Below are positions 1 to 64,000 of a DNA stretch of 64,000 nucleotides, piece by piece. The stretch comes from a virus. Every line of letters begins with the position of its first letter. Within the stretch, counting starts at the first letter, position 1. The notes under the pieces were generated by a model. The model worked only from the letters and a program-made list of their open reading frames with translations, searched no databases and had not been told where the DNA came from. The stretch is from positions 116,826 through 180,825 of IMG/VR virus record IMGVR_UViG_3300009008_000005, one strand, 5' to 3'. The position numbers were made by a program, and so were the translations under genes.

Positions 1-265
1 TTCCAGGTGCGCTTATATCCCGTAGCACGATCTGCCCGATCATGGGATCCTCTCGACTACCTAGAAAGAACGCATAGTGGCCGGGTTTCTCTGCACGTGT
101 GAAGTAAAGCCCGTTCCGCTCATGTTCGTCCACTACCTTGAACCTAAGGTACTCGGTGGACTGCCCTGAGGATGTGCCTTTGCCTTTAGGAATAGCCATT
201 GACCACCTCCCTGACGTACATGGTAACACGCACGTATGGCGTGCAAAAAGTAAATACCTTTGGGG

Positions 266-271
266 GATAAG
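266..271 (+). promoter_or_regulatory. NATAAG variant of putative phage promoter box
   Basis: GATAAGAAAGG about 30 nt before the SD-led ATG at 298; ATAAGAAAGG recurs at 3247. Confidence 0.35.
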
Positions 272-297
272 AAAGGTAGAACCTAAGGAGGTAAGCC

Positions 298-534
298 ATG
301 CCGATCATACCGATACCACATGACGAACTCAAAGCGTCGCTAGACTACTTCACCGCTAACCTAGAGGCGAACCTCTTCCGGTTCAGAGTGCTCGAACCGC
401 ATCTGGCCCTCTCTTCTGTCTACGTGCGACCTGCCAGTATGCTTCGGCAGAGGCTACGAGTGTTCCCTTCTGTCTCTATGCGCACACATATCGATACGCC
501 TGAGCGTAGGATAGAAGTGCACATAAACTGGTAG
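298..534 (+). CDS. hypothetical protein (78 aa)
   Basis: AAGGAGGT SD before ATG; no recognisable motif. Confidence 0.6.
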   Translation: MPIIPIPHDELKASLDYFTANLEANLFRFRVLEPHLALSSVYVRPASMLRQRLRVFPSVSMRTHIDTPERRIEVHINW

Positions 535-589
535 CTCTGGTGCAAAAAAACTCTGGCCTCTCTTTGCTTAAAGAAATACATGATCCAGG

Positions 590-595
590 TATAAG
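590..595 (+). promoter_or_regulatory. TATAAG putative phage promoter box
   Basis: CCAGGTATAAGA at 585-596 is identical to 4290-4301; intergenic. Confidence 0.5.
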
Positions 596-771
596 AGAAT
601 CAAGCCGAACCAGCCGACTCCCATATTTTGGTTTGTCCGCTGCCGAGGCTTTTATATAATTGTGGGCGTGCGTTGCTGCTCAAACAGTTGTCCTGGATCC
701 TGACTCCGCACCAGGGGAAGGGCACTGTATCTGTGACGGGGAGCCGTAGGAGCCTTGATCCAGTCATGGAA

Positions 772-800
772 TAAAGGAGGGGGATTAGCCCCCCTTCTTT
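772..800 (+). terminator. hairpin, probable intrinsic terminator
   Basis: AAAGGAGGGGG-attag-CCCCCCTTCTTT inverted repeat with T-rich end. Confidence 0.55.
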
Positions 801-868
801 ACATGCAAAAACTGGCTATAAAAAGAGATAAGAATAGTGAACCCCAACCGTACCTTAGGAGGTGCACT

Positions 869-1273
869 ATGTCCGAGAAGCTGCAGATTCATCTCTACCG
901 TGGACTCCCTGGCTCCGGCAAGACCACCGCTGCCCAGAAGAACCACCGCTACGTCTTCGAAGCGGATGAGTTCTTCATGGTGGGGGACGAGTACAAGTTC
1001 AACCCCCGCAACATCGGCGACGCTCACGACTGGTGCCAGGCCAGGGTGAAGCGGGCCCTGTTCCAGGGGAAGACCTGTGCGGTGTCCAACACCTCCACCC
1101 GCCGCTGGGAGGTCGCCCAGTACCAGCAGATCGCCGACATGTTCGGTGCCGAGCTGGTGGTCCACCACTGCACCGGGAAGTTCGAGAACGTCCACGGCGT
1201 GCCGGAGGATGTGATCGAGCGGATGGGTGACCGGTGGGAGGCCTGGGACGGCGAGGAGACCTACGAGGACTAG
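869..1273 (+). CDS. P-loop kinase/NTPase (AAA_33 / N4BP2-like), 134 aa
   Basis: GLPGSGKTT Walker A, EADEFF, AHDWCQ, VSNT motifs; AGGAGGT SD before ATG 869; strong C/G third-position bias. Confidence 0.8.
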   Translation: MSEKLQIHLYRGLPGSGKTTAAQKNHRYVFEADEFFMVGDEYKFNPRNIGDAHDWCQARVKRALFQGKTCAVSNTSTRRWEVAQYQQIADMFGAELVVHHCTGKFENVHGVPEDVIERMGDRWEAWDGEETYED

Positions 1274-1296
1274 ATCCATTCAGGGGGGAGTGGGAG

Positions 1297-1322
1297 AAGG
1301 GGGCGCTCTGCGCCCCCTTTTT
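1297..1322 (+). terminator. intrinsic terminator
   Basis: AAGGGGGCGC-tct-GCGCCCCCTT followed by T run, just downstream of the kinase gene. Confidence 0.75.
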
Positions 1323-1328
1323 ACCACC

Positions 1329-1706
1329 CTACTTCTTACGTAGAAGTCTGTGCTCCTCTACCTCTGGTCTCTCCGCTGCACGTGTGCATAACCTGGCGCA
1401 GTCCTCTTCGGTCTGTGCTACATGACCACTAGCGATCTTCTCTCCGCTACCGGCGAGGATGTACCAGGCTCGTGTGTAGTACCTCGTCGTCTCTGTCCAG
1501 ATCTGTAGGATCTCTCCATGCGCAGGGGTGAACGTGAATGTGACCTGCTTCAACTCCCCTCCACATCCAGGGCAGGTGTAGTGTGCATCATTGAGTACCA
1601 CCTGTCCCGTGGAGGAACAAGCTTCGCATTTAGGTAGTCCTAGTGTGGGCTCTTTACGAGCGTACCAGACCCTCTCTCCCACCGTGTGGGGAAGCTCTAT
1701 TCGCAT
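1329..1706 (-). CDS. hypothetical zinc-ribbon protein (125 aa)
   Basis: CEAC...CPGCGG cysteine pairs. Confidence 0.6.
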   Translation of the reverse strand: MRIELPHTVGERVWYARKEPTLGLPKCEACSSTGQVVLNDAHYTCPGCGGELKQVTFTFTPAHGEILQIWTETTRYYTRAWYILAGSGEKIASGHVAQTEEDCARLCTRAAERPEVEEHRLLRKK

Positions 1707-1724
1707 GTTGTACCTTGGGTTAGG

Positions 1725-3167
1725 TTATAGGCGACTAGCAGTCTTGTATAGGTCCAGAGCCATCCCGAGCTTGGTGGGCTCCTTCTTCTCCTTACCCTTC
1801 TTCATAGCAAAACCTGCCGACCCACCAGCCGCAGCTACGCCGCCCCATGCACCTACGCTCTTGCCGGTCTCCTTCTTCAGAGTCTTGTGTGCAGCGTCGG
1901 CCTTAGTCTTCTTTAGACCCAGGAGGACCGAATCCCGATTCATCCTCTTCTTAGCCTTGTGCTTTCGCAGATGTCCCTTCAGGTCCAGAGGGCCCTTTGC
2001 AGGGGTGTTAGATTCAAGGAAAGTCTTCGCTGTGGATTTTATCTGCCCTTTAAGTTCCTTATTGGCCCTAATAACATTCGGAATACCTTCACGAGTTCCC
2101 TTGAAGGTCATAACGTCCTTACCCTTACGGAGGAGATCCATCGCCTTTCCTGCGGTCTTGCTCATCTTAGGTGCTTCAGTTGGTTTAGGGGCCATTGTAG
2201 ATTTACCACCCATCCAACTGGGTGTTTTAGTAGGCTTAGCTGCTGCGGGAGTAGACTGGTTCAAAGGGGCCTTACCGGCCATGTAACGTGTATGGTCCAT
2301 GCCACCAGTGTATCCCTGCGGTGCGTAGGATTTCTGTGTAGCTCCGTAGGCAGATGCATTGGACTTAAGATTAGTCTTAGCACTACTAGAGTGTCCACCC
2401 ATCCAAGTCGGCATCGCCTGACGCATTTTCAGCCTTCCAGCCTTTGCTCTGCTGGATGCGATGGCCTTATTCACACCGCCTGTGAGCCAACCCCCTTTTG
2501 CGGGCTGGGCAGCTTGAGCTTTCCTAGTAAGCGCAGCAGGCCTAGGTGCAGGTCCACGGGACATGGGCAGAGTCCTGGCTCCTCTCTGACCAAGAGGCAT
2601 AGCCGACCTTGTGCGAGCTGCGTTACCAGCAGCAGCACGTACGTCAGCGTAGCTGGCCTGTGCACGCTTCAGCATGGACTCCCCGTTACGAATCTTCCCT
2701 GCCTTCTTATCCTTGGATCCGCTCGTTGCTGTATTCATCTCGTTAGCCTTTCGTGGTAGCTCCTTCACAAACTTAGACCTCTTCACAACAGTCTTTACTG
2801 CTGCCGATGACTCCTTCTTCATAGCCTTCCGACCTAGAGCTGCGCCGCCACCGATAGCTCCCCACGCACCAAGACCCTTCAGGGTCTCCTTGCCCAAAGT
2901 GTTGCGGGCTGTTTCCCTATCCATGCCTGCCAAGATATGATCTTTACGGTTTCTCTGCAGTAGGTCCTTTGAGGCCTCTACCATCTGTGCTCTCAAGGAG
3001 CCTTTAGCTCCCGGGTCCTTAGCTGCTGCTTCCGATAAGGCTTCTGCGTCAAGGTCCAGGGCCTTCATCTTCCTTCTAGACGATAGGTAATCACGTCCAG
3101 AGGACCTGGCCTTACCGAAGCTGAAGATCTCCCCGGTTCTCTTTAGACCTCTGCGCACCTTTCCCAT
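1725..3167 (-). CDS. basic K/A/G-rich protein resembling the virion-arm internal proteins (480 aa)
   Basis: GGAGGT SD before MGKVRR; two GAWG-type glycine-rich segments; C-terminal KTAS. Confidence 0.7.
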   Translation of the reverse strand: MGKVRRGLKRTGEIFSFGKARSSGRDYLSSRRKMKALDLDAEALSEAAAKDPGAKGSLRAQMVEASKDLLQRNRKDHILAGMDRETARNTLGKETLKGLGAWGAIGGGAALGRKAMKKESSAAVKTVVKRSKFVKELPRKANEMNTATSGSKDKKAGKIRNGESMLKRAQASYADVRAAAGNAARTRSAMPLGQRGARTLPMSRGPAPRPAALTRKAQAAQPAKGGWLTGGVNKAIASSRAKAGRLKMRQAMPTWMGGHSSSAKTNLKSNASAYGATQKSYAPQGYTGGMDHTRYMAGKAPLNQSTPAAAKPTKTPSWMGGKSTMAPKPTEAPKMSKTAGKAMDLLRKGKDVMTFKGTREGIPNVIRANKELKGQIKSTAKTFLESNTPAKGPLDLKGHLRKHKAKKRMNRDSVLLGLKKTKADAAHKTLKKETGKSVGAWGGVAAAGGSAGFAMKKGKEKKEPTKLGMALDLYKTASRL

Positions 3168-3279
3168 AGGAACCTCCATACACACGGATTATCGCACCCG
3201 CCTAGGCCACGATGCAAGCGCAGGGGTATTTCAACGAAATACGGGCATAAGAAAGGTGGACGATCAGAATGGAGGTGAC

Positions 3280-3513
3280 ATGAGTATAGGAAGAGATCTC
3301 CCCTTCGACATCCTGGAGGTGCTGAAGAATGCGGAGTTCGCCCTGGACTATATAACCGAAACGGGGAGGCAGAGCAGTACCTATCACACAGCTACCGACA
3401 TCGTTATCCGTAGGGTAAGGGAACTCGGTGACATGTACCAGGATCTCACCTTCCAGACCATACTTGACCCACGCAACCGGATAATCCGAGTGGAGGTGTT
3501 CCAAAATGAGTAA
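3280..3513 (+). CDS. hypothetical protein (77 aa)
   Basis: CATAAG box at 3246 and GGAGGT SD before ATG 3280; overlaps the next start. Confidence 0.65.
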   Translation: MSIGRDLPFDILEVLKNAEFALDYITETGRQSSTYHTATDIVIRRVRELGDMYQDLTFQTILDPRNRIIRVEVFQNE

Positions 3514-4237
3514 GCTGCGGAACCGTTTCTACATCAAGATTGAGTTCGCCTACGCCGATGAACCGGCGAAGACGCACGTCATGAGGAAGCTGTTCTACAC
3601 GTACAGCGGTGCCGTCACGTACCGCACCACGTTGAACAGCTCCGAAGGTGCGCACATGAGACTGCAGGGCGAGAGAGTCATCGTCTCGAAGATCGGGCCG
3701 GTGGAACCCTTGCATAAAAGAGACACGGAGGTGGAGGAGATGCCGGAAGAGCAGCAGAGCACAGGGACGAAGATCTGGACAGGGAAGGCGAAGCACGCAT
3801 GGGGCGAGAGGTCCGTGAACGAGTCCTTCGGCTACCTACTCGGGCAGTGGAAGTTGAAGAGACTGCTGCGGAAGGGGGACACGGCCTACCTGCAGTTCTT
3901 CTCCTCCGACGACACCTGGAAGATCGTCGTGGAGAAGGAGAACGGCAAGTTCGTTCGCATGGGCGTCAAGTGCCCGTTCTTCGAGGGGACCTTCCGATAT
4001 GGCCAGGCCGTCTTCCGCACCCCTTTCACGGACAACGACCCACAGGAAATCCTGGAGCAGCTCGACGACACCCACGCCCTCTACGGACTCGGCAACGGGT
4101 TCACCTGGACCGAGATGGAGGCCGAGGAGGTCGAAGAGGAGGTCGAAGAGGACGCCACGGATGCTACCGAGACCGTCCTGCTCGACGAGGATGACCTCCC
4201 GGAGAATGCGCCTCCACCGGAGCAGCACATCCACTAG
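3506..4237 (+). CDS. hypothetical protein with acidic C-terminal tail (243 aa)
   Basis: long ORF with coding-type codon bias; EEVEEEVEED tail. Confidence 0.75.
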   Translation: MSKLRNRFYIKIEFAYADEPAKTHVMRKLFYTYSGAVTYRTTLNSSEGAHMRLQGERVIVSKIGPVEPLHKRDTEVEEMPEEQQSTGTKIWTGKAKHAWGERSVNESFGYLLGQWKLKRLLRKGDTAYLQFFSSDDTWKIVVEKENGKFVRMGVKCPFFEGTFRYGQAVFRTPFTDNDPQEILEQLDDTHALYGLGNGFTWTEMEAEEVEEEVEEDATDATETVLLDEDDLPENAPPPEQHIH

Positions 4238-4262
4238 AGTGGGTTGCACCCTCACGTGAGAT

Positions 4263-4285
4263 AAGGCCCTGCGGGGCCTTTTCTT
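4263..4285 (+). terminator. intrinsic terminator
   Basis: AAGGCCC-tgcg-GGGCCTT followed by TTCTT. Confidence 0.7.
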
Positions 4286-4294
4286 AGTTCCAGG

Positions 4295-4300
4295 TATAAG
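4295..4300 (+). promoter_or_regulatory. TATAAG putative phage promoter box
   Basis: CCAGGTATAAGA immediately after a terminator and 33 nt before the SD-led start at 4328. Confidence 0.55.
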
Positions 4301-4327
4301 AAAAGCAGACAAAAATGGAGGTGACTA

Positions 4328-4633
4328 ATGGGTGAAGTACTGACAACGGCTGCGCAAGTTGAAGCTTTGGTCGCACTCGATCACGCCCCGGATGTGGGGA
4401 TCGGTCGGACTGCCATCGTGGAGCTTGTGCAGAAAGCTAAAGTGTCCGAGGAGCGATTGCAGGTCATCGGGTCCAGCCGGTCCCAGCTCCTCACGTTCAT
4501 CCTGAACCAGGGTAGCTGCTGCCAGGGTCATGATGATTGCATGCACGGATATGAGGAGGCTTCCAACGGGTCCAACTGCAGGGCTTGTTGGCTGGCCTTC
4601 TCCGAACGAAGCCTCGCAAGGAGAGATACATGA
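4328..4633 (+). CDS. hypothetical protein, Cys/His-rich C-terminus (101 aa)
   Basis: GGAGGT SD; CCQGHDDCMHG and CRAC; ATGA overlap with next gene. Confidence 0.65.
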   Translation: MGEVLTTAAQVEALVALDHAPDVGIGRTAIVELVQKAKVSEERLQVIGSSRSQLLTFILNQGSCCQGHDDCMHGYEEASNGSNCRACWLAFSERSLARRDT

Positions 4634-4998
4634 AGATCCAGTACCAGGTCGAGAAGGGAGCCGACAAGCTCGTGGCGTTCCTCGCCGGATGCGTCGGTCA
4701 CGCCTTCGTGAACGGAGATACCAAGAACCAGTCCATCATGGCCATCATCGGAGAGCCGGGGAAGAAGTCCACGTCGATTCACGTGATCAACTCCCAGGGC
4801 GGCAACGGCCCCAAAGAGATCGTGTTCCGTGAGTTCGTGAAGGCCGACAAGGTGGGAGAGTGGAAGTTCATCCTCCAGCCCACGTCCGTCCGGATCGAAT
4901 ACGACGGCAAGGCCGATGCCTGTCCCTACTTCTCGAACGACATCCTGACCAACAGGTTCGTCCTCCAGAACGACCTGAAAATGGCCAGCAGCCAGTAG
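4630..4998 (+). CDS. hypothetical protein, paralog family member 1 (122 aa)
   Basis: GGAG SD, ATGA coupling; shares N- and C-terminal patterns with the next three genes. Confidence 0.7.
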   Translation: MKIQYQVEKGADKLVAFLAGCVGHAFVNGDTKNQSIMAIIGEPGKKSTSIHVINSQGGNGPKEIVFREFVKADKVGEWKFILQPTSVRIEYDGKADACPYFSNDILTNRFVLQNDLKMASSQ

Positions 4999-5006
4999 GA
5001 GACAGC

Positions 5007-5432
5007 ATGTCTGACGGCGTCATAGCTGTATCCATTGAAATCCTAACGAAGGAGGGGGTGGAGAAATTCAAGAGGTGGCTGACCATCCGACTGGGCCTCA
5101 TGCTCATGAATGGTGACATCAACACCTTCTCGGAAACCACCTCCTTCCTCTACCCTAGGAAGGAGAAACTGGTCACGGAACCGGAAGAGTACATCACGGA
5201 GCTGCGCCTTATCCGGATGACGGACGATGTGCAGTCCTTCGAAATAAACTACTTCGCACGGCCCAAGGGGATCCGACTGTTCGAATCCAAGTGGTGGTTC
5301 AACATCCTGACCAACAAGGCGTTCCTGGTCATGAACGGGCACCGGAGTAGCAACCACCTCTTCGCCAATGCGGACCTCAAACCCTTCGGCGATAAGGTCT
5401 ATGTACAAGGTCAACTGGAGGCACAAGCATGA
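5007..5432 (+). CDS. hypothetical protein, paralog family member 2 (141 aa)
   Basis: AGGAG SD; KFKRWLTIRLGLMLMNG and VMNGHRSSNHLFANADL. Confidence 0.7.
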   Translation: MSDGVIAVSIEILTKEGVEKFKRWLTIRLGLMLMNGDINTFSETTSFLYPRKEKLVTEPEEYITELRLIRMTDDVQSFEINYFARPKGIRLFESKWWFNILTNKAFLVMNGHRSSNHLFANADLKPFGDKVYVQGQLEAQA

Positions 5433-5902
5433 AAGACGTGAATCTCGAATATAGAATGCTCGTTCCGGAGACCCGGAAGACATTCCGGCGTTGGATCGCC
5501 GCACATCTGGGATCAGCCATCGTGGCTGGCGTCATGAGGACTCCGAAAGGGAGGTCCGCCCCGATCATTGACGTCACGATCGGGGACTACAGCACGTACA
5601 TCGAGCACCTCAAGGCGTCGAACGACAACGGGCTGGAGAAGATCTCCCTCTCCTTGCTGCACAAGACGGATGAGGTGAAGGCCGGGAGGCAGTCCCACTG
5701 GGATACCCTCTGCGACTGGATGATCCACCTCGGCGAGAAGGAGTGTTACGTCGTGTTCGAGGGCGACGAAACCTGCAACGCCAACTACCTCTTCACGAAC
5801 GACGACCTCTCAGACCTCGCAGACGAGGTGTGGTCCGGTGGGGAGTGCATCACGTTCGGCATCGAGACCACCAAGGAAATCGATGCGGAGACCGTGGCAT
5901 GA
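5429..5902 (+). CDS. hypothetical protein, paralog family member 3 (157 aa)
   Basis: GGAGG SD; TFRRWIAAHLGSAIVAG and VFEGDETCNANYLFTNDDL. Confidence 0.7.
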   Translation: MKDVNLEYRMLVPETRKTFRRWIAAHLGSAIVAGVMRTPKGRSAPIIDVTIGDYSTYIEHLKASNDNGLEKISLSLLHKTDEVKAGRQSHWDTLCDWMIHLGEKECYVVFEGDETCNANYLFTNDDLSDLADEVWSGGECITFGIETTKEIDAETVA

Positions 5903-6306
5903 GCGCCCGGGTCGGGTTCAAGATCAAGAGCCGAGCTGCGGACTTCGGGGACTTCCTCATGAAGGTCATCGGCCAGTTCGTTCAGATCTGCTCCACCTGT
6001 GGAGTGGACCAGGACGGAAGTCCGCAGTTCACCTACTCCGAATCTGATGCAGATGGGATCCGGATGTTCATCCTCACCAGGCTGGAGAAAACCCACTACG
6101 TGATGGGGCACTTCCACGTCGACAAGCTTTCCGGGGTGCTGCACGAACACTGTACGTGGTCCTTCATCAGGAAGGACGGCGTGTGGCACGCTCTGTTCGA
6201 GGGTAACGGGAATGGGAGGACTCCGTTCTACCTCCAGTCCCACACCGAGAAGTGGGCGGATACCTTCGGCCCGATCGAAGAGCCTCGTGATGTCCCTCCT
6301 GAGTAA
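5899..6306 (+). CDS. hypothetical protein, probable paralog family member 4 (135 aa)
   Basis: ATGA coupling; DFGDFLMKVIGQF and LFEGNG patterns. Confidence 0.65.
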   Translation: MSARVGFKIKSRAADFGDFLMKVIGQFVQICSTCGVDQDGSPQFTYSESDADGIRMFILTRLEKTHYVMGHFHVDKLSGVLHEHCTWSFIRKDGVWHALFEGNGNGRTPFYLQSHTEKWADTFGPIEEPRDVPPE

Positions 6307-6532
6307 GACCGGGATCGGTAGGTCCAGCGTCTGCGAGAGGGGAAAGAGGTGCTCGGAATGCAAGGGTGATCTGGTCAAGTTCTACACCGGGGACTTCTAT
6401 CTCGGAGACGAGGGGAAGCTCGTGTTCAAGATCTGCTGGAAGTGCCGCTGCGGTAGTGCCTACTACAGCGAGGATGGAGGCAGAGACGCACCGCCCAGGC
6501 TGAAGAGAGCTGCGAAGCTCGTTCTGAAGTAA
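6290..6532 (+). CDS. small zinc-ribbon protein (80 aa)
   Basis: CSECKG...CWKCRCG. Confidence 0.55.
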   Translation: MSLLSKTGIGRSSVCERGKRCSECKGDLVKFYTGDFYLGDEGKLVFKICWKCRCGSAYYSEDGGRDAPPRLKRAAKLVLK

Positions 6533-6534
6533 GA

Positions 6535-6562
6535 AAGAGGGGAGGGGCTTCCCTCCTCTCTT
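6535..6562. terminator. bidirectional terminator-like hairpin
   Basis: AAGAGGGGAGGG-gctt-CCCTCCTCTCTT between convergent genes. Confidence 0.7.
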
Positions 6563-6564
6563 AC

Positions 6565-6837
6565 CTAGCCCTCTTCGATTACTTGTTCAATCTGGTTGAT
6601 CACGACGTCGACTACCAGCCTGTCTATACTGGTCTGCTCGTCTGGCCCAGAATTCTTGTAGGCCTCTGAACATGAGGGGCACAGAACGGCCTTCGCCTCT
6701 CCGTATGGAGTAGCGATGTGCATCTCAAGGAACTCGACGACTGCAGGGTCCTTGTACTCTTCCCTGCAGACTGGACACTCGTGAACACTGAGTGCCTGCC
6801 AAAGTCTCTTACTATCTTCATCGGGCATTGAAATCAC
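6565..6837 (-). CDS. small zinc-binding hypothetical protein (90 aa)
   Basis: CPVC...CPSC; overlaps the upstream stop. Confidence 0.6.
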   Translation of the reverse strand: MISMPDEDSKRLWQALSVHECPVCREEYKDPAVVEFLEMHIATPYGEAKAVLCPSCSEAYKNSGPDEQTSIDRLVVDVVINQIEQVIEEG

Positions 6838-7172
6838 AGTCCAGGTAGTTTCCCCACTCCTACAACAGGAGGCTTGATCCTGTCCAGGATATCTTTGATC
6901 TTGTCTATATGCCCCCCATCCATTATGTCGGGAAAGGCGCTAAGGAGGGAACTGTAGTCCTCATCAGCCTTCTGGAGAGCTTGCCGTGCCTTGCCTATCT
7001 CTCCATTGGACACATAGCTCATCGCATCCTCGATGTAACCGCTTATGTCGCTACTGCTGCCCTCGATCTGATCCGTGATCTCAGTAGCACAGTCCTCCAG
7101 ATAATCCTCTAGGTCACTGCTGAGGTCCTCGATGAGGTCCAGCTCCGAGTCCAGGCTTATGTTATCGTCCAT
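6834..7172 (-). CDS. acidic helical hypothetical protein (112 aa)
   Basis: GGAGGT SD; very D/E-rich. Confidence 0.65.
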   Translation of the reverse strand: MDDNISLDSELDLIEDLSSDLEDYLEDCATEITDQIEGSSSDISGYIEDAMSYVSNGEIGKARQALQKADEDYSSLLSAFPDIMDGGHIDKIKDILDRIKPPVVGVGKLPGL

Positions 7173-7193
7173 AATAAACCTCCATAGAACATC

Positions 7194-7496
7194 CTAGGGC
7201 CTGGGGTTGCGTGCCGCAAGTCTCTGCAACCTTGTGCCCTTGCTGAAAACCGTGTCCCCTTCTTTAGGGATGGGCCAGTCTATGTTGAAAGTAACGTCGG
7301 GTGTGACGCATACCGGGTAGCTGTTTGAACCTCGCTCCCCTAGACAGGTGACCTTTGCGTGCGTGATGTAAGGAGTAAATTCAAACTCGATATCTGCAAG
7401 CTGTTGGTCGGTGGCCCGGTCCAACACTGTCAGCTGGATGCCGCCACCCACCCCATTCATGGTGAGGTGGAGGACGACACCCTCAGACTTATACAC
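7194..7496 (-). CDS. hypothetical protein (100 aa)
   Basis: start overlaps the end of the AP2 gene; same operon. Confidence 0.55.
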   Translation of the reverse strand: MYKSEGVVLHLTMNGVGGGIQLTVLDRATDQQLADIEFEFTPYITHAKVTCLGERGSNSYPVCVTPDVTFNIDWPIPKEGDTVFSKGTRLQRLAARNPRP

Positions 7497-8823
7497 GTAC
7501 GGACTTCTCGGAGACGTGGGCGATCTGGACCAGGAGATCCATGTAGGCCTCCTGCGAAAGCTCAGATGCGTACTTCTTGGAGTAGTCCACGAGCCAGGCA
7601 GAGACCTCCTGCCTGGAGAGCGTCCCGTTGGGGGAGGCGGGTGCAGGTTCGGCGGGAGCCTCGGGCTTCTTGGTGGCCAGGAGAGACGGCTGTACCGCCT
7701 CCACCTTGACAGGCTTACGGGTGGCCGGCTTCTCCTCCAAGGTCATGAGAGCATTCGGCCTACGCTTGGACCAGCGGCGGATCGTGCAGAACTTGGCGGG
7801 CTTCTTCGTGAGGCGAGTCGTGAACTCCATGGCCCAAGTGGGGAGCTTCTCGTACCACCCCTCAGGATCTATGACACCATTGACCTCATCGATCAGTGCA
7901 CCACACCCACTGCAGTGAGTATACGAGCGGCCCCGACCAGAAGTTGCACTGCGCTCGCTCTTGTACCCACAGGGGCAGTCGATGGTGGTTCCCTTACGGG
8001 TCTTCGTGATCTTGGCCTTCTTCCCCTCCAAAGAGAGCAGGAGCTTATGGTGATCCTCAATCTCTTTCTTGCTGTGGTCATAACGGAACGGGCGCTTACG
8101 CAGACGACCGAAGTACTTCGCCAGCATGACGTCGTACCAGAGGCGTCCGGTCTTCGCATCTTTGGCTGCACCCAGGTACAACGTGAAGTTGTCGGTGCTA
8201 AGTCCGAGATCGTCCAGGTGGGTGATGATGATGTGAACGGCGTACTCTCCACGCTCGTTGGGTGCCCTGTTGACTCCCTTGTACCCATGATACTTCTTCT
8301 GGCCCGCAACATCGGGGATGGGGGTGGATACTTCGGTCTTAGGCTCCGGAGAAGCCTTGGCCTCAGCCAGAGTGGACTTGAAAACCTTGGGGTTGAATAT
8401 CGCCATCAGCTCCTCTTCAGGCTTGGCACTGCCGTCGTAGTAGACCCTTCGTCCACAACCTTCGCATCGCCAGTAGTTGAACACAGTCCCCTTCCTAGGG
8501 GCGTGGAAAGTGCACCCGCACTCGCAGGTGACATCGTGAGTACCGTCAAGCCGACCCTTAATCGACGCAGTCCCTTCTTCCGGGAGCATCATGGCCCACA
8601 CGGACTTCTCGACTTCATCCTGTGGATGGTTAGTGTCGTACCTCCCGAGCAGTAGCGCAGCACGGTCCCAAGCCATGGCGGCGTTGGGAGCAGTAAGGAA
8701 ACCACCGAGCGTGATATTGCCCGGCCTGTGAGGGGCACCGATATATGCCCTCCACTTTTTAGATGAGGAATCAAACGTAATACCGTGAAATTCCGGGAAC
8801 TCTTGCCGCTTCACTTCACCCAT
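7489..8823 (-). CDS. protein with two AP2-like DNA-binding domains, each followed by zinc ribbons (444 aa)
   Basis: FHGITFDSSSKKWRAYI...LGGF...AAMAWDRAA and YKGVNR...YLG...WYDVM; CECG/CEGCG and CPCG/CSGCG; GGAGGT SD. Confidence 0.7.
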   Translation of the reverse strand: MGEVKRQEFPEFHGITFDSSSKKWRAYIGAPHRPGNITLGGFLTAPNAAMAWDRAALLLGRYDTNHPQDEVEKSVWAMMLPEEGTASIKGRLDGTHDVTCECGCTFHAPRKGTVFNYWRCEGCGRRVYYDGSAKPEEELMAIFNPKVFKSTLAEAKASPEPKTEVSTPIPDVAGQKKYHGYKGVNRAPNERGEYAVHIIITHLDDLGLSTDNFTLYLGAAKDAKTGRLWYDVMLAKYFGRLRKRPFRYDHSKKEIEDHHKLLLSLEGKKAKITKTRKGTTIDCPCGYKSERSATSGRGRSYTHCSGCGALIDEVNGVIDPEGWYEKLPTWAMEFTTRLTKKPAKFCTIRRWSKRRPNALMTLEEKPATRKPVKVEAVQPSLLATKKPEAPAEPAPASPNGTLSRQEVSAWLVDYSKKYASELSQEAYMDLLVQIAHVSEKSVRV

Positions 8824-8861
8824 CGCATACCTCCCTGGTTGTAGCTCTTTCGGCTGGGACT

Positions 8862-8867
8862 CTTATA
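8862..8867 (-). promoter_or_regulatory. TATAAG putative phage promoter box (minus strand)
   Basis: CTTATA on + strand, about 40 nt upstream of the AP2 gene start in a divergent intergenic region. Confidence 0.5.
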
Positions 8868-9050
8868 ACATTATAAAAGTCCATTTTAGGTAACTCCCCT
8901 AACGGGGTAGCACTATAAGCTCTATTTTTTCCTTGGGTGGTCAATCGGAATCTCGTCATGCTTACTTTGTAGATCGCCAGGTTTGCTGAGTCAAGTAAAA
9001 AATTTGAGGCATAAGACAAGTGCGGGTAGAATAGACGCTCGGAGGTGCAC

Positions 9051-9320
9051 ATGGATCCGTACGTAAAGCACATTGTTTTCGAGGCGTTAGCTCTAGGATT
9101 CGCATCGGTTGGGAGCCGTGTGAAAAATCTTGAGGAGCGCCTGAATAAGCGTCTTATACTAAAAAACGAGCGTATCGTGCGTCAAAGTCTACGTACTCAC
9201 CTGGAGGATAGTACGTTGGTTGGAAAGATCTTCATCCTCGCATCCACGACGTGTGAGTCACTGCTCCTATTGTCCCGCAGATGTTCTAAAGTTGCAGACG
9301 CAGCCGCAGAACGGATATAG
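9051..9320 (+). CDS. hypothetical protein (89 aa)
   Basis: CATAAG box at 9010 and GGAGGT SD. Confidence 0.55.
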   Translation: MDPYVKHIVFEALALGFASVGSRVKNLEERLNKRLILKNERIVRQSLRTHLEDSTLVGKIFILASTTCESLLLLSRRCSKVADAAAERI

Positions 9321-9350
9321 TCCTGAGCCGTTACACCCAAGGAGGTTAGT

Positions 9351-10202
9351 ATGGCCTACGTACTACTGCTCGCCCTAGCACTGGGGGAATTCGGGTCCCC
9401 ACACAATGATCCCGTTGAACTTGCGAGGCACTTCGTAGAGGCAGGCGAGGTCTCCGGTGAAAATCCGTTCCTCCTCGCAGCGGTAGCCATCTATGAATCC
9501 AGGCTAGACAATGATGAGGTCAGCAAGAAGAACGCATGTTGCATGATGCAGGTTCTGGGAGGGCGGTACGGAAATCCCTCTTGCAGTGCGATGCAGAATG
9601 ATCTGTCCCTGTGTGTCCACATTGGGGCGAGAGAACTTTCCGAGTGGAGAGCCTATAGAGGCGCTGAGACCGACGAGAACACCTTATGCCACTACAACTG
9701 TGGGTGTGTGTGCTCCAGTAATTCCCGTAAGATGTATGTCAGCGGAGTACTATGGTGGAGGGACTTCCTGTATGCAGTGGCCACGCACACCCCGAAGTCT
9801 AGAATAACGTGCACGATCCGTATCCAAGAGAAGGAAGGCGTACTAGAAGCTACGGACTCTGCGTATATCTGGAACGAAGCTATAGCCGGACATGACCGGC
9901 CTAAAATTCGGAACTATGAGGAGCACGTGAAGAAAGACTTGAAGCTCAGGCTCAAGTATCGTACATGTAACTTGAAGCATGTCGGAGCCTGGAATGGGAA
10001 GAGATACTTGCACGAGCGCTCTCCGGCCTTCGCATGCCTCACATCTTCAAGGACCTATGCGTGTGAGGAGGAGGTCTACTATGCAAGCCATGACCAGGCG
10101 GTGCAGGTTGCGCAGGAGACCCTTGAGTGGCGTAGAGAAGCGCTACAGAGAATATGGGCTGGAACATTCCTCACATTCCTGGGACTTACAACACAGGGGT
10201 AA
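9351..10202 (+). CDS. lytic transglycosylase (SLT)-like domain plus unknown C-terminal domain (283 aa)
   Basis: hydrophobic N-terminus; LLAAVAIYES (catalytic Glu position), MMQV, IGARELS, HYN motifs. Confidence 0.6.
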   Translation: MAYVLLLALALGEFGSPHNDPVELARHFVEAGEVSGENPFLLAAVAIYESRLDNDEVSKKNACCMMQVLGGRYGNPSCSAMQNDLSLCVHIGARELSEWRAYRGAETDENTLCHYNCGCVCSSNSRKMYVSGVLWWRDFLYAVATHTPKSRITCTIRIQEKEGVLEATDSAYIWNEAIAGHDRPKIRNYEEHVKKDLKLRLKYRTCNLKHVGAWNGKRYLHERSPAFACLTSSRTYACEEEVYYASHDQAVQVAQETLEWRREALQRIWAGTFLTFLGLTTQG

Positions 10203-10205
10203 GCC

Positions 10206-10841
10206 ATGGCTAGTGCGGGCCTGAAACAACTACTCGGGCCCTCTGGCGAGGCGGACTTCATAGTCCTCGTCCAGGAGCCACTGATCGTGTCCAACGGACA
10301 GTGGATACTCACAGACAAGGCCGCTAAGAAGACACTCCCCAAGATGACAGAGCTTTGGCGGAAGAATGTCTTGAAGACCGCCGAGCAGGGTCAGATATCA
10401 CTTGTAGACCTGAACCCTGTGGTCGTCGGCCAGTTCGCTACGGAGGTGGCTAAGGGGAAGCGACCCTGCATCTATTGCAAGGGAGCTAACCTATTCACGG
10501 CCACCTTTGACCCAGGGGAGCAACAGGTCACTCTAGCCTATAGGTCCTTCCTGGAATTCGAACGGACCAGCATCCTACTACGTAGACCTCTTCACCACTC
10601 CACAGGTGCCTACCTGACTAAGGATGGTGAGCCCATGGCCTACTCCTGGTCATTCATGCATCCCACCTCACACACAATCTGGATCTGGGCACCCTACGTC
10701 TCACTGATGGCACGAGTCGGAGCGGTCGCCTTTGAGTACAACCCTGAGAATAAAAGGGTTGTGATCATGAAAAACAAGTACGACCACACCGTGGGCATGG
10801 TCGGCCTCTACGACCTCGATCCAGACAAAGAAAGCCTCTAG
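10206..10841 (+). CDS. hypothetical protein (211 aa)
   Basis: long ORF in operon; one CIYC pair. Confidence 0.65.
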   Translation: MASAGLKQLLGPSGEADFIVLVQEPLIVSNGQWILTDKAAKKTLPKMTELWRKNVLKTAEQGQISLVDLNPVVVGQFATEVAKGKRPCIYCKGANLFTATFDPGEQQVTLAYRSFLEFERTSILLRRPLHHSTGAYLTKDGEPMAYSWSFMHPTSHTIWIWAPYVSLMARVGAVAFEYNPENKRVVIMKNKYDHTVGMVGLYDLDPDKESL

Positions 10842-10865
10842 TACAAATCCAAGTACTTTTCTCGT

Positions 10866-10871
10866 TATAAG
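10866..10871 (+). promoter_or_regulatory. TATAAG putative phage promoter box
   Basis: intergenic, upstream of the Ubl gene. Confidence 0.5.
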
Positions 10872-10948
10872 AAGATTGAATCCTGGGCCACTAGTTGGTG
10901 GTCCGTGTGCACGGATTTGCCATAACTATCCTCTCAAGGAGGGAACAT

Positions 10949-11161
10949 ATGATCTGCAAGGTCATGCGTATCGGCAGCGGGACCCGTGAGGTCGAGATCC
11001 CGGACGGCTCGGCCGTCCGCAACGCCCTGACGGCGGCTCAGTTCGAGACCCGAGGCGCCTCCGTCTCCGTGAATGGCATCGAGGCCACCATGGACACGGC
11101 ACTGCAGGACGGCGACACCGTCAGTCTCGTGGCGAAGGTCGAGGGCGGCACCTCCGTCTAG
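10949..11161 (+). CDS. ubiquitin-like beta-grasp protein (ThiS/MoaD/prokaryotic Ubl), 70 aa, ends GG-TSV
   Basis: AAGGAGG SD; VEIPDGSAVRNAL...VSVNG...LQDGDTVSLVAKVEGG beta-grasp signature. Confidence 0.85.
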   Translation: MICKVMRIGSGTREVEIPDGSAVRNALTAAQFETRGASVSVNGIEATMDTALQDGDTVSLVAKVEGGTSV

Positions 11162-11199
11162 GGGGACCATACTCGTCTCGCTCCGATGAAGGAACATGT

Positions 11200-11227
11200 G
11201 GGGGAGGGGGGTTCGCCTCCCTCCCCC
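11200..11227 (+). terminator. stable TTCG-loop hairpin after the Ubl gene
   Basis: GGGGGAGGGGGG-ttcg-CCTCCCTCCCCC; no long T tail. Confidence 0.55.
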
Positions 11228-11304
11228 TAAGTTTCTCCCTAAAAGTATACCCATAAGTGGGATTATCTATATGTGTCTTGGGATGGATGGACAAGGAGGC
11301 AAGA

Positions 11305-12819
11305 ATGCCAGCAGGAGTTCAAGCAACCCGCCTACACGCCGACATGGTGTCGGTCTTGGGGGAACTCTCCTCTGAGATGAATGTAGGCATCCGAGCGGAG
11401 ACGGTGAATCTCTCTCGGTTCTTCTCGCAATTCCCCGGAACGGAGGGCGACAGCGTCAGGCTGTTCTTCCACAACGGGGAGCGTGGAACGCAGCAGGAGT
11501 TCAGCTTCGTCGTGGACGGAACTGAGTGCAAGGTCAAATTCGCCATGGCCCAGCACAATCCGAACCTCTTCGAGGAAGGGGTCGAAACCCAGCTGCGGAT
11601 CCCTGTCGGTGGCGGCGAATCCACAGACCTGATCGGTGTCTACGGAGGGACACAGATCATGTTCGGTGCAGACCTCAACAACCTCTTCACACACCCGGAA
11701 TACATCGAGGGAGATGTGACGGCCAAGGACTTGGCCAAGCACATCCTGAAGAGTGCCCTCTCCGGAATCATGGACAGCATCGAGAACCGTGGGCGGGAGG
11801 AGTTCGCAGACACCCTCATGACCATGTACAGGGCGAGCGTGGCCCTGTGGCGGGAGACCATCACGAACAACGACGCCTCGATCGACAACCACCTGCGCCA
11901 GCTGAGCGAGCTGTACACTCGCAACCAGGCCACTCGGGCGCAGATCAACGCCTTCGACGGCACCATGCAGACCGCACGGGACAAGGCGAAGGAGGAGTAC
12001 GAGAAGCTCGTCCGACTGGTTGGAACCTCCTTGGAGGAAGTCCAGGTCGTCAACCGGCGTCTGCAGCTCCGTACGTCGGAAATGCACATCGAGTACGACG
12101 GGATCGATTACAACATCGGCCGAATCGTGATCGACACCCCCATCCTCGGCAACTCTGGCGAGGTGACAATGTTCAGCTACGACGGCAGGGACCAGAACGG
12201 ATGCGCCCACCCGCACGTCAGCGGTGGTCGGGTCTGCTGGGGAAACGTGGGAGGCACGATCACGGAAGCGCTCTCCACAGGGGAAGTGCTCCAGGCTGTG
12301 TTGGCCATGCTCGCCTACCTCCAGTCGTACAACTCCGAGGATGCCTACACGGACATCCAGAACTGGGGCGATGCCTACGACCGTAACCAGGCCTGTCGTG
12401 AAGACCACAGCACGGATGAGTGCGCTCGCTGCGACAGTGAGGAGTGCCCATATCGGGAGGAGAGCCGACAGGAGTGCTTCGACGACCACACCCGTGACGA
12501 GTGTATCCGCTGCAACTCCTGTCCCCTCGCAAATGAAGCGGCAGAGAACTGCCTACGTGAACTGCTCTCGACCAACACTCTCGGTAGGTGCATGGAAACT
12601 TGCACCGTCAACACGTGCAGATTCTTCCGGAACCCTGTTCGCTGCAGAAACGTCATCGGATCCTGTCCGACTGCTTGCACTGCTGACACCTCGTGCTATC
12701 GACACCCGTCGTATTCTTCGGGTGACCCCGGCGGTGGTGGAAGTTCAGAGATCTCTGTGAGCCGCAACATGAGCATCACCGGAAGCGGTGACCAGTTCGA
12801 CATCGTGAGGAGGGCCTAA
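11305..12819 (+). CDS. prokaryotic E2 (UBC-like) domain protein with N-terminal/coiled-coil region and C-terminal Cys-rich repeats (504 aa)
   Basis: AAGGAGG SD; HPHVSGGRVCWG (His302...Cys311) matches the E2 HPN/H...C catalytic motif; sits between Ubl and JAB. Confidence 0.75.
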   Translation: MPAGVQATRLHADMVSVLGELSSEMNVGIRAETVNLSRFFSQFPGTEGDSVRLFFHNGERGTQQEFSFVVDGTECKVKFAMAQHNPNLFEEGVETQLRIPVGGGESTDLIGVYGGTQIMFGADLNNLFTHPEYIEGDVTAKDLAKHILKSALSGIMDSIENRGREEFADTLMTMYRASVALWRETITNNDASIDNHLRQLSELYTRNQATRAQINAFDGTMQTARDKAKEEYEKLVRLVGTSLEEVQVVNRRLQLRTSEMHIEYDGIDYNIGRIVIDTPILGNSGEVTMFSYDGRDQNGCAHPHVSGGRVCWGNVGGTITEALSTGEVLQAVLAMLAYLQSYNSEDAYTDIQNWGDAYDRNQACREDHSTDECARCDSEECPYREESRQECFDDHTRDECIRCNSCPLANEAAENCLRELLSTNTLGRCMETCTVNTCRFFRNPVRCRNVIGSCPTACTADTSCYRHPSYSSGDPGGGGSSEISVSRNMSITGSGDQFDIVRRA

Positions 12820-14024
12820 TGACGGGTACGACAACAACGAAGCCTACCGGAACCACCAACACGACCGGGAGCCGGGTGAACCCGGACCTGGTCAAGCCTC
12901 ACGTCTATATCATGCCCCGTGCCGATGCCAAGATCTGGCACTGGGTCCGAATGGCGACAGGTGAGGTCTCCGGCCTCGGCCTGGTCGACGTGATCGACGG
13001 ACAGATGGTCGTGTCCGATGTCTTCCTGCCCAAGCAGGAGTGCACCTCGGCGGACACGGACCTGGACCAGCAGGCGGTGGCACAGCTCATGATGGAGCTG
13101 GACAACGAAGGCGTGGACCTGGGGAAGCTCCGGTTCTGGTGGCATAGCCATGCCGACATGGAGGTGTTCTGGAGCGGGACTGACACGGGTACCATGCAGG
13201 AGCTGAGCGGGGGCGACACGTTCCTCCTCTCGATGGTCGTCAACAAGAAGCACGACCGGAAGCTCCGGGTGGACATGTTCAACCCCTTCAACATGATCCT
13301 CGACAACCTCGGGGCCAGCGTCCTCGACCTCTCCGATGAGGAGCTGAAGGAGGAGTGCAAGAAGGCGTTCGACGAGAACGTCTCCGAGGGCTACTCCGGC
13401 TACTACTCTGGGTCGACCCACAACCGCAGCGGCGGACGGTCCTCCACCAATGCCACCCACTCGGTCACCTCCGCCACACGGAGGAAGATTGGGTTTCAGG
13501 CAGGGAAAACGCCCACCTCGCAGATCTCGGTCTGGAATTCCAAGGACGGAGTGTGGGAGGACCACTACACGTACGCCGAGGGGGAGCCGAAGATCGTCAC
13601 GTCGTCGGGTTCGGTCGTCGGAGTAGGTGCGTACCTCTCCAAGGAGGCCGAGGCCATCGCAGAACTCGCCCACGAGGAAGGGTGGGGAAGCTGCATCGAG
13701 CAGCGTGGTGACGAGGACGCCAACGAGGTCGCTCCCATCGAGCCCGAGGAACCCACCGATGAGGACGAGGAGATCACGTACAAGAAGGTGGACGACATCA
13801 CGGACCTGGTCTGCGACGCCTGCGGGAACTACGTGCTGGCCCTCGACCCCGAGGACATGATCACGATGGAGGGTCCCAAGGGCACGAACCCGCTGAAGCG
13901 GCAGGACATCACCCTGTACTGCGCAGACTGCGGCGAGGCACACCACGTGAACGTCCTGATGAAGTACGTCGATGGGGAGTGGATCCCCAAGCAGTGGGTG
14001 GAGGGAATCCATGTCGAAGCCTGA
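12819..14024 (+). CDS. JAB/MPN+ (JAMM) metallopeptidase with C-terminal zinc ribbons (401 aa)
   Basis: GEVSGLG glutamate plus HSHADMEVFWSGTD = H-x-H-x7-S-x2-D; CDACG and CADCG; TAATG coupling to E2. Confidence 0.88.
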   Translation: MTGTTTTKPTGTTNTTGSRVNPDLVKPHVYIMPRADAKIWHWVRMATGEVSGLGLVDVIDGQMVVSDVFLPKQECTSADTDLDQQAVAQLMMELDNEGVDLGKLRFWWHSHADMEVFWSGTDTGTMQELSGGDTFLLSMVVNKKHDRKLRVDMFNPFNMILDNLGASVLDLSDEELKEECKKAFDENVSEGYSGYYSGSTHNRSGGRSSTNATHSVTSATRRKIGFQAGKTPTSQISVWNSKDGVWEDHYTYAEGEPKIVTSSGSVVGVGAYLSKEAEAIAELAHEEGWGSCIEQRGDEDANEVAPIEPEEPTDEDEEITYKKVDDITDLVCDACGNYVLALDPEDMITMEGPKGTNPLKRQDITLYCADCGEAHHVNVLMKYVDGEWIPKQWVEGIHVEA

Positions 14025-14697
14025 GATCGACACCACCATCTACTGGCGGCAGATGGACGTGCTGCCCATGAAGAAGGTCCTCTCGGTCCCCGTCACCGTC
14101 GTCGGTGCGGGGGCCATCGGGAAGGCCATGGTCGAGGTCCTCTCCGGGATGGGGATCAACGACATCACCGTGTTCGATGCGGACAGCGTCGAGCCCCACA
14201 ACCTTCCCAACCAGGGCTACCGGCCCTGCGACGTCGGGAAGCCGAAAGTCGAGGCGCTGGCCGAGATCGTGGAGGCCCTCACGGGATTCAAGATCAAAGG
14301 CATGAACGAGTGGTTCACGGACCAGAAGGTGTCCGAGATCACCGTGTGCGCAGTCGATAGCATGGACACGAGGATGAAGCTCTGGGAGGCCATAGCTCCC
14401 CAGCTCCCGAAGCTCTACATCGACATGCGGATGGGAGCTGAGATCGGGCAGATCTTCTATGTGAACCCGTGGAGTCCCGGCTCCAAGCGGCAGTACGAAG
14501 CGAACCTGTTCCCGAGCGATGAGGCCGTCGAGGCACCATGCACGGAGAGGGCGACCAAGTACTGTGCGACGGGTATCACGTCATTCGCAGCGGGCGGGGT
14601 GGCGAACTACCTCCGTGGTGAGGCGCTTCGTCCGCTCGTGCTGGACTTCAGGTGCGGTCAGGTCATCGATCTTCCGAAGGCCACCGAGAAGCCTTGA
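14011..14697 (+). CDS. E1/ThiF-family adenylating enzyme (228 aa)
   Basis: VVGAGAIG, DADSVEPHNLPNQ, VGKPKV, AVDSMDTR, IDMRMG; candidate catalytic Cys in EAPCTERA. Confidence 0.9.
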   Translation: MSKPEIDTTIYWRQMDVLPMKKVLSVPVTVVGAGAIGKAMVEVLSGMGINDITVFDADSVEPHNLPNQGYRPCDVGKPKVEALAEIVEALTGFKIKGMNEWFTDQKVSEITVCAVDSMDTRMKLWEAIAPQLPKLYIDMRMGAEIGQIFYVNPWSPGSKRQYEANLFPSDEAVEAPCTERATKYCATGITSFAAGGVANYLRGEALRPLVLDFRCGQVIDLPKATEKP

Positions 14698-14710
14698 GTC
14701 CTCCATCCCA

Positions 14711-14732
14711 GGGGACCCCTTCGGGGGTCCCC
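14711..14732 (+). terminator. C(UUCG)G tetraloop hairpin ending the Ubl-system operon
   Basis: GGGGACCCC-ttcg-GGGGTCCCC. Confidence 0.65.
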
Positions 14733-14759
14733 GGAGTAGGGGAAACCTATATTTTATGC

Positions 14760-14765
14760 TATAAG
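14760..14765 (+). promoter_or_regulatory. TATAAG putative phage promoter box
   Basis: 29 nt upstream of the SD-led ATG at 14789. Confidence 0.5.
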
Positions 14766-14788
14766 GATAGTCCATAGGCGGAGGTAAT

Positions 14789-15457
14789 ATGACTGAGCAA
14801 GAAATCATCCAATTCGTTCACAGGCTTGAACTGCCCAAAATCACTACGGATACCGGGTGGGGAATCAGCATCAAGGTAAGCAAGATCTGCCCAGAAGAGC
14901 TGCAGGAGGAAGTCCGTGTCCTATTGTTCCTAACGAATGAGCTACTGTCCAAAGATGTGGACATGACTCTTGGCTCTGCCCCAATGCAGTTCTTCGGGAA
15001 GTTCGCACAGATCTTCGGAGAGATGTCTGGTGGTATTCAAGCGGCCACAGATAACCGGCAGGACATGCTGGTCGTGGACACGGAAGACCTCCCAGATGAT
15101 GCAGACCCTGAAGAGATCTTCAGGGTAATGCAGTCGGCAGTAAAGGAGGCACTGAAGAGTTCACTCTTCCAGCTGTGCAACCCTGAGGAGCCTCGCATCC
15201 TCCTTCACAACCCTCCCTTCGTCATCAAGATCCACGAAGGCTCCGTAACCGTAGAGCTTATCCCGAACGTCGTGCTCAATGCTCTGGACTATCCGTCCGT
15301 CGAAGAGCTGTCTTCTGAACTCACAGAGCTGTGGCTCAACTCCAACTTCGTCGGAATCGTGAGTCTCATCTGGGCACTGCAGGCTTTCGACAAGCTGCAC
15401 TCCAAGTTCGCTGAGTTATCTATGAAATGGGCAGCTCCGCAGGTCCTGAATAGCTAG
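14789..15457 (+). CDS. hypothetical protein (222 aa)
   Basis: GGAGGT SD; long ORF. Confidence 0.7.
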   Translation: MTEQEIIQFVHRLELPKITTDTGWGISIKVSKICPEELQEEVRVLLFLTNELLSKDVDMTLGSAPMQFFGKFAQIFGEMSGGIQAATDNRQDMLVVDTEDLPDDADPEEIFRVMQSAVKEALKSSLFQLCNPEEPRILLHNPPFVIKIHEGSVTVELIPNVVLNALDYPSVEELSSELTELWLNSNFVGIVSLIWALQAFDKLHSKFAELSMKWAAPQVLNS

Positions 15458-15501
15458 TATTTCACCGAAATACTGCACGCTCCGACACCCCTAAAAATCG
15501 G

Positions 15502-15507
15502 TATAAG
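15502..15507 (+). promoter_or_regulatory. TATAAG putative phage promoter box
   Basis: GGTATAAGAG, 36 nt upstream of the SD-led ATG at 15538. Confidence 0.5.
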
Positions 15508-15537
15508 AGATATAGAAGCCTGGTAAAGGAGGTCTTC

Positions 15538-16158
15538 ATGCAGCTGCACCAGTGCGTGAACTGGAAGGAGCTTCTCGCTGGGAGGGTAGAGACCGGGCGG
15601 TCAGTGTTCTACGCCCTGCAGAGTGATTCCGATGAGTTCATATTCGTTCCCGCAACAATGCAACGGGCAGCGGTGTTTCCGCTGGTACTTCGAGGGCGTG
15701 ACTCGCCCTCGCTACACGGTTCTGCGCTAACGTGGAAATTCATCGAACGAGATATGGGGTTGGGCCAGTCCGAAGTGCAGTCTCTGCTACTCTTCGGGTT
15801 GATCGGACTCTCTTCAAAGCTGAAAACTGATGAGGGAGCAAATGTAGGAGAAATACTCTCGGAGGCGCTGCCCTTCGACGTCGAGTTCAGTGAGGATACA
15901 AATGACTTGGAGCCATTCTCCAGACTGGGTGCACCTGCATGGATGATGCGGGTTGCTACCAGGCACCAGCTGGGGGTCAAGGAGATCGACATGAAGGGGC
16001 TGGTGACGGCCCTGCTACCTACACCATTGGAAGTGAGCACGAGATCTGACTGGGGATATGACACCCGGAGCGAAGTGCTGCTGCTTGCGCATGGGGTAGA
16101 CTGGAGTACGATGGACTTTCTCCGGGAGAGGAACATCGGAGTGTGGTACCGCCGGTAA
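15538..16158 (+). CDS. hypothetical protein (206 aa)
   Basis: AAGGAGGT SD. Confidence 0.7.
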   Translation: MQLHQCVNWKELLAGRVETGRSVFYALQSDSDEFIFVPATMQRAAVFPLVLRGRDSPSLHGSALTWKFIERDMGLGQSEVQSLLLFGLIGLSSKLKTDEGANVGEILSEALPFDVEFSEDTNDLEPFSRLGAPAWMMRVATRHQLGVKEIDMKGLVTALLPTPLEVSTRSDWGYDTRSEVLLLAHGVDWSTMDFLRERNIGVWYRR

Positions 16159-16202
16159 CGGTGGGGAGGGGGCCCAGTCCCCTCCCTTACTCGGGAGGAT
16201 GG

Positions 16203-17108
16203 ATGAAGAAGAACGTCGTAGAATGCGATGGGACCAAGGTCCTGATTGAGCAGATACGTGGGGAGTCCGTGAACGACATCCCACGAAACGTGTACAGAGA
16301 TCCGGACACGATGGATGTATGGGACGCAGATACTATCCCCCCTGTAGGTAAAGGTCACACCTACACCGCCGTCGCCAGGATGACATATAGGAACCAGGGT
16401 AGAATCTTCGACAACGATGACCCTGTCTACCTTGTTACGAACAAGCTCCGTGCCTGGGACGAGGAGTCAATGCCGTTGCTGGATACCTGTGGGGCCCTAC
16501 CTGCCCAGGTTGTGGCCAACTCCACAATGAAGAAAACGATAAGTGGTTTGCGGCCGGGTGCAGTGAAAGAGTCTGTCCTCATTCCCGCTGCGACCTTTGC
16601 ACACTTCTTGAGCGTAGGGGAATCCGAAGGCTGGGACATCACTGTTGCAGAGTGGGATAAGGATACCCAGTGGGAAGCAGAAGAACTTCTGAAGAGAGTT
16701 GAAGGCGGTGACAAGTCCGATGAGAGTGTGGAGGAGCTGCGTAGACTTGCAGTGATCGCTGCAAATACCGATGACCCTGGATACATGGACGACGCAGGGA
16801 GGAGACTATCTCTGAGGCCTGTAGTGGCGAAGATAGAGGCCGCTCTCCGGGGGCGCAAGGTGTCCAAGCGAGATAGGATACGGTATGCAGAATTCCTGCT
16901 AGGTGAGATGCGGAAGGCATTCGACTGGGCGAAGGAGGCTCATCTTGAAGGGGCTACCATTGTCGTCACACTACAAAAAGGAACGCTGAGAATGGATGCG
17001 GATGCCATCGCTTACCAGTCCGAGGAGCTGTTCGATTCTAAGGCAGCGATACCTGCGCAAGGTAGTCGCCTAAGTCGTCTTGCGAAGAAGTCGGGTAGTG
17101 TTTCTTAG
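16203..17108 (+). CDS. hypothetical protein (301 aa)
   Basis: GGGAGG SD before ATG 16203; long ORF. Confidence 0.7.
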   Translation: MKKNVVECDGTKVLIEQIRGESVNDIPRNVYRDPDTMDVWDADTIPPVGKGHTYTAVARMTYRNQGRIFDNDDPVYLVTNKLRAWDEESMPLLDTCGALPAQVVANSTMKKTISGLRPGAVKESVLIPAATFAHFLSVGESEGWDITVAEWDKDTQWEAEELLKRVEGGDKSDESVEELRRLAVIAANTDDPGYMDDAGRRLSLRPVVAKIEAALRGRKVSKRDRIRYAEFLLGEMRKAFDWAKEAHLEGATIVVTLQKGTLRMDADAIAYQSEELFDSKAAIPAQGSRLSRLAKKSGSVS

Positions 17109-17142
17109 AGGGGTGAACTTTTTTCTTGAGTATCCTAAGCTT

Positions 17143-17148
17143 TATAAG
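17143..17148 (+). promoter_or_regulatory. TATAAG putative phage promoter box
   Basis: in the AT-rich intergenic region heading the ParB/AAA operon. Confidence 0.45.
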
Positions 17149-17282
17149 ACTATTATAGAGCAGAAAAAAATAGTGAGAGCGTACATATTAGGGAAGGGCC
17201 CCAGACCGGACCTAAAAATATTTCAATGAAATACTGGTTGACCTGGGGGCATACTGGTGTAGATTGGACTGGAGGTACCCGC

Positions 17283-17567
17283 ATGCAAGAGTTCAGGAAG
17301 GTAGCAAGAGCTTCCTGCGAAGAAGCCTTGGGTAAAGCCAAGGAACTTCTCAATGAGCTATCTGACATCAATCAAGTCCTGCACATCATCGACAAGTCCA
17401 CCTTCGGACTCCTGGAGTTCGGTGAGATGCAGGTGAAGGTCGAGCATGGTGTCCACAGGGGAAGTACCTTCCCCGTGGAGAAGATCCAGATCGATAACGA
17501 ATCCGGTATAACACTTTGGGCGGACATCAACGACCGTCCGCAGAAGGTCAAGGGACATCTACTCTAG
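17283..17567 (+). CDS. hypothetical protein (94 aa)
   Basis: GGAGGT SD before MQEFRK; an alternative start exists at 17226. Confidence 0.6.
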   Translation: MQEFRKVARASCEEALGKAKELLNELSDINQVLHIIDKSTFGLLEFGEMQVKVEHGVHRGSTFPVEKIQIDNESGITLWADINDRPQKVKGHLL

Positions 17568-17577
17568 GAGGGTACTG

Positions 17578-18525
17578 ATGGCGGAGAAGGCAAAAATGCC
17601 AGCCGAGGCTAAGAAGATCGAGATCCCGTTCGACTCCATCGAACTGGACAAGTACGGCCTGCGTAACAGCAGGTCTGCAATTCCCAACACGGACAAGCTC
17701 CGGGCCTCCATCGAGGCGTTCGGTCTGCTCGTCCCAATGGTCGTGTGGAAGCCCCCAGGAAAGGATTCCTACGTCCTGTGCTGCGGGTACCTGCGACACA
17801 AGGCGATCACAGAAATCCGGTCCAAGGATGCAAAGCAGTACGAGACCATCGGAGTCTCCCTGCTGGACGGTGTTCCCCTCAACGACGCACTCTGCGTCAA
17901 CCTCGAAGAGAACATCAAGAGGGAGACCCTCAACCACGCAGACCTCGCAGCCCGCATGTTCCTCCTGAACCACGGGCGCAAGATGAGCGAGACTGCCATC
18001 GCCGACAAGCTCAACGTGTCCCAGGGGTACGTAGCACGCCTCATCGGCGTGCACATGAACTGCATCGACGAAGTGCTCCAGGCTCTCCGTGAAGGCCTCA
18101 TCTCCGTGCAGCGTGCAAAAGAGCTGGCCACCCTGGATCCGGAAGAGCAGCTCACCCACCTGGAGAAGCTGCTAGACCCGGAGAAGGCCGAGGAGTTCCG
18201 GAAGAGGCTGGCCAAGAAGGTCGGGCACTCTCGTCCAGGTATCAAGGTTATCCAGGCGCAGATCAAGCAGCTGGAGAAGTACGAGGGGGACCAGGATGTT
18301 GGCTATCGGCGTGGTGCTCTCGCTGCGCTCCGCTTCTCCTTGGGTACAGCCGAGGAAATACTCCTCTTCCACCCGCCTGAGTCTGCATCAGGGTCTGCCT
18401 TGAAGAAGACCATGAAGAAGCCTGACAAGAAGAAGGTCGCCGAGAAGAAGTTCCCGACCAAGAAGGAAACAAAGAAGAAGTCTGCGAAGAAGAAGAAGCT
18501 GGTCACGAAGAGGAGCAAGTCCTAG
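17578..18525 (+). CDS. ParB/Srx-like N-terminal domain, HTH and lysine-rich tail (315 aa)
   Basis: LRASIEAFGLLVPMVV, GYLRHKA (arginine-patch position), EENIKRETLN, ETAIADKLNVSQGYV; KKSAKKKK tail. Confidence 0.8.
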   Translation: MAEKAKMPAEAKKIEIPFDSIELDKYGLRNSRSAIPNTDKLRASIEAFGLLVPMVVWKPPGKDSYVLCCGYLRHKAITEIRSKDAKQYETIGVSLLDGVPLNDALCVNLEENIKRETLNHADLAARMFLLNHGRKMSETAIADKLNVSQGYVARLIGVHMNCIDEVLQALREGLISVQRAKELATLDPEEQLTHLEKLLDPEKAEEFRKRLAKKVGHSRPGIKVIQAQIKQLEKYEGDQDVGYRRGALAALRFSLGTAEEILLFHPPESASGSALKKTMKKPDKKKVAEKKFPTKKETKKKSAKKKKLVTKRSKS

Positions 18526-20163
18526 ATGACGCAGCTTGAATCTCTCATTTGTTCCGACTACCCGTTGACCTACGTCATCACGTCGGAAGAAGAGAGGCTC
18601 CTGTTGGAGCTGGACAGGATCCTGAAAGATAACGATATGCACGCTGAGGTGCACGCATGGGACATCGTCAACGGTGTTCGCCCGGTGTACATCCGGGAAG
18701 GCGTACCTCAGTTCGGTGACTCCATCGTCATGGGTCCTGATCCCTCCGCAGGGGTTGAGTGGCTGGGAGAGAGGAACAAGGACACGATCCTTCTGTTCCT
18801 CGACATCCATCGTACATTCGATGACGCCCAGTCCGTTCGTGCTCTTCGGAATGTTCTACAACTACGCCACCACAACGACGTGGCACGCACAGCGATGATC
18901 GTGTCCCCTATCTCCGAGGTTCCTCCAGAACTCCGTAGGCAGGTGGCCGTCATCGACTTCGACCTACCGACCCGCTTGGATATCGCAGAGTACCTCGCAG
19001 TGAAGCAGAAGAAGGCCGAGCTGGGAGACGCACTGGGAAGCAAGCCTGAGGACCTCACTGACATCATCGACGCTTGTAGAGGGCTGACCCTCTACGAGAT
19101 AGAGAATGTACTCGCACGAGCCTACATCGAGGAGGGCAAGGTAAGCCCCGAAATCGTAGTTCGTGAGAAGAAGTCCATCATCAGGTCCAGCCGTTCCCTT
19201 CAGTACTATGACACCAAGGAGTCACTGGAGAACGTCGGTGGTCTAGAGAACATTCACAAATGGTTAGCGCAGCGCAGATTGGCTTTCTCTCCGAAGGCCA
19301 GAGAGTTCGGGTTACCATACCCAAGAGGGATCCTCCTTGTAGGAGTCCCTGGTGGCGGGAAAAGCCTGGTGTGCAAAGCAGTGTGCGCCAGCTGGAAGAT
19401 TCCTCTACTACAGTGGAACGTGGGTGCGTCCTTCGGAAAGTACCTGGGAGAGACTGAAGGTGAGGAGAGGAACGTAGAGAAGACCTCCGAAGCTGTAGCT
19501 CCTTGCGGGTTGTGGGCCGACGAGATCGACAAGGGTCTTGGAGCTTCCGCCGCAGGTGGTGGAGCTACTGACGGTGGAACAGGGGCCCGCATGGTCGGGA
19601 GCTTCCTCACATGGATGGAAGAGAAGACGGAACCTGTCTTCGTCCTCGCCACCTGCAATGCCATTGAAGGTCTAGGGCCGCTTCTACGCCGAGGCAGGTT
19701 CGACGAGATCTTCTTTGTAGATGTACCTAACGAGAATGCTCTTGGACAGATACTTGAGATCCACATCCGACTGAAGGGTAGGGACCCGGAGAAGTTCGAT
19801 ATCCCTCGCCTTGTGGAGAGGTCCTTAGGCCTTGTGGGAGCTGAAGTGAAGAGCGCTATCGAAGATGCACTCTTCCTAGACTTCGAGAAAGGTCAGGAAT
19901 TGTCACAAGAGTCCTTGGAGACATGTCTACTTCGAGTCATTCCGCACTGCATCACACGGAAGGACGAGATAGCGAGGTTGCGAAAATGGGCAGAAGACAA
20001 AGCCCAACCGGCGCAATCAGAGCCTCTGGATTTACAGAGAGCTTTGGACTTGCGAGAGCAGTTGGCCCAACAATCCCAGCAGGGATCACGCAGATCTTTG
20101 GCCCGCCGGGGTCGGGTAAAACGTCGCTTGCCCTCTGGCTCGAAGGCCTCGCCCAAAAAGTAA
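18526..20163 (+). CDS. Ycf46-like AAA+ ATPase (545 aa)
   Basis: degenerate N-terminal AAA (YVITSEEERL), VGGLENI, GVPGGGKSL Walker A, WADEIDK Walker B, LLRRGRFDEIFFVD, RLRKWA. Confidence 0.88.
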   Translation: MTQLESLICSDYPLTYVITSEEERLLLELDRILKDNDMHAEVHAWDIVNGVRPVYIREGVPQFGDSIVMGPDPSAGVEWLGERNKDTILLFLDIHRTFDDAQSVRALRNVLQLRHHNDVARTAMIVSPISEVPPELRRQVAVIDFDLPTRLDIAEYLAVKQKKAELGDALGSKPEDLTDIIDACRGLTLYEIENVLARAYIEEGKVSPEIVVREKKSIIRSSRSLQYYDTKESLENVGGLENIHKWLAQRRLAFSPKAREFGLPYPRGILLVGVPGGGKSLVCKAVCASWKIPLLQWNVGASFGKYLGETEGEERNVEKTSEAVAPCGLWADEIDKGLGASAAGGGATDGGTGARMVGSFLTWMEEKTEPVFVLATCNAIEGLGPLLRRGRFDEIFFVDVPNENALGQILEIHIRLKGRDPEKFDIPRLVERSLGLVGAEVKSAIEDALFLDFEKGQELSQESLETCLLRVIPHCITRKDEIARLRKWAEDKAQPAQSEPLDLQRALDLREQLAQQSQQGSRRSLARRGRVKRRLPSGSKASPKK

Positions 20164-20837
20164 GACCCACCTACTGGTTGAAGTTTGAGCCTCTACCTGA
20201 AAGGGATCACTTCATCCGCATGGGAGTGGACCTGGAGAAGCTACACATTGCTTCACCTAAGACTCTGGACGGAGGGTACAGCCATCTACGTTCCCTCGTC
20301 CCTCACTCACTCGTCGTATGGGACTGTCTAGACTCCACCAAGGTCGGAGACGGCCAAGAGCTTAGTAGCGGCACACACGGCGTCTACGAGCCTCTGGTGG
20401 AGTACTTTGAGGACATAGCGAACCTGGTACACGAGTTCGGCATATCCCTGATTGTCATCTCCCAGGTTCGCCAGTCCTTCAAAAACCCCCGGGAAGTCAT
20501 ATCTTCAATGGAGTACCTCCTACCCTTCTTCGTCATGTCGTTGAGTGTAGAGGTCAAGAAAACCGAGTCCAGGTTCGGTGAAAAGACCTGGAAGCGCATG
20601 CATGTGCATGCCCGTAGAAATCTGACCTGGCCACCAGGCGGAAGTGCCGACTTACACTATCACGAGACCTTGGGGTTCTGCCCTGAGATCGAACTCGTAA
20701 TAGAAGCTGAGAAGAAGTACGGACCTAAGTGGAGAAACGAGCTAGGTATCACCATGCCACGTGGCCGGGAACAAGCTGTAACACGAATCCGGGAGAACCC
20801 GGAACTATTCGAACAATTATGGAGGGCAGTGCTATGA
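19986..20837 (+). CDS. divergent RecA/UvsX-like P-loop ATPase (about 283 aa; start uncertain)
   Basis: TQIFGPPGSGKTSLA, MGVDLEKL, LVVWDCLDS, LIVISQVR motifs in RecA order; GAGGT SD before ATG 19986. Confidence 0.65.
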   Translation: MGRRQSPTGAIRASGFTESFGLARAVGPTIPAGITQIFGPPGSGKTSLALWLEGLAQKVRPTYWLKFEPLPERDHFIRMGVDLEKLHIASPKTLDGGYSHLRSLVPHSLVVWDCLDSTKVGDGQELSSGTHGVYEPLVEYFEDIANLVHEFGISLIVISQVRQSFKNPREVISSMEYLLPFFVMSLSVEVKKTESRFGEKTWKRMHVHARRNLTWPPGGSADLHYHETLGFCPEIELVIEAEKKYGPKWRNELGITMPRGREQAVTRIRENPELFEQLWRAVL

Positions 20838-21019
20838 AGAGGGCCGAGATCGAGATCCTTCCTGACGGGACGATGAAAGCAGAGGCCATCGACTTCGAGG
20901 GAAAGGGTTGTGAGGTGTTCCTACAGGAACTTACGAAGGGCCTGAAGCCAAAGAGTAAGCAGAGGAAGAAGGAGGCATTGGTCCTGGACAAGGCTCCAAG
21001 ACAACGGCTCCGTACATGA
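20834..21019 (+). CDS. DUF2997-like small protein (61 aa)
   Basis: IEILPDGTMKAEAIDFEGKGC pattern; next to a Ycf46-type AAA. Confidence 0.6.
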   Translation: MKRAEIEILPDGTMKAEAIDFEGKGCEVFLQELTKGLKPKSKQRKKEALVLDKAPRQRLRT

Positions 21020-21564
21020 TCTATGCCGGGATCATTGAGAACAGTGAGGTGAATGGACCAGGACGGAGAAATGTACTCTTCGTTCGTGGGTGCCCTCACG
21101 AGTGTCCTGGCTGCTACAACGCAAGTCTATGGGATCTCAGAGTCCCGGGTGCGTTGGAGGCTACACCAGAGGACCTAGCGGACAAGCTGATGATGGGTTC
21201 ACCCGATGGTGTATCCATATCGGGAGGAGAGCCCCTGCTGCAGCTAGCAGAGCTACTCCGACTCTTGCAATCCCTGAATAGGGAGGGAGTTTCCGTAACC
21301 ATCTTCACAGGTTACACCAAAGAGGAGATCATGGGTTCACCAATGATGTCCGCTGTGCTGAACCTTGTAGACATCCTTGTTTGCGGACGTTACGATTCTA
21401 GTCAGCCCTCAGGCGCTGGCTTGAGAGGTTCCGAGAACCAGGAGATTCTGGTGCTGAACGGTGAGTGGGATAAGGAAGAGTTGGAGACATGTCCACACTT
21501 CCTTGAGATCCATTCCGACCCACCGATCATCACAGGATTCCCTGCGGCAGCAATCTTGAAGTAG
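21016..21564 (+). CDS. radical SAM 4Fe-4S protein (NrdG-like activase), 182 aa
   Basis: VNGPGRR, GCPHECPGC (CxxxCxxC), SGGEPLLQ, FTGYT, VCGRY, GSENQ. Confidence 0.85.
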   Translation: MIYAGIIENSEVNGPGRRNVLFVRGCPHECPGCYNASLWDLRVPGALEATPEDLADKLMMGSPDGVSISGGEPLLQLAELLRLLQSLNREGVSVTIFTGYTKEEIMGSPMMSAVLNLVDILVCGRYDSSQPSGAGLRGSENQEILVLNGEWDKEELETCPHFLEIHSDPPIITGFPAAAILK

Positions 21565-21574
21565 GAGGAAAGAA

Positions 21575-21988
21575 ATGTCAGCGTATCTAACTTGTGTGGC
21601 CGTGTACGAGAAGCCCGAGCTTATCGAAGAGGCCCTGAAAATGTTGGGTCTTCGTCCCCAGACTGGGACGGGTCTCACCCTCACCGGGGGCGACCGGGCC
21701 GTGCAGAACGCATCTATCAAGGTGGACAAGTCTCAGTATGGCGGTACTGCAGACCTCGGGTTCGTGAAGAAGAATGCCGAGTACGAGATGTTCATGTACA
21801 ACGGGGACAGCGGGAAGATCGCAGCGAAGTCCAGCAGCATCAAGCGGGGCACTGCCTTCAACACCGCCTTCCGTCAGGCGTACACGATGACGCAGCTCAC
21901 GGCCAATGCCAGACTGAAGGGTATTCGTATCCAGAAGCAGGCTAACCAAGTGTTTGGCCAGCCCGTCAAGATGACAGCGTTCGCCTAG
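21575..21988 (+). CDS. DUF1257-like protein (137 aa)
   Basis: MSAY...LIEEALKMLG...DLGF...Y...FRQAY pattern; AGGAGG SD. Confidence 0.6.
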   Translation: MSAYLTCVAVYEKPELIEEALKMLGLRPQTGTGLTLTGGDRAVQNASIKVDKSQYGGTADLGFVKKNAEYEMFMYNGDSGKIAAKSSSIKRGTAFNTAFRQAYTMTQLTANARLKGIRIQKQANQVFGQPVKMTAFA

Positions 21989-22812
21989 GACGTTACCGGC
22001 TGCTGCTGCACTGAAGACTGGTCCATGAACTCCTTCTGAGTGAAGAGTCCCTTCAGCAGGGAAACACCATTCACATTCACGGGGACGAGGTTTCCACAGA
22101 TGATGGAAATCGTCTCCTGAATGATGAGGCCCTGTGAGTCCACAGCCATGGTGTGGGTAGGAATGTGGCACTGCTCAAGGTAGTACCCTGCCACATTGTT
22201 GTCCTCGTTGTCCCTCATGAGGAAGAACAGACCCGTAGGCATCTTGAAGAGATCGGACGCCAGGTTGATCCAGACGTTCTCGTACCCGGGTGGGATCCGA
22301 ACTTCCGGCATACCGGAAGAGAGCTTCGTGCTCTGGATTCCACTTCGAGATTCAATCTGGGTACCGCTCTGGTCGTTCGTCACGAAGGGCTTCAGGTAGT
22401 CGGGTAGGTCCGTCATGGTCCCAAAGACCTGATGGACAGGCTCGACGCCTGAGGTACCTACGGAGTCGTTGTACCAGCTGTACATGAGGCGCAGGAGGGA
22501 GGGGCCGTGATAGACGATTCGTCCGAGGGAGACCTGACGGACAGTCCTCCCACGGAAGAAGTAAGGCCTCTCGCCTCCGATCTCATGGATCTGCTGGACG
22601 GCGGAGTTCTGAGAGATAGCGAAGTTCTGCGCCAGACCGATAGGGTACAGGACCTCGGTATTTTCATTACCTCCACCGGCCATCAGGTCGATGATGGATG
22701 AAAGGTAGGGAGGGCCTGCGCAGATTAGAGTGTTTCTACCTGAGAGGTAGTTGTACTCCCGCAGTCCCCCCTGGACGTGTTTGTTGAAGGGATCCCAACT
22801 TTGGACGGGCAT
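21985..22812 (-). CDS. putative tail tube protein (275 aa)
   Basis: ISQNSAVQQIHEIGGERPYFFRGRT and YYLEQCHI...IIQETISI tube-like pattern; downstream of the sheath; AGGAGGT SD. Confidence 0.6.
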   Translation of the reverse strand: MPVQSWDPFNKHVQGGLREYNYLSGRNTLICAGPPYLSSIIDLMAGGGNENTEVLYPIGLAQNFAISQNSAVQQIHEIGGERPYFFRGRTVRQVSLGRIVYHGPSLLRLMYSWYNDSVGTSGVEPVHQVFGTMTDLPDYLKPFVTNDQSGTQIESRSGIQSTKLSSGMPEVRIPPGYENVWINLASDLFKMPTGLFFLMRDNEDNNVAGYYLEQCHIPTHTMAVDSQGLIIQETISIICGNLVPVNVNGVSLLKGLFTQKEFMDQSSVQQQPVTS

Positions 22813-22847
22813 TCTATTTACCTCCTAAGTAGACACACTAACCTATT

Positions 22848-23705
22848 CTACAGCACTACGATGGGATCATCCAAGAGCTGGTACTCAACAAAGATGGTCA
22901 TCTTCCCGGCTGTAAGGTCTGCAACTGCAATGTCAATGGCGATAGGAGAGCCAGAGACGCCGTTGAGAACCATGTTTGCAGCCGTACCGTCGACTGCCGT
23001 GTCGTACGTGGTATCTTCCTCGAAGTTCTCCGCACCGGCACCACCTACAAGGGAAGGTGTCCACAGTGCACCACCCAGAAGGCCAATATCAATCGTAGCC
23101 CCACCGGGAACTGGATTCTCTACAATGGTCTCATCAACGTGGAAGTAGGCTCTGGTGACCATCGCCCTCGGGGGAACCATCGCAGGAAGGATGATGAGAC
23201 CAACGGTTCCACCGTGGAGGTCGAAGTCATAAGTCGCACGGGCAACGCTCTTGCCTACGTTCCCGTCAATGGACCCACCAGCCTCGGAGATCGGGATCCA
23301 GCCCATGAGGATCTCGAAGATTAGGACGTGGCCTGTGTTCCCATTGATGATGATTGCGCCCGGAGGGAGGAGGTCGAAGTCCCATGCTGCTTCGTCAGAA
23401 TCCCAGGTAGCCAGGTATGCCCAGTAGTTCTCAAAGGCATCGCCAGCACCGGGACCTTGTTCCGTCCGTAGGGCCTCATCCCATACCAGCCACTGCTCAC
23501 CATCCGCAGGGGCAACGATGGTGTCTGCGTCGACTGTCGCACCGGCTACGGTGACCAGCTCCAGGTTCTGGGTCTCCATGTCGGCCTGAACGGCGAGGAA
23601 GGCAGTCTCTACGTCTGCACGCAGGAATTTACCTACCCGGTCGGCCTGCTCAAGGTGAGGGTACTTCGCTTTCAAGTGCCCAAAGTAGTCGCTGTAATCA
23701 GACAT
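22848..23705 (-). CDS. putative virion structural protein (285 aa)
   Basis: between sheath and tube; beta-rich C-terminus; AGGAGG SD. Confidence 0.55.
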   Translation of the reverse strand: MSDYSDYFGHLKAKYPHLEQADRVGKFLRADVETAFLAVQADMETQNLELVTVAGATVDADTIVAPADGEQWLVWDEALRTEQGPGAGDAFENYWAYLATWDSDEAAWDFDLLPPGAIIINGNTGHVLIFEILMGWIPISEAGGSIDGNVGKSVARATYDFDLHGGTVGLIILPAMVPPRAMVTRAYFHVDETIVENPVPGGATIDIGLLGGALWTPSLVGGAGAENFEEDTTYDTAVDGTAANMVLNGVSGSPIAIDIAVADLTAGKMTIFVEYQLLDDPIVVL

Positions 23706-23715
23706 TAGTTCCTCC

Positions 23716-26700
23716 TTACACCACCAGTGTCACCCGGATTCTATTTGCCGGGTAGTAGGGTGTGATGTCCACTTCGATAAGAATCGTATCCGGGTTATCC
23801 GGATCGATAACGATGTTGACTACGGTCGCACGCTGGACGATGACTCCGCTGAAGCTGCTCACCAAGGTGTTGATAATGGTAGACAGCAGCGCCATGAAGT
23901 TCGGCGTGATGTTGTAGCGACCAGCCAGACGGTTGATGTTCGTCCGGATGATCTTGGTCATGTAGTCCAGTACACGGGTAATGGACAGCTCCCTCGTCTG
24001 GAGGGATGATACGTCCGTGGTCAGCTGGTGACGTACGAACACGGGACCGTCTGCGCTCTCCTGGATGAGCCACATGACCCCGCCACCTGCGGCTAGATCC
24101 ATGTTGGCTTCGGAGAACTGGTCCCAGGACCCGGAACAGGCTTCGATCCCGTACAGCACGGTCCCCGTGAAGGACTGGTGCGGCGGGAGTGCAGATGCCT
24201 TACCTGCGAGGGCTGCGCATGCGTAGTATCCGTGAAGGACTACGTCCGTGCCTGAGTCGTTGTAAGTAACCTGGTCAGGCTGCACGAAGGCCATGCGGCG
24301 TGTTCCGTAGCGGCTGGCCATGTCAGAGATGGCCTCTGCTGCGTATTGCCGTCCAGTGGTCGTAGTGTAGGACACTGATGCCTGGCGGACGAAGAGAGTA
24401 ACCGTCTCGCCGTCGACATCCCACGTCGGGGAGTCCCCGTACCCAGGGAGGTCCTCGGAGAAGAAGGCATCATCGTTACCGTTCGTCGCAGGTCCCGACC
24501 CAGCGGAGAAGCCAGTGGTGCGGCACTTGAGGACGTTACCAGCAGCGATCTCCGATACGGAGTAGCGGAACCCGTCTCCGCTCCTCTCGATGTACAGGCC
24601 ATCCGAGATGGCGCAAATACCGAAGGTCGGCACAGGGTTACCCAGAGCATCGGTCTTCCCGATAAGGGCGGCTGCGATGTTGAACCCTGTCGCCGGGTCG
24701 ATAGCCAGGTCGAAAGTAAAGGTCGGGAGATTTACGACTGCGTCTACGCCCGTGTCCGTACCGACAGACGTAGGCTTCCTCTCCGTAGGCTGTGTCTGGC
24801 AGACGAAGCCGAGCCTCTCACTCCGGCCTGTCTCAGGATCTTCCATCGTCTCGATGTGGGTCTTGAGCGCATCATGCACCGACCGATCAGCGGTCAGAGG
24901 TGCGATGGAGTACACATCGTTCGCCTCAAGGAGACCGAAGGCGTTGTTGTACGCAGAGGTAGTTCCCTGCGGCTGTGCAGTAGAGACCGCATCGACCGAC
25001 AGCACCTTCACCTGCGTGTTGGGCGCATTGTTCATCGCAAGGTACGCACCCACAGTCAGGGGATTCCTGCTACTGATGGTACCTAGAGTAGTCGTGATGT
25101 CGTCGGTCCCACCCAGGATAGTTACGCCACTACCCAGGGCAGACAGGTCACTACGGAGTGCGTCATATCCGCAGACCATAGAGAAGCTTGGGTCGGATAC
25201 CCACATCCCACCGTTGTCTCGACCAATACCAGACTTGATCGTGAACCTCTCCAGAGTAGACGAAAGTGTCAGCTCCGGAAGCGGACGACTGGCGATGAGG
25301 CCTGTAGACGTAGAGGTGAGGTTCTCGGCCTGGTAGTACCAGTATGCGATGGGCGTACCCATGGTACCGGCCTGTGCGTCCAGCTTCGTGATGGCGTTGG
25401 TGAGAGTACCCGTTCCCAGAACTCCTGCGGGGAATGCGTAGTTCTCGAAGGCCGTCACAACTCCCTGCTCCACGCCGCCATTGTAGAGTGTGTCCCCAAC
25501 GGCTGTGGTGATGGGATCTCCGAAGTAGCAACCCTCATAGTCGAGATCAGAGGAGCTGTAGGACCCGACCATGAGCAGCTGGAGACCGTCGATCTCACGA
25601 AGCTCTATGGAGCAGTCCGAGCCTGCTGTCGTCGTAGCCAGGAGGGCATCATTCAGATCGAACCTGATGCAAGGAATCGCCGCACCAGCAGCAGGTAGCG
25701 CTACGATCGTGTAGCTGCAACTTGTGCAGTCCGTAATGTTTGCCGTGATGTCGATGTTAGTCGCACCACCAACGGCTCCGATTGCGGAGAGGGCGTTCCA
25801 ATTCGTCCCGCCGACTGTGTCGTAGACCCAGCACCGGAACTCACCGCCAGCGGTGACATCCATCGCCACGAAGTCCTTGGTCAGGTCGGTGAGTGTCGTG
25901 TTCGCACCAGCAGAAACGGCTGCGGTTCCGCTGCAGTACTCAACGCCGACCGTGGCACTCACAGGAGCCCAGGTGCTGGCGATGTTCACGCCTACCTGCG
26001 CATTGATGGATGCCGTAATATCCGCTGGCAAAGTGGCAGTGGGATCAATCGTTACGATCGTCTCTGCACCACCATTGAGCCGGACACCGAACTGCTTATC
26101 TTGCAGATTCAGGACCTGCTGTGCGGTCATCATGGCCTGTCCCAGCACCCTTGGGTAGGCGGTATTGGTACCACCCAGGGTGTAGGTGTTGGTCATCGCC
26201 CCGCCGTAGTTATACGGGTCAGCTCCGAAGCTCAGGTTGTAAATCTGGCTATCGTGAACATCCGAGATGGTGTTCGTACCCGTGGCCCCGGAGTTCAGGT
26301 AACTCGCACCTGTACTGGAGGAAGCTCCTGGGTCCAGGTAGTTTGCCCAAGTCGTCTGGGCCTGGATGTTCGTGTCGAAGTCGTCGAGAGTATCCAGTCC
26401 TGTAGCAGCTGCAGCGTCCAGGATACGGTAGTGGCACTTCATGGCTACTTCGGCACCCACCAGGACTGCGTCGTCCAGGTGCGGCCATGAGGTCCAGGTA
26501 TCGGTGATCAAGGTAACGATAGCTACCTTCACCGGACCAACGAGGTCGTCAACCAGCTCGTCCAGTGTGTCCAGGACACCAGCACCGAGGTTTGCGTTGA
26601 TGGTGATCACTGTACCGGCGTTTGTACCGTCCATGATGACCATGAACTCACCACCGCCGATAGTCGGCCACACAGTCGACCCTCCAGGAGGACAGGTGAT

Positions 26701-27852
26701 CGTATCATTGGTACCTGGTCCGCCTGGATCGTGCTGGATGGTAATGTCGTCCGCACCAAGATGCGCCTCGAACTCGATGTAGGCGCTGTTACCCAGGGCA
26801 CCCGGGAGGTACCCAATGTCGGACAGGTAGCTCGCACGCCAGTTCTGGAATCCGAAGGCCTCGAAGTGGTAGTAGTCATCTGCAGGTCCACCAGACAGCG
26901 GAATGTCAGCGAATGCGTGACGCCCGGTGTTGATGAACTTGTTCGTGGATGTTCCACCATCGGGGTTCCACGGGTAGAGGTAGTTGTTCTCCGGAACAGG
27001 ATCCACACTGGGCTCCCCGCCCGTGTTGGCCACGGAGCAGAGCACACCATTGGGTCCGCTGACCGTACCAGTAAAGTCGTAGGCATTGAACATGGGAGCG
27101 ATAAGCTCCGCCTTACCTACCTGGAGAGTCTCTGCAGACCAACCACCGCCAACGCCAATGTCGAACACTACCTCAACACGACCCGCACGGGTGGCGTTGA
27201 CGCAGGAGTCCTCGCTCAGGGCCACGAGAGACCCGTACTTGAGCAAGTACATGTCGATGTCATCTGCGTCGAACGTGAGGTAGCTCATCACGCCGTTCGG
27301 GTCGGGCAGATCCGTCCAGGCAGCAGACACGGTCCAGTTGTCGTAGGACCCTGCTCCGGAGTAGGTGATACCTTCATAGATATCAATACCCAGATCCGCA
27401 TGCGCCGAAGCGCCTGCAGGTAAGGTTACGACGATGGATACGCTGTCGCCCATCCCCACCGTACGAACCTCGATGTAGTTCGTTGCAGTCTTACTCCACA
27501 GGAGCTGGTCTGCAAACGACTCGTTCAAGCTCGTGATGATGGTATCGATGGGAAGGCTCCCGGGAGCGGTCCCGGGAAGCACAGCTTCCGTATCGTTTAC
27601 ACCGTTGGTCACCACATGGACATACAGTCCTGCTACGGGGAATGTTGTACCCGCTTCGTCTCCTTGGATCGACGCAGGGAGATTCATCACAGCGCTGGAG
27701 TTCAGCGCTCCGGAAGACCCAGTGGCCTCCAAAATCTCCTTGTGAGGACCAACAACACAAGCGTAAAAAGTAGGCCTGAAGATCGTAGGAGTGACATTCC
27801 GGATCTCCTGGATTACTTCGACTCCTGGCCTCGGGATTGAACCTGTCGACAT
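23716..27852 (-). CDS. tail sheath protein, unusually long (1378 aa)
   Basis: N-terminal RPGVEVIQE; C-terminal VRHQLTTD...RELSITRVLDY...ILIEVDITPYYPANRIRVTLVV sheath signature. Confidence 0.88.
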   Translation of the reverse strand: MSTGSIPRPGVEVIQEIRNVTPTIFRPTFYACVVGPHKEILEATGSSGALNSSAVMNLPASIQGDEAGTTFPVAGLYVHVVTNGVNDTEAVLPGTAPGSLPIDTIITSLNESFADQLLWSKTATNYIEVRTVGMGDSVSIVVTLPAGASAHADLGIDIYEGITYSGAGSYDNWTVSAAWTDLPDPNGVMSYLTFDADDIDMYLLKYGSLVALSEDSCVNATRAGRVEVVFDIGVGGGWSAETLQVGKAELIAPMFNAYDFTGTVSGPNGVLCSVANTGGEPSVDPVPENNYLYPWNPDGGTSTNKFINTGRHAFADIPLSGGPADDYYHFEAFGFQNWRASYLSDIGYLPGALGNSAYIEFEAHLGADDITIQHDPGGPGTNDTITCPPGGSTVWPTIGGGEFMVIMDGTNAGTVITINANLGAGVLDTLDELVDDLVGPVKVAIVTLITDTWTSWPHLDDAVLVGAEVAMKCHYRILDAAAATGLDTLDDFDTNIQAQTTWANYLDPGASSSTGASYLNSGATGTNTISDVHDSQIYNLSFGADPYNYGGAMTNTYTLGGTNTAYPRVLGQAMMTAQQVLNLQDKQFGVRLNGGAETIVTIDPTATLPADITASINAQVGVNIASTWAPVSATVGVEYCSGTAAVSAGANTTLTDLTKDFVAMDVTAGGEFRCWVYDTVGGTNWNALSAIGAVGGATNIDITANITDCTSCSYTIVALPAAGAAIPCIRFDLNDALLATTTAGSDCSIELREIDGLQLLMVGSYSSSDLDYEGCYFGDPITTAVGDTLYNGGVEQGVVTAFENYAFPAGVLGTGTLTNAITKLDAQAGTMGTPIAYWYYQAENLTSTSTGLIASRPLPELTLSSTLERFTIKSGIGRDNGGMWVSDPSFSMVCGYDALRSDLSALGSGVTILGGTDDITTTLGTISSRNPLTVGAYLAMNNAPNTQVKVLSVDAVSTAQPQGTTSAYNNAFGLLEANDVYSIAPLTADRSVHDALKTHIETMEDPETGRSERLGFVCQTQPTERKPTSVGTDTGVDAVVNLPTFTFDLAIDPATGFNIAAALIGKTDALGNPVPTFGICAISDGLYIERSGDGFRYSVSEIAAGNVLKCRTTGFSAGSGPATNGNDDAFFSEDLPGYGDSPTWDVDGETVTLFVRQASVSYTTTTGRQYAAEAISDMASRYGTRRMAFVQPDQVTYNDSGTDVVLHGYYACAALAGKASALPPHQSFTGTVLYGIEACSGSWDQFSEANMDLAAGGGVMWLIQESADGPVFVRHQLTTDVSSLQTRELSITRVLDYMTKIIRTNINRLAGRYNITPNFMALLSTIINTLVSSFSGVIVQRATVVNIVIDPDNPDTILIEVDITPYYPANRIRVTLVV

Positions 27853-27854
27853 GG

Positions 27855-28499
27855 TTATTCTCCTGTCCCCAGCAACTCATCCATTTGCATTGTAATACGT
27901 CGGACCTGCCCGTGGAAAGTTTCAGACGTTTCTGCCTCTTCCAATGTATCCTGCTGGAAGTAAGGAACCTGGATAGGCACTAGCCTCCACGATGACAGCG
28001 GAGAGCCCTGAACTAGACTATTAGCGGATGTAGCCGTACCTAGAGTTAGATTCTGAACGATGCCACTGATGCCGTACTTCTGGAGTACTTTCTCGAATAC
28101 AGGGATTAGCCTATAAACGAAGTACGCAATAGCTCTCGCCTCGCCAGCCTCTTTTGCGATGCAGTTCAACCCCAAAGACACCGACGACATACCGACGTGG
28201 ACTCTAGGGTTCTCAGTGACGAATCCTCCGTGGTCCATAATACCTGTGGAGGTCCAGTTACAGGGGCCCATGGATATCACAATCTGTGGTTGTGATGTGG
28301 GCGATTCCATCTGGTACGGACTCTCGTTCGTGATGTGTATCTCTGTCTCTGTAGGGTTATTCACCCATCGGTAGTTCCCTACAGGTCTGGCTGCGAACAG
28401 GGCTTTGATCCAAGCATCCCAGACTCGTGTGCTCTGGAAAATGGAGTCGTGCAGCTCTCCAGCAAAGGGGTCATAAGGTTTTATGAGGCTAGAAGTCAC
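27855..28499 (-). CDS. putative tail terminator/neck protein (214 aa)
   Basis: position between head closure gene and sheath; size. Confidence 0.45.
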   Translation of the reverse strand: MTSSLIKPYDPFAGELHDSIFQSTRVWDAWIKALFAARPVGNYRWVNNPTETEIHITNESPYQMESPTSQPQIVISMGPCNWTSTGIMDHGGFVTENPRVHVGMSSVSLGLNCIAKEAGEARAIAYFVYRLIPVFEKVLQKYGISGIVQNLTLGTATSANSLVQGSPLSSWRLVPIQVPYFQQDTLEEAETSETFHGQVRRITMQMDELLGTGE

Positions 28500-28951
28500 T
28501 TACCCACCCTATTCATCCGGTCAGCTTTACGCTTCAGATACACACCTAGGCCACCAGTACCAGCTCCTGCAGCTCCAACTCCTAGGGCAGCTAGGGCCCT
28601 GTACTTCGGAGGAAGTTTACTGGCCCTGTTCAGGGCATTTCCCCCTAAGATCTGAGCTAGTGCAGTTCCTGTGGCTCCGCCTGTGGCGGAGAGGATTGCA
28701 ATCTCACCTGGAGAGAGCTTCCGCTTCTCCGCAGCGAGCTTCGGGTTCAATGTTTTCAGGGGAGGAGCCTGCACCTTCACCTGATTCTGCTGCTGAGGTT
28801 TCTGTGCAGGAGGAGCACCTGGGGAAGGGATGTTCGAGCTAGGATTCAAAGCAGGCCCAGCCTGAGGGTTGGGTTTATCCATGCGCACGGCCGGAGCGCC
28901 ATAATTGGCCTCTTTGGTGAGCAGTGCGTGGAATAGCGTGTACTCGTTCAT
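28496..28951 (-). CDS. basic protein with glycine-rich hydrophobic segments (151 aa)
   Basis: TKEAN motif; P/Q linker; ATGGATG...LGVGAAGAGTGGLGV. Confidence 0.65.
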   Translation of the reverse strand: MNEYTLFHALLTKEANYGAPAVRMDKPNPQAGPALNPSSNIPSPGAPPAQKPQQQNQVKVQAPPLKTLNPKLAAEKRKLSPGEIAILSATGGATGTALAQILGGNALNRASKLPPKYRALAALGVGAAGAGTGGLGVYLKRKADRMNRVGK

Positions 28952-29850
28952 ACCTTGAAAATCCTCTGGGACATGTCCTCGTCAGGGACCTGTTCCTCAG
29001 TCAAGTCTTGTGAATGAGTGTACTGCCTCTCCTCATAGGGTCGCAAATCTGCCATCTCGTCTGAGTCCAGCTCGATCGGGATCTTGTAGACGACGTCGGT
29101 ATTTGACGGCCTGTGGAGAGGGAATTCCTGCCTCACGAGCGCACGTGCCTTCTCTATACGACGGATGCCTTCTCCGATGAGCCAGCGGGTGTTATCGGCC
29201 TCCACCACGAGCCACCTATGAGCTACCTCTGGGAAGTTTGCCAGCTTCCCCTGCCCATTGACGTTCTCGATCTCGCCTAGATCCGCAGCCGTCGTGGACT
29301 GTGGAGGGGTCGTGATCTGCATCTTTACTTCTAGGGGCCGGTGATACCCACCCACGAAGGTAGTGTCGAAGCAGGTAAGGCATGTGGACCTACGCTTGAT
29401 TCCTGTGGAACTGTCACTGCATACGGGGCACTTTTGCCCGAATGTCCTCACAGGGAAGACCCACACGGTCCGTCCGTTCACTTCACGTAATCGGATCCGC
29501 TCGTTCCTCGCCATCTCCAAGGCCTGCAGATCAGGTTCGGCCCGTACGCATACACCCCTCCCGTTCTCGGGGAAGTACACAGGGTCGTCACCGCTTCCAC
29601 GAAGCTGTACACGGATCCTGTAGTACCACTTGCGGAAGAAGGACTTCTGCCCTCGAAGCGTATTGTCCTTGAAGAGGTACCTGTCCGTGAAGGGCCCTAC
29701 AAGGGTGTGGAACCCACTGAACTCTGCGTCACTCTTCTCTAGCCAGAAGTCGTACTTGAGGGGATCCTCAGTGGTGGGTTCGATATCCCATAGAACGTAT
29801 AGGTGGTCCAGATCGAAGCTCCGTACCCTTATGTTCTGAACCTTCAACAT
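28948..29850 (-). CDS. putative head closure/neck protein with zinc finger (300 aa)
   Basis: beta-rich N-terminus; CPVC...CLTCFDTTFVGGY; position after head genes. Confidence 0.55.
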   Translation of the reverse strand: MLKVQNIRVRSFDLDHLYVLWDIEPTTEDPLKYDFWLEKSDAEFSGFHTLVGPFTDRYLFKDNTLRGQKSFFRKWYYRIRVQLRGSGDDPVYFPENGRGVCVRAEPDLQALEMARNERIRLREVNGRTVWVFPVRTFGQKCPVCSDSSTGIKRRSTCLTCFDTTFVGGYHRPLEVKMQITTPPQSTTAADLGEIENVNGQGKLANFPEVAHRWLVVEADNTRWLIGEGIRRIEKARALVRQEFPLHRPSNTDVVYKIPIELDSDEMADLRPYEERQYTHSQDLTEEQVPDEDMSQRIFKV

Positions 29851-29856
29851 TCACTG

Positions 29857-30498
29857 CTATGCCCCGTAAGGACCTTGATCCCGACCCCCGAAGACCTTCT
29901 TAGCTCCATAGCCCACACCCAAAGTCCCAAGACCTGCGCCCATGGCGAGTTCAGGAGAAGCTTTACCTGCGGCCATGAGTTTGTTTCCTAGGTGTCCACC
30001 TTGCTCACCAGCCTGTCTGAATGCGCCTCGGGCCTTGTCTAGCTCTCGCCCGAAGTTCCTCTTCAGGACTTCACGCCCCTTAGGCAGATTCTTTAGACCT
30101 CCCTCAGCAGCGCTACGGATCATAGGATTTTTGCTCTTCCTGAGCATTTCAATACTTTCTTGTGCACCCTTGCTCCCGGCCTGAGCTGCATCATGAACCT
30201 TAGCTGTGGCTCGTGCGCCCCCCACACTTGCAGGGGCCTTGATGAATTTCCGGTAGAGACCGCCTAGACCCTTCTTACCGAACTGATATGCGCCCTTCAG
30301 AGCAGCGACAATGGCTTCCTTGTGCATCTCGACCTCGGGATCTAACTTCCCAGAGGTCTTGATCATCTGGTGTGCCTCGATAAGCTCCGAGCGGGTCATT
30401 CCACCCACTACAGAAGCCACCTTCGTATTCTCTCGCACAGTAGATGCTGTCTCCTGATAGGAATCGGTCAAGAGTTTAGTTAGCTGGTCCATTATCAA
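29857..30498 (-). CDS. basic K-x-A motif protein with C-terminal glycine-rich segment (213 aa)
   Basis: TKVAS, HKEAI; MGAGLGTLGVGYGAKK. Confidence 0.7.
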   Translation of the reverse strand: MIMDQLTKLLTDSYQETASTVRENTKVASVVGGMTRSELIEAHQMIKTSGKLDPEVEMHKEAIVAALKGAYQFGKKGLGGLYRKFIKAPASVGGARATAKVHDAAQAGSKGAQESIEMLRKSKNPMIRSAAEGGLKNLPKGREVLKRNFGRELDKARGAFRQAGEQGGHLGNKLMAAGKASPELAMGAGLGTLGVGYGAKKVFGGRDQGPYGA

Positions 30499-31220
30499 CC
30501 TCCACGCAGGGCTTTCATATCCACCTTAGGTAGTGGAGGAGCCTTGGCTGCTACGTCCTTCTTTAGCTCTGGGTAGGAAGTCTTACCTGGTCTAGGCAAA
30601 GATGGAGCCTTCACCTCAGGGGGCTTCCAAGGACCTTTCGGCTTTGCCGAATTGATACGCTGCTTCGAACTCTGCCCTACGACAGGTGCCATCTTCGACT
30701 TCGCCGGAGTCGCCTTGGTGGGCTTAGGGGAATTTACAGGCTTGTAGGAAGTAGGGGCCTTCGGCGGAGACACAGTCATCTTGGTCTTCAACTTCACTGC
30801 AGCAGCAGCCAGCTTGTCAGCGGCTGTCTTCATCTGCGGAGGTTGGGCTCCAGGATTTGGATTAGCCTGTGCCTGTGGAGGAGCAGGCTGAGGCCCAACA
30901 GCCTGTCCGGGGACGCCGGGTCCCTGGGGAGCAGCTTCTGGCCCGGGGGTAGAGGGCGGTGCTTGCTGCATGAACAACTGTACTACGGGAGAAGACTCAA
31001 AACCTTCGATAGCTCCGTGTAGAAGCTGCTCTGGATCCTGCTGAGTTTGTGCCGTAGGGTTGTTCCCCTGGGGCGACGGAGCGGCTGTGGTTGCAGGTGC
31101 AGCTTGGGGTGCTGCTGCAGCCGGGGCCTGAGCGTGCTTTACCTGCATGAAGCGGAAGGCCGCACCCACCTTATGTAGTGCCTCATCCTTTCGGAGTATT
31201 TCGGCGAAATATTCTTCCAT
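30495..31220 (-). CDS. P/A/Q/K-rich K-x-A motif protein (241 aa)
   Basis: KHAQ, MKTAADKLAA; GGGG SD. Confidence 0.65.
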   Translation of the reverse strand: MEEYFAEILRKDEALHKVGAAFRFMQVKHAQAPAAAAPQAAPATTAAPSPQGNNPTAQTQQDPEQLLHGAIEGFESSPVVQLFMQQAPPSTPGPEAAPQGPGVPGQAVGPQPAPPQAQANPNPGAQPPQMKTAADKLAAAAVKLKTKMTVSPPKAPTSYKPVNSPKPTKATPAKSKMAPVVGQSSKQRINSAKPKGPWKPPEVKAPSLPRPGKTSYPELKKDVAAKAPPLPKVDMKALRGG

Positions 31221-31230
31221 AGTGTCCCCC

Positions 31231-31581
31231 CTACTTGATGTCCATATAGAGCAAGGTATCTGTGAGGATTACCGTAGCTGTAGGGGCAACCTCTCCTTCG
31301 TCTGTGGTGTAACGGATGCGAAGAAGGATAGGACAAGCTCCTGCATAGAAAAGTTGTCCGTCTGCTGCGAGGGTTGCTGCGGCTCCTGCGTAGTCTACCC
31401 CAACATCATAGAACGTAGTCCCATTTACGCTACCTTCTAGGACCAAAGTCCCATCTAGGTCGTCTGCTTGTACGCAGCATCTCCTGTACTGTTCGCTCTG
31501 CGGGATAGTCCAGCTATGCTCTGCTCCGTCTCCGTTGAGGGTTATCCTCTTACGGACCGGCCTGTTCAAGCTCTCTGCCAT
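31231..31581 (-). CDS. small beta-rich putative virion protein (116 aa)
   Basis: DGTLVLEGSVNGTTFYDV; TAATG coupling. Confidence 0.6.
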   Translation of the reverse strand: MAESLNRPVRKRITLNGDGAEHSWTIPQSEQYRRCCVQADDLDGTLVLEGSVNGTTFYDVGVDYAGAAATLAADGQLFYAGACPILLRIRYTTDEGEVAPTATVILTDTLLYMDIK

Positions 31582-32084
31582 TATGAACCCCCACGCCTAG
31601 TGGTTAGGTAGTGATCGAAGTCCATGAGCTGGCTGAAGTCGCTGTACACACCTACGTTGCTTCCACCAGGACCCATAGCCCTTGCGATGTTTTCCTTTAC
31701 GATGAAGTTTTGCTTCTTCTGCTCGTACTCGGACTGGAACTTCTGAGTGAGGTTCAAGTACATAGAAGCATGATCCGACTGATTCACCTGTACTCCTTGC
31801 CCGTCAGAGTAGGTGAGGTGGTTACGGGCCTGCAGGATTGCCTCTGATGTGAGCAGGTGCCACATCGTTCCAATCATGAGTAGGTAGGTGAAGGGGAAGT
31901 TCTCCAAGGTGAATGTAAGTCCAGGGGGTGCGGAGAGGTTGATATCCTCTAGCGTAGCCATGACACACATGGCAATGGTCCGGTCCCCGTGCTCAACCCC
32001 TTCAATAAGGCGGTTCAGAGAAGGAAAGTCCCGCATGTACGCACGTACGAGCTGGACGATTTCTTCTAATTTAGAGACGGCCAC
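31581..32084 (-). CDS. putative head-tail adaptor (167 aa)
   Basis: helical; ILQARNHLTYSDGQGV; position downstream of the capsid gene. Confidence 0.55.
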   Translation of the reverse strand: MAVSKLEEIVQLVRAYMRDFPSLNRLIEGVEHGDRTIAMCVMATLEDINLSAPPGLTFTLENFPFTYLLMIGTMWHLLTSEAILQARNHLTYSDGQGVQVNQSDHASMYLNLTQKFQSEYEQKKQNFIVKENIARAMGPGGSNVGVYSDFSQLMDFDHYLTTRRGGS

Positions 32085-32096
32085 AGTGCCCCCTGA

Positions 32097-32759
32097 CTAA
32101 ATAAGTTCCATGTCGATGGCGAGATCGACCAGCTTACGCTTGGTCTTACCCTTGGTATCCTCTTTGTCTACTCCCATATCGATGAGCCATGTGATGAGAT
32201 CATCCTTGCGCTTCTTGTTCAGATCGGAGGCTGTGAGCCTGGGCTCCTCTTCCTCCAACTCCTCAACTTCTTCTTCTTCTACTTCCTCGACTACCTCTTC
32301 TACTTCCTCTACAGGCTCCACTTCCCACGCCTCATCAACGTCGGGGGTAGAGGGGTCATCAGCCTTGAACGTACCGTCCTCTTCGTGGGCACGTACAGGG
32401 ACAACCACGGTAGCTTCAGGCTGTACTTCGTCCACAGTGGGATTCAACTCAGGTGGCAGCTCCTTTGCGGGCTGGCCTACGGGGGACTTCTTTCCTTCTG
32501 TCTCTGTCTGCACAACCTTACCGTCTACAACCGTATGCACGTGCAGGACACCGCTCTTTGAAGCTGTGTCGATAACAGCCCGCCACTTCTTGTAGAAGGG
32601 TTCACCTACAGACATAGAAGTACCTGGCCCAAAAGACAGTGGCCCTACACGGATCGACCCGAGGTGAATCAACGACCGAAGCGACGGGAACTTCAGCATG
32701 TTGTGCTTCATCTCACGGGTGATGACCGTGGGAGTAGTCAGGATATACTTGGTTCCCAT
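32097..32759 (-). CDS. acidic-linker protein with C-terminal HeH/Rho-N-like motif (220 aa)
   Basis: poly-E linker, then LNKKRKDDLITWLIDMGV...TKRKLVDL. Confidence 0.6.
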   Translation of the reverse strand: MGTKYILTTPTVITREMKHNMLKFPSLRSLIHLGSIRVGPLSFGPGTSMSVGEPFYKKWRAVIDTASKSGVLHVHTVVDGKVVQTETEGKKSPVGQPAKELPPELNPTVDEVQPEATVVVPVRAHEEDGTFKADDPSTPDVDEAWEVEPVEEVEEVVEEVEEEEVEELEEEEPRLTASDLNKKRKDDLITWLIDMGVDKEDTKGKTKRKLVDLAIDMELI

Positions 32760-32801
32760 GGTTACCCTCTCAGCGTAGTTTCAAACAGTCGAACACTTGG
32801 A

Positions 32802-32832
32802 CCCCGGGCAGACCGAAAGGAGCTACCCGGGG
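32802..32832 (-). terminator. hairpin downstream of the capsid gene (terminator or mRNA stabiliser)
   Basis: minus strand CCCCGGGTAG...CTGCCCGGGG. Confidence 0.55.
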
Positions 32833-32846
32833 CAGGTCAATCAACC

Positions 32847-33977
32847 CTAGTAAAGGGTGATCTGCGGGTACGTATACCCATCATAGGCCTGGTTGTTCAC
32901 CGCACCGAGGTCTTCCTCAGCACCAGGTGCAACCTCATCAGCGTATCCAGCAAGATCGTAGCCAGTGGTGTCACCGGAGATCAGCTCCAGGCGGCAGACG
33001 GCTGCGATGTTGGCGAGACCCATGCCGATGTTCTCCCAACCCCAGAAGGAGATCTTCCGTGCTTCCTTCTTCACCCAGAACTTCACGTTGTCCAGGATGT
33101 AGGAACGCCCGAAGAACTCGGGGGAGGTGAAGCCGTAGATCAGGGAGTCGTTGAGAACGTCGCCCTTCAGGGAGGTGACGATCTTGTATCCAAGTACGGT
33201 GTTGTACTTGTAACCCTGAACCATGACCTCTCCGGTCAGCTTCTCGCCGAGGTCGGCGGAGGTGAGCTGTCCGAAGTCCTGGAAGGTGTGCTCAGTCATG
33301 AGGACACGGTCCAGGCGCAGAGCCTTACCTGCACGGGTGAACAGCTTCGAGAGACGGCCAATGTCCTGCCTCTGGAGAGGATGGACTTCGTCGTCATCTG
33401 CGACTGCTGCACGGGCCAGCTCGCCCTTCGCAATGGAATCCTCGACCACGAGACCGGCCTGGATGTCCGAAGCACGAAGAGGGATCGCACCGTTGGTGAG
33501 GGTGTGCTTCTGCACGACGGCGGAGTTCACGTGGAGCAGGAAGTAGCGATCCTCGACCGCCTGGATGTCCTTTACCACGTTGTTCTTGATCACGTCAGTG
33601 ATCGGGTAGGTGTAAGTCCGAAGCTCCTCAGTGAAGCCTTCCCACTTCAGCGAGCTGATGGTGTGGAAGGTGACCGCCATGCGGGGTCCCTTGATGAGCT
33701 TGGGGTCGGGCTCGCCACGGAACGAGATCGACATTGCGTACGAGCCGGGCTCGATGTCGACGATCTTGTAGACCGTGTCGTGCTCAAGAGACCGCTGGCA
33801 CTCGGCCACGGTGACGCCCTTCGGGGGAAGAATCTTCCGTGCGAAGGACAGTTCCTTGAGCTTATCCCGGATATAAGCAGCACCGGCCGCAGCCAGCTTC
33901 TCACGGTCATCAGGGCTGTCTGCCTTGTTGACGAAAAGCTCGTTGAGGACGTTAGCGGGCATGTTCTGGAAACTCAT
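32847..33977 (-). CDS. major capsid protein (HK97-fold, putative), 376 aa
   Basis: AGGAGG SD; strongest codon bias; YIRDKLKELSFARKILPP, HTISSLKWE, DIQAVEDRYF; follows the decoration-like gene and is followed by a hairpin. Confidence 0.75.
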   Translation of the reverse strand: MSFQNMPANVLNELFVNKADSPDDREKLAAAGAAYIRDKLKELSFARKILPPKGVTVAECQRSLEHDTVYKIVDIEPGSYAMSISFRGEPDPKLIKGPRMAVTFHTISSLKWEGFTEELRTYTYPITDVIKNNVVKDIQAVEDRYFLLHVNSAVVQKHTLTNGAIPLRASDIQAGLVVEDSIAKGELARAAVADDDEVHPLQRQDIGRLSKLFTRAGKALRLDRVLMTEHTFQDFGQLTSADLGEKLTGEVMVQGYKYNTVLGYKIVTSLKGDVLNDSLIYGFTSPEFFGRSYILDNVKFWVKKEARKISFWGWENIGMGLANIAAVCRLELISGDTTGYDLAGYADEVAPGAEEDLGAVNNQAYDGYTYPQITLY

Positions 33978-33989
33978 CGTTGGACCTCC

Positions 33990-34619
33990 TTACTCGCCCG
34001 CCGGGGTGGTGATGGATTTCTTGAGCGGCGTCGAGTAAATCTCGGCCTGAAGTACTGCACCAGTCGCCGCAACGGAACTGGTCGCAACACCCACAACCCA
34101 AAGCTCGTACTCTGTCGCCAGGTCAAGTCCGCCTGCCCCGATCAGCTCTGTGCCGACGAACGGGAAGAGGACACCCTTGCATCCGGTATAACCGATGCCT
34201 GCAGTGCCGCCCCACGTGGCGTCAACGCCGTTGAAGAAGGCAACGCACAGCTCATCGCCTGCGTTCACAGCTGAGTCTGCTGCCCAGACCCAGAACTGAC
34301 CTTCAAGAATTCCCTCTGTCAGAAGCGGAATCTTGTTCACGCTCTGAATGTCGAGGGAGCCCCGCTCGGAGAAGACGCACTTCGGCATCTCCAGAGCCTC
34401 CGCCTGACCGGCGAAGACTACATCCAGCAGAGAGACCGTGGGCCGCTTACACCCGGCCTGAGTCCGGAGCACGAATTCTCCGATGTCGACATACGCCGCA
34501 TCGAGGGGATCCGTGGAGACCGTGTCCTCAGGGTAGAAGTCCTTGATCCTTGCTTTGAGGATCGAGGTCATGAGGCGCAGCGACCGACCTTTGTCCTTGT
34601 ACTGTCCGTAAATTGCCAT
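33990..34619 (-). CDS. putative capsid decoration/cement protein (209 aa)
   Basis: immediately upstream of the capsid gene; AGGAGG SD; beta-rich. Confidence 0.5.
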   Translation of the reverse strand: MAIYGQYKDKGRSLRLMTSILKARIKDFYPEDTVSTDPLDAAYVDIGEFVLRTQAGCKRPTVSLLDVVFAGQAEALEMPKCVFSERGSLDIQSVNKIPLLTEGILEGQFWVWAADSAVNAGDELCVAFFNGVDATWGGTAGIGYTGCKGVLFPFVGTELIGAGGLDLATEYELWVVGVATSSVAATGAVLQAEIYSTPLKKSITTPAGE

Positions 34620-34630
34620 TAGTGTTCCTC

Positions 34631-34957
34631 CTACTTCAGCAATTCTGCAGTCAGGGGATCGGTACTAGCGCTGGCTCCCTCATCGGGAGTTACGCTGGAG
34701 AAGTCCCCAAGATTCATGTTCAGCGCTTCAGACATCAGGTTCAGATCCTTGCCCGAATCCATGAGTGCAGCAACCTTATCCTTATGTGGTACATCAGGAT
34801 CTACAAGGCCCTGCGACTCCATCCGAGCTACCAGCTCTTCTGCCTGCGCAACCTTCTCATTATGGGCGACCTTCTCACGAAGAAACTGAATCTCTTTGGA
34901 TGCGCTCCGCAGAGCTACAGCTACTTTTTCAAACAGTGCGGTGTCCTGGGCGCTCAT
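34631..34957 (-). CDS. scaffold-like helical protein (108 aa)
   Basis: FEKVA, NEKVA; coiled-coil character. Confidence 0.6.
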   Translation of the reverse strand: MSAQDTALFEKVAVALRSASKEIQFLREKVAHNEKVAQAEELVARMESQGLVDPDVPHKDKVAALMDSGKDLNLMSEALNMNLGDFSSVTPDEGASASTDPLTAELLK

Positions 34958-35436
34958 CGCTCTCCTCCCTTACCAAGAATGTCACTTAGTGTGCGGGGAG
35001 AGGACGGAGCAGGAGCGGAAGTTGCTACCTTTTCCTTACTGGCAGCTACCCACGACTCGATGACCGACTTCACCTTAGCCTGCTTTTCCTTGTCCTCATC
35101 GGACTGGACGCCAGGCACCAGCTGGGCGATCTTCTGCATCGTGGACTCCCTAAGCTCGTCATCCGACTTGTCATCCACGTCCTCGTCCTCAGGGACTTCG
35201 TCGGTCGGGATGGCAGCGAGCTTCTGACGAAGCAGCTGCTGGATATCGAGTTCAGGAGTTCCCTCCTCTTCACCTAGATCTGCCTCCCCACCACTAGCCA
35301 ATGTTTCCATGGCCTCAGCGAGCTTCTCGATCTCTTCGAGGTCGAGGGAGGTATCTCCATCTGAAGATGAGGTGTCTTCCGGCTCCACCAGTCCACCCAG
35401 CTCCTGCTGGAGCATGTCATGTAGGGAACCACTCAT
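34954..35436 (-). CDS. acidic K-x-A motif protein (160 aa)
   Basis: EKLAE, QKIAQ, EKVAT; GGAGG SD. Confidence 0.65.
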   Translation of the reverse strand: MSGSLHDMLQQELGGLVEPEDTSSSDGDTSLDLEEIEKLAEAMETLASGGEADLGEEEGTPELDIQQLLRQKLAAIPTDEVPEDEDVDDKSDDELRESTMQKIAQLVPGVQSDEDKEKQAKVKSVIESWVAASKEKVATSAPAPSSPRTLSDILGKGGER

Positions 35437-35475
35437 CTTGGCCTCCTAGTGTGGTGGTTGGTGGACATAGGTTTC

Positions 35476-35769
35476 TTACTCACCCTCGATGGCGTCCACG
35501 ACGGAATCAGGGTCGTACCCTGCGTCATCGATCATCTCCAGGGCACGGACGTTCAGAGCGTTATCGAACTCTTCGCCCTCACCGCCGCCAGCCTCGGCCT
35601 GCTCCAGGTTCTCCGCAGCGACCTTCAGCATCTCCTCTGCACGGGCGTATGCGAGCTTCTCGAAGGCCGAAGCCTCCTTCTGCATCTCGCCACCTTCGAG
35701 GATCTGAGAAGCGATCTTCTCCAGCTGCTCCATTCCGTCTTCGCCTACCAGGTCATACAGTACAGTCAT
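35476..35769 (-). CDS. scaffold-like repeat-family protein (97 aa)
   Basis: FEKLAYARAEEMLKVAAENLE...ALNVRALEMIDDAGYD. Confidence 0.7.
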   Translation of the reverse strand: MTVLYDLVGEDGMEQLEKIASQILEGGEMQKEASAFEKLAYARAEEMLKVAAENLEQAEAGGGEGEEFDNALNVRALEMIDDAGYDPDSVVDAIEGE

Positions 35770-35783
35770 CTCGTCCTCCTCAG

Positions 35784-36704
35784 TTACTTACGCAGTTTCG
35801 CAAGAATCTCTTGCTCGCTCTTACCGATACCCTTCTGTCCCTTAGCCGCACGTCCCTTTGCTGCACGGGCGTGGATTCCACGATTCATCGCAGAAGATCC
35901 GTAACCAAGGGCTCCACCTGCGGCTGCTCCACCGAGTCCTCCGAGGATAGCCTTCAGGGCCTTACCCTTAGCTGATCCACCGCCTGCGTGAGCGCCCAGG
36001 ACACCACCGAGCGTAGCACCGGAAATCGTAGGAGTGATAGCGTTGGTCAGGTACCTGGAGATGGGATAGGTCTTCTCGCCTTCCTCGGCCACCTTCACAC
36101 GGCCGATAAGGTCGTCGACATCCCAGCCCGCCTCAGCCAGCTTCTCAAGAGCACGGACGTTCAGAGCGTCGTCCAGCTGTCCCTCGTCGGCCTCTTCGCC
36201 ACGCTCTTCGCCGGTCGAAGGGTCGTAGCCAGCTGCGTCGAGGATCTCAAGGGCACGATCATCGGCGAGCTTCTCGAAGGAAGAGGCAGTCTTCTCTACA
36301 CCATGGGTAGAGATGTAGGCCTGTGCGAGTTTCTCCGCAGCTTCCTCATGTCCGTTATCATAGAGGGCCTGGAGAGCATCACGGGTCTCGTAGTCGACCT
36401 CGATCTGGTCTTCGTACATCGTCTCTTCTCCACTTGCGATCTTCTGTAGTTCGGTCCAAACCTCTGCGGCCATTTCCTTGGGAGAAGCTACCTTCTCCTG
36501 GTTCTCATCCTCTTCCAGGAGGCCCTGCTCACGGAGGTCCTCCACCACGGACTGCTCCAGAAGCTCCTTCTGGTCGTCCGACAGCTTTGTGATGTCCACT
36601 CCATACTGGCCTGCGAGCTTGTCGATGAAAGTGTCCTCGCTCGCCGTCTTCTGGAGTTCTTCCTTCCCTGCTCCCCAGATTGCGGTCATGATGTCTTCAC
36701 TCAT
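35784..36704 (-). CDS. scaffold-like repeat-family protein with glycine-rich C-terminus (306 aa)
   Basis: at least 7 K-x-A motifs; DDRALEILDAAGYD and ALNVRALEKLAEAGWD. Confidence 0.75.
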   Translation of the reverse strand: MSEDIMTAIWGAGKEELQKTASEDTFIDKLAGQYGVDITKLSDDQKELLEQSVVEDLREQGLLEEDENQEKVASPKEMAAEVWTELQKIASGEETMYEDQIEVDYETRDALQALYDNGHEEAAEKLAQAYISTHGVEKTASSFEKLADDRALEILDAAGYDPSTGEERGEEADEGQLDDALNVRALEKLAEAGWDVDDLIGRVKVAEEGEKTYPISRYLTNAITPTISGATLGGVLGAHAGGGSAKGKALKAILGGLGGAAAGGALGYGSSAMNRGIHARAAKGRAAKGQKGIGKSEQEILAKLRK

Positions 36705-36718
36705 TTCCCTAGTCCTCC

Positions 36719-37333
36719 TCAGTTAGTGCCGTAGTCAGGGTGCTTCGGAGCCCAAGACTTCTTACCAGAAGAATTTGGTCCTAGATTTGGTGTTGCCGTG
36801 ATTTTATGCTTGTTGGGCATGTACTTTCCCTTCGATGCCATGGTGACACCCTGTGCAGGAATCCTCACACCCATCTGTGGATACTTCGCAGCTTCTTTCA
36901 TCAGAATTGATGCCACCTTCTCAGCGTCGTACCCGGCGTCATCGATCATCTCAAGAGCCCTGACGTTCAGAGCATCCTCAAAGGGCTCCGATTCCTCGGC
37001 ACCCTCCAAATTCTCTACGGCCACCTTCATCAGCTCTTCCGCACGAGCGTAAGCGAGCTTCTCGAAGTTGGCATCGGCTGCGAACTTCATGCGGTGGACA
37101 GAAGTGCCTGTGTTCACGAATTGTCCCCGCTTCTCGTCCTTGTCATTCTTGGGGGGCATCTTCGTGCACATGTCTGCCAGACCCTGGATCGCACTAGGCA
37201 TCGGAGTCGAAGGACTTTCCTTCGGACTGCCACTGGTTCCAGTGACAGCAATTTTCTCCAGCCTTTCCTGGGCCATCTTTTCGAGGGCATCAAGACCCTC
37301 TTCGGTGTACAGCTCCGTGAGCTTGGAACTCAT
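36719..37333 (-). CDS. scaffold-like repeat-family protein (204 aa)
   Basis: FEKLAYARAEELMKVAVENLE...ALNVRALEMIDDAGYD; GAGGAGG SD. Confidence 0.7.
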   Translation of the reverse strand: MSSKLTELYTEEGLDALEKMAQERLEKIAVTGTSGSPKESPSTPMPSAIQGLADMCTKMPPKNDKDEKRGQFVNTGTSVHRMKFAADANFEKLAYARAEELMKVAVENLEGAEESEPFEDALNVRALEMIDDAGYDAEKVASILMKEAAKYPQMGVRIPAQGVTMASKGKYMPNKHKITATPNLGPNSSGKKSWAPKHPDYGTN

Positions 37334-37451
37334 GCGGACCTCCTCTACAAAGTTTAGTGGAATTCTTCGTCGTAGATCGGAACCCGTATTACAAGTTCCA
37401 TTGGGGGCCTACCTTCCGGTCACTACGGCCCAGGAGTCCTTAGCATACAAC

Positions 37452-40088
37452 CTACACCACAAATCTGGCAAGTCGGGACAAGACACTTTTTATTGCGTCC
37501 GAATTAGCTGCTGCCCCAGCCACGGTGGAGGTAGTTAGCACAGGATGGTGTGCTACGAACTTCTCTAGTGGATTCAAGGACATGTGCTTCTTCTCTTTCG
37601 TACGCAGGTGAGCGCTGTATAGGTAAACAAGAGGTAGGAGAGCTGCCCACCAAGGCACAGAACCTGCCGCTTCTTTATGTAGGTGAGAGGTTTTTATTTT
37701 CCCACCCTGTAGGACTCTAGCGATGCTATTCAAGAGATTCATCCTGTAATCCATGTACAGGGAGCTAAGTAACTTTTCCTGTCCCCCACCCAGAGGGAGA
37801 GAGGTGCCCATGGGGTGGGCATTGGACAAGATAGTGATCCTATTGACGATGCAAGGTGTGCTAGCTGCACGTCCCTGCATGAAGTCTGAAGGTAGATTGA
37901 ATCCGAATCCCGTAGGGCCTGGGCTGAGTACCCTAGCCCCTAGGGGAGAACCAATCGGACGGAAGACAGTATTTCGCCGAAATAGTGACTCCGCTAGAGA
38001 CGGGCTCTTCTTGGCTGTGATCAGGAACTGGAACTCCGAAGGCTTGGCTACTACACCCTGGTCAGCCAGTAAACCTAGTGCGTCCCCAACATCATACTTA
38101 CACAGCCTGCGGAGAGCAGGTAGCGGGAGATCCTGTTCCTTATCGAAGATCGGGCCCAGGTGTTCCGATAGCTCCGGGATCTCTTTGACGATAGTAGAAA
38201 CCTTCGCCGCAGCCACCTTAGGTGCTGCTAGAGACGCAGCTACCTTCTCCAATACGAAGGAAGTCTTGTCTGCGCCGACCATGACGAAGGAGATGTCGAA
38301 GAATCTTGGGTTCGGGTTATAGACGAAGACCTTGCGTCCGTCAGGGAGCACCTGATTCATCTGGTTGAGTGCGTGCCTACAGTAGTCCTTACGGGTCTTC
38401 GACTTGTTGCCACAGATGGAGCAGGTATCGTACTTGACCTTACAGTTGTGGACTGCGGTGCGAGCAGCTACATAACTCTCGTCACCCTCAACGGAGAAGT
38501 TGTAGACGTCCCCTACCCATTCTGGGTCTTCCGAGATATCCCTGACCTTCGAGATCAGGTACTTGGTGCCTTCGTGGGTCAAGAAGAATCTGCGTGAGTT
38601 CAAAGCCCTCCCACGGTGTACGGGCTTCCTCGTCAAGTGCGACAACTTCCAAGAAGTGTCAGTACCAACCCAGACCTGATACTCCACTGTCTCGATGTTG
38701 ACTAGGTCGTTCGGCTTGTGGTGGTTTACATTGATGCTGGCCTTCATCTCGCAGCGTGCCAGCATCGTGAATAGCTGCTCGGCCAGGGACTTGTTGCAAG
38801 TAGAGTAGTAGAGGGAGCCCTTGTAGGCCCCGCCATCACCGTTGGCATACGCACCTAGGAACACGGCCTGTGCCTCTGGTGGTGCGTGCATGATGTCAAG
38901 GCCGAGACGCTTTTCATGCGCACCTCGCCCAACATGTGTATTGCAGAGGTGGGCAATACCGGCGTCGTACAGATAGGCCGAGTACGCTGCGGCTCCCTCA
39001 CGTGGACGCCAACCTACTACGTTACGGATACCCATCCGCTCACGCAGTTCATCCAACTCCTCGATGATGTACATATCATCCTCGGACAAGGTGAACTCTA
39101 CCCCACAGGGTAGATGGTTCTTGTCCCACAGGATGTGCCCCTCTGCTGCGTAGTAACCGAGAAAACGCATTTGGTCGTGGGTGAGTACGTCTCGCTCTTC
39201 GGAGGGGATAGGGAACCCTACGTAATCCCCCACCTCCAGCTCATCCGCTCTCTTCCAGGAAAACGAAGCAGCTATGCTAGTCCTAGTACACCCCTCGCAT
39301 GTCCCACGTAGGGTGTTCAAGCTAGGGGCGCACACAGTTTTTACCCTCTGCCCACCCTTTGAGGGCTTACCCCCACACCGTAGCTCGGATGAACCCAACA
39401 CCCAATACGGATGCTCCTCGGTGACCTCTACCTCCGGACACCCATCAATCTTGACGTGCAGCTTACCTGTATGCTGGTGAGACATTACATCGGTCACAGC
39501 AGCAGACGCACCAGTATGGGTGAGTACGAGATCCCCCACCCGAATCTCCTCAATGGGGCGAAGAGACCCGTCCTCCATAGTAATGTCTGTACCAGCCGTG
39601 AAACAGCCCATGGAGACAGGGACATGCTCACCCTTCTCCAGAGCTTCAACCAAGGACTCATGTCCTACGTCACGGGCCTTCTTCTTATCTACTTCGATGA
39701 CAAGCTCTACCCGGTGCATCTCCGGATTATAGATGGCTAGCACCACGCTGCCGAGGCTCTTCGCCTTATCCTTATTTACATGGTGCCTATACACACCTGC
39801 GAGGGGGAAGGTCGTGTATCCGTATCTGGAATCGGGGTTGAGGAGTTCCTTCTCTTCGAAGTAGTCCCCATTGACATTGGCCCCGTAGTACTCACCTGCC
39901 CCCAGAGCTGAAACGATGACATAGATCTTGTTCGGGGACTTCTTCAGGTTGTCCAGGAACTTCTTCAGCTTAGGGTGATACTTCTTAGCTGCGGCCAGCT
40001 TCAACAGAGGCTCACCAGGAGCATAGGCCTCTGTGAAGATCTGTCCTGTTTCCGGGTCCATCCCCGGGAAATGAAGTTCCTTGTACAT
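37452..40088 (-). CDS. putative prohead maturation protease, intein-containing (878 aa precursor)
   Basis: RHH...VSMG|C-KVKYDTCSICG...FFDISFV extein pattern; upstream of the scaffold and capsid genes. Confidence 0.65.
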   Translation of the reverse strand: MYKELHFPGMDPETGQIFTEAYAPGEPLLKLAAAKKYHPKLKKFLDNLKKSPNKIYVIVSALGAGEYYGANVNGDYFEEKELLNPDSRYGYTTFPLAGVYRHHVNKDKAKSLGSVVLAIYNPEMHRVELVIEVDKKKARDVGHESLVEALEKGEHVPVSMGCFTAGTDITMEDGSLRPIEEIRVGDLVLTHTGASAAVTDVMSHQHTGKLHVKIDGCPEVEVTEEHPYWVLGSSELRCGGKPSKGGQRVKTVCAPSLNTLRGTCEGCTRTSIAASFSWKRADELEVGDYVGFPIPSEERDVLTHDQMRFLGYYAAEGHILWDKNHLPCGVEFTLSEDDMYIIEELDELRERMGIRNVVGWRPREGAAAYSAYLYDAGIAHLCNTHVGRGAHEKRLGLDIMHAPPEAQAVFLGAYANGDGGAYKGSLYYSTCNKSLAEQLFTMLARCEMKASINVNHHKPNDLVNIETVEYQVWVGTDTSWKLSHLTRKPVHRGRALNSRRFFLTHEGTKYLISKVRDISEDPEWVGDVYNFSVEGDESYVAARTAVHNCKVKYDTCSICGNKSKTRKDYCRHALNQMNQVLPDGRKVFVYNPNPRFFDISFVMVGADKTSFVLEKVAASLAAPKVAAAKVSTIVKEIPELSEHLGPIFDKEQDLPLPALRRLCKYDVGDALGLLADQGVVAKPSEFQFLITAKKSPSLAESLFRRNTVFRPIGSPLGARVLSPGPTGFGFNLPSDFMQGRAASTPCIVNRITILSNAHPMGTSLPLGGGQEKLLSSLYMDYRMNLLNSIARVLQGGKIKTSHLHKEAAGSVPWWAALLPLVYLYSAHLRTKEKKHMSLNPLEKFVAHHPVLTTSTVAGAAANSDAIKSVLSRLARFVV
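38445..39605 (-). mobile_element. intein with LAGLIDADG homing endonuclease (387 aa)
   Basis: starts CFTAGTDITMEDGS; block B VTEEHPY; FLGYYAAEG and FLGAYANGDG; ends VYNFSVEGDESYV...VHN before Cys+1. Confidence 0.93.
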
Positions 40089-40089
40089 G

Positions 40090-40662
40090 CTAGACCAGCC
40101 CCATCTCCATGACGCCCCTGATGGAACTCGGGATACTCTTGATGTACTCACCCTTACCGTGAGACCTGCTCTTCGCATCCATCAGGTTCTTCTGGATCTG
40201 GCTCAAGGACGATACGTCAGCCATGGGCAGTCCGATGTCCTTGAAGTCCTTCATCCTACGTACGAAGGCACCTGCGGCAAGAGGATCCTTAGATACCTCG
40301 GGGGAGAACCTACGTAGAGTCTTGAAGTACTTCTCTGTGGCCTTCGGGGTCTTGGCGAGATCAGGGTTGCCCTTCAGCATGCCCTTGTACGAAGAACGAT
40401 ACTTCAGCTTGTCTTCTACCGCATCCACTCCAGATGCTGCAGCTCCAAGACCTACACCGAGGCCACCACCTACAGCAGCCGCACCCAACGCACGACGCCA
40501 GGGGCTCTTCGCAGCCTTGTCTGCCTTCTGCATCTCGGAAAGCACCTTATGGATCTTCTCCATGCCTTTGGTCATAGGCCCATTGAAGATCTGCGACCAG
40601 GTAGGACCGGCTGTCTTATCGAAAGCTGCCCTCGCATGTAGCAAATTCTGGGAGGTAATCAT
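40090..40662 (-). CDS. basic protein with glycine-rich hydrophobic segment (190 aa)
   Basis: DKTAG; LGAAAVGGGLGVGLGAAA. Confidence 0.7.
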   Translation of the reverse strand: MITSQNLLHARAAFDKTAGPTWSQIFNGPMTKGMEKIHKVLSEMQKADKAAKSPWRRALGAAAVGGGLGVGLGAAASGVDAVEDKLKYRSSYKGMLKGNPDLAKTPKATEKYFKTLRRFSPEVSKDPLAAGAFVRRMKDFKDIGLPMADVSSLSQIQKNLMDAKSRSHGKGEYIKSIPSSIRGVMEMGLV

Positions 40663-40663
40663 C

Positions 40664-41188
40664 TTAGAAACCACCTTGCTCTGAGGGGAGAGGTGAGTAC
40701 CCACCCCGTGCTTGTGCCTGCTGCCGTCGCATAGCAGCAATCTGTGCCTGCTGCTGTGGGGTGTACTGTTGCCCGACCTGCTTACGGGATTTATTCAGCA
40801 TGTAAGCCGCCGCTACACCTCCACCAACACCAACAGGGTGTTTGTGTGCGAAGCCAGCTAGGCCACCTACAGTCTGCTTGCGCATCGCAGGTACTTTCTT
40901 TCCGTCCAGGTTGATCATCCGGACGAGCTTCCTCTTCTCGGGGTCGGCTAGCATCTCGTTAGCCTTAGACCTGGAGAGGCCCTTCCAGGATTTGAGGTCG
41001 CCTGCACGTCCCTTGTAGCGTCGGTATGAACCTTTGAACGGTCCACGGATAGCCTTTCTACCTATGAGAAGATCCTTCACGATCCCACCGGACGGACGGA
41101 ATACCGCATCGGTAAGGAACTTGCCCAAGGCTCTCCCAAAGGCTAGCTTCACCCTCTCGTCTGAGTAGGTAAGGCTACTTGACGCCAT
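40664..41188 (-). CDS. basic protein with glycine-rich segment (174 aa)
   Basis: VKLAF; VGVGGGVAAAYML; Q-rich tail. Confidence 0.7.
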   Translation of the reverse strand: MASSSLTYSDERVKLAFGRALGKFLTDAVFRPSGGIVKDLLIGRKAIRGPFKGSYRRYKGRAGDLKSWKGLSRSKANEMLADPEKRKLVRMINLDGKKVPAMRKQTVGGLAGFAHKHPVGVGGGVAAAYMLNKSRKQVGQQYTPQQQAQIAAMRRQQAQARGGYSPLPSEQGGF

Positions 41189-41960
41189 CCAACAGCTCCT
41201 TTGCCTTTGCCTCAGCTTCGCCCCTCACCTTGATGTAGTTCGCAGCGGACTTGGCGCACTCTTTCGCCTTCTTGACGAGAGGGTGGTTGTCGTTCGGGAT
41301 TGAACTCTCGCCGAACCTGTGACGGACCTCGACACCTTGTACATGAGCGCATGCGGATTTCACGAGGTCCGTGTGCACACCAGAGTTGCGCAGGGCCTTT
41401 GCGATATCCTCGGGAGAACCTTCCTCGTCCTCCACAGCTTCTCCCACCATGCGCTGCAGTTCCGCCACCTTATTGATGGCGTCACTCTGTGCATCTTCTA
41501 CACCCGTACGGAGATTCTCCGCCATCTGCTTTAGTTCAGATGCGGACATCACCTGACCATCAGACTCCACCTCTTCCGTAACCCCGAAGAGAGCTGACGC
41601 AAGCTTCTCTGTATCGAAGTTCTCGGACCCGGCGATATACCGCTGGGACTCCAGCATAGGTACGGAGGCTGTCTTCGTGGTGTCACCGGGTTCAGCCATA
41701 GGGAATGTGACGTATCCTGGGTCACGCTGGAAGATCTGCTGGAATGCAGAATTATTAGCGTACTCAGACACCCTCTTTTGCTGCTCTGGGTTGAGATCGT
41801 GCTCCGAAGCCATCTTCTCGATGGTGTCGGTCATGCTCTTCCCATCAGAGACCAGGGCCTCCGCAGCTTCTTTGGCCAGGTTCTTGTAGAACCCGTCGTC
41901 CTTATGAGGAGTCAATACACCGCTGGAAGCGGTCAGGAAGTCAGATAGTGGATTACTCAT
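41175..41960 (-). CDS. K-x-A motif putative head protein (261 aa)
   Basis: GGAGGT SD; KEAA, EKMAS, KTAS, EKLAS. Confidence 0.7.
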   Translation of the reverse strand: MSNPLSDFLTASSGVLTPHKDDGFYKNLAKEAAEALVSDGKSMTDTIEKMASEHDLNPEQQKRVSEYANNSAFQQIFQRDPGYVTFPMAEPGDTTKTASVPMLESQRYIAGSENFDTEKLASALFGVTEEVESDGQVMSASELKQMAENLRTGVEDAQSDAINKVAELQRMVGEAVEDEEGSPEDIAKALRNSGVHTDLVKSACAHVQGVEVRHRFGESSIPNDNHPLVKKAKECAKSAANYIKVRGEAEAKAKELLDGVK

Positions 41961-42008
41961 GGAATCACCTCCGTACACGACAATCGTACGTTTTCATGAG
42001 CAAAGGTG

Positions 42009-43670
42009 TCAAGACGGCACCCTTTGCTGGTTCTGTGCGAACTCTACACTTCCGTGTAGCAGGTCCGGTCTTGGCCACTTCACCATGCTACCTACGAGGC
42101 AGTACAGAGCGGAGTGGAAGGAATCATCGGTAGCATTCAGCTCTCGATTGTACATGAGCACTCTTCGGGTTTCGTGCCACTCACTGGTAATAGCCAGGAT
42201 GTCATCGCCGAAGGGCTCTTGGAACTCGTCCCACCTAGGGAAGTTCACCTCGTTGTGCTTGATTGCAGAGAAGAGCATGCTCATAAGCTCCGACCTCTGC
42301 ATCAAGAATCGGCCCAGTTTGTTCTCCCAGCGGATGAAGTCATTCACATCAGCGTACTGGTACTTCACGATCCGGTTAGCACCGAACTCCCGCTGTAGCT
42401 CGTCGTTCTGCTCGAAGCCACCACCATAGTCGCAGCCCACGACATCCAGGTTGAACCTACGAATGAGGTTCTTCACACCAGACATCCTACGCCGAGGCTC
42501 AGCCTCACGACCGGTGAACCTCTTGAAGTAGACGTAGGTGAACTTCCCGTTGATGTACGTCGCCACGGACATGACCGTGTAGCTGTTCTCGGCAGTTCCC
42601 CAGTCGATCCCACCAAAGGTTGGGTTGTGGACGCTATACGTGTCCAGCCATGCGGGGTTGAAGGGAATGTCTTTGTTGTACATGGACACGGTGGGGCTAC
42701 ACACGGCCTGCAGTTCCGCAGTAGTGATGGGCTTGGTCCCAATATCGTACGGTCTCGCTAGGACCTCGTTCACGAAGCGGTGCCTTGGGTACCGGGCCCT
42801 CTTGTCCAGCATGTCAGCCCAGACAACCATGGGAGTAATCATCTGCGGGATCCGGTAACCCTCGAATGGGATAGGAACCTTCGGCTTAGGATTCCTGGAG
42901 ACCCACTGGGCATCCTTATGGTCGGGGTTGATCAGCTCCCCGCACTTCGCACAAGACAGACCCTTCTCCCCGATGTTGTGCTCATCAGGTATATTCCAGA
43001 ATCTATAGCCAGCCTTCTTGCTCCCGCATGCATCGCAGGGAATCGCCCACTCGTTCTGGGTAGAAGACTTCGTCCAGACCTGAGCGATAGTGTTCGTGTG
43101 GGTCAGCGGTGTACCTGCGTACCTCATCACCTTATGCTTTGAGGTGAACAGGGTCTCCTCGATAACCGGGAGGAGATCCAGGAGCATGTCCTGAAGTTCG
43201 TCCACGGCCAGCATGTCAGCCATCTTTCCACGAATGGAGTCTGCGTTCAGGTAGGCAGATGCAATCCTAAGGTTCGACCCACTAGCGAACTCCTTGTAGT
43301 AGGTATTGTCGTTCGCTCCCCAGTTACTCTGGAACTGCTTGAGAATGTCGGAGTATGCGATGGGCTGCTTGATGCGGTCACGGCTGAAGGTCTGTGCCTG
43401 GTTCTGCCTTGGAGCTACATAGATAGCCTGGAAGAAGGGACGGAGGATTAGGTTCACGAGCATGATGTTGCCTAGGCTCGTTGACTTGTGTACCTGCCGT
43501 CCACAGAGGAGGAGAACACGGGAAGCAATCGTATCGTAGATCTGGTAGAGGTAGCGGCAGTCGGCAATAGAGAAGCGTTCAAGGCCCTCACGACCGGGAA
43601 TCTGGAATACAGACTCCACGAACTTTGAGGGTGTTACCTCTACTCGCTTTTCTAGTTTGGCTGCTTGCAT
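42009..43670 (-). CDS. terL: terminase large subunit (553 aa)
   Basis: LLCGRQVHKST Walker A, LAVDELQD Walker B, YAGTP motif III, nuclease GGIDWG, GCDYGG and DDSFHS. Confidence 0.9.
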   Translation of the reverse strand: MQAAKLEKRVEVTPSKFVESVFQIPGREGLERFSIADCRYLYQIYDTIASRVLLLCGRQVHKSTSLGNIMLVNLILRPFFQAIYVAPRQNQAQTFSRDRIKQPIAYSDILKQFQSNWGANDNTYYKEFASGSNLRIASAYLNADSIRGKMADMLAVDELQDMLLDLLPVIEETLFTSKHKVMRYAGTPLTHTNTIAQVWTKSSTQNEWAIPCDACGSKKAGYRFWNIPDEHNIGEKGLSCAKCGELINPDHKDAQWVSRNPKPKVPIPFEGYRIPQMITPMVVWADMLDKRARYPRHRFVNEVLARPYDIGTKPITTAELQAVCSPTVSMYNKDIPFNPAWLDTYSVHNPTFGGIDWGTAENSYTVMSVATYINGKFTYVYFKRFTGREAEPRRRMSGVKNLIRRFNLDVVGCDYGGGFEQNDELQREFGANRIVKYQYADVNDFIRWENKLGRFLMQRSELMSMLFSAIKHNEVNFPRWDEFQEPFGDDILAITSEWHETRRVLMYNRELNATDDSFHSALYCLVGSMVKWPRPDLLHGSVEFAQNQQRVPS

Positions 43671-43686
43671 TATTTCGCCGAAATAC

Positions 43687-44553
43687 CTAGCCCTTCCCTG
43701 GAGCAGCCTGTTGCTGCGGTGGGGGTGGGATGTTACCTGGGCGAGCAGGTCCTGAGCCAGTCATACCAGTGTTACCGGTATTCATGGTCTTGTTTGCCGC
43801 CTGCATCGGGGCCTTAGGTGGAGGGGGAACAGAAGGTTTTTCTGTGTAGGCCTTCTGCGCATCCCCGGACACCTGACTGGACATTCCGCCGTAGGTATAG
43901 GCGTACTTTGCCTTGAAGACATCATTGTAGAACCTGTGCTGATCCCTGGAACCGGCCCTACCCATTTGGACCTTCATGTGAGGGCGCTTGGAGCCACGAG
44001 TAAACTGGTCCATGTCCCGTGTGTAGCCTTTGGTCTTGAATAGCTTGCGGAAGAACCCCTTAGGCTTACCTTCACGTCGGAAGGCTAGAGTAGCGAAGTC
44101 ATCAGGGTGCTTCGTCTTGTACTTCTTCCGCACGGACTGGAGGGTAGCTCCCTTTTCTCCTAGTAGAGACTGGAGGTACTTCTTCTTCCCTGTAGTGGCC
44201 GGGTCTTTATCTGTTCCAATGAACAGGCCACCGGATGTAGTACGGATATCGTTCTTGTCCCTGCGCTTGAATATCCTACCTCCCTTGCGGGTGACTACGA
44301 GGTCTGCGATCTTCCGTAGGCTAGCCATCTTCGTCTGACTGAAGGGCTTCATCTTTGGGACCGCCGGAGGAGGAGCCATTGGAGCCACACCAGGATTTAC
44401 GTTTGGTACGGATGGGGGCGGGGCTTTGGGACCGGCCCCGGCACCCGGGACTTTGATACCTGCGGGCGCTGCACCAATCCCTTTTGGTGGGGCTGGGGGC
44501 TTGACGGGCTTGAAGGTTGCCGCCGCAACTTTGAGCCAATGTTCTTTAACCAT
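43687..44553 (-). CDS. basic P/K-rich K-x-A motif protein (288 aa)
   Basis: GAGGA SD; LKVAA, TKMASLRKIAD, AKYAY. Confidence 0.65.
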   Translation of the reverse strand: MVKEHWLKVAAATFKPVKPPAPPKGIGAAPAGIKVPGAGAGPKAPPPSVPNVNPGVAPMAPPPAVPKMKPFSQTKMASLRKIADLVVTRKGGRIFKRRDKNDIRTTSGGLFIGTDKDPATTGKKKYLQSLLGEKGATLQSVRKKYKTKHPDDFATLAFRREGKPKGFFRKLFKTKGYTRDMDQFTRGSKRPHMKVQMGRAGSRDQHRFYNDVFKAKYAYTYGGMSSQVSGDAQKAYTEKPSVPPPPKAPMQAANKTMNTGNTGMTGSGPARPGNIPPPPQQQAAPGKG

Positions 44554-46256
44554 TGTTTGAATCCTCTGGGTTTCTTAGCCGGGGCTATCCCAGGTCTCTT
44601 GAACCCAGGCTTATCCGGATACTTGTAGCGCCACTCGCCTGTAGCCGGATCCCGCCACTTCCTTTCGTACTTATGCATTCGCTTCGGGCTAGGCAGAGCC
44701 AATACACCCTTGCGTAGTTGCTTGTTGAGAATGTGCTTCCTCTTCGCCACGTCATAGATCCACTGGTCCACTGTGGCCTTAGGCTTACCGAAGAACTTCT
44801 TCGGATAGACTGACTGGTACCTGTAGACCTCTACCTTCCTGGCCTCTTGCGGGCGATGAGCCTGCCCCTTCATGCGGACGGCCCTTGCCTCAGCCTGGAG
44901 GATCCTCTCAGGGTTCCAATGACCATCCATGGAGAAGAAGCCTGTAGCATTCTTCAGGTCTAATCCCTCTGCACCTGCTCCGGAGATGAGGAGGATCTTC
45001 GACTTCCCGGCCTGGAAGTCCTTCACTGCCTTGGCCCTAGCCTTATGGCTTGAGACCTGACCTCCCACCTCTCTTCCAGACCCTGCGAACACACCGAACT
45101 TCAGACCCTTCTGCTTGAGGGCCTCAGCGGCTACGTCGAGTCCACCCGTGATCAGGTTGCTGTAGATCACAACCTTCCCATCCGGAGTCCGCTGCATATG
45201 GTCGTCCAGGTCCGCCATCATCTTCTGGACCTTGGGAGTCTGCTGGGCAGCAGTTCTCTTGGTGATCTTAGGGTTGATGGCGGAGAGATCGTTCATTGCA
45301 CGGCGGGCGTGGATGATCCTACCGAAGACATGCTGGAGCTGCTTCGGGGTGAGGTCTGTCTTCCTCTGCGCTACAATGTCGGAGAGCGGCCCAAGCTGAC
45401 GCATCACGTAGTCGTAATACATCCTCTGCTCTTTGGACATCGGGACCTTGACGGTCTTCACATCCTTCTTCGGGAACAGGTCCTTGATGGACTCCTTGGG
45501 CTGGTAGTCCACCACAGGCTTAATGTAGGCAGCGGCCTCAGGCCTACGGACCATCGTCACCTGCTTCTTCTTTCCACCGAAGAAGCTGGGTGTGTATCCC
45601 GTCTGCCGCATGTACCGACGCTTGAATCGGGATGCTCCCATGAACTGCCCGTTCGTGGCGATGTTCACGAGGGTTCCGATCTCAGCTGGGTTGTTGTTCA
45701 CCGGAGAGGCTGTCATCCCAATGAAGTTTCGAGCGTACTGTCTTGCACCCAGAGCTGCCTGGTGGATCTTCGCACGCTCGTTGCGGACCTTGTGGAACTC
45801 ATCGAAGAGTAGGGTATCGGCCCCGGCCCTCTTCAGGATACCAACAGGATCCTTCAGGAACATCTCGTAGGAGATGATGGTGTAGTCCTTACCGGGCTGA
45901 ATGCTGTCGAGGTACACGATCTCATCTTTGTCGCTCTTCCTAGACTCACTCTTAGACCCAATGATCTGGAAGCTGGCTGTGGTGAACTTCTTCACCCCAC
46001 CGTGGGCAAAGTTCGACTTCAGTCCAGAGGGGACTACTACGACAGCTCGCTTTGCCATACCCTTCGCCTTGGCGGCTTCCACGGAGAATAAAGCTGTAGC
46101 TGTCTTCCCGGTACCTGTGGCATGTGCGAGGATGAGCTGGCCAGAGTTCGTGAACTTGTCTACAGCCTTCTGCTGATGGGGATAGGGCTGGAACTTTGGA
46201 CGTAGCTCCGCTGTCTTCAGGAGACTACGTAGGAACATGTTTACAGAGTCGTCCAC
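44397..46256 (-). CDS. SNF2-family (SF2) helicase/ATPase (619 aa)
   Basis: HATGTGKT, FDEFH, MTASP, GAGAEGLDL, WNP...QAEARAVR. Confidence 0.9.
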   Translation of the reverse strand: MDDSVNMFLRSLLKTAELRPKFQPYPHQQKAVDKFTNSGQLILAHATGTGKTATALFSVEAAKAKGMAKRAVVVVPSGLKSNFAHGGVKKFTTASFQIIGSKSESRKSDKDEIVYLDSIQPGKDYTIISYEMFLKDPVGILKRAGADTLLFDEFHKVRNERAKIHQAALGARQYARNFIGMTASPVNNNPAEIGTLVNIATNGQFMGASRFKRRYMRQTGYTPSFFGGKKKQVTMVRRPEAAAYIKPVVDYQPKESIKDLFPKKDVKTVKVPMSKEQRMYYDYVMRQLGPLSDIVAQRKTDLTPKQLQHVFGRIIHARRAMNDLSAINPKITKRTAAQQTPKVQKMMADLDDHMQRTPDGKVVIYSNLITGGLDVAAEALKQKGLKFGVFAGSGREVGGQVSSHKARAKAVKDFQAGKSKILLISGAGAEGLDLKNATGFFSMDGHWNPERILQAEARAVRMKGQAHRPQEARKVEVYRYQSVYPKKFFGKPKATVDQWIYDVAKRKHILNKQLRKGVLALPSPKRMHKYERKWRDPATGEWRYKYPDKPGFKRPGIAPAKKPRGFKQWLKNIGSKLRRQPSSPSSPQPHQKGLVQRPQVSKSRVPGPVPKPRPHPYQT

Positions 46257-46613
46257 TTAGGACTTGTCCTTCTTGAGAAGCTTCGCAGCCCCTATTCCAC
46301 CACCAGCGGCTAAGGCCCCAGCTCCACCCCAAGCACCAACACCTTCAGCTATACCTCGCTTTTTTTTCTTCTTCAGTGCCGTTTGTATTGCTGACCGGGC
46401 CTCACCAAAGGTCGGCATGCCGTGACCTTCTGGGATAAAGTCCTCAAAATCCCGCTGCCTCAATCCACCTAGACGTGTAGCGTCTTCCATCTGGTTGATA
46501 GAGACTAAGTTTTCGGTACCCTTTAGCGCACCAAGACCCTTCTTTGCCTGCCTGTACTTCTTCAATTTGAAGGCGTCCATGACCCTACCGGCTAACTTCA
46601 CGTAGTCTGCCAT
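46257..46613 (-). CDS. small basic cassette protein, copy Y (118 aa)
   Basis: MADYVKLAGRVMDAFKL...GAWGGAGALAAGGGIGAAKLLKK. Confidence 0.75.
   Translation of the reverse strand: MADYVKLAGRVMDAFKLKKYRQAKKGLGALKGTENLVSINQMEDATRLGGLRQRDFEDFIPEGHGMPTFGEARSAIQTALKKKKKRGIAEGVGAWGGAGALAAGGGIGAAKLLKKDKS
46270..46335. repeat. repeat B copy 1 (66 nt, identical to 46662-46727)
   Basis: direct comparison; encodes AWGGAGALAAGGGIGAAKLLK. Confidence 0.9.
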
Positions 46614-46669
46614 AGCTATACCCTTAGCTTGTCTTTGATTATGGTAGCTCGCTTCTCGTCTTTCTTGAG
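46562..46669. repeat. repeat A copy 1 (108 nt, 4 mismatches to 47032-47139)
   Basis: spans a stop-start junction: KKDEKRATIIKDKLR(V/I)-stop-M(A/T)DYVKLAGRVMDAFKL. Confidence 0.9.
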
Positions 46670-47083
46670 AAGCTTCGCAGCCCCTATTCCACCACCAGCG
46701 GCTAAGGCCCCAGCTCCACCCCAAGCAGCAGCTCCTTCTGCGGCTCCACGCCTACGGTCCTTGCGGAGAACATCCTCGGTCGGACCTGTAAGCCAGTCGT
46801 CAGCTCCTTCCATCTTCTTGACATCCAGCTTCTTAGGCTTGAACTCGTGAGGTTTCATGGAATCGACACGGAACTTGGTCTCCTTCCCACCCTTGGTGAC
46901 TGATCCCCGACCAGTGCCACCCGCATCCCGTATAGCCTTCTCTATACTAGAGGAGTCTAAGGCATTATCTAAGCTAGAGGCCTTCAAGTCCTTCAAGCCC
47001 TTCAAGCCCTTATGGGCCTTGCGGAACTTAGTCAATTTGAAGGCGTCCATGACCCTACCGGCTAGCTTCACGTAGTCTGTCAT
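46616..47083 (-). CDS. small basic cassette protein, copy X (155 aa)
   Basis: same N- and C-terminal blocks as 46257-46613 with an unrelated middle. Confidence 0.75.
   Translation of the reverse strand: MTDYVKLAGRVMDAFKLTKFRKAHKGLKGLKDLKASSLDNALDSSSIEKAIRDAGGTGRGSVTKGGKETKFRVDSMKPHEFKPKKLDVKKMEGADDWLTGPTEDVLRKDRRRGAAEGAAAWGGAGALAAGGGIGAAKLLKKDEKRATIIKDKLRV
46662..46727. repeat. repeat B copy 2
   Basis: identical to 46270-46335; overlaps repeat A copy 1 by 8 nt. Confidence 0.9.
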
Positions 47084-47139
47084 AACTATATCCTTAGCTT
47101 GTCTTTGATTATGGTAGCTCGCTTCTCGTCTTTCTTGAG
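47032..47139. repeat. repeat A copy 2
   Basis: matches 46562-46669. Confidence 0.9.
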
Positions 47140-48639
47140 CTGGGGCTTCTTAGGACCAGATACTAAAGACAATCTGGCGTGTGGGAATCTCCCACGCATC
47201 TCAGCCTGAGTTTCCAGGAAGGCCTTGTTTAGAGCAGCATCCTGGGCAGAGCTGGTCTTCTTCTTGTGCCTCTTCCGTAAACCTAAACCAGCCCCAAGGG
47301 AACCAACTCCTATAGCTGTACCGCCCCAAGCCTTACCACCAGCTTCACGAATCCGCTTAGCCTCATTCTTATGATAGTCCGAAGCATCCCTAACCCTGCG
47401 CAGTTTACTAGTTATCATGCTCTGCTGTTTTTTGAGCTTCGGAAGTTCCCGGCGTCCTACGTCTTTCCACACGCCCAGGGCAATGTCTGACAGCCCCTTG
47501 TAGTGATCCCTTAGCCTAGGGCTAATACCTTCCGTGCGAGATTTTTTATGATAACCACTAGCATCTTTGTAGGCCTGATCCCACCTTCTCCTGGCGGTGT
47601 CTAGCCTAAGACTAATATCGCTGAGGTCTCCCTTACCGTGTATGTCGTGCCACAGCTTAGTTTCTTTGGACAAATTTTTGTGCTTCTTTAGGTCCTTGAA
47701 CCGAAGGGCATTGACATACTTCTTCGGGTACTTCAAAAGAGCATTTTTATAACCACCTTGGGGCCTTTCAAGCTCCAGCAGTAAATTAGCCATATTACGC
47801 ATCCTAGGGCCCAGCGATCTTGCCGAAGTCTTTACCTTGGGTTGCTTCTTCTTCAGAGCGTCCAAGACCTTATCAGTGATGCCACCTAGAACTGCAGCTC
47901 CCAAGGCACCAGTAGTAGCTCTGCTCACACCCTTCGGGACATACTTCGAGGGCTGCTTCAAGAGAACCTTCCAAGGAACCTTAGCTCCCTTCGGGCCCCT
48001 GCTACGTAGCAAGGCCTCATGGGAACCTTTGTAGGCCCCGCCTAACATTCCACCTGCAACTGCAGCGGGAAGTACCTTCAGGGTAGAGGGCTTCTCTCCC
48101 TTAGCCTTGGCCTCTCGCTTCGTCTTGATTCCCTTCGCAATCCCGGCAGCTGTGATAGCACTAGAAGCTAGACCTGGAATAGCCCTGCTCTTGAACCCCT
48201 TGGTGAGGTTCTGGATGAGGGCTCCCTTGTTCATCTTCACACCCTTCTGCAAGGACTCGATGGGTAGCTCCACGCCGCCCTTCAGCCCTTGGAAGGCAAC
48301 ACCGGACCCAAGGATCTTTCCCATACCCTTGGCTTTGTCTTTGCTCGTGTCCCCTTGCATATCCTTGATGCCACTAGCGAACACGGGGAAGGTAACCATC
48401 CCGGCGATACCGCCTGCAGCCCTACCAGCTCCACGGCCCTTCACAGCCTTGACCACTCTGGCCTTATTGATCCCTTGCTTGAAGGGCTGTCCCTTGAACT
48501 TGTTCCGTACTCCCTTCTCTACTACGTCGTCAATCACACCCTTAGGGAAATCAGAGATGAGCGCCTTGGTCCCGACCGCACCGGCTGTGATTCCGGCTGC
48601 ACGTAGACGGCGCTTCCACTTATCTTTGCGCTCACTCAT
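47086..48639 (-). CDS. very basic protein with several glycine-rich hydrophobic segments (517 aa)
   Basis: ITAGAVG, AAGGIAG, AVAGGMLGG, ALGAAVLGG, AWGGTAIGVGSLGAGLG; KTSA and KTSS. Confidence 0.75.
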   Translation of the reverse strand: MSERKDKWKRRLRAAGITAGAVGTKALISDFPKGVIDDVVEKGVRNKFKGQPFKQGINKARVVKAVKGRGAGRAAGGIAGMVTFPVFASGIKDMQGDTSKDKAKGMGKILGSGVAFQGLKGGVELPIESLQKGVKMNKGALIQNLTKGFKSRAIPGLASSAITAAGIAKGIKTKREAKAKGEKPSTLKVLPAAVAGGMLGGAYKGSHEALLRSRGPKGAKVPWKVLLKQPSKYVPKGVSRATTGALGAAVLGGITDKVLDALKKKQPKVKTSARSLGPRMRNMANLLLELERPQGGYKNALLKYPKKYVNALRFKDLKKHKNLSKETKLWHDIHGKGDLSDISLRLDTARRRWDQAYKDASGYHKKSRTEGISPRLRDHYKGLSDIALGVWKDVGRRELPKLKKQQSMITSKLRRVRDASDYHKNEAKRIREAGGKAWGGTAIGVGSLGAGLGLRKRHKKKTSSAQDAALNKAFLETQAEMRGRFPHARLSLVSGPKKPQLKKDEKRATIIKDKLRI

Positions 48640-49471
48640 CTTCTTCGTCTCCGTCCGCCTCTTGCAGGAGGAACACGTTCTTACTCCGCTGCATGTCCAG
48701 GACTGAGCCAACAGGCTCGGATTGAGAGCTGATCACGAGGGTCTGCAATAATTCTACTGCCTGGTTCAACCCAGTGGACTGCTTGGTGTGCAGCTCGAAG
48801 GACCTGAAAGCAATGTTGGACCAGACCCTAGCTGCCTGTGTGGCTACAGGATTATCCATCCCCTTGCTCAAACTCTTCATGCGAACCATGGACTCCTGCA
48901 GTAGCTCCAGCATGAAGTCATCGGGGGATAGATCTACTTCCTCACCGATTCTGGCGAGGGCTACATTAGAATCCTTAGCTATGTAGACTCCCCACAGCAG
49001 ATCACCCGGATCATAGTCCTCCAGGAACGAACGCCAATCGTCCATGGACATCACGTCGATATTCCAGAAGTAGTGCCTGAAGTACGGAATGGTCGTTGCA
49101 TCCAGAATCTTGCCTGTGTGCTTAGCTAGGATCTGGGCGATGTTCTCTGGAGCTACGTTCCCTAAAAGCATAGCTTCGACCTTCGTACGCATATCGTAGG
49201 ACTGGAAGATCTCGAAGGCCTCGGTTACACCCAGAGGTTTATCGAATAAGTTCAGTACCTTGTGATCGGCTAACCACTTTGCACAGTGGTCTGCAGCCGG
49301 GTCAAAAGGACGAGGTCTGGAAGCACGGATAGTGGTGCGGAGTGATTCAAGATACAGATCAGTCGGTGCGGGATACCTGCGGAGGGTGACTAGATCACGT
49401 ACCTCTTCATTGGAGAACTGCGGCTCCAAGGAGAGTAGATAGAAGATCCAGTGTTCACAAGGGAAACGCAC
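48632..49471 (-). CDS. hypothetical protein (279 aa)
   Basis: GTG start; long ORF with ordinary globular composition. Confidence 0.7.
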   Translation of the reverse strand: MRFPCEHWIFYLLSLEPQFSNEEVRDLVTLRRYPAPTDLYLESLRTTIRASRPRPFDPAADHCAKWLADHKVLNLFDKPLGVTEAFEIFQSYDMRTKVEAMLLGNVAPENIAQILAKHTGKILDATTIPYFRHYFWNIDVMSMDDWRSFLEDYDPGDLLWGVYIAKDSNVALARIGEEVDLSPDDFMLELLQESMVRMKSLSKGMDNPVATQAARVWSNIAFRSFELHTKQSTGLNQAVELLQTLVISSQSEPVGSVLDMQRSKNVFLLQEADGDEEDE

Positions 49472-49474
49472 ACT
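49382..49474. repeat. repeat C copy 1 (93 nt; 8 mismatches to 49715-49807)
   Basis: first 30 codons of the 279-aa gene; codon-by-codon comparison shows all 8 differences are synonymous. Confidence 0.9.
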
Positions 49475-49698
49475 CAGCTTCCTTTGCGGGCTTCATTGTA
49501 TCTTTGAAGTGCTACCTCTAGCCGCCTTCGATCGCTGATGCGTTTTACCCCTAGGCCATCAGGAATCTTTCCCTCAGGAGGATCCTTGAAGAACTTCCGG
49601 CCCCCGGGGAACTTTCTCTTAGCTATCTCGCCCATCTCAATCCAAGGCTTTATCCGACGTGCGGCAATTTTCTCTAATGCCCAACGTAGTGAACCCAT
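49474..49698 (-). CDS. small basic cassette protein (74 aa)
   Basis: AGGAAGGAG SD; MGSLRWALEKIAARR. Confidence 0.65.
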   Translation of the reverse strand: MGSLRWALEKIAARRIKPWIEMGEIAKRKFPGGRKFFKDPPEGKIPDGLGVKRISDRRRLEVALQRYNEARKGS

Positions 49699-49804
49699 TT
49701 TTTCTCCTTCCTGTGAGGGTGACTAGATCACGTACCTCTTCGTTGGAGAACTGTGGCTCCAAGGAGAGAAGGTAAAAGATCCAGTGTTCGCAAGGAAATC
49801 GCAC
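49637..49804 (-). pseudogene. truncated duplicate of the 279-aa gene N-terminus (30 shared codons, then a 25-aa unrelated tail)
   Basis: VRFPCEHWIFYLLSLEPQFSNEEVRDLVTL runs into repeat D in another frame and stops at TGA. Confidence 0.65.
49655..49712. repeat. repeat D copy 1 (58 nt; matches 50191-50248)
   Basis: contains the SD and M(G/S)SLRWALEKIAARR start. Confidence 0.88.
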
Positions 49805-49807
49805 ACT
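49715..49807. repeat. repeat C copy 2
   Basis: matches 49382-49474. Confidence 0.9.
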
Positions 49808-50234
49808 ACTTGCCCTTCCGTAGAATCCTACTGACTGCCTTACCCCCGCTACGGCGCAGTTCGTCTAGGCGTCCAGTATTGTACATCCTCTGCTGGGTAC
49901 GGCCCTTCAAATTCAGAGGCACATCGCCTCGAACATCGTTCATCTCGTGTATCGCTCTCTTCAAGTTCTCTCGTTGATTCCGCACCTTACCCGCCTTCTC
50001 AGCAGCTTCCATCTTCTTGTAAAGCAGACCGTGACCCTTCACTTCCTTGGCGACAGCACGACCATCCATATCGTCAGGGCTCAGTGACTCGATGTTCCAC
50101 TTCAGGTTGATATGCTTATCTCCATAACGGCGGAAATCCCCTCGTTTGAGACGGGACTTCAGCTCCTCGGCCTCTGCAGCTGGTGACGTCCGACGAGCGG
50201 CGATCTTCTCTAATGCCCAACGTAGTGAACTCAT
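49806..50234 (-). CDS. small basic cassette protein (142 aa)
   Basis: AGGAAGGAG SD; MSSLRWALEKIAARR. Confidence 0.7.
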   Translation of the reverse strand: MSSLRWALEKIAARRTSPAAEAEELKSRLKRGDFRRYGDKHINLKWNIESLSPDDMDGRAVAKEVKGHGLLYKKMEAAEKAGKVRNQRENLKRAIHEMNDVRGDVPLNLKGRTQQRMYNTGRLDELRRSGGKAVSRILRKGK

Positions 50235-50248
50235 TTTTTCTCCTTCCT
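50191..50248. repeat. repeat D copy 2
   Basis: matches 49655-49712. Confidence 0.88.
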
Positions 50249-50398
50249 GGGAGGGAACACCTTCTGCCAACCAGGTCCCCAGTCAGAGATGTCGTACTTG
50301 TGGGAGAACTCTTCTGGAGTAAGACCTCGACGGGTCGGGGTCTTCTTCTTGCACTTACCCTCTTTCAAGAGGTCTGCTGCGAGTTTCAAACGTCCCAT
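50231..50398 (-). CDS. small basic protein below the ORF-track cutoff (55 aa)
   Basis: MGRLKLAADLLKEGKCKKK...PPRKEKK; GAGG SD; ATGA overlap with the next gene. Confidence 0.5.
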   Translation of the reverse strand: MGRLKLAADLLKEGKCKKKTPTRRGLTPEEFSHKYDISDWGPGWQKVFPPRKEKK

Positions 50399-50406
50399 AC
50401 AATCCC

Positions 50407-52404
50407 TCACACCGGGGTCTCGGTTTCCTTATTACGCAAGCGGAGCAGCTCAAGACCTGCCGTCACAGCCTCAAGAGAGTTGATCGATTGCCCCGCCGCA
50501 GACTCCGGTACATCAGAGAGGCCTAGCTGGATACCCAGGTACAGCTCACACAACTTACTCAGAGCTTCTTCCACGAGGGGGAGCGCATCCACGAAGGAGG
50601 CTACGTTCTCCGGAGTTACGAAGTTCAGACCCAGGATTGCATCTACACTCTTCTCATCAGGTACCACCATGGCGCACTTCACGAGCTGGAGGCCCTGGCG
50701 CACAGGGAACTTATCGATGAACTTAGCTGCAGCCTGCTTCGAGAACTCCCGGGTCTCCTCATACCTGTGCAGTGTGCGGTACCCGAGCATACTGGTACGC
50801 CCAAAGGTCTGAGCCTCTGCGATCTTCGCTTTGGTGACCTGGGGAGGTACACCAAGCATACCCATCACGAAGGCTACCTTGGGCTCGGAGATGAAGTCTC
50901 CCTCGTCGCCCAGCGCATCCACGGGAGCACCAGAGATGGAGAACTCCCCATCGTTGTGGACTAGGTCGACCTTCTGTTCCCAGGTGGCAGCGTTGGCCAG
51001 CTTGGTTGCAAGCTCAGCTTCGTTGCAGAAGTTCTGGGGCTCACCAAGCTTGATGAATCGTGTAAGGGTTTTGGGGTGGATCACGTAGTCGCCAGCACCC
51101 AGCTTCGCCAGTCCGGGGGACTCCGGAATCTGGGAGGAAATCTTCATGCGTCCACGCTCTGTGGGCGTCTCGAAGACTGCGTAGGTAGCTCCTGCACTCT
51201 TCTCATAGAACTCGATGTCCACAGGCATCGTTGCTGCGCCACTGGTCTTCACGAAGAATCCGGTTCCTCTCGGCAGGTCTTGCCATGGCTCCTGAGCAAG
51301 GCTGCTGTGGAGTGAGGAGGCCGGTGTACCTACAGGGGTCTCCATGTAGGAGTATCCGCTGGCTGTCTTCACCAGCGAATAGTCTGTGGGAGTACCGTCG
51401 AGGGACTCTACGTCGGTGAAAACCAGCGCAGGAGAGGCTTCCTTGTTCGTGGTCTGTACATTGTAGACGCCAGCGGTCTTGATGTAGTCAGGGGAAGCAT
51501 CTTCCGTGTAGATGGGGAGGGTCTTGGCCCGAACCACATATCCCTTAGCATCAGCCTCCTTCCGAAGGTTAGCTGGGATCACATCCTCGGCCCCGTTGAC
51601 CAACTCCTTACTGTCGTTCGCATAAGCATGGCAGCAACCGGAAGTGAAGTTGTACCCATTGGCTGTCTTCTCGATGAGGATGGAGTCGACAGGCATCTCC
51701 TTCATGACATCTTGGTGGATCTGAGCAGCGGTCTTAGATTTCGCATCCAGGAAGGAATCGATAGCTCCACGGAAGGCATCGTTATGCTCCAGACCGTGGA
51801 CCAGCTCGGGATCATCTACAAGGGCGTGGGCGAAAGCCTTCTTCACCTTGGGAGATACTGTCTGTCCCAGCATGGCGCAGATGGGGTACTTCGACGAGGC
51901 CATCTTGGTGGACAAGTCGTAGGGCATCATCAGCCCACCGGTCTGGGCAGGGCCCGAATTCATCATGGGAGAAGGTACAGAGGAAGCCTCGAACGTAGTC
52001 GGAGAGAAGAGGATAGATTGCATCCGCCTCTGCGATAGTGGATACGCCTTCCCGTTACTCGGGTCCACGAATACGTTGACGGGCTTCAACTTCTTCTTAG
52101 CCACCACGAAAGGAACCCGAAGAGACTTCTCCGGAGGTGCCGGGGTATTCGGGGTCATCTCAGGTGAACCAAGAGGTGCACTAGGGGCAGGGTAAACCTT
52201 GAAGAACCCATACCCGTAACCCAGCTTCTCGTCATGTCCGAGCACGGACACATCGATCTGATAGTTACCCAGGTATGGAGCCTTCTCCAGAAGGGCAGTC
52301 ATAAGTTCCTGAGACCACTTCGAGATGTCGTCACTCAAGGTGGTCAGAGGTGCTGCTTCCTTCTGCATTTCAGGCGGGCTGGAAAGGAAAAGTGGGTGGC
52401 TCAT
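50407..52404 (-). CDS. large K-x-A motif putative internal virion protein (665 aa)
   Basis: AGGAG SD; about 11 K-x-A/S motifs (KEAA, KMAS, KTAA, KTAN, KTAG, KTAS, KTSG, KSAG, KLAN, KQAA, KCAM). Confidence 0.75.
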   Translation of the reverse strand: MSHPLFLSSPPEMQKEAAPLTTLSDDISKWSQELMTALLEKAPYLGNYQIDVSVLGHDEKLGYGYGFFKVYPAPSAPLGSPEMTPNTPAPPEKSLRVPFVVAKKKLKPVNVFVDPSNGKAYPLSQRRMQSILFSPTTFEASSVPSPMMNSGPAQTGGLMMPYDLSTKMASSKYPICAMLGQTVSPKVKKAFAHALVDDPELVHGLEHNDAFRGAIDSFLDAKSKTAAQIHQDVMKEMPVDSILIEKTANGYNFTSGCCHAYANDSKELVNGAEDVIPANLRKEADAKGYVVRAKTLPIYTEDASPDYIKTAGVYNVQTTNKEASPALVFTDVESLDGTPTDYSLVKTASGYSYMETPVGTPASSLHSSLAQEPWQDLPRGTGFFVKTSGAATMPVDIEFYEKSAGATYAVFETPTERGRMKISSQIPESPGLAKLGAGDYVIHPKTLTRFIKLGEPQNFCNEAELATKLANAATWEQKVDLVHNDGEFSISGAPVDALGDEGDFISEPKVAFVMGMLGVPPQVTKAKIAEAQTFGRTSMLGYRTLHRYEETREFSKQAAAKFIDKFPVRQGLQLVKCAMVVPDEKSVDAILGLNFVTPENVASFVDALPLVEEALSKLCELYLGIQLGLSDVPESAAGQSINSLEAVTAGLELLRLRNKETETPV

Positions 52405-52414
52405 ACCAAAGCTC

Positions 52415-53584
52415 CTATTTTGTCTTCACTGCATCTGACAATAACGACGGAGGGGGCGGAGAACACTTCGCTCCGACAGCTAGTAGGGACAAGTACGCCA
52501 TTAAAGCATTTCCCTTGACCAACGGTTCCATCGCTCCGACACCCCCCAATTTTAGTTGTGGTGCGTCGATGTTGCAAACTGACCGAGATTTTATGGACAG
52601 GGAAGAAGATGCCGCTAAGAGCAGTTGAGCCGCTTCTACAATCAGATTCCCCGCTTCGTCACCCTTGAGAGCGCCCAGGGCACCGAATTCTATGTTGAAG
52701 CCCTTAGTGAGGTGGGCATAGGCGTGTCTACCCTCCCAGTGGAGGCTACCAGTGATCTTCTGGAAGATGTTACCCAACGAGTCAATCTGGAATACGTAGG
52801 TGGCCCCTGTGTTTTCCGGGTCCACACAAATCGACAGCCGTGTGGTCTCCCTAGGCTTGTTCGTGATGTACTCTGTGGCGAGGTCCTTGGTGAAGGGCTT
52901 GTCCTTTAGGTTCCCGAACAACTCCTGCTGCTGTGCACCGAACTCCGGGTCACCCACACGCCCCGCACGCACGTTTACCGTAAGGAAATCATTCTCCACT
53001 AGGTCCTTGGTTCCCCAGTGGAGGCAGGCCGTCGTATCACCATCATCTGTCTTGATCTTCCCATGCTTCCAGACGATGTCCCCCAATAGGGACCTGCCCT
53101 CGTAGTTCTGGTAGAACTGCCTGATCAGGTTGTCCAAGGGGAAGTACATGGTTTGGGCTATAGGGGAGGCACCTACCTGTACTGTGCCTCCCTTCCGGAG
53201 GGTGACGAAAGCGCCCTTCCCATTGTACAGAGCGATGTCGCCAGGAGATAGGAGGGGCCGACCAGCTAAGTAGTCCTCTTCAGATTCCCCGTCCTTACCT
53301 GTGGACCCAGCCTTGGGTGGAGCTACCCATGAACCGATGAAAGGAGAAGTTCCGTCAGATGGGTAGAACAGATAACAGTCAGAACCCACCTCCGGGCAGA
53401 AGTCGATAGCCGTCCCGCTCTCCACGTTCAGATAGGCTGCTCCGCAGGCTAGCTCGGGTACTACCTGGGAATCTGTATCCGTGTGTACGTCTACAGTCCT
53501 GCGCCCGGGATGTACTTTCGTGACAGTACCTCGGACCATGCGGCCTGCACGACCCGAGGAAGCTCGCTTAGCCTGTCCAGACAT
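52415..53584 (-). CDS. baseplate spike/puncturing protein (gpV/gp5 OB-fold-like), 389 aa
   Basis: RGTVTKVHPGRRTVDV...PEVGSDCYL N-terminus; beta-helix-like C-terminal half; EPLVKGNAL. Confidence 0.6.
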   Translation of the reverse strand: MSGQAKRASSGRAGRMVRGTVTKVHPGRRTVDVHTDTDSQVVPELACGAAYLNVESGTAIDFCPEVGSDCYLFYPSDGTSPFIGSWVAPPKAGSTGKDGESEEDYLAGRPLLSPGDIALYNGKGAFVTLRKGGTVQVGASPIAQTMYFPLDNLIRQFYQNYEGRSLLGDIVWKHGKIKTDDGDTTACLHWGTKDLVENDFLTVNVRAGRVGDPEFGAQQQELFGNLKDKPFTKDLATEYITNKPRETTRLSICVDPENTGATYVFQIDSLGNIFQKITGSLHWEGRHAYAHLTKGFNIEFGALGALKGDEAGNLIVEAAQLLLAASSSLSIKSRSVCNIDAPQLKLGGVGAMEPLVKGNALMAYLSLLAVGAKCSPPPPSLLSDAVKTK

Positions 53585-56500
53585 TAGTACCCCTCGCCCA
53601 GAGGCTTCGTACCGAATTCCTTCCCGTATACCAGGGAGGGGATCGGGTGCATACCATGCAGATTCGAGGACTGCCGGATTGCCGCTGCGTCCTGGACTGT
53701 ATCACGGAGACGGGCGTAGACCATCTTAGCCAACCAGTCATCGTGGATGTCGAGAGGTAGTGTGGTGGTTCCCCGGAGGATAGGTTTGTACTTGACCGGC
53801 TTCGCACCCTTGGGCCTCTTTCCGTTCCACTCCTCCATCTGAGAGATCCTAGCTGTGTCCCCCTTGAGGAGGTTATCGTCTCCACCCGGATCCTGGACCC
53901 GGGCGGTGTTCGTGAGGGCCTTTACGATGACCTCCATGTGCCGCCTTTTGATTCCATAAGGATCATAGATCTTTCCCATCTCGTCAGTGAGGTACTTCTG
54001 CACCGTAGGGAGATTCGTGAGTTCCAGAAGCTCGTGAGGATTGATCAGCCCATGCGATATCTGCTGGCCCTTGGTCACCTTCGAGCCGACCTTGACATCC
54101 AGACCACGGTTCTGGGGTACGTAGTGCTGAGTATCTCCAACACCTACATCCCACCCACCAACGGGACTCTTCTTGATGGAGGTCACCTTCCCGGAGTCTC
54201 TGGCTAGGACTGCTGAGTTCGGGATGTTCTTGGGTAGCTGTACGATCTGGCGTAGACGACTCATTGCGTCCACGATTCCACCGCCCTTACCAGTGTGGAA
54301 AACCCGCATGGTCAGCTGAGCTGCACGCTCCCCCACGGCCTGAGTAGCATGGATACCCACGTTCGTTCCCATCGGAGCAGCATTCGCTCCTGCGTGAACC
54401 CCGTAGCACTTCTGACACACCCCGTTAGCTACACGGCACTTCAGGGGGCTACGTACCACGACGCCAGTAACCTTGGATGCCTTCAGCTTGGAAAGAGTGT
54501 CCGTGGTGATGAGCGTGTTCGATTTGATCGTCTGGCCCGACCGCAGCTTGATGGATACAGCAGTATACCTGTCGAGTAGGGAGTTGTTGGTGGTGGGGAG
54601 CATGATCCCCTTAGGGGTCTTGCAGTCCGGGGAGGAGATGATAATGTCCATCGTGGACTTACCGAGCTGTTTCGTGATTGCGCCCGGGTCCCTGACCTCC
54701 TGCGTCTTAGCGATGATACCTCGCCGAACACCAGGTGCAGACATCCAGTAGTCGGCCATGGATAGACCATCACCATAGCTACCTGTTACAGCCGGAGTAG
54801 CTGGGGAGCCTGTCGGATCCTGCACCAGCATACGAGCTAAAATGATCTGCTCGATCTGTGTCCAGGAGGGCTTCACGCCAGCCTGGGACATGATGTATAG
54901 CGCCGTGTCCTTCTTCTTGAGGATAGGCATAGCCTCCCGTTCCATGATGGCACTAGCATCCTCATAGAGCTTCAGCATAGCCTTGTGCTTTGCGTCCTTG
55001 GAGAGATTCTTGTTCTCCTGGATCTTACGGACCTTCGGCTCCACAGCGGCCAGGGCCTTGTTACGGATACCCTTCAGCGGCTCGAAGTCCGTTAGCTTGT
55101 AAGAGAACCCTACCTTGTGGACATGACCGAACCCCAGGTCCTTGAGTACCTGTGCGGTCTGGACGTATAGCTGGGGCTTCTCCGTGGCTATGTGCTGGAG
55201 CAGCTTGTTCACACCACCCTTGTTCAAGGACCAGTCTGCCTTGTTGGACAACAGTGCGGAGGCTTCCTTCGGGAGCTTCTGTTTCAGTAGCTCACGCCCA
55301 GCGGTAGTCCGAAGCTTGCCGATACCCACCTGCGTGTCCCAAGGGATCTTTCCGTTATCGGCGTCCTCGATCAAGTCATCAGACGAGGAGTATTTCGTTG
55401 AAATACTGTTCTTCTTCACCCTGGACAGGAGATACAGACCTACGAGGCTTTCCATCGTAGGGGTGTGGATAATGGCATCAGATGCAGGGTTGATTAGGTT
55501 ACGGCTGGGCATCAACCCATAAGCTTCCTTCACAGCTTCCTTGGATACAGGCACGAACAGAGCTACCTGGTCACCATCGAAGTCTGCGTTGAACCCCGAG
55601 GTAACCAAGGGATGAATGTGGATCTCCTTGTCACCCATGATCCGCACATTGAAGGCCATGATCCCGAACTTGTGGAGAACAGGATCCCGCTTCATCAGGA
55701 CAGGGCGCTCCTTCAGGACCTCCTTCATGGCTAGCTTCGCATGCTCCGACTTGGCAATGATGGACTCCCTTGCTTCCAATGGCCGCATCCCACCAAGGAC
55801 CATCTTCTGTTGGATGAAGGGACGGAACAGCTCCAAGGCTACGTCTTCAGGTAGGCCCACATCGTCTAGCTGCAGAGTCTGGTCGGGAACAATGATCCCA
55901 CGGGCCGTCATGTCCTGCTTCCTCTTGACGAGCTTCGTCATGAAGTAACCGGACTTGGGCTGTGGTCCTGCGATGATGTTGAGGATACCCTTCACCTGTG
56001 GTGAGGGTTCCTTCAATCCGGACAGGGCCCGCATGCCGTCATAGACTTCCTTCCGCAGGCGGGCTCTCTGGCTCTCGGGCATCTCTGGAGGAAGGTCCTT
56101 CAACTGCTGGTTACTCAATCCAAACTCTCTGTAGAGCTGATTGAGGTCTCCACGGCTAAGGTTCCCGTCATCTAAGACGGAGATCGGGCGTAGCTTAGGC
56201 GGAAGTACTAGCTGCTTATCGAGCATGTAGACCGTTGCGTCTACCTCCCCACGTACTAAGGCCCTAAGGTACTTAGCACGCTTGTTCAGCTTGTTGAGCT
56301 GGTCACCCTCTGTGTTGTTCAGCTCATCTACTGCGGCCTTCAACTCCTCCTTGGGGTTGATCTGTCCCAAGAGTTTCTTGATCGACTCTGGGCCCCTGAC
56401 TACAGGGTCTTCATCTGTGATCTTGCCTTCCTTGTTCAGGCCTACCTCACCAGTCAGGAGCTTTTCGTAGGTGGACTGGGTTATACCAAGGAGAGACTTG

Positions 56501-59500
56501 ATCGCTCGTTCGAAGACAGGGTTCGGGAAGGTCTCGGCTAGTGCGATGTGGCCGAAGTTCCTACCCCCAATACCACCTGTGACATCCTCATCGAACAATC
56601 CATTCTTCTCTGCCCGTAGATCCTTGGCCCTAAGCATACGACCCGGGTCCTTGATCTCTCCGTTCGAGATGTTGCTGATCTGCTTATCCGTGAATGGGAA
56701 GATAACAAGAGTATCATCCTCCCGCTCCACCCCAAGCCCCAAAGCCTCCAAGTACTTCACGAACTTGTCGAAGGCACTAGGTATCCTGGGTGGCGGTAAG
56801 GGCTGTCCCATCTGCACAGCCATCCAGATGTCATCTTGTGCAGAGTCCGCCTTGAAGGTCTGCATCTCTCGGAGGTTATGGATAGCCCCGTGGGCGAGCA
56901 TGCCGTAGATACCCAGCTCCCCCATGCGCTGTGCACCGTGCTTACCCCCACCACGGGGCTCTCCATCCAAAGTATACTCGTACCCCGGTCCCCAGGACCT
57001 GACTGCCATCTTCTTATCAGCCTGGTGCACCAGCTTCAGAATATACTGCTTACCTGTGAGGACCTGTCCCAGAGACTTCCCGGTCTGCGGGTCGAAGAGT
57101 TCCTCCGTCTCCGACAGCCCACGTTCCTTCAGCTTGTCCTGGACAACGGATAGGTAATCCCTCTCGTACTTGTAGGGTGCTACCCAGATCTTCTTTTTGT
57201 CCTCTCCACCCTTACCGGTGTTGACCACACGCCAGTGGCCCTTCACCTTCACGATCCGCTTGTTCCGATCCGACTCGAAGTTCCGGATGGCTACAGGGGA
57301 CTTCTCCTCTTCCGCAACATGAGAGATCGAAGTCTCCAGGACCTGCCCCACGTTCATACGACCGCCCACACCCTGAGGGTTGTGGATGATCTCGATGGCG
57401 TTCCCGTCCTTGTCCTGGGGCATCTCGTCATCTGGAAGGACTCCTGAGATGACACCCTTGTTGCCGTGGCGACCGGAGAGCTTGTCACCTGCCTTGGCAG
57501 GCTCCTCTGTTCGGATGTGTACGTGAACATCGTTCCCGATCTTGTTCACGCTAACGACCTTTCCTTCCACAGTGGAGTTCCAGGTTAGAGACTTGTCGGA
57601 ATACTCGCTGACCAGACTCTTGTGGACACCACGAAGGAGGGCTTTCTCTGGAGTCAGCTCCGCCTTCTTGGCTGTGGCCACCAGGATCTCCCCAGGTGAC
57701 ACGGTCTCTCCCACCTTCACCACACCCGTTGCGTCCAGCTTTTCCTCATTGGCAGGAGTCAGCTTCGCAGGGTAGAGCATCTTGTACTTCTTCCTGCTGT
57801 TGATGGACTCCTTCGGATCGATTGTGACAGAGGGCTTGTACATGTGAATGGAGGTCATCTTCTTAGCTGCGGTCTCAGAGATGAGGACCCCATCCTCGAA
57901 GGTCAGCCCCTTGTACGGGAGGTAGGCAATGCGGAGGTTCTTACCGAGCGCAAGCACTCCGTCCTTTGTATAGTTCGTATCAGCAACAGCCGCCCCACGG
58001 GTTACCTTGTCCCCCTTGGATACAGTGGCCTCCGACTGGAGGAACATGCTGACACCATTCAGTGGGAAGTTGTTGTACAGGTGGACGGGGTGATTCTTCC
58101 CCGTCTTGTCCTTGATCACGATTTTGTCTTTGGTGACGGAAGACACAGTACCTGACACGGGAGCTACGTGCCCTGCGATTGCGGCCCAGCGCTTCTCTAG
58201 CGTAGGAGCATTATCTCCAGTCTGAGACTGGACCTGCACAAGAGGGGCTTCACGATGCTTCAGCGGGATGGCCTGCTCCATGTGGCGAGCTGCCATCTCG
58301 ATACGTGTTCCGTCGTCATTGGACAAGAAGGGTACTAGGTTCGTAGACGAAGAGAAAAGCATGCTCGGGGAGGGGAGGATGTAGTCCACGTCCTTCGCAT
58401 CGACCGTAGCCTTCAGAGATTCCGGGGTCTGGGCATGGACGGCATTGGCTACAGGGGTGAAGTTCCCGTCCTTGTACTTGTACTGGTCTGGGAAGGCCAC
58501 TACTGACTTTGACAACTTCGCAGGGGACACCATGTCCAGCTTCTTGGACTTGGTGTTGAACATGGGTACCTTTACTTCCTGTCCGTCCTTATGGACACCC
58601 CACGCTAGGCGGAGGGTAATACCTGAGCGCTCTCCCTCAGGGGTATGCACAGGGTCTAACACACCAAGGTGAGAGGAGTGGACTGCCTTTGCATCCTCTG
58701 TCACACCGAAGGGACCACTGATACCACCAACCCCTTCACCAACCAGTGTCGTCTCGGTGAACCTAGATACCCAGTCCAGCGGATTGATTTGTTGGGTCTG
58801 GTTGGAGATCGATGACGACCGGAAGAAGGCATGGATGGGCTTGGTGAACACGTCGGAAGCAATGATGTCCCTTACACTGTCTCTACGGTCTAGACGGTTC
58901 AGGACCTTTCTACGAATCGCCGTCTTGGACCTATCGAGCCTGTCTGCTGCCAGGTCATCTACGCCCAGGAGGGACTTGAATTGGATAGCGTCACGGAAGT
59001 CGGGCTCTACCTCTCCCCGGTGAATACCCAGCAGCTTCTTGGATGCGACTAGTAGAGCCTCGTTGTTCACTGTGGCGAAGGGCTTTCCTAGGGTAAGTGC
59101 GGTGGTGTCCTCACGGATCTCGGTTTGAGCGAACCTCTCACGTATAGCCTTGGTAACACCCTCTTCCGTCTCCGGGACCGTGTCGCCCAATGAAGTAAGG
59201 AGCTTCCTCCCGTCCTTCATAGGCTTGGATACCTTCTTTGCGTTCTCCAACATCCCAGCGCCCCAGGCCTTCTGGATGTCTTCGTCCTCTGCGCCCATCA
59301 TCTTGAGTAGAGAGTATAGAGGTACCCTTGCGGACTCATACTTCAAGAGGAAAGTTTTCTTCTTAGGGTCGAGGATCAGATGGAAGCCCCTGCGGTTGAA
59401 GCCCTCCGCCAGGTTGAATTGTGTCTCTGGGTTACCCGTAGCTGCGATTCGGGAGTAGGCTCCGGACTTCAAGCGCCACAGATGTGAAACCTGTCGCTCC

Positions 59501-59820
59501 GAACCACCGACGATGAAACTGTACCTTCGAGTAAGACCTGGTACAGAGGCTAGTCGGATGCCCTTGACCTTGTCGAGAACCTTACCTGTGGCCTTGTCCT
59601 TGAGTACCACATCTCCCTTCACAGCCACGGACCAGGTTCGACCAGTGTTCTTCGCCGTAGTTTGGCTTGGAATATCGTCTACTGCCTTGGGATCTTCTGT
59701 AGTCAGATTCGAGACTTCCAGGGTGTGCTTCTTACCTTCGAAGGGAAAGAAGGACCCAATTTTGTGGGCGACCTTCTTCTGCAGATCGTCCATAAGGGAC
59801 TCAGGATTTAGAACCAGCAT
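53584..59820 (-). CDS. rpoBC: single-chain DNA-directed RNA polymerase, fused beta and beta-prime (2078 aa)
   Basis: beta: EMAARHMEQA, KLSGRHGNKG, NPQGVGGRMNVGQ, YILKL, GAQRMGE; beta-prime: RDPVLH, FNADFDGDQ, GERAAQLTMRVFH; one uninterrupted frame; GGAGG SD. Confidence 0.95.
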   Translation of the reverse strand: MLVLNPESLMDDLQKKVAHKIGSFFPFEGKKHTLEVSNLTTEDPKAVDDIPSQTTAKNTGRTWSVAVKGDVVLKDKATGKVLDKVKGIRLASVPGLTRRYSFIVGGSERQVSHLWRLKSGAYSRIAATGNPETQFNLAEGFNRRGFHLILDPKKKTFLLKYESARVPLYSLLKMMGAEDEDIQKAWGAGMLENAKKVSKPMKDGRKLLTSLGDTVPETEEGVTKAIRERFAQTEIREDTTALTLGKPFATVNNEALLVASKKLLGIHRGEVEPDFRDAIQFKSLLGVDDLAADRLDRSKTAIRRKVLNRLDRRDSVRDIIASDVFTKPIHAFFRSSSISNQTQQINPLDWVSRFTETTLVGEGVGGISGPFGVTEDAKAVHSSHLGVLDPVHTPEGERSGITLRLAWGVHKDGQEVKVPMFNTKSKKLDMVSPAKLSKSVVAFPDQYKYKDGNFTPVANAVHAQTPESLKATVDAKDVDYILPSPSMLFSSSTNLVPFLSNDDGTRIEMAARHMEQAIPLKHREAPLVQVQSQTGDNAPTLEKRWAAIAGHVAPVSGTVSSVTKDKIVIKDKTGKNHPVHLYNNFPLNGVSMFLQSEATVSKGDKVTRGAAVADTNYTKDGVLALGKNLRIAYLPYKGLTFEDGVLISETAAKKMTSIHMYKPSVTIDPKESINSRKKYKMLYPAKLTPANEEKLDATGVVKVGETVSPGEILVATAKKAELTPEKALLRGVHKSLVSEYSDKSLTWNSTVEGKVVSVNKIGNDVHVHIRTEEPAKAGDKLSGRHGNKGVISGVLPDDEMPQDKDGNAIEIIHNPQGVGGRMNVGQVLETSISHVAEEEKSPVAIRNFESDRNKRIVKVKGHWRVVNTGKGGEDKKKIWVAPYKYERDYLSVVQDKLKERGLSETEELFDPQTGKSLGQVLTGKQYILKLVHQADKKMAVRSWGPGYEYTLDGEPRGGGKHGAQRMGELGIYGMLAHGAIHNLREMQTFKADSAQDDIWMAVQMGQPLPPPRIPSAFDKFVKYLEALGLGVEREDDTLVIFPFTDKQISNISNGEIKDPGRMLRAKDLRAEKNGLFDEDVTGGIGGRNFGHIALAETFPNPVFERAIKSLLGITQSTYEKLLTGEVGLNKEGKITDEDPVVRGPESIKKLLGQINPKEELKAAVDELNNTEGDQLNKLNKRAKYLRALVRGEVDATVYMLDKQLVLPPKLRPISVLDDGNLSRGDLNQLYREFGLSNQQLKDLPPEMPESQRARLRKEVYDGMRALSGLKEPSPQVKGILNIIAGPQPKSGYFMTKLVKRKQDMTARGIIVPDQTLQLDDVGLPEDVALELFRPFIQQKMVLGGMRPLEARESIIAKSEHAKLAMKEVLKERPVLMKRDPVLHKFGIMAFNVRIMGDKEIHIHPLVTSGFNADFDGDQVALFVPVSKEAVKEAYGLMPSRNLINPASDAIIHTPTMESLVGLYLLSRVKKNSISTKYSSSDDLIEDADNGKIPWDTQVGIGKLRTTAGRELLKQKLPKEASALLSNKADWSLNKGGVNKLLQHIATEKPQLYVQTAQVLKDLGFGHVHKVGFSYKLTDFEPLKGIRNKALAAVEPKVRKIQENKNLSKDAKHKAMLKLYEDASAIMEREAMPILKKKDTALYIMSQAGVKPSWTQIEQIILARMLVQDPTGSPATPAVTGSYGDGLSMADYWMSAPGVRRGIIAKTQEVRDPGAITKQLGKSTMDIIISSPDCKTPKGIMLPTTNNSLLDRYTAVSIKLRSGQTIKSNTLITTDTLSKLKASKVTGVVVRSPLKCRVANGVCQKCYGVHAGANAAPMGTNVGIHATQAVGERAAQLTMRVFHTGKGGGIVDAMSRLRQIVQLPKNIPNSAVLARDSGKVTSIKKSPVGGWDVGVGDTQHYVPQNRGLDVKVGSKVTKGQQISHGLINPHELLELTNLPTVQKYLTDEMGKIYDPYGIKRRHMEVIVKALTNTARVQDPGGDDNLLKGDTARISQMEEWNGKRPKGAKPVKYKPILRGTTTLPLDIHDDWLAKMVYARLRDTVQDAAAIRQSSNLHGMHPIPSLVYGKEFGTKPLGEGY

Positions 59821-59891
59821 GGTTCCTCCCATTGAGAAGACTCTTGTTTATGATAGGAGACCCTCTCTCCGAGCGTCAACTCTTTAGCTGG

Positions 59892-59897
59892 TATAAG
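59892..59897 (+). promoter_or_regulatory. TATAAG putative phage promoter box
   Basis: CTGGTATAAGAG heading two small + strand ORFs, divergent from the RNAP gene. Confidence 0.5.
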
Positions 59898-59947
59898 AGC
59901 CTTGAAGCCTAGTCCCACATACCATAGGAGGTAAGAGTTGATCTAGG

Positions 59948-60097
59948 ATGCTGATTCTTGTAATGGATATCTTCAACGAGGACAGAAGGGATTCTCCGTT
60001 TGACATGTTCACGGATGATCTCTTTGCAGACCTGCCACCTGTGGATGATAATCAGGAGCAGGAAAAAGAGGACGAGAAGAACGAAGAAGAGAAATGA
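59948..60097 (+). CDS. small very acidic protein (49 aa)
   Basis: MLILVMDIFNEDRRDSPFDMFTDDLFADLPPVDDNQEQEKEDEKNEEEK; GGAGGT upstream. Confidence 0.5.
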   Translation: MLILVMDIFNEDRRDSPFDMFTDDLFADLPPVDDNQEQEKEDEKNEEEK

Positions 60098-60189
60098 GAA
60101 TTGCCGCCCTGTACTTTTTGGCGTCCCTAGCTATGCATGCGGGTAGCACCCTGCTAGCTATGGCGCAGAAGGCTGTCAGACAGAAGTGA
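60094..60189 (+). CDS. small hydrophobic peptide (31 aa)
   Basis: ATGA-coupled; MRIAALYFLASLAMHAGSTLLAMAQKAVRQK. Confidence 0.35.
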   Translation: MRIAALYFLASLAMHAGSTLLAMAQKAVRQK

Positions 60190-60238
60190 CAGTCGGGAAG
60201 GGTACAGCCAGGCGGTACAGCCAATAGAGCTGTTGCTG

Positions 60239-60266
60239 AAGGGGGCCCCGCCTGGCCCCCTTCTTT
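60239..60266. terminator. hairpin terminator between convergent genes
   Basis: AAGGGGGCC-ccgcct-GGCCCCCTT-CTTT. Confidence 0.7.
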
Positions 60267-60573
60267 ACCTATGATGGAACTCTACACCAGGTCTTTTGGA
60301 GAATTTATCTACGAATTTCGCATTCATGTCGAAGAACATGCGACCATTCTTACGCAGTGCCCTCAAGGCTTGCCTACGAGAATTTCTGCCGAGTCTACCT
60401 CTTAGGAGATGCCGCTTGTGGTCCGGAGTCTTCTTCCATAGATCAGCTCCACGTAGATCCATATCCAAGCTGACGAGGGGAAGTCTAAGGCGCTTCGCAA
60501 GGGTAGCGGCATAAGTAGACTTTCCGGCACCTGAGTGACCTGTAACTACTATGTGCCTGAAATCCCTATCCAT
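60265..60573 (-). CDS. short P-loop kinase-like protein (102 aa), possibly truncated
   Basis: IVVTGHSGAGKSTYAATLAKRLRLPLVSLD; GAGG SD. Confidence 0.6.
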   Translation of the reverse strand: MDRDFRHIVVTGHSGAGKSTYAATLAKRLRLPLVSLDMDLRGADLWKKTPDHKRHLLRGRLGRNSRRQALRALRKNGRMFFDMNAKFVDKFSKRPGVEFHHR

Positions 60574-60580
60574 GCCTCAC

Positions 60581-62599
60581 CTAAATATAACGACTACCCT
60601 CCGGAGAGGTACTGGGTCGTTGCTCCGGGAGGGGCTGTCCACCCTGTCCGGAAGCCTTAGCCACCTGATACTGGTGGATGAAGTGGAGGACTGCTGGGTA
60701 GATATCAGGACGCTGATCCCTAACCGTAGCCAGGTACTGCATACGCTGACCAGAGTCGAATGACATCAGGTTCGAGGCGATGGCCTGAGCTTCTTGATCC
60801 TGCGTAGGAGTCGTAGGGGCCATGGGTGCTTCTGGAGGCTGTTGGGCCTGAGGCTCACCCGTGAAAGGTGCACCCCTACCAGCCGTACCACCTTCAGGAG
60901 CCCTAGGAGGCTGAGGTGGCATGGGACCACCCGGAGCTTGCTGCATACCTGGTACCTGCTGCTCCTGCCCAGGAGGTGGCTGTCCCTCCTGACCAGGTTG
61001 TCCTTCCTGCCCAGGTTGAGGCGGAGGCTGTACACCCAGGGCCTGCATCCGCTCTTGCATAGCAGCCTGGGACTCAGCCTGGTATTTCGCCGAAATAATC
61101 CCAGCCTCGCCCTGCACCTCAGCTGCCTGTGTCTGCAGCTTGAGCTGGATCTCCCTCTCAGGTTCCAGCTCATTGAGGATCTGCTCAGACTCAGGCTTCC
61201 ACTCGTAGTCCCGGCTCTCCACCACGGTCTTCTTGGAGATGTACCGTGCCTGTGCGAGCTGGAAGTCGAAGGCAGCACGCTGAAGATCGTCAGCCATCTT
61301 GAAGGGCTTGAATTTCACCTTCACAGGTGGGATACCCAGGAACGAGGACACGCCACGAATGATGAACTTCAGGAACTGGGCCATGTCTTCCCGGTCCCCA
61401 ATGAATCCGTTCTCCAGAGTACGTAGGGATACGGAGGACCCAGAGTAGCTCAGGCCACCGAAGATGAACTCCGAAGGTACGCCTAGACCTGCGAGGATCT
61501 GATCCGCTACAAGGCGCATCTCCTGATGGAGCATGAGGGCTCTGCCCTGCCCACCAATAGACTGGTACCCGAGAGGATACGGAAGCACAGGCATGTAGTT
61601 CGGATCGTCACGCCACGTGCGTACCTCAGACTGTACCTGCTGCTCCCAGTCCAGAAGGTTGATCTGCGTATAGGGGTTGTCGATCTGCCCGGAGGCCTGA
61701 GGGAACAGGACCCGGAGCGGAACGATGTGATCTAGTGCGACTGCCTCCTGCGCTTTCTGCAGGATCCGGTAGTAGAAGCAGAGCTTGATGACGGGAGCGA
61801 TGTTCGGAACACCCCACCCTGAGTCATGCCTGGAGATACTGGACCGCTTCATGTGGAACAGAGAACCGGCCTTGAACGTGAGCCGCTTCTGATTTGCGAC
61901 AGCGTTCAGGAAGGACTGGGGTACCCGAGTGATGACATCCTTACGGCCCAGGGTAATGGCGTTCGCCAGAGCAGGTGGCATCGTGAAGAAGTACCGTGAC
62001 TCGTTGTTCTCCGGGTTGTGGTCGATGTCGATGTAGTTAGGGTTCCAGCGGACGAGGTTCAGGCCACGAGTCGAACGGATGTACTGGTCGTGGGCCTTCC
62101 CATTGCCGTGGAACTTACACTCAGGGCAGGTGTACAGGAACTTGTAGCCAGACCAGGTGTAATCCGTTCGGTCTGCAGGTACACGGGAATGACACTCCGG
62201 ACACTCCAGGACCTTGCGCATCGGATAGTGGATCGACACAAAGGCGTTGCCATAGGTCTTGTAGTCCAGGTTCATCTCTACGAGGAAGGACCTGATGTGG
62301 AAGACCTCATCGAACAAGTACTCATAAACGCTGTTGATGTAGTCGTTGTCACCGTGATAGATGAGGTCGGTAATGGGGTAGGAGGCCATCTTCGTAGTGG
62401 CAGCATGGATGAGAGGATCCATGATGGCGAAGTACTCACACCAGCGGAACATGTGCTTGATGCTGGTGGGCAGGTAGAGGTTCGTCACATCCGAGAAGAT
62501 GTTGGCGTAGGGCCCATACTCCTGGCTCCCCGCACGACTGTCGTAGGAGTCGAAGCGAAAGGCGGAGCCTGGAGCTAGGTCGTATCCACTGCTACTCAC
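60581..62599 (-). CDS. portal protein with zinc-ribbon insert and P/Q-rich tail (672 aa)
   Basis: DPLIHAATTKMASYP, LDYKTYGNAF, HMKR...WGVP, QEAVALDHIVPLRV pattern; virion context. Confidence 0.75.
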   Translation of the reverse strand: MSSSGYDLAPGSAFRFDSYDSRAGSQEYGPYANIFSDVTNLYLPTSIKHMFRWCEYFAIMDPLIHAATTKMASYPITDLIYHGDNDYINSVYEYLFDEVFHIRSFLVEMNLDYKTYGNAFVSIHYPMRKVLECPECHSRVPADRTDYTWSGYKFLYTCPECKFHGNGKAHDQYIRSTRGLNLVRWNPNYIDIDHNPENNESRYFFTMPPALANAITLGRKDVITRVPQSFLNAVANQKRLTFKAGSLFHMKRSSISRHDSGWGVPNIAPVIKLCFYYRILQKAQEAVALDHIVPLRVLFPQASGQIDNPYTQINLLDWEQQVQSEVRTWRDDPNYMPVLPYPLGYQSIGGQGRALMLHQEMRLVADQILAGLGVPSEFIFGGLSYSGSSVSLRTLENGFIGDREDMAQFLKFIIRGVSSFLGIPPVKVKFKPFKMADDLQRAAFDFQLAQARYISKKTVVESRDYEWKPESEQILNELEPEREIQLKLQTQAAEVQGEAGIISAKYQAESQAAMQERMQALGVQPPPQPGQEGQPGQEGQPPPGQEQQVPGMQQAPGGPMPPQPPRAPEGGTAGRGAPFTGEPQAQQPPEAPMAPTTPTQDQEAQAIASNLMSFDSGQRMQYLATVRDQRPDIYPAVLHFIHQYQVAKASGQGGQPLPEQRPSTSPEGSRYI

Positions 62600-62609
62600 A
62601 TCAACCTCT

Positions 62610-63347
62610 CTACTGCTGCGGTACTTGCTGCTGGGCCTGCTGCCTCATGGCGTTGGCCTTGGCCAGCCTCTTGGCCCGTTCCTTTCTTCCAAAGAGGCCA
62701 CCAAGGGCCCGACCGCCAGCTTCAAGGCCAACGAACGCAGCCATGTTCGCCACTAGTGGCATCCTGTTAGTCAACATCCAGGCAGGTACAGAAGCGAGAG
62801 CGCCACCAATGGCTTTACCCTTCTCACCTTTGGGTGCCTTACGAGCTTCATTTAGCTGGGAAGCTCCCATACCTGTAGCCATCACTCTATTCAGGGAAGG
62901 GTACAGCGCACCTGCAGCTTCATGGCTCCTGACGAATCTCGGTAGTACCTTACCCTCGACACGAGTGACTCCAGAGATGGCTCCCTTAGCCGGTCCCATG
63001 GACTTCCAACCCTCACGTATAGCCTCACCAGGTTTCGTGACCAGTTGCTTCGCTGCGGCTGGAATTGATGTGTACTTCGTACCTGGAGAGGGAGGTGAGT
63101 CGATCAGGTTACCGGCCTCGTCCACCTTATTCAGGTGCTTGAACTTCCCGGTGTGACTACCTACAAGACCTTCCCACTGCTTCTTGAGCCCCCGCTTGAT
63201 ACCACCCCCAAGTGTCCCAATCCTACGAGTTCCGGAGATACCTAATCTGCCTAGAGGGGAGGACAGGACTTTCGTAGCAAGACCGGCTTCCTTATATAGA
63301 GCCGCTGACCTTACCAGCGAGTTTCTTTGCTGTGGCGACATGTTCAT
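62610..63347 (-). CDS. basic protein with glycine-rich hydrophobic C-terminus (about 245 aa; start uncertain)
   Basis: LYKEAG; MATGMGAS, IGGALAS, FVGLEAGGRALGGL; Q-rich end. Confidence 0.6.
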   Translation of the reverse strand: MNMSPQQRNSLVRSAALYKEAGLATKVLSSPLGRLGISGTRRIGTLGGGIKRGLKKQWEGLVGSHTGKFKHLNKVDEAGNLIDSPPSPGTKYTSIPAAAKQLVTKPGEAIREGWKSMGPAKGAISGVTRVEGKVLPRFVRSHEAAGALYPSLNRVMATGMGASQLNEARKAPKGEKGKAIGGALASVPAWMLTNRMPLVANMAAFVGLEAGGRALGGLFGRKERAKRLAKANAMRQQAQQQVPQQ

Positions 63348-63939
63348 CCCGTAGCCTCTTGCAGAAGGAGACGTAGTCATCAACTCCACGCCTCTTTAAT
63401 ACTTGATACGCCAGTGTAGGGTCGGAAGGCAAGGACTTCGCTCCGGAGGATCCGATACGGGATAGGGGTTCGAATAGCTCCGTAGGTACCAAGGGGCGCA
63501 TACGATGGGCCACAAACTCCAAGGGCTTGGGGGGATACACCATACCGTCATCAAGAATCACAGCGGCGATGTACTTCTCTACGTCGGACCCAACAGGCTG
63601 GGTCCGTACCTCCATCATGGCCCACACACCCTGTGCAAGCGCTGATACGGAAGGTTTTTGCATCGTATCGAACATAGGGGATGCGAAGTTCAGCCCCTGG
63701 ATGATCTTTTCAAAGATGAACCAGTCTTCGTAGGGCTCATCAGATACATGAATCGTCCGACAGGCCTGCAGCTTTCCTTTGTTCAGAGTACTCGGCTCGT
63801 CCCCACACGTGCGCTTCAATTCCTGCCAGATCGTCTCCGCTTCCCACCCAATGTACTTAGGTCCAAAGAGCTGTAAGCAGAAAATGTGTAGACCGATGGG
63901 GTGAGTCATCGGTTGCGTAAGGAACTCGACCCGGTTCAT
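63292..63939 (-). CDS. hypothetical protein (215 aa)
   Basis: long ORF; TAATG coupling to the upstream gene. Confidence 0.7.
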   Translation of the reverse strand: MNRVEFLTQPMTHPIGLHIFCLQLFGPKYIGWEAETIWQELKRTCGDEPSTLNKGKLQACRTIHVSDEPYEDWFIFEKIIQGLNFASPMFDTMQKPSVSALAQGVWAMMEVRTQPVGSDVEKYIAAVILDDGMVYPPKPLEFVAHRMRPLVPTELFEPLSRIGSSGAKSLPSDPTLAYQVLKRRGVDDYVSFCKRLRDEHVATAKKLAGKVSGSI

Positions 63940-63998
63940 TACACTTCCTGGGACATCTGGGCGAGCATCAACTGTGTTGGTTTGGGGAGGCTTTCAAA
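63939..63998 (-). CDS. C-terminal end of a gene that runs off the window
   Basis: open frame ...FESLPKPTQLMLAQMSQEV-stop, overlapping the next ATG. Confidence 0.4.
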   Translation of the reverse strand, partial: FESLPKPTQLMLAQMSQEV

Positions 63999-64000
63999 TA

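Follow-up and report, generated by a model that had tools for sequence, protein, structure and literature searches.

The genome of an uncultured phage of about 181 kb, represented by the virus record IMGVR_UViG_3300009008_000005, contains a cassette encoding a ubiquitin-like protein (Ubl), an E2, a JAB peptidase and a minimal E1, which we consider to be probably a conjugation system complete in itself and belonging to the phage, able to put the Ubl on proteins and take it off again, with a role during infection in tagging host or phage proteins in phage-host or phage-phage conflict. Neither the target nor the direction of benefit is known. The four genes, all intact and in the same orientation, lie at 10949–14697 of the window (the whole 64,000-nucleotide stretch which was analyzed, positions 116,826 to 180,825 of the record). 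A preliminary interpretation made from the letters alone (the sequence-only reading) had named the four parts and had inferred that the virus carries a full write-and-erase gene set; the identities were all correct by profile, motif and fold evidence, and the inference stands with four intact genes in a phage record. Since this record is 99% complete and carries TerL and tail-sheath genes, the cassette belongs to a virus and is not host DNA. For comparison, 64 IMG/VR loci were retrieved via an alignment of the JAB gene (pattern scan of 2.9 million viral contigs), and a pattern scan of 185,579 species, each represented by a single genome, gave 18 cassette contigs, which are from MAGs and none from isolates. 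We counted in favour of a conjugation system the invariant catalytic residues of E1, E2 and JAB across dozens of homologues, the joint travel of the four genes in most of the 64 viral and the MAG loci amid changing neighbours, and gene overlaps which indicate translational coupling. Against it stand the lack of a recognized E2-docking element on the E1, the presence of HPH for HPN in the E2 and the fact that no target has been identified.

The Ubl gene (10949–11161, plus strand), whose ATG is preceded by AAGGAGG, encodes a 70-residue ThiS-like beta-grasp precursor which ends in KVEGG followed by a three-residue cap, TSV. The protein matched Pfam ThiS (8.6e-7, 29.9 bits against a cut-off of 22.5), while matches to NCBIfam ThiS, MoaD and SAMP were weak and that to NCBIfam ThiS was far below its cut-off. 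Among the matches listed, 41 of 62 Ubl homologues have a terminal GG with 0–5 extra residues and approximately 10 of the 62 end in G-A. The GG-type termini fit the JAB pre-processing which has been shown for Bil (10.1101/2023.09.26.559546).

The E2 and JAB genes overlap by one base (TAATG) and the JAB and E1 genes by 14 nt when E1 is read from the conserved-Met ATG at 14011, or by 53 nt from the ATG at 13972, which bears out the overlaps reported from the letters; the one-base and 14-nt overlaps suggest translational coupling of E2, JAB and E1 and were therefore counted for a self-contained system. Between the Ubl and E2 genes is a hairpin with a 12-bp G+C stem (11200–11227, plus strand; MFE -32.5 kcal/mol, z -3.5, equalled by 1 of 200 shuffles), possibly a partial terminator or RNA-stability element, a function which is inferred. 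It is stronger than the hairpin after the E1 stop codon (14711–14732, plus strand), which has a 9-bp G+C stem and a UUCG loop and for which the segment 14700–14745 folds at -29.6 kcal/mol with a z of merely -1.8 against shuffles. The latter had been taken to close the operon; it exists but does not qualify as a canonical intrinsic terminator. No U-tract lies downstream of it, and it was not called in the terminator scan.

The E2 gene (11305–12819, plus strand) has an ORF open from 11257, with the likely start at ATG 11305 preceded by AAGGAGG, and encodes 504 residues. These comprise a variable N-terminal domain (aa 1–135), a long coiled coil (aa 140–236), a UBC core (aa ~220–356) containing HPH at 302–304 and the catalytic Cys311 (nt 12235–12237), and a Cys-rich helical tail (aa ~360–455). 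The motif HPHVSGGRVC (HPH-x6-C), noticed earlier as HPHV..VC, is invariant at H302, P303, H304, C311 and G313 in sets of 40 and 124 homologues. The UBC fold was confirmed in three ways: by profile search of the PDB, where the best match was eukaryotic UBE2L3 (E 0.003), its HPN and Cys lining up with the phage motif; by Foldseek with an AF2 model (pLDDT 86), where essentially all of the matches listed were E2 enzymes or E2 complexes; and by structural match of residues 220–356 to UBE2S (VIA Z 7.5). The protein thus meets the criteria of the UBC/E2 superfamily (UBC fold with an HPN-type motif some 7 residues ahead of the catalytic Cys), although it uses HPH where canonical E2s use HPN. No match for the E2 was found in Pfam, PHROGs, PADLOC or NCBIfam, Pfam UQ_con giving a weak sub-cut-off match to 3 of the 40 family members, and a word-indexed protein search returned only the E2 itself whereas a full HMMER scan returned 764 representative clusters. 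The N-terminal domain is hypervariable among homologues and when modelled alone reached a pLDDT of 55.6, too poor for structure search. No usable match to the Cys-rich tail was obtained in the ESM Atlas; this tail could be an Fe-S or Zn binder whose function has nothing to do with choosing targets.

The JAB/JAMM metallopeptidase (12819–14024, plus strand; 401 residues) has an MPN+ domain at aa ~25–160 which satisfies the E...HxHx7Sx2D criterion with E49, H109, H111, S119 and D122 (nt 12963–13184). All of these residues were invariant in 36 homologues and aligned with the catalytic residues of Rpn11 and Rpn11-like proteins in a profile search of the PDB (4e-9 to 5e-9), so that the JAMM site is intact as first read; Prok-JAB and the PADLOC JAB model matched weakly. 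The C-terminal half of the protein is variable, and its closing CxxC...CxxC element was found only in this phage.

The E1 gene (14011–14697, plus strand) encodes 228 residues from a conserved Met whose ATG (14011) lies behind GGAGGG; this is Met14 of an ORF open from ATG 13972. The protein is a single ThiF-type adenylation domain (Pfam ThiF 1.4e-22; NCBIfam ThiF far below its cut-off), with G45, G47, G50, D69, N77, K92, D129, R134, D151, R153 and C190 invariant. Cys190 (ORF numbering; EAPCT, nt 14539–14541) was present in 34 of 34 aligned sequences and in 98% of 64, and hhalign placed it opposite ThiF C184 and MoeB C187 and found no Cys at the ThiF/MoeB CxxC zinc positions. The intact adenylation site, the candidate Cys and the absence of CxxC pairs described initially were thus all upheld. 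In the profile search of the PDB the best match was UBA5 (1.5e-18), with the BubCD E1 at 4e-11. No UFD or any other known E2-docking element was found on the protein.

Taken together, these features suggest a pathway every step of which is inferred from sequence and family knowledge, without biochemistry on the thioesters, isopeptide products or any other step. The Ubl would be made with its cap (GG-TSV), which JAB would cut off to bare the Gly-Gly. Like ThiF, MoeB and UBA5, the minimal E1 is probably a homodimer; it would adenylate the C-terminal Gly and then hold the Ubl on Cys190 as a thioester before the Ubl is handed to Cys311 of the E2. Without a partner E3, the E2 probably selects targets through its hypervariable N-domain, coiled coil and Cys-rich tail and would join the Ubl to a target lysine by an isopeptide bond, and the tag would be removable by the same JAB.

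As the best family matches of Ubl and E1 are ThiS and ThiF, the cassette could alternatively be a sulfur-carrier system, in which adenylation of the Ubl is followed by formation of a thiocarboxylate (as in ThiS/ThiF, MoaD/MoeB, TtuB/TtuC and CysO/Mec+) that serves for thiolation of a cofactor, tRNA or DNA, with JAB only maturing the carrier. There is precedent in operons of ThiS/MoaD, JAB and E1 for sulfur chemistry (Iyer 2006, PMC1779556, Table 1 rows 4a-e), and the phage has 37 tRNA genes. We nevertheless judge this very improbable, since an E2 with an invariant catalytic Cys occupies the E2 slot in 17 of the 18 MAG loci and, as judged by clustering, in 44 of the 64 viral ones, the E1 lacks a rhodanese domain, searches of the 181-kb genome found neither a PP-loop thiolase nor a rhodanese or cysteine desulfurase, and a Pfam scan found no ThiG, MoaE or CysM-type acceptor enzyme near the cassette. 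The lack of CxxC pairs and of sulfur enzymes, together with the capped Ubl, means that the criteria for ThiS/ThiF and MoaD/MoeB carriers are not met.

The conjugation system which we favour was compared with known families, and appears from its motifs and gene order to resemble Bil in its working yet to fail membership of Bil, Bub, CBASS Cap2/3 and PRTRC. Type I and II Bil are bacterial anti-phage ubiquitination operons, corresponding to Iyer 2006 classes 6d/6c (10.1101/2023.09.26.559546; 10.1101/2023.09.04.556158). In BilABCD four separate genes are ordered Ubl-E2-DUB(JAB)-E1, the BilD E1 has inactive and active adenylation domains with a CYS domain of ~80 aa inserted in the crossover loop, the BilB E2 has a conserved His after its conserved Cys but not the classical HPN histidine, and the JAB both pre-processes a capped Ubl and cuts conjugates (10.1101/2023.09.26.559546). 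The phage cassette shares the separate genes and their order, a Ubl with a short C-terminal cap which JAB would remove (cleavage being inferred), the absence of an E3, with an E2 presumably picking targets directly, and presumably a Cys-thioester cascade. It does not meet the E1 criterion, as its 228-aa protein has one ThiF domain with the Cys in a short crossover loop and is not an IAD-AAD-CYS pseudo-dimer, nor the E2 criterion, as it keeps a eukaryote-like HPH-x6-C-x-G and not the C...H (CEHH) signature. It differs further in the coiled coil and Cys-rich tail of the E2, in its ThiS-like Ubl and in being mostly virus-encoded. Minimal E1s of the UBA5-UFC1 and ThiF/MoeB types likewise have a single adenylation domain and a crossover-loop Cys, but the phage E1 lacks zinc CxxC pairs, a rhodanese and a recognizable UFC1-binding tail, and shares one operon with a UBC-fold E2 and a JAB. 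Bub (6E/DUF6527) uses an E2 Ser and an E1 Tyr to form oxyesters, has Ubl-E2 and JAB-E1 fusions and a DUF6527 serine protease, and its E1, which has no CYS domain, consists of an adenylation domain that forms homodimers (PMC11601596). The phage cassette has in common with it a bacterial-type set of Ubl, E1, E2 and peptidase and an E1 without a CYS domain, but its genes are separate, the catalytic Cys is invariant in both E1 and E2 and no DUF6527 gene was seen among the scanned neighbours. PRTRC (a ParB-related, ThiF-related cassette of plasmids and ICEs; NCBIfam TIGR03734-03742) shares a ThiF-type E1 near ParB on a mobile element. Its models were matched far below their cut-offs by the phage E1 (PRTRC_ThiF, 1.5e-11, 44.1 bits against 144.75) and by the ParB of the window, for which PRTRC_parB was the best match (9.8e-12, 44.2 bits against 278.6), while Ubl, E2 and JAB matched no PRTRC model, so the PRTRC criteria were not met.

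The E1 also resembles the E1 part of CBASS Cap2 (PADLOC E1-E2 models down to 3e-13; NCBIfam cap2_3, 1.4e-13), and JAB peptidases reverse Cap2 conjugation. On this basis the cassette might serve counter-defence, the JAB erasing host-made conjugates (Cap2 cGAS conjugates, Bil tags) and E1, E2 and Ubl acting as decoys which saturate host enzymes. We give this next to no credence, as JAB alone would suffice for erasure yet four genes with intact catalytic sites are co-conserved, and the Cap2 similarity is limited to the generic adenylation fold, the PADLOC matches lying within the adenylation region only. The criterion for Type II CBASS Cap2/Cap3, an E2-E1 fusion beside a CD-NTase, is not met either, since E2 and E1 are separate genes and no CD-NTase was seen among the scanned neighbours.

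The cassette is by homology a widespread family and not peculiar to this phage, with 764 representative E2 clusters and the 64 IMG/VR loci, most of which have Ubl-E2-JAB-E1, mostly in that order. Nothing besides the four genes is conserved around the viral cassettes, where the surroundings change from locus to locus, and a Pfam scan of six neighbouring proteins in the present phage assigned none of them to a family. An AAA ATPase gene and ParB were rejected as conserved partners, neither recurring by other cassettes and ParB being absent from the other 84 loci; the link to the nearby AAA ATPase suggested earlier thus finds no support. In blastn and tblastn searches with the cassette, JAB and E2 against 50,697 GenBank phages no match was found; E1 alone found relatives there, distant ones. 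A literature search leaving out most subscription journals found no published description of a phage Ubl-E2-JAB-E1 system.

In the survey of phage versus host genomes called for in the sequence-only reading, the family proved widespread in viral contigs and also occurred in the 18 MAG contigs. Homologous cassettes are carried on Myxococcota MAG chromosomes (GC 64–65%), and in the four Myxococcales loci examined the neighbours are conflict-type genes (SIR2-STALD, Schlafen/AlbA_2, PD-(D/E)XK, Sacsin/NOV). The TerL of the window was not found in five cassette-carrying MAGs. These neighbours make defence or exclusion a live rival to counter-defence. Under that rival, a Bil-like immune module carried by the phage would tag structural proteins of competing phages (superinfection exclusion) for competition between phages and not for host takeover or counter-defence. 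Such a cargo would also accord with the BilABCD gene order and capped Ubl (10.1101/2023.09.26.559546), with a hypervariable E2 N-domain, which an arms race would suit, and with a quick E1 tree in which the window groups with Myxococcota MAG copies and two large phages (support 89, not decisive). This was the only E1 phylogeny, and no direction of transfer is claimed. We think this explanation unlikely, given that 2.9 million viral contigs yielded 64 loci and the 185,579 species genomes 18, without an isolate among the 18, that the Bil E1 and E2 features are lacking and that in related phages the cassette lies within replication/early modules, near D5 primase, DnaB and SNF2, and not in moron or lysogeny regions. 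Viruses appear to be the main carriers of the family.

In crAss-like phages and Flavobacterium phage FpV4, which are cultured or reference phages, the replication module has a JAMM peptidase (HSHx7SGxD) directly upstream of a ThiF-type E1 of ~230 aa. These pairs are annotated as 'metalloprotease' and 'thiamine biosynthesis protein ThiF'. They are only distantly related, with an E1 ~30% identical to the phage E1, and the E2 and Ubl profiles detected nothing beside them; these versions may use a different or unrecognizable E2. In 11 of the viral loci the E2 slot contains a protein of 590–630 aa, mostly without the HPH..C motif, so the E2 Cys may not be essential in every version.

The same phage encodes, 34 kb upstream of the cassette, a second, short E2 with HPH and Cys, called active in the absence of biochemistry, and a Cys-less E2-like protein with HPH and Asp (hhalign probability 97% for these paralogues). 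Several E2s of this phage may therefore share a single E1 and a single Ubl. A broader proposal, which we put forward tentatively and with more doubt than conviction, is that tailed phages of many lineages own host-independent Ubl signalling, in which one E1 and Ubl feed several E2s, including a Cys-less UEV-like partner, and during infection place removable tags, possibly chains, on proteins of the host or the virus, so as to seize control of the cell or disarm immunity. If true, viruses of prokaryotes would have their own equivalent of the ubiquitin genes and E2s which eukaryotic viruses carry, and the phage cassette would be a possible source of the cellular versions in Myxococcota.

To our knowledge, prokaryotic Ubl conjugation has been characterized solely as host machinery, namely CBASS Cap2/3, Bil and Bub in bacteria and SAMPs in archaea. 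The cassette represents a distinct family, marked by a minimal E1, a JAB and an E2 of eukaryote-like HPH type into which accessory domains are built. In the evolution of E1-E2 cascades, the pairing of a classical-type E2 with a one-domain E1 that has a crossover-loop Cys would represent an intermediate. If active, the cassette would give phages a reversible protein-tagging tool, and would raise the question of what a bacterial virus ubiquitinates.

The cassette of four co-oriented genes for a ubiquitin-like protein (Ubl), an E2, a JAB protein and an E1 (10949-14697) is phage and not host DNA, since the window also holds terminase, tail-sheath and other phage genes and both of its flanks are phage. 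Besides the large terminase and the tail-sheath-like protein, the window encodes ParB, an AAA ATPase and helicases. The source record is an IMG/VR virus of 180,825 bp rated 99% complete, the window being its bases 116826-180825, and the whole genome carries 37 tRNA genes, mostly clustered outside the window at genome positions 67,053-77,000. The first 40 bases of the genome recur at 180,753, 72 bases from the end, giving a terminal overlap of 72 bases despite the classification of the record as linear by IMG/VR. An SLT-like transglycosylase lies just 5' of the cassette at 9351-10202 (Pfam 4.7e-4), and on the minus strand at 7489-8823 there is a 444-aa protein with a weak PHROG match to an HNH-endonuclease (2.6e-6).

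The Ubl (10949-11161, 70 aa) passed the gathering score of Pfam ThiS (8.6e-7), and its C-terminus reads KVEGG-TSV. Among the homologues listed, 41 of 62 had a terminal GG followed by 0-5 extra residues and approximately 10 ended in G-A. A 12-bp hairpin was found 3' of the gene at 11200-11227 (-32.5 kcal/mol, z -3.5). A UUCG hairpin is present 3' of the E1 gene; no U-run stands behind it and a terminator scan made no call there.

The reading frame of the E2 is open from 11257, and an ATG at 11305 behind AAGGAGG gives a protein of 504 aa which was not recognized by any of the curated libraries searched (Pfam, PHROGs, PADLOC, NCBIfam). When 1.84 billion representatives were scanned in full with HMMER, 764 relatives were obtained at E<=1e-3, and the motif HP[HN]-x(4-9)-C was found in 145 of the best 150 of these. 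Residues H302, P303, H304, C311 and G313 were invariant in alignments of both 40 and 124 sequences. The top solved-structure match of the family profile was human UBE2L3 (E 0.003), the alignment spanning helix 1 through the beta-meander, with Cys311 at the position of the catalytic Cys and HPH at that of HPN. The 124 sequences were also used to build an AlphaFold2 model (mean pLDDT 86), for which essentially every Foldseek match listed was an E2 enzyme or a complex containing an E2, at probabilities reaching 1.0. An independent aligner superposed residues 220-356 on UBE2S with a Z of 7.5, a value which taken alone is middling. Outside this core the protein consists of a domain at aa 1-135 with just 10%-22% identity even between close relatives, a helix some 80 residues long (aa 140-218) and a helical Cys-rich tail in which C364, C373, C376, C381 and C391 were invariant in the 40-sequence set.

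The JAB (12819-14024) has E49, H109, H111, S119 and D122, all invariant in 36 homologues, and its profile aligned, catalytic residues in register, with Rpn11 and with an Rpn11-like protein from an archaeon (4e-9). None of 35 aligned homologues shares the CxxC...CxxC element (CDACG...CADCG, 13900-14024) at the end of this JAB. The E1 matched Pfam ThiF at 1.4e-22. Its frame is open from 13972, and translation probably starts at 14011, since Met14 is nearly invariant and preceded by GGAGGG. The nucleotide-binding glycines, D69, N77, K92, D129, R134, D151, R153 and C190 (ORF numbering; C177 when counted from Met14) are invariant. Profile-profile alignment placed C190 on the crossover-loop cysteine of ThiF (C184) and MoeB (C187) and found no Cys at the position of their first CxxC. 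The closest solved relative was UBA5 (1.5e-18), with BubCD and Cap2 more distant. E2 and JAB overlap by 1 base, and JAB and E1 by 14 nt.

Three features support a single scheme of conjugation and removal, every step of which is inferred: catalytic sites that are intact and co-conserved, a capped Ubl and genes that are translationally coupled. The capped Ubl would be matured by JAB, adenylated and carried as a thioester on E1 Cys190, then passed to a thioester on E2 Cys311 and onto lysine, from which JAB could take the tag off again. Pre-processing of a Ubl by a JAB has been shown experimentally for BilC and BilA (10.1101/2023.09.26.559546). The alternative that the cassette serves as a sulfur carrier is weakened by the near-universal presence of the E2 and the missing rhodanese domain, and a search of the genome found no thiolase, rhodanese or desulfurase genes.

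The same phage has two further adjacent E2-core genes outside the window (genome 93,079-94,446, 34 kb upstream of the cassette), on the genome stretch L090. One (L090:4698-5447, 249 aa, hhalign probability 97%) keeps the HPH and the catalytic Cys, while the other (L090:4080-4625, 181 aa) keeps the HPH with Asp at the position of the Cys; together they resemble an E2/UEV pair.

Among known systems, Bil has gene order and logic in common with the cassette, although its defining E1 (IAD-AAD-CYS) and E2 (C...H) features are not met. Bub differs in chemistry and gene fusions, and CBASS Cap2/3 in architecture. A PRTRC identity was rejected, as the PRTRC matches of E1 and ParB in NCBIfam were sub-threshold and the Ubl, E2 and JAB had none; the best match of the ParB-like gene (17578-18525) was PRTRC_parB at 9.8e-12, far under the cut-off. 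No description of a phage Ubl-E2-JAB-E1 system turned up in a full-text literature search, and Iyer et al. 2006 describe from phages only the lambda-type tail-assembly pair of a Ubl (TAPI) and a JAB (TAPK).

A pattern scan with JAB alignment recovered 64 loci on IMG/VR contigs of 5-200 kb. Most had all four genes detected, mostly in the order Ubl-E2-JAB-E1, and by clustering JAB was present in 62, E1 in 60 and E2 in 44, with 36 having the main Ubl cluster. Eleven viral loci (L046-L048, L050, L052, L060-L063, L065, L066) have a protein of 590-630 aa between Ubl and JAB, which has no family match and mostly lacks HPH..C. It is an E2 that has diverged very far, or another kind of transfer protein. 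Single viral variants carried a second short E2 directly after E1 (L025), two JAB-E1 pairs with two Ubls (L030) or two tandem JAB genes (L039). Apart from the cassette no other gene was conserved around the viral loci; the only recurrent neighbours were D5-type (15 loci) and DnaB-type (10) primase-helicases and SNF2 helicases (9), and the viral cassettes therefore sit in replication modules. The AAA ATPase and ParB of the window were discounted as partners, having no counterparts in other loci (84 were checked for ParB). Searching 50,697 GenBank phage records with E2 and JAB by tblastn gave no match. The E1 has distant relatives, at about 30% identity, in Flavobacterium phage FpV4 and in crAss-like phages, where a JAMM protein precedes each of them and primase, UDG and exonuclease genes adjoin. 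In two cultured or reference phages, FpV4 (L068) and crAss-like cr85_1 (L069), the JAMM peptidase is directly 5' of a ThiF-type E1 of ~230 aa within replication modules; the annotations read only hypothetical/metalloprotease for the peptidase and ThiF for the E1.

Scanning one genome per species for 185,579 species gave 18 cellular loci, all in MAGs and all with the whole cassette or the portion fitting on the contig. Homologous cassettes lie in GC-rich bacterial chromosomes on Myxococcales and Deltaproteobacteria MAG contigs (L072, L073, L075, L077, L078), and two MAGs have two near-identical copies each. GC was 64%-65% in the three of four examined Myxococcales loci where it was measured, and the neighbours there were cellular or conflict-type (SIR2-STALD, Schlafen/AlbA_2-HATPase, PD-(D/E)XK, Sacsin/NOV, FGE-sulfatase), while a Deltaproteobacteria locus had ETF genes on its flanks. 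The window's terminase was not detected in five cassette-bearing MAGs. A quick E1 tree grouped together the window, the Myxococcota copies and two large viral contigs, with a support of 89, which is not decisive. A phage function, for example takeover or counter-defence, is favoured, without being established, by how common the cassette is in phages and by its place in their replication modules. Its setting in Myxococcota islands and its resemblance in layout to Bil leave a role in defence or exclusion plausible.

Follow-up and report, generated by a model that had tools for sequence, protein, structure and literature searches.

A Phage RNA Polymerase with β and β′ Fused in One Chain, Shared by a Large Clade of Mostly Aquatic Phages

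Introduction

Bacterial-type RNA polymerases (RNAPs) are thought to require the α dimer (α2) as the platform for their assembly. In Helicobacter and Wolbachia the β and β′ subunits are fused in a single frame (RpoBC), and in bacteria α coexists with such fusions. Among phages, the two-barrel RNAPs of the phiKZ/AR9 type are related to bacterial β and β′ and work without α or ω; they consist of four to five polypeptides, come in two paralogous sets of which one is packaged in the virion, and have no σ70-family factor. The crAss-like gp66, which is packaged in the virion, and YonO carry both barrels on one polypeptide. Bacterial-like β and β′ are also encoded by uncultured phages of the mReC group, the multisubunit-RNAP-encoding Caudovirales (Weinheimer & Aylward 2020, PMC7481178); a fusion is named in that paper for crAssphage only. 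We found no description of a fully fused phage β/β′ RNAP in the literature, including PMC7481178, PMC7598289, PMC7824862 and PMC13282480. Here we analyze such a gene, the sole RNAP gene in the approximately 181-kb genome of an aquatic myovirus.

Results

A Complete Two-Barrel Core in One Frame

The stretch of DNA that we analyzed, hereafter the window, is 64,000 nucleotides long and its features are collected in table 1. The RNAP open reading frame occupies 53584..59832 on the minus strand and encodes 2082 aa when counted from the first ATG (59832). The second ATG, at 59820, is the likely true start, since it lies behind a GGAGG Shine-Dalgarno sequence and marks the point at which alignment with the N-terminus of the family consensus begins; with the stop at 53584-53586, this gives the single 2078-aa β/β′ polypeptide that the preliminary description had proposed. 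The frame is intact and contains Pfam domains of both subunits in order, namely Rpb2_3, Rpb2_6 and Rpb2_7 (aa 348-1005) followed by Rpb1_1, Rpb1_2 and Rpb1_5 (aa 1188-1982). Comparison with solved bacterial subunits by phmmer gave E values of 4e-81 for β and 2e-105 for β′, and the HMM of the family aligns with E. coli β 53-1340 and β′ 29-1346, minus the inserts SI1, SI2 and SI3. Both catalytic motifs lie where they had previously been located, and the junction, earlier placed between 56700 and 56755, maps to position ~56712 (aa ~1040/1041), where the β end (...LGLGVEREDD) is followed without a linker by the β′ sequence TLVIFPFTDKQ.... Across 17 homologues of 41-57% identity, the catalytic residues and the cysteines of zinc site 2 are invariant or nearly so. 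The gene thus encodes a complete, selectively maintained RNAP core of bacterial type, with its two barrels in one chain and β placed head-to-tail with β′.

Table 1. Features of the RNAP Locus in Window Coordinates
Feature	Position	Strand	Remarks
SNF2-family helicase, 619 aa	44397..46256	-	orthologue of virion-detected Arash gp217
Predicted central (membrane-piercing) baseplate spike gene, gpV/gp5/VgrG type	52415..53584	-	389 aa (P0122); fold search
TAATG, overlap of RNAP stop and spike start, 1 nt	53582..53586	-	last A of TAA is the first letter of ATG
Fused β/β′ RNA polymerase gene	53584..59820	-	ORF, Pfam, motifs
β′-like module	53587..56712	-	aa 1041-2082; aligns with E. coli β′ 29-63, 143-945, 1129-1346
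NADFDGD Mg-binding catalytic motif, β′	55570..55590	-	aa 1415-1421; ADFDGD invariant in family
Site of missing β′ zinc ribbon	56557..56580	-	...LFDEDVTGGIGGRNFGH...; absent in all family members, Arash and D69
β-like module	56713..59820	-	aa 5-1040 of P0001; aligns with E. coli β 53-232, 423-932, 1048-1340
GRHGNKG motif, β double-psi barrel	57454..57474	-	aa 787-793; R, N, K, G invariant in 17 homologues
Equivalent of rifampicin-binding cluster I	58738..58827	-	strongly diverged: Q513N, F514Q, D516Q, H526R, R529E, S531T (E. coli numbering)
σ70-like promoter match TTGACG-18-TATCAT (10/12)	59850..59879	-	18 nt upstream of RNAP start
GGTATAAGA promoter-like element, directed away from RNAP gene	59890..59898	+	equivalent conserved in L005, L007, L008
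Two tiny divergent ORFs (49 aa, very acidic; 31 aa, hydrophobic) behind GGTATAAGA	59948..60189	+	closed off by a GC hairpin at ~60243-60264
102-aa P-loop ORF (weak match to AAA_33), lying between the RNAP and portal genes	60265..60573	-	not found in L005, L007, L008
Portal gene, 672 aa	60581..62599	-	29% identity, E 5e-89 to Arash gp204 portal

Compared with E. coli, the β-like module is devoid of SI1 and SI2 and the β′-like module of SI3, while the N-terminal zinc ribbon of β′ (four Cys; E. coli ~64-100) is deleted in this RNAP as well as in 32 family members, in Salmonella phage Arash, which is cultured and distantly related, and in Vibrio phage D69. Retained are the clamp helices, flap-tip helix, lid, bridge helix and trigger loop, together with the cysteines of the second zinc site in the β′-like module. 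SI1, SI2 and SI3 are lineage-specific inserts that many bacteria lack too; the earlier characterization of the enzyme as streamlined therefore holds for the absence of the three inserts and of the zinc ribbon, but refers mostly to elements that are equally missing in many bacteria. In the rifampicin pocket, five of the six residues that we take to contact the drug (after Campbell et al. 2001) are substituted.

Distribution and Phylogeny of the Fusion

All 32 aligned homologues have the same junction, with no indels, and it is common to Arash gp206 and Vibrio phage D69. Fused frames are found in 58 of 80 IMG/VR loci, of which 44 are open at 1950-2200 codons and 14 are longer and contain inserts. 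A probe of 301 aa across the junction retrieved 562 clusters (50% identity) at E<=1e-30; among the best 150 of these, almost all span the junction in a single stretch. The fused RNAP is the hallmark by which a very large phage clade can be recognized, its members being uncultured, for the most part aquatic, and endowed with genomes of ~150-220 kb. The read error that had been considered a possible source of the fusion is contradicted by this distribution. More generally, the reading that the gene reflects an artefact of assembly or sequencing, or else a decaying copy of host-derived rpoBC, has a negligible probability in our judgment, given that the same junction recurs in hundreds of independent contigs, that the 6.2-kb frame is unbroken with invariant catalytic residues, that identity to any bacterium does not exceed 30%, and that the phages stand apart as a clade in the tree described below; we found nothing in its favor.

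The nearest bacterial matches are 25-30% identical to the RNAP (best of 598 matches in 185,579 species genomes). The comparison with cellular RNAPs that had been proposed earlier was carried out with the LG+G4 model on phage and bacterial sequences, with neither an archaeal or eukaryotic outgroup nor mReC sequences; in the resulting tree, which joins long branches, the phages form a clade that is not nested within any host rpoBC clade and is separated from 23 bacteria (>10 phyla) with 100% SH-aLRT on a branch of ~1.55. Judged from these sequence comparisons, the RNAP is not a recent host capture. Megablast of the window region 40-64 kb against 50,697 phage records gave no match.

Several database entries were set aside. 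The rpoB/rpoC of 'Acinetobacter phage MD-2021a' are bacterial DNA, as indicated by their rplL-rpoB-rpoC context, and so are a number of 'phage' matches from Staphylococcus, Listeria and Salmonella, and Moraphage (PMC12619734) belongs to another lineage, which is without RNAP.

The Gene Lies in the Morphogenesis Module

The RNAP gene is embedded in the morphogenesis module, between the portal and the central spike, and shares its strand block with the genes for tail sheath, major capsid protein and TerL. The order portal-RNAP-spike is conserved among relatives, the portal keeping its position in L005, L007 and L008. Searches of the flanking genes with PHROGs, Pfam and NCBIfam left the spike, the portal and the 665-aa gene without a match; one spike homologue matched PF04717 (E 0.0085). 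The AF2 model of the spike reached a pLDDT of 80.9 with 31 sequences (36.8 with 5 sequences), and the top Foldseek matches were the R2 pyocin spike, P2 gpV, the phi92 spike, VgrG and eCIS spikes; the top 20+ are all central spikes (E 1e-4 to 7e-3, probability ~1.0), with low TM-scores, as is to be expected when an intertwined trimer is modelled as a monomer. The downstream gene is thus predicted by modelling to encode the central spike, in which an OB-like barrel at the N-terminus leads into a beta-helical spike fold. The apex HxH metal motif at the C-terminus, present as AHxH in four relatives, is deleted in this spike protein.

This identification agrees with the earlier notion of an RNAP tightly coupled to a baseplate gene, the RNAP stop overlapping the spike ATG. 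Of 35 related loci, 13 have the same 1-nt overlap and most of the others have gaps of 0-9 nt. Programmed read-through from RNAP into spike was considered and rejected: the downstream gene is in frame in ~9/23 or more relatives, close to the chance level of ~1/3, and out of frame in the genome studied here.

Promoter-Like Elements Upstream of the RNAP Gene

The 'TATAAG' promoter-like motif noticed previously is real and can be extended to GGnATAAGA, which occurs at 40 sites versus 9-17 in shuffles, ~1/3 of the 40 being expected by chance; the sites show an excess at 25-32 nt ahead of start codons, and examples with the sequence GGTATAAGA lie at window positions 4293 and 15500. No TATAAG-type site was found on the minus strand ahead of the RNAP gene. 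The TTGACG-18-TATCAT element directly upstream (table 1) would fit early expression by the host RNAP. It is kept only in the closest relative, L005, and is not conserved in L007 or L008, and σ70-like matches in the region do not exceed chance (5 observed vs 6.0 expected). Relatives also have tiny ORFs on the opposite strand at the place equivalent to that of the two divergent ORFs. Rfam gave no match within the window, no tRNAs were found in the region searched, and no meaningful repeats surround the RNAP gene.

Subunit Inventory and the Question of α

The preliminary description had noted that α, ω and σ genes are missing from the window. This is borne out for the window but does not portray the genome, which encodes one σ70-family factor of 282 aa elsewhere (G000:C1:41646-42491). 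The σ gene is present in all five complete relatives and is orthologous to Arash gp10. Genes for α and ω were found neither in the source genome nor in the five complete relatives (six complete genomes in all). Since the elements to which σ docks (clamp helices and flap-tip helix) are retained and the σ gene is conserved, the fused RNAP probably needs σ. The phage factor could instead redirect the host RNAP, as the σ factors of T4 and SPO1 do.

Missing α and ω genes are, on sequence grounds, also compatible with borrowing both subunits from the host. The enzyme would then be a hybrid, its fused chain still requiring host α2 (perhaps ω as well) to fold and assemble, so that the core would not be self-sufficient. 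Bacterial RpoBC fusions generally keep α alongside, an example here being the fused rpoBC of Paceibacterota L035, and the phage protein has a high overall similarity to bacterial β and β′ (E 1e-81 and 1e-105 to solved subunits) through the regions that bear the α contacts. Nevertheless, we consider the hybrid enzyme unlikely: a polymerase delivered by the virion would depend on host α upon arrival, the hosts across this diverse clade presumably differ widely, which would make a conserved α interface hard to keep, and the phage RNAPs of phiKZ and AR9 function without α or ω (PMC7598289, PMC7824862). A core that works without these subunits would be possible if, as we propose, the covalent link between β and β′ took over the scaffold role of the α dimer in assembly.

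Possible Packaging and Mode of Action

The virion mass spectrometry of Arash (PMC10585845) speaks indirectly for packaging of the enzyme; in it, gp206 has 3516 spectra, the most of any protein and more than the major capsid protein, followed by gp216 (1210), the helicase gp217 (1148) and the σ factor gp10 (467). Ribonucleotide reductases are among the 116 'virion' proteins listed, which points to a possible carry-over of abundant proteins from the cytoplasm, and the Arash RNAP is only ~30% identical to the fused RNAP. By analogy, the fused RNAP would probably be carried in the virion, and its expression may be late, as the preliminary description had suggested. The SNF2 helicase of the window might be its RapA-like partner.

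The same enzyme could alternatively follow a non-virion scheme resembling that of T7, with host σ70 RNAP reading the gene early and the newly made fused RNAP and phage σ taking over middle and late transcription. The 10/12 promoter match retained in the closest relative would suit this scheme, as would the single RNAP set of the genome (phiKZ phages have separate virion and non-virion sets) and the possible contamination of the Arash list with cytoplasmic enzymes. The chance-level frequency of such promoter matches and the lack of conservation of this one in L007 and L008 weaken the scheme, which is further at odds with the clade-wide position of the gene in the morphogenesis block and with the prevalence of gp206 over the Arash capsid protein. 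We regard this non-virion scheme as rather unlikely.

The explanation that we find best, and somewhat favor overall, is that the single-chain core and the phage σ are packaged in the virion, independent of α and ω, and serve the GGnATAAGA promoters. The fused RNAP would pair with the phage's own σ70-family factor through the clamp helices and flap-tip helix, be loaded into the virion with this σ and the SNF2 helicase, and be ejected along with the DNA, whereupon it would begin rifampicin-insensitive transcription at promoters of the GGnATAAGA type. With a G at -7, these are expected to serve host σ70 poorly as promoters, and a single chain would spare subunits from having to find each other after ejection. 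The strongest form of this explanation, in which a self-sufficient single chain plus one phage σ constitutes the whole holoenzyme, is loaded beside the portal/spike machinery of the virion and travels with σ and helicase as a ready-made, rifampicin-insensitive kit, we advance more tentatively, at somewhat less than an even chance. If correct, two proteins would make up the simplest known transcription system of the 'multisubunit-type', and α and ω would be dispensable once β and β′ are tethered. A widespread natural core of one chain in genomes without α and ω genes allows the need for α2 to be tested directly, and might also furnish a tool, namely a compact, rifampicin-insensitive polymerase programmable by σ.

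Comparison with Known Systems

Placed beside the systems outlined in the Introduction, the fused RNAP does not belong with the phiKZ/AR9 enzymes, given that it is one chain from one locus in a genome with a σ70-family gene; chain 7s00_C of the AR9 nvRNAP is also farther from it (E 1e-19) than bacterial β is (1e-81). In crAss-like gp66 and YonO the likeness to cellular enzymes is limited to catalytic motifs, whereas the fused RNAP is recognizable as β plus β′ along its full length.

Bacterial RpoBC fusions resemble it in joining the C-terminus of β to the N-terminus of β′ in one frame, but are found in a cellular setting, with α, ω and the context of a ribosomal-protein operon. The fusion in the Paceibacterota MAG L035 still has a linker as well as the zinc ribbon and groups with other Patescibacteria rather than with the phages; it arose independently of the phage one.

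With the mReC RNAPs it shares the NADFDGD motif, the position of the RNAP genes among virion genes, and a branching apart from cellular RNAPs. They differ in having β (~1000-1560 aa) and β′ (~900-1390 aa) as two proteins in the Supplementary Data 2 entries, and some of the mReC contigs described hold two RNAP sets, as opposed to the one set with one 2078-aa chain of the genome studied here.

The closest counterparts are Arash gp206 plus gp216 and the proteins of Vibrio phages D69, D148 and D181, which have the same junction and the same loss of the zinc ribbon and form the sister clade in our tree. Portal-RNAP synteny, orthologues of the σ factor and SNF2 helicase, and a ~180-kb myovirus genome are further points of agreement. 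In these phages, however, the chain is broken past the catalytic barrel (~residue 1505 of the fused RNAP) into a piece of 1525 aa, comprising β and the N-terminal part of β′, and a C-terminal β′ piece of ~606 aa, the two being separated by a homing endonuclease or by other genes. The published annotation of Arash calls gp206 simply 'subunit beta', and this partly split form has so far been overlooked as a fusion. The junction marks a large phage clade (~560 clusters at 50% identity) whose cultured kin are only Arash and D69/D148/D181. RNAPs that are fully fused, partly split as in Arash, or encoded by two genes as in mReC provide a natural series bearing on ancient versus derived phage RNAPs.

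RNA Polymerase Gene and Its Product

The window makes up the final 64 kb of an IMG/VR virus record that spans 180,825 bp and has a completeness rating of 99%; in it, one open frame of 2082 codons encodes the RNA polymerase (RNAP). Because the second ATG, at 59820, is preceded by GGAGG and agrees with the N-terminus of the family consensus, translation likely starts there, giving a product of 2078 aa. The TAA stop of the gene and the ATG of the next one have one base in common (TAATG). The preliminary description had placed the frame, its 2078 aa, the two catalytic motifs, the beta/beta-prime junction and this overlap correctly, and the single-chain beta/beta-prime architecture that it proposed is borne out by the intact frame, in which Pfam domains of Rpb2 precede those of Rpb1.

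Positions of the features discussed (window numbering unless marked otherwise)
Feature	Position	Strand	Remarks
RNAP, full open frame	53584-59832	-	2082 codons
RNAP, likely product	53584-59820	-	2078 aa
GRHGNKG motif	57454-57474	-
NADFDGD motif	55570-55590	-
Rpb2 domains 3, 6, 7	RNAP residues 348-1005		Pfam
Rpb1 domains 1, 2, 5	RNAP residues 1188-1982		Pfam
Predicted central spike, 389 aa	52415-53584	-	downstream of RNAP; AF2 model and Foldseek
Portal, 672 aa			upstream of RNAP; 29% identity, E 5e-89, to portal of Salmonella phage Arash
P-loop ORF, 102 aa	60265-60573	-	between portal and RNAP
Divergent mini-operon	59890-60264	+	between RNAP and portal genes; promoter-like site GGTATAAGA at 59890-59898, two tiny ORFs, GC hairpin
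Tail-sheath protein, 1378 aa	23716-27852	-
Palindrome with GGnATAAGA	genome 60951, 66472, 82422, 113918, 120069 (= window 3244)
Sigma-70-family gene, 282 aa	G000:C1:41646-42491 (whole genome)		outside window; sigma-70 region 2 search

A profile of 32 homologues aligns with residues 53-232, 423-932 and 1048-1340 of E. coli beta and with residues 29-63, 143-945 and 1129-1346 of beta-prime, leaving gaps which we take to be the lineage-specific inserts SI1, SI2 and SI3. Of the elements universal in bacteria, the phage protein lacks one, the beta-prime N-terminal zinc ribbon, where the E. coli stretch ...RERMGHIEL is replaced by ...GLFDEDVTGGIGGRNFGHIAL; the second zinc site is kept, with nearly invariant cysteines (C1737, C1799, C1806 and C1809). 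Also retained are the lid, clamp helices, bridge helix, trigger loop (without SI3) and the beta flap-tip helix (...LTPEKALLRGVHKSL vs. ...LTPEEKLLRAIFGEKA in E. coli). The junction, at residue ~1040 (window ~56712), has no linker, the end of beta, ...ALGLGVEREDD (...SLGINIELEDE in E. coli), continuing directly as the beta-prime start TLVIFPFTDKQISNISNGEIKDPG. The whole chain is ~13% shorter than compact bacterial cores (Bacillus, 1179+1203 aa) and ~24% shorter than the core of E. coli (1342+1407 aa). The residues contacting rifampicin are well established and, since this pocket is heavily substituted (Q513N, F514Q, D516Q, H526R, R529E and S531T, E. coli numbering), the enzyme is predicted to be insensitive to the drug.

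Distribution of the Fused Form

A very large clade of uncultured phages has the fully fused form as its dominant design. Searching 5.8 billion proteins retrieved >120 clusters of full-length homologues with 40-56% identity, mostly of 2043-2117 aa, on contigs of up to ~190 kb that include Tara and marine MAG records. The junction region is free of indels in 32 aligned homologues, and uninterrupted frames of 1950-2200 codons are found in 44 of 80 IMG/VR loci, with longer frames in another 14. Moreover, a probe of 301 residues with the junction at its centre matched 562 clusters (50% identity) at E<=1e-30, and nearly all of the best 150 of these span the junction in a single stretch. A read error, considered earlier as a source of the fusion, is thus ruled out by recurrence of the same junction in independent homologues (32), IMG/VR loci (58/80) and clusters (562).

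The longer homologues contain intein or LAGLIDADG domains. Many RNAP homologues reach 2400-3600 aa with intein, LAGLIDADG or Hom_end Pfam domains (proteins P0006, P0008, P0009, P0047, P0063, P0083 and others; loci L110, L112, L160, L166 and L168), and a homing endonuclease lies within the RNAP region of the cultured Vibrio phages D148 and D181. The RNAP gene is a favoured site of selfish elements.

Accessory Subunits and Promoter-like Motifs

Alpha (PF01000, PF01193) and omega (PF01192) are both missing from the whole genome by Pfam search, whose models are positive in 14 of 14 control genomes, and five complete relatives (178-193 kb) yield nothing beyond sub-threshold noise, extending the absence previously noted for the window. 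The same description found no sigma gene in the window, which is correct; the genome has one elsewhere, a sigma-70-family protein that matches Pfam regions 2 and 3 and NCBIfam models of RpoS/FliA type over regions 2-4 (E 1e-12). This sigma has no paralogue in the genome, a single-copy orthologue in 5/5 relatives and 31% identity (E 3e-26) to Arash gp10. As the genome has a sigma gene and the RNAP keeps its clamp helices and flap tip, a sigma-dependent enzyme appears more likely than a sigma-free one, and the sigma may act with either the phage core or that of the host. The orthologue at G005:C1:168251-168973 (an IMG/VR relative of locus L137) carries an in-frame TGA, which may mean that the sequence has an error, that the gene is a pseudogene or that the codon is recoded.

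The bare TATAAG hexamer is not over-represented (24+17 copies vs. ~27 expected per strand); it clusters upstream of genes, in 15 upstream regions vs. 2.1 expected. The extended motif GGnATAAGA (<=1 mismatch) has 40 sites vs. 9-17 in shuffles, typically 25-32 nt before the ATG with GGAGG in between and often just past a terminator-like hairpin. Almost all of these sites lie at genome 48-135 kb, amid small genes, and the RNAP gene has none upstream in its own orientation. The -10 element of sigma-70 promoters ends in T; the G that replaces this T argues that GGnATAAGA, as a promoter-like motif, would not be a host housekeeping promoter. Five sites are preceded, 0-4 nt upstream, by the palindrome GTATTTC-N3-GAAATAC at the position of a -35 element or operator, which resembles a binding site for a regulator associated with this promoter class. 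TTGACG-18-TATCAT, directly upstream of the RNAP start, scores highest among sigma-70-like matches across 12 kb; such matches are at chance level in number, and this one is kept in the closest relative only.

The promoter-like site of the mini-operon points away from the RNAP gene, towards ORFs of 49 aa (highly acidic) and, overlapping, 31 aa (hydrophobic). Promoter motif and tiny opposite-strand ORFs are conserved at this spot in the metagenomic relatives L005, L007 and L008. It is a matter of speculation that the acidic peptide is a DNA mimic or host-RNAP inhibitor.

Structural Neighbours and the Virion

The gene following RNAP has no family match. Its AF2 model (31 homologues, pLDDT 80.9) has as best Foldseek matches only central spikes of contractile systems (Algoriphagus eCIS, PhiTE, R2 pyocin, VgrG1, phi92, P2 gpV, Mu, P1 and PVC/AFP), supporting the baseplate neighbour proposed earlier. 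The order portal-RNAP-spike is preserved in three metagenomic relatives, and in 28/35 IMG/VR loci a spike homologue directly follows RNAP; the overlap with the downstream gene is 1 nt in 13/35, most others having gaps of 0-9 nt. The genes for a tail sheath, the major capsid protein, TerL and an SNF2 helicase belong to the same strand block.

The predicted spike lacks in its last ~30 residues the AHxH motif, likely the metal-binding apex of gpV-type spikes, that four relatives possess. The sheath protein is unusually long, with a large N-terminal extension before the ~220 residues that match sheath families. The P-loop ORF (Walker A GHSGAGKST, weak AAA_33 match) resembles an N-terminal fragment of a small kinase or NTPase and is missing from the same position in L005, L007 and L008.

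Mass spectrometry of Arash virions (PMC10585845) yielded more spectra for RNAP gp206 (beta plus beta-prime-N; 128 unique peptides, 3516 spectra) than for any other protein, with gp216 (beta-prime-C; 40, 1210), SNF2 helicase gp217 (38, 1148), sigma gp10 (24, 467), portal gp204 (32, 877) and major capsid protein gp226 (1333 spectra) in a list of 116 proteins that includes ribonucleotide reductases. The present genome has orthologues of all three non-structural proteins (RNAP, SNF2 helicase and sigma), the only experimental, and an indirect, hint that its RNAP may be carried in the virion; the RNAP of Arash is ~30% identical. Late expression and a use of the TATAAG promoters, suggested in the preliminary description, would likewise be possibilities.

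Comparison with Cellular and Phage RNAPs

The best prokaryotic matches are ordinary adjacent rpoB-rpoC pairs of unrelated phyla, 25-30% identical. No close copy occurs in any of 185,579 prokaryotic species genomes (one per species), which leaves neither a prophage nor a host signal. Bacterial rplL-rpoB-rpoC DNA is present in several phage-labelled matches (H4-H7, H9-H11, H16-H19 and locus L092), among them Acinetobacter phage MD-2021a and 'phage' contigs of Staphylococcus, Listeria, Enterococcus and Salmonella, which were discarded as contaminated or mislabelled.

A maximum-likelihood tree (LG+G4, 2022 columns) was built with 17 fused phage proteins, the concatenated pieces of Arash and Vibrio phage D69, and 23 bacteria from >10 phyla, including 3 Patescibacteria. 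In this tree, which has a simple model, long branches and no archaeal or eukaryotic outgroup, all phages lie on the same side of one branch (100% SH-aLRT, length ~1.55) and do not nest, as the preliminary description had considered, within a host rpoBC clade; the fused group is monophyletic, as is the Arash/D69 pair. The junction and the zinc-ribbon loss of the protein studied here recur in gp206 of Arash (1525 aa) and in the corresponding D69 protein, so the beta/beta-prime fusion is older than the split between the two groups. In these two phages the chain ends at a point matching residue ~1505, with the other ~606 aa encoded farther along. A natural bacterial fusion of 2281 aa (L035:172-7017, Candidatus Paceibacterota MAG DATJQA010000074.1) differs from the phage one in having a short linker and keeping the zinc ribbon, and is independent of it because it groups with other Patescibacteria.

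The multisubunit-RNAP-encoding Caudovirales (mReC; Weinheimer and Aylward 2020) have, going by Supplementary Data 2 (PMC7481178), two separate genes per enzyme where the present virus has one chain, and the text of that paper speaks of fusion for crAssphage only. Rhizobium phage RHph_Y65 (L093, 8749-12132) encodes a separate beta-prime of 1127 aa, 25% identical to the corresponding half here; cultured Kleczkowskaviridae Rhizobium phages are possibly cultured representatives of such two-gene enzymes. A fused bacterial-type enzyme is absent from reviews of jumbo-phage RNAPs (PMC7598289, PMC7824862) and from a 2026 review, and in the searchable literature the fully fused form appears undescribed so far. 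Bacterial-type RNAPs encoded by phages are already known; the fully fused form would be new within that kind and is of real interest for transcription and phage biologists.
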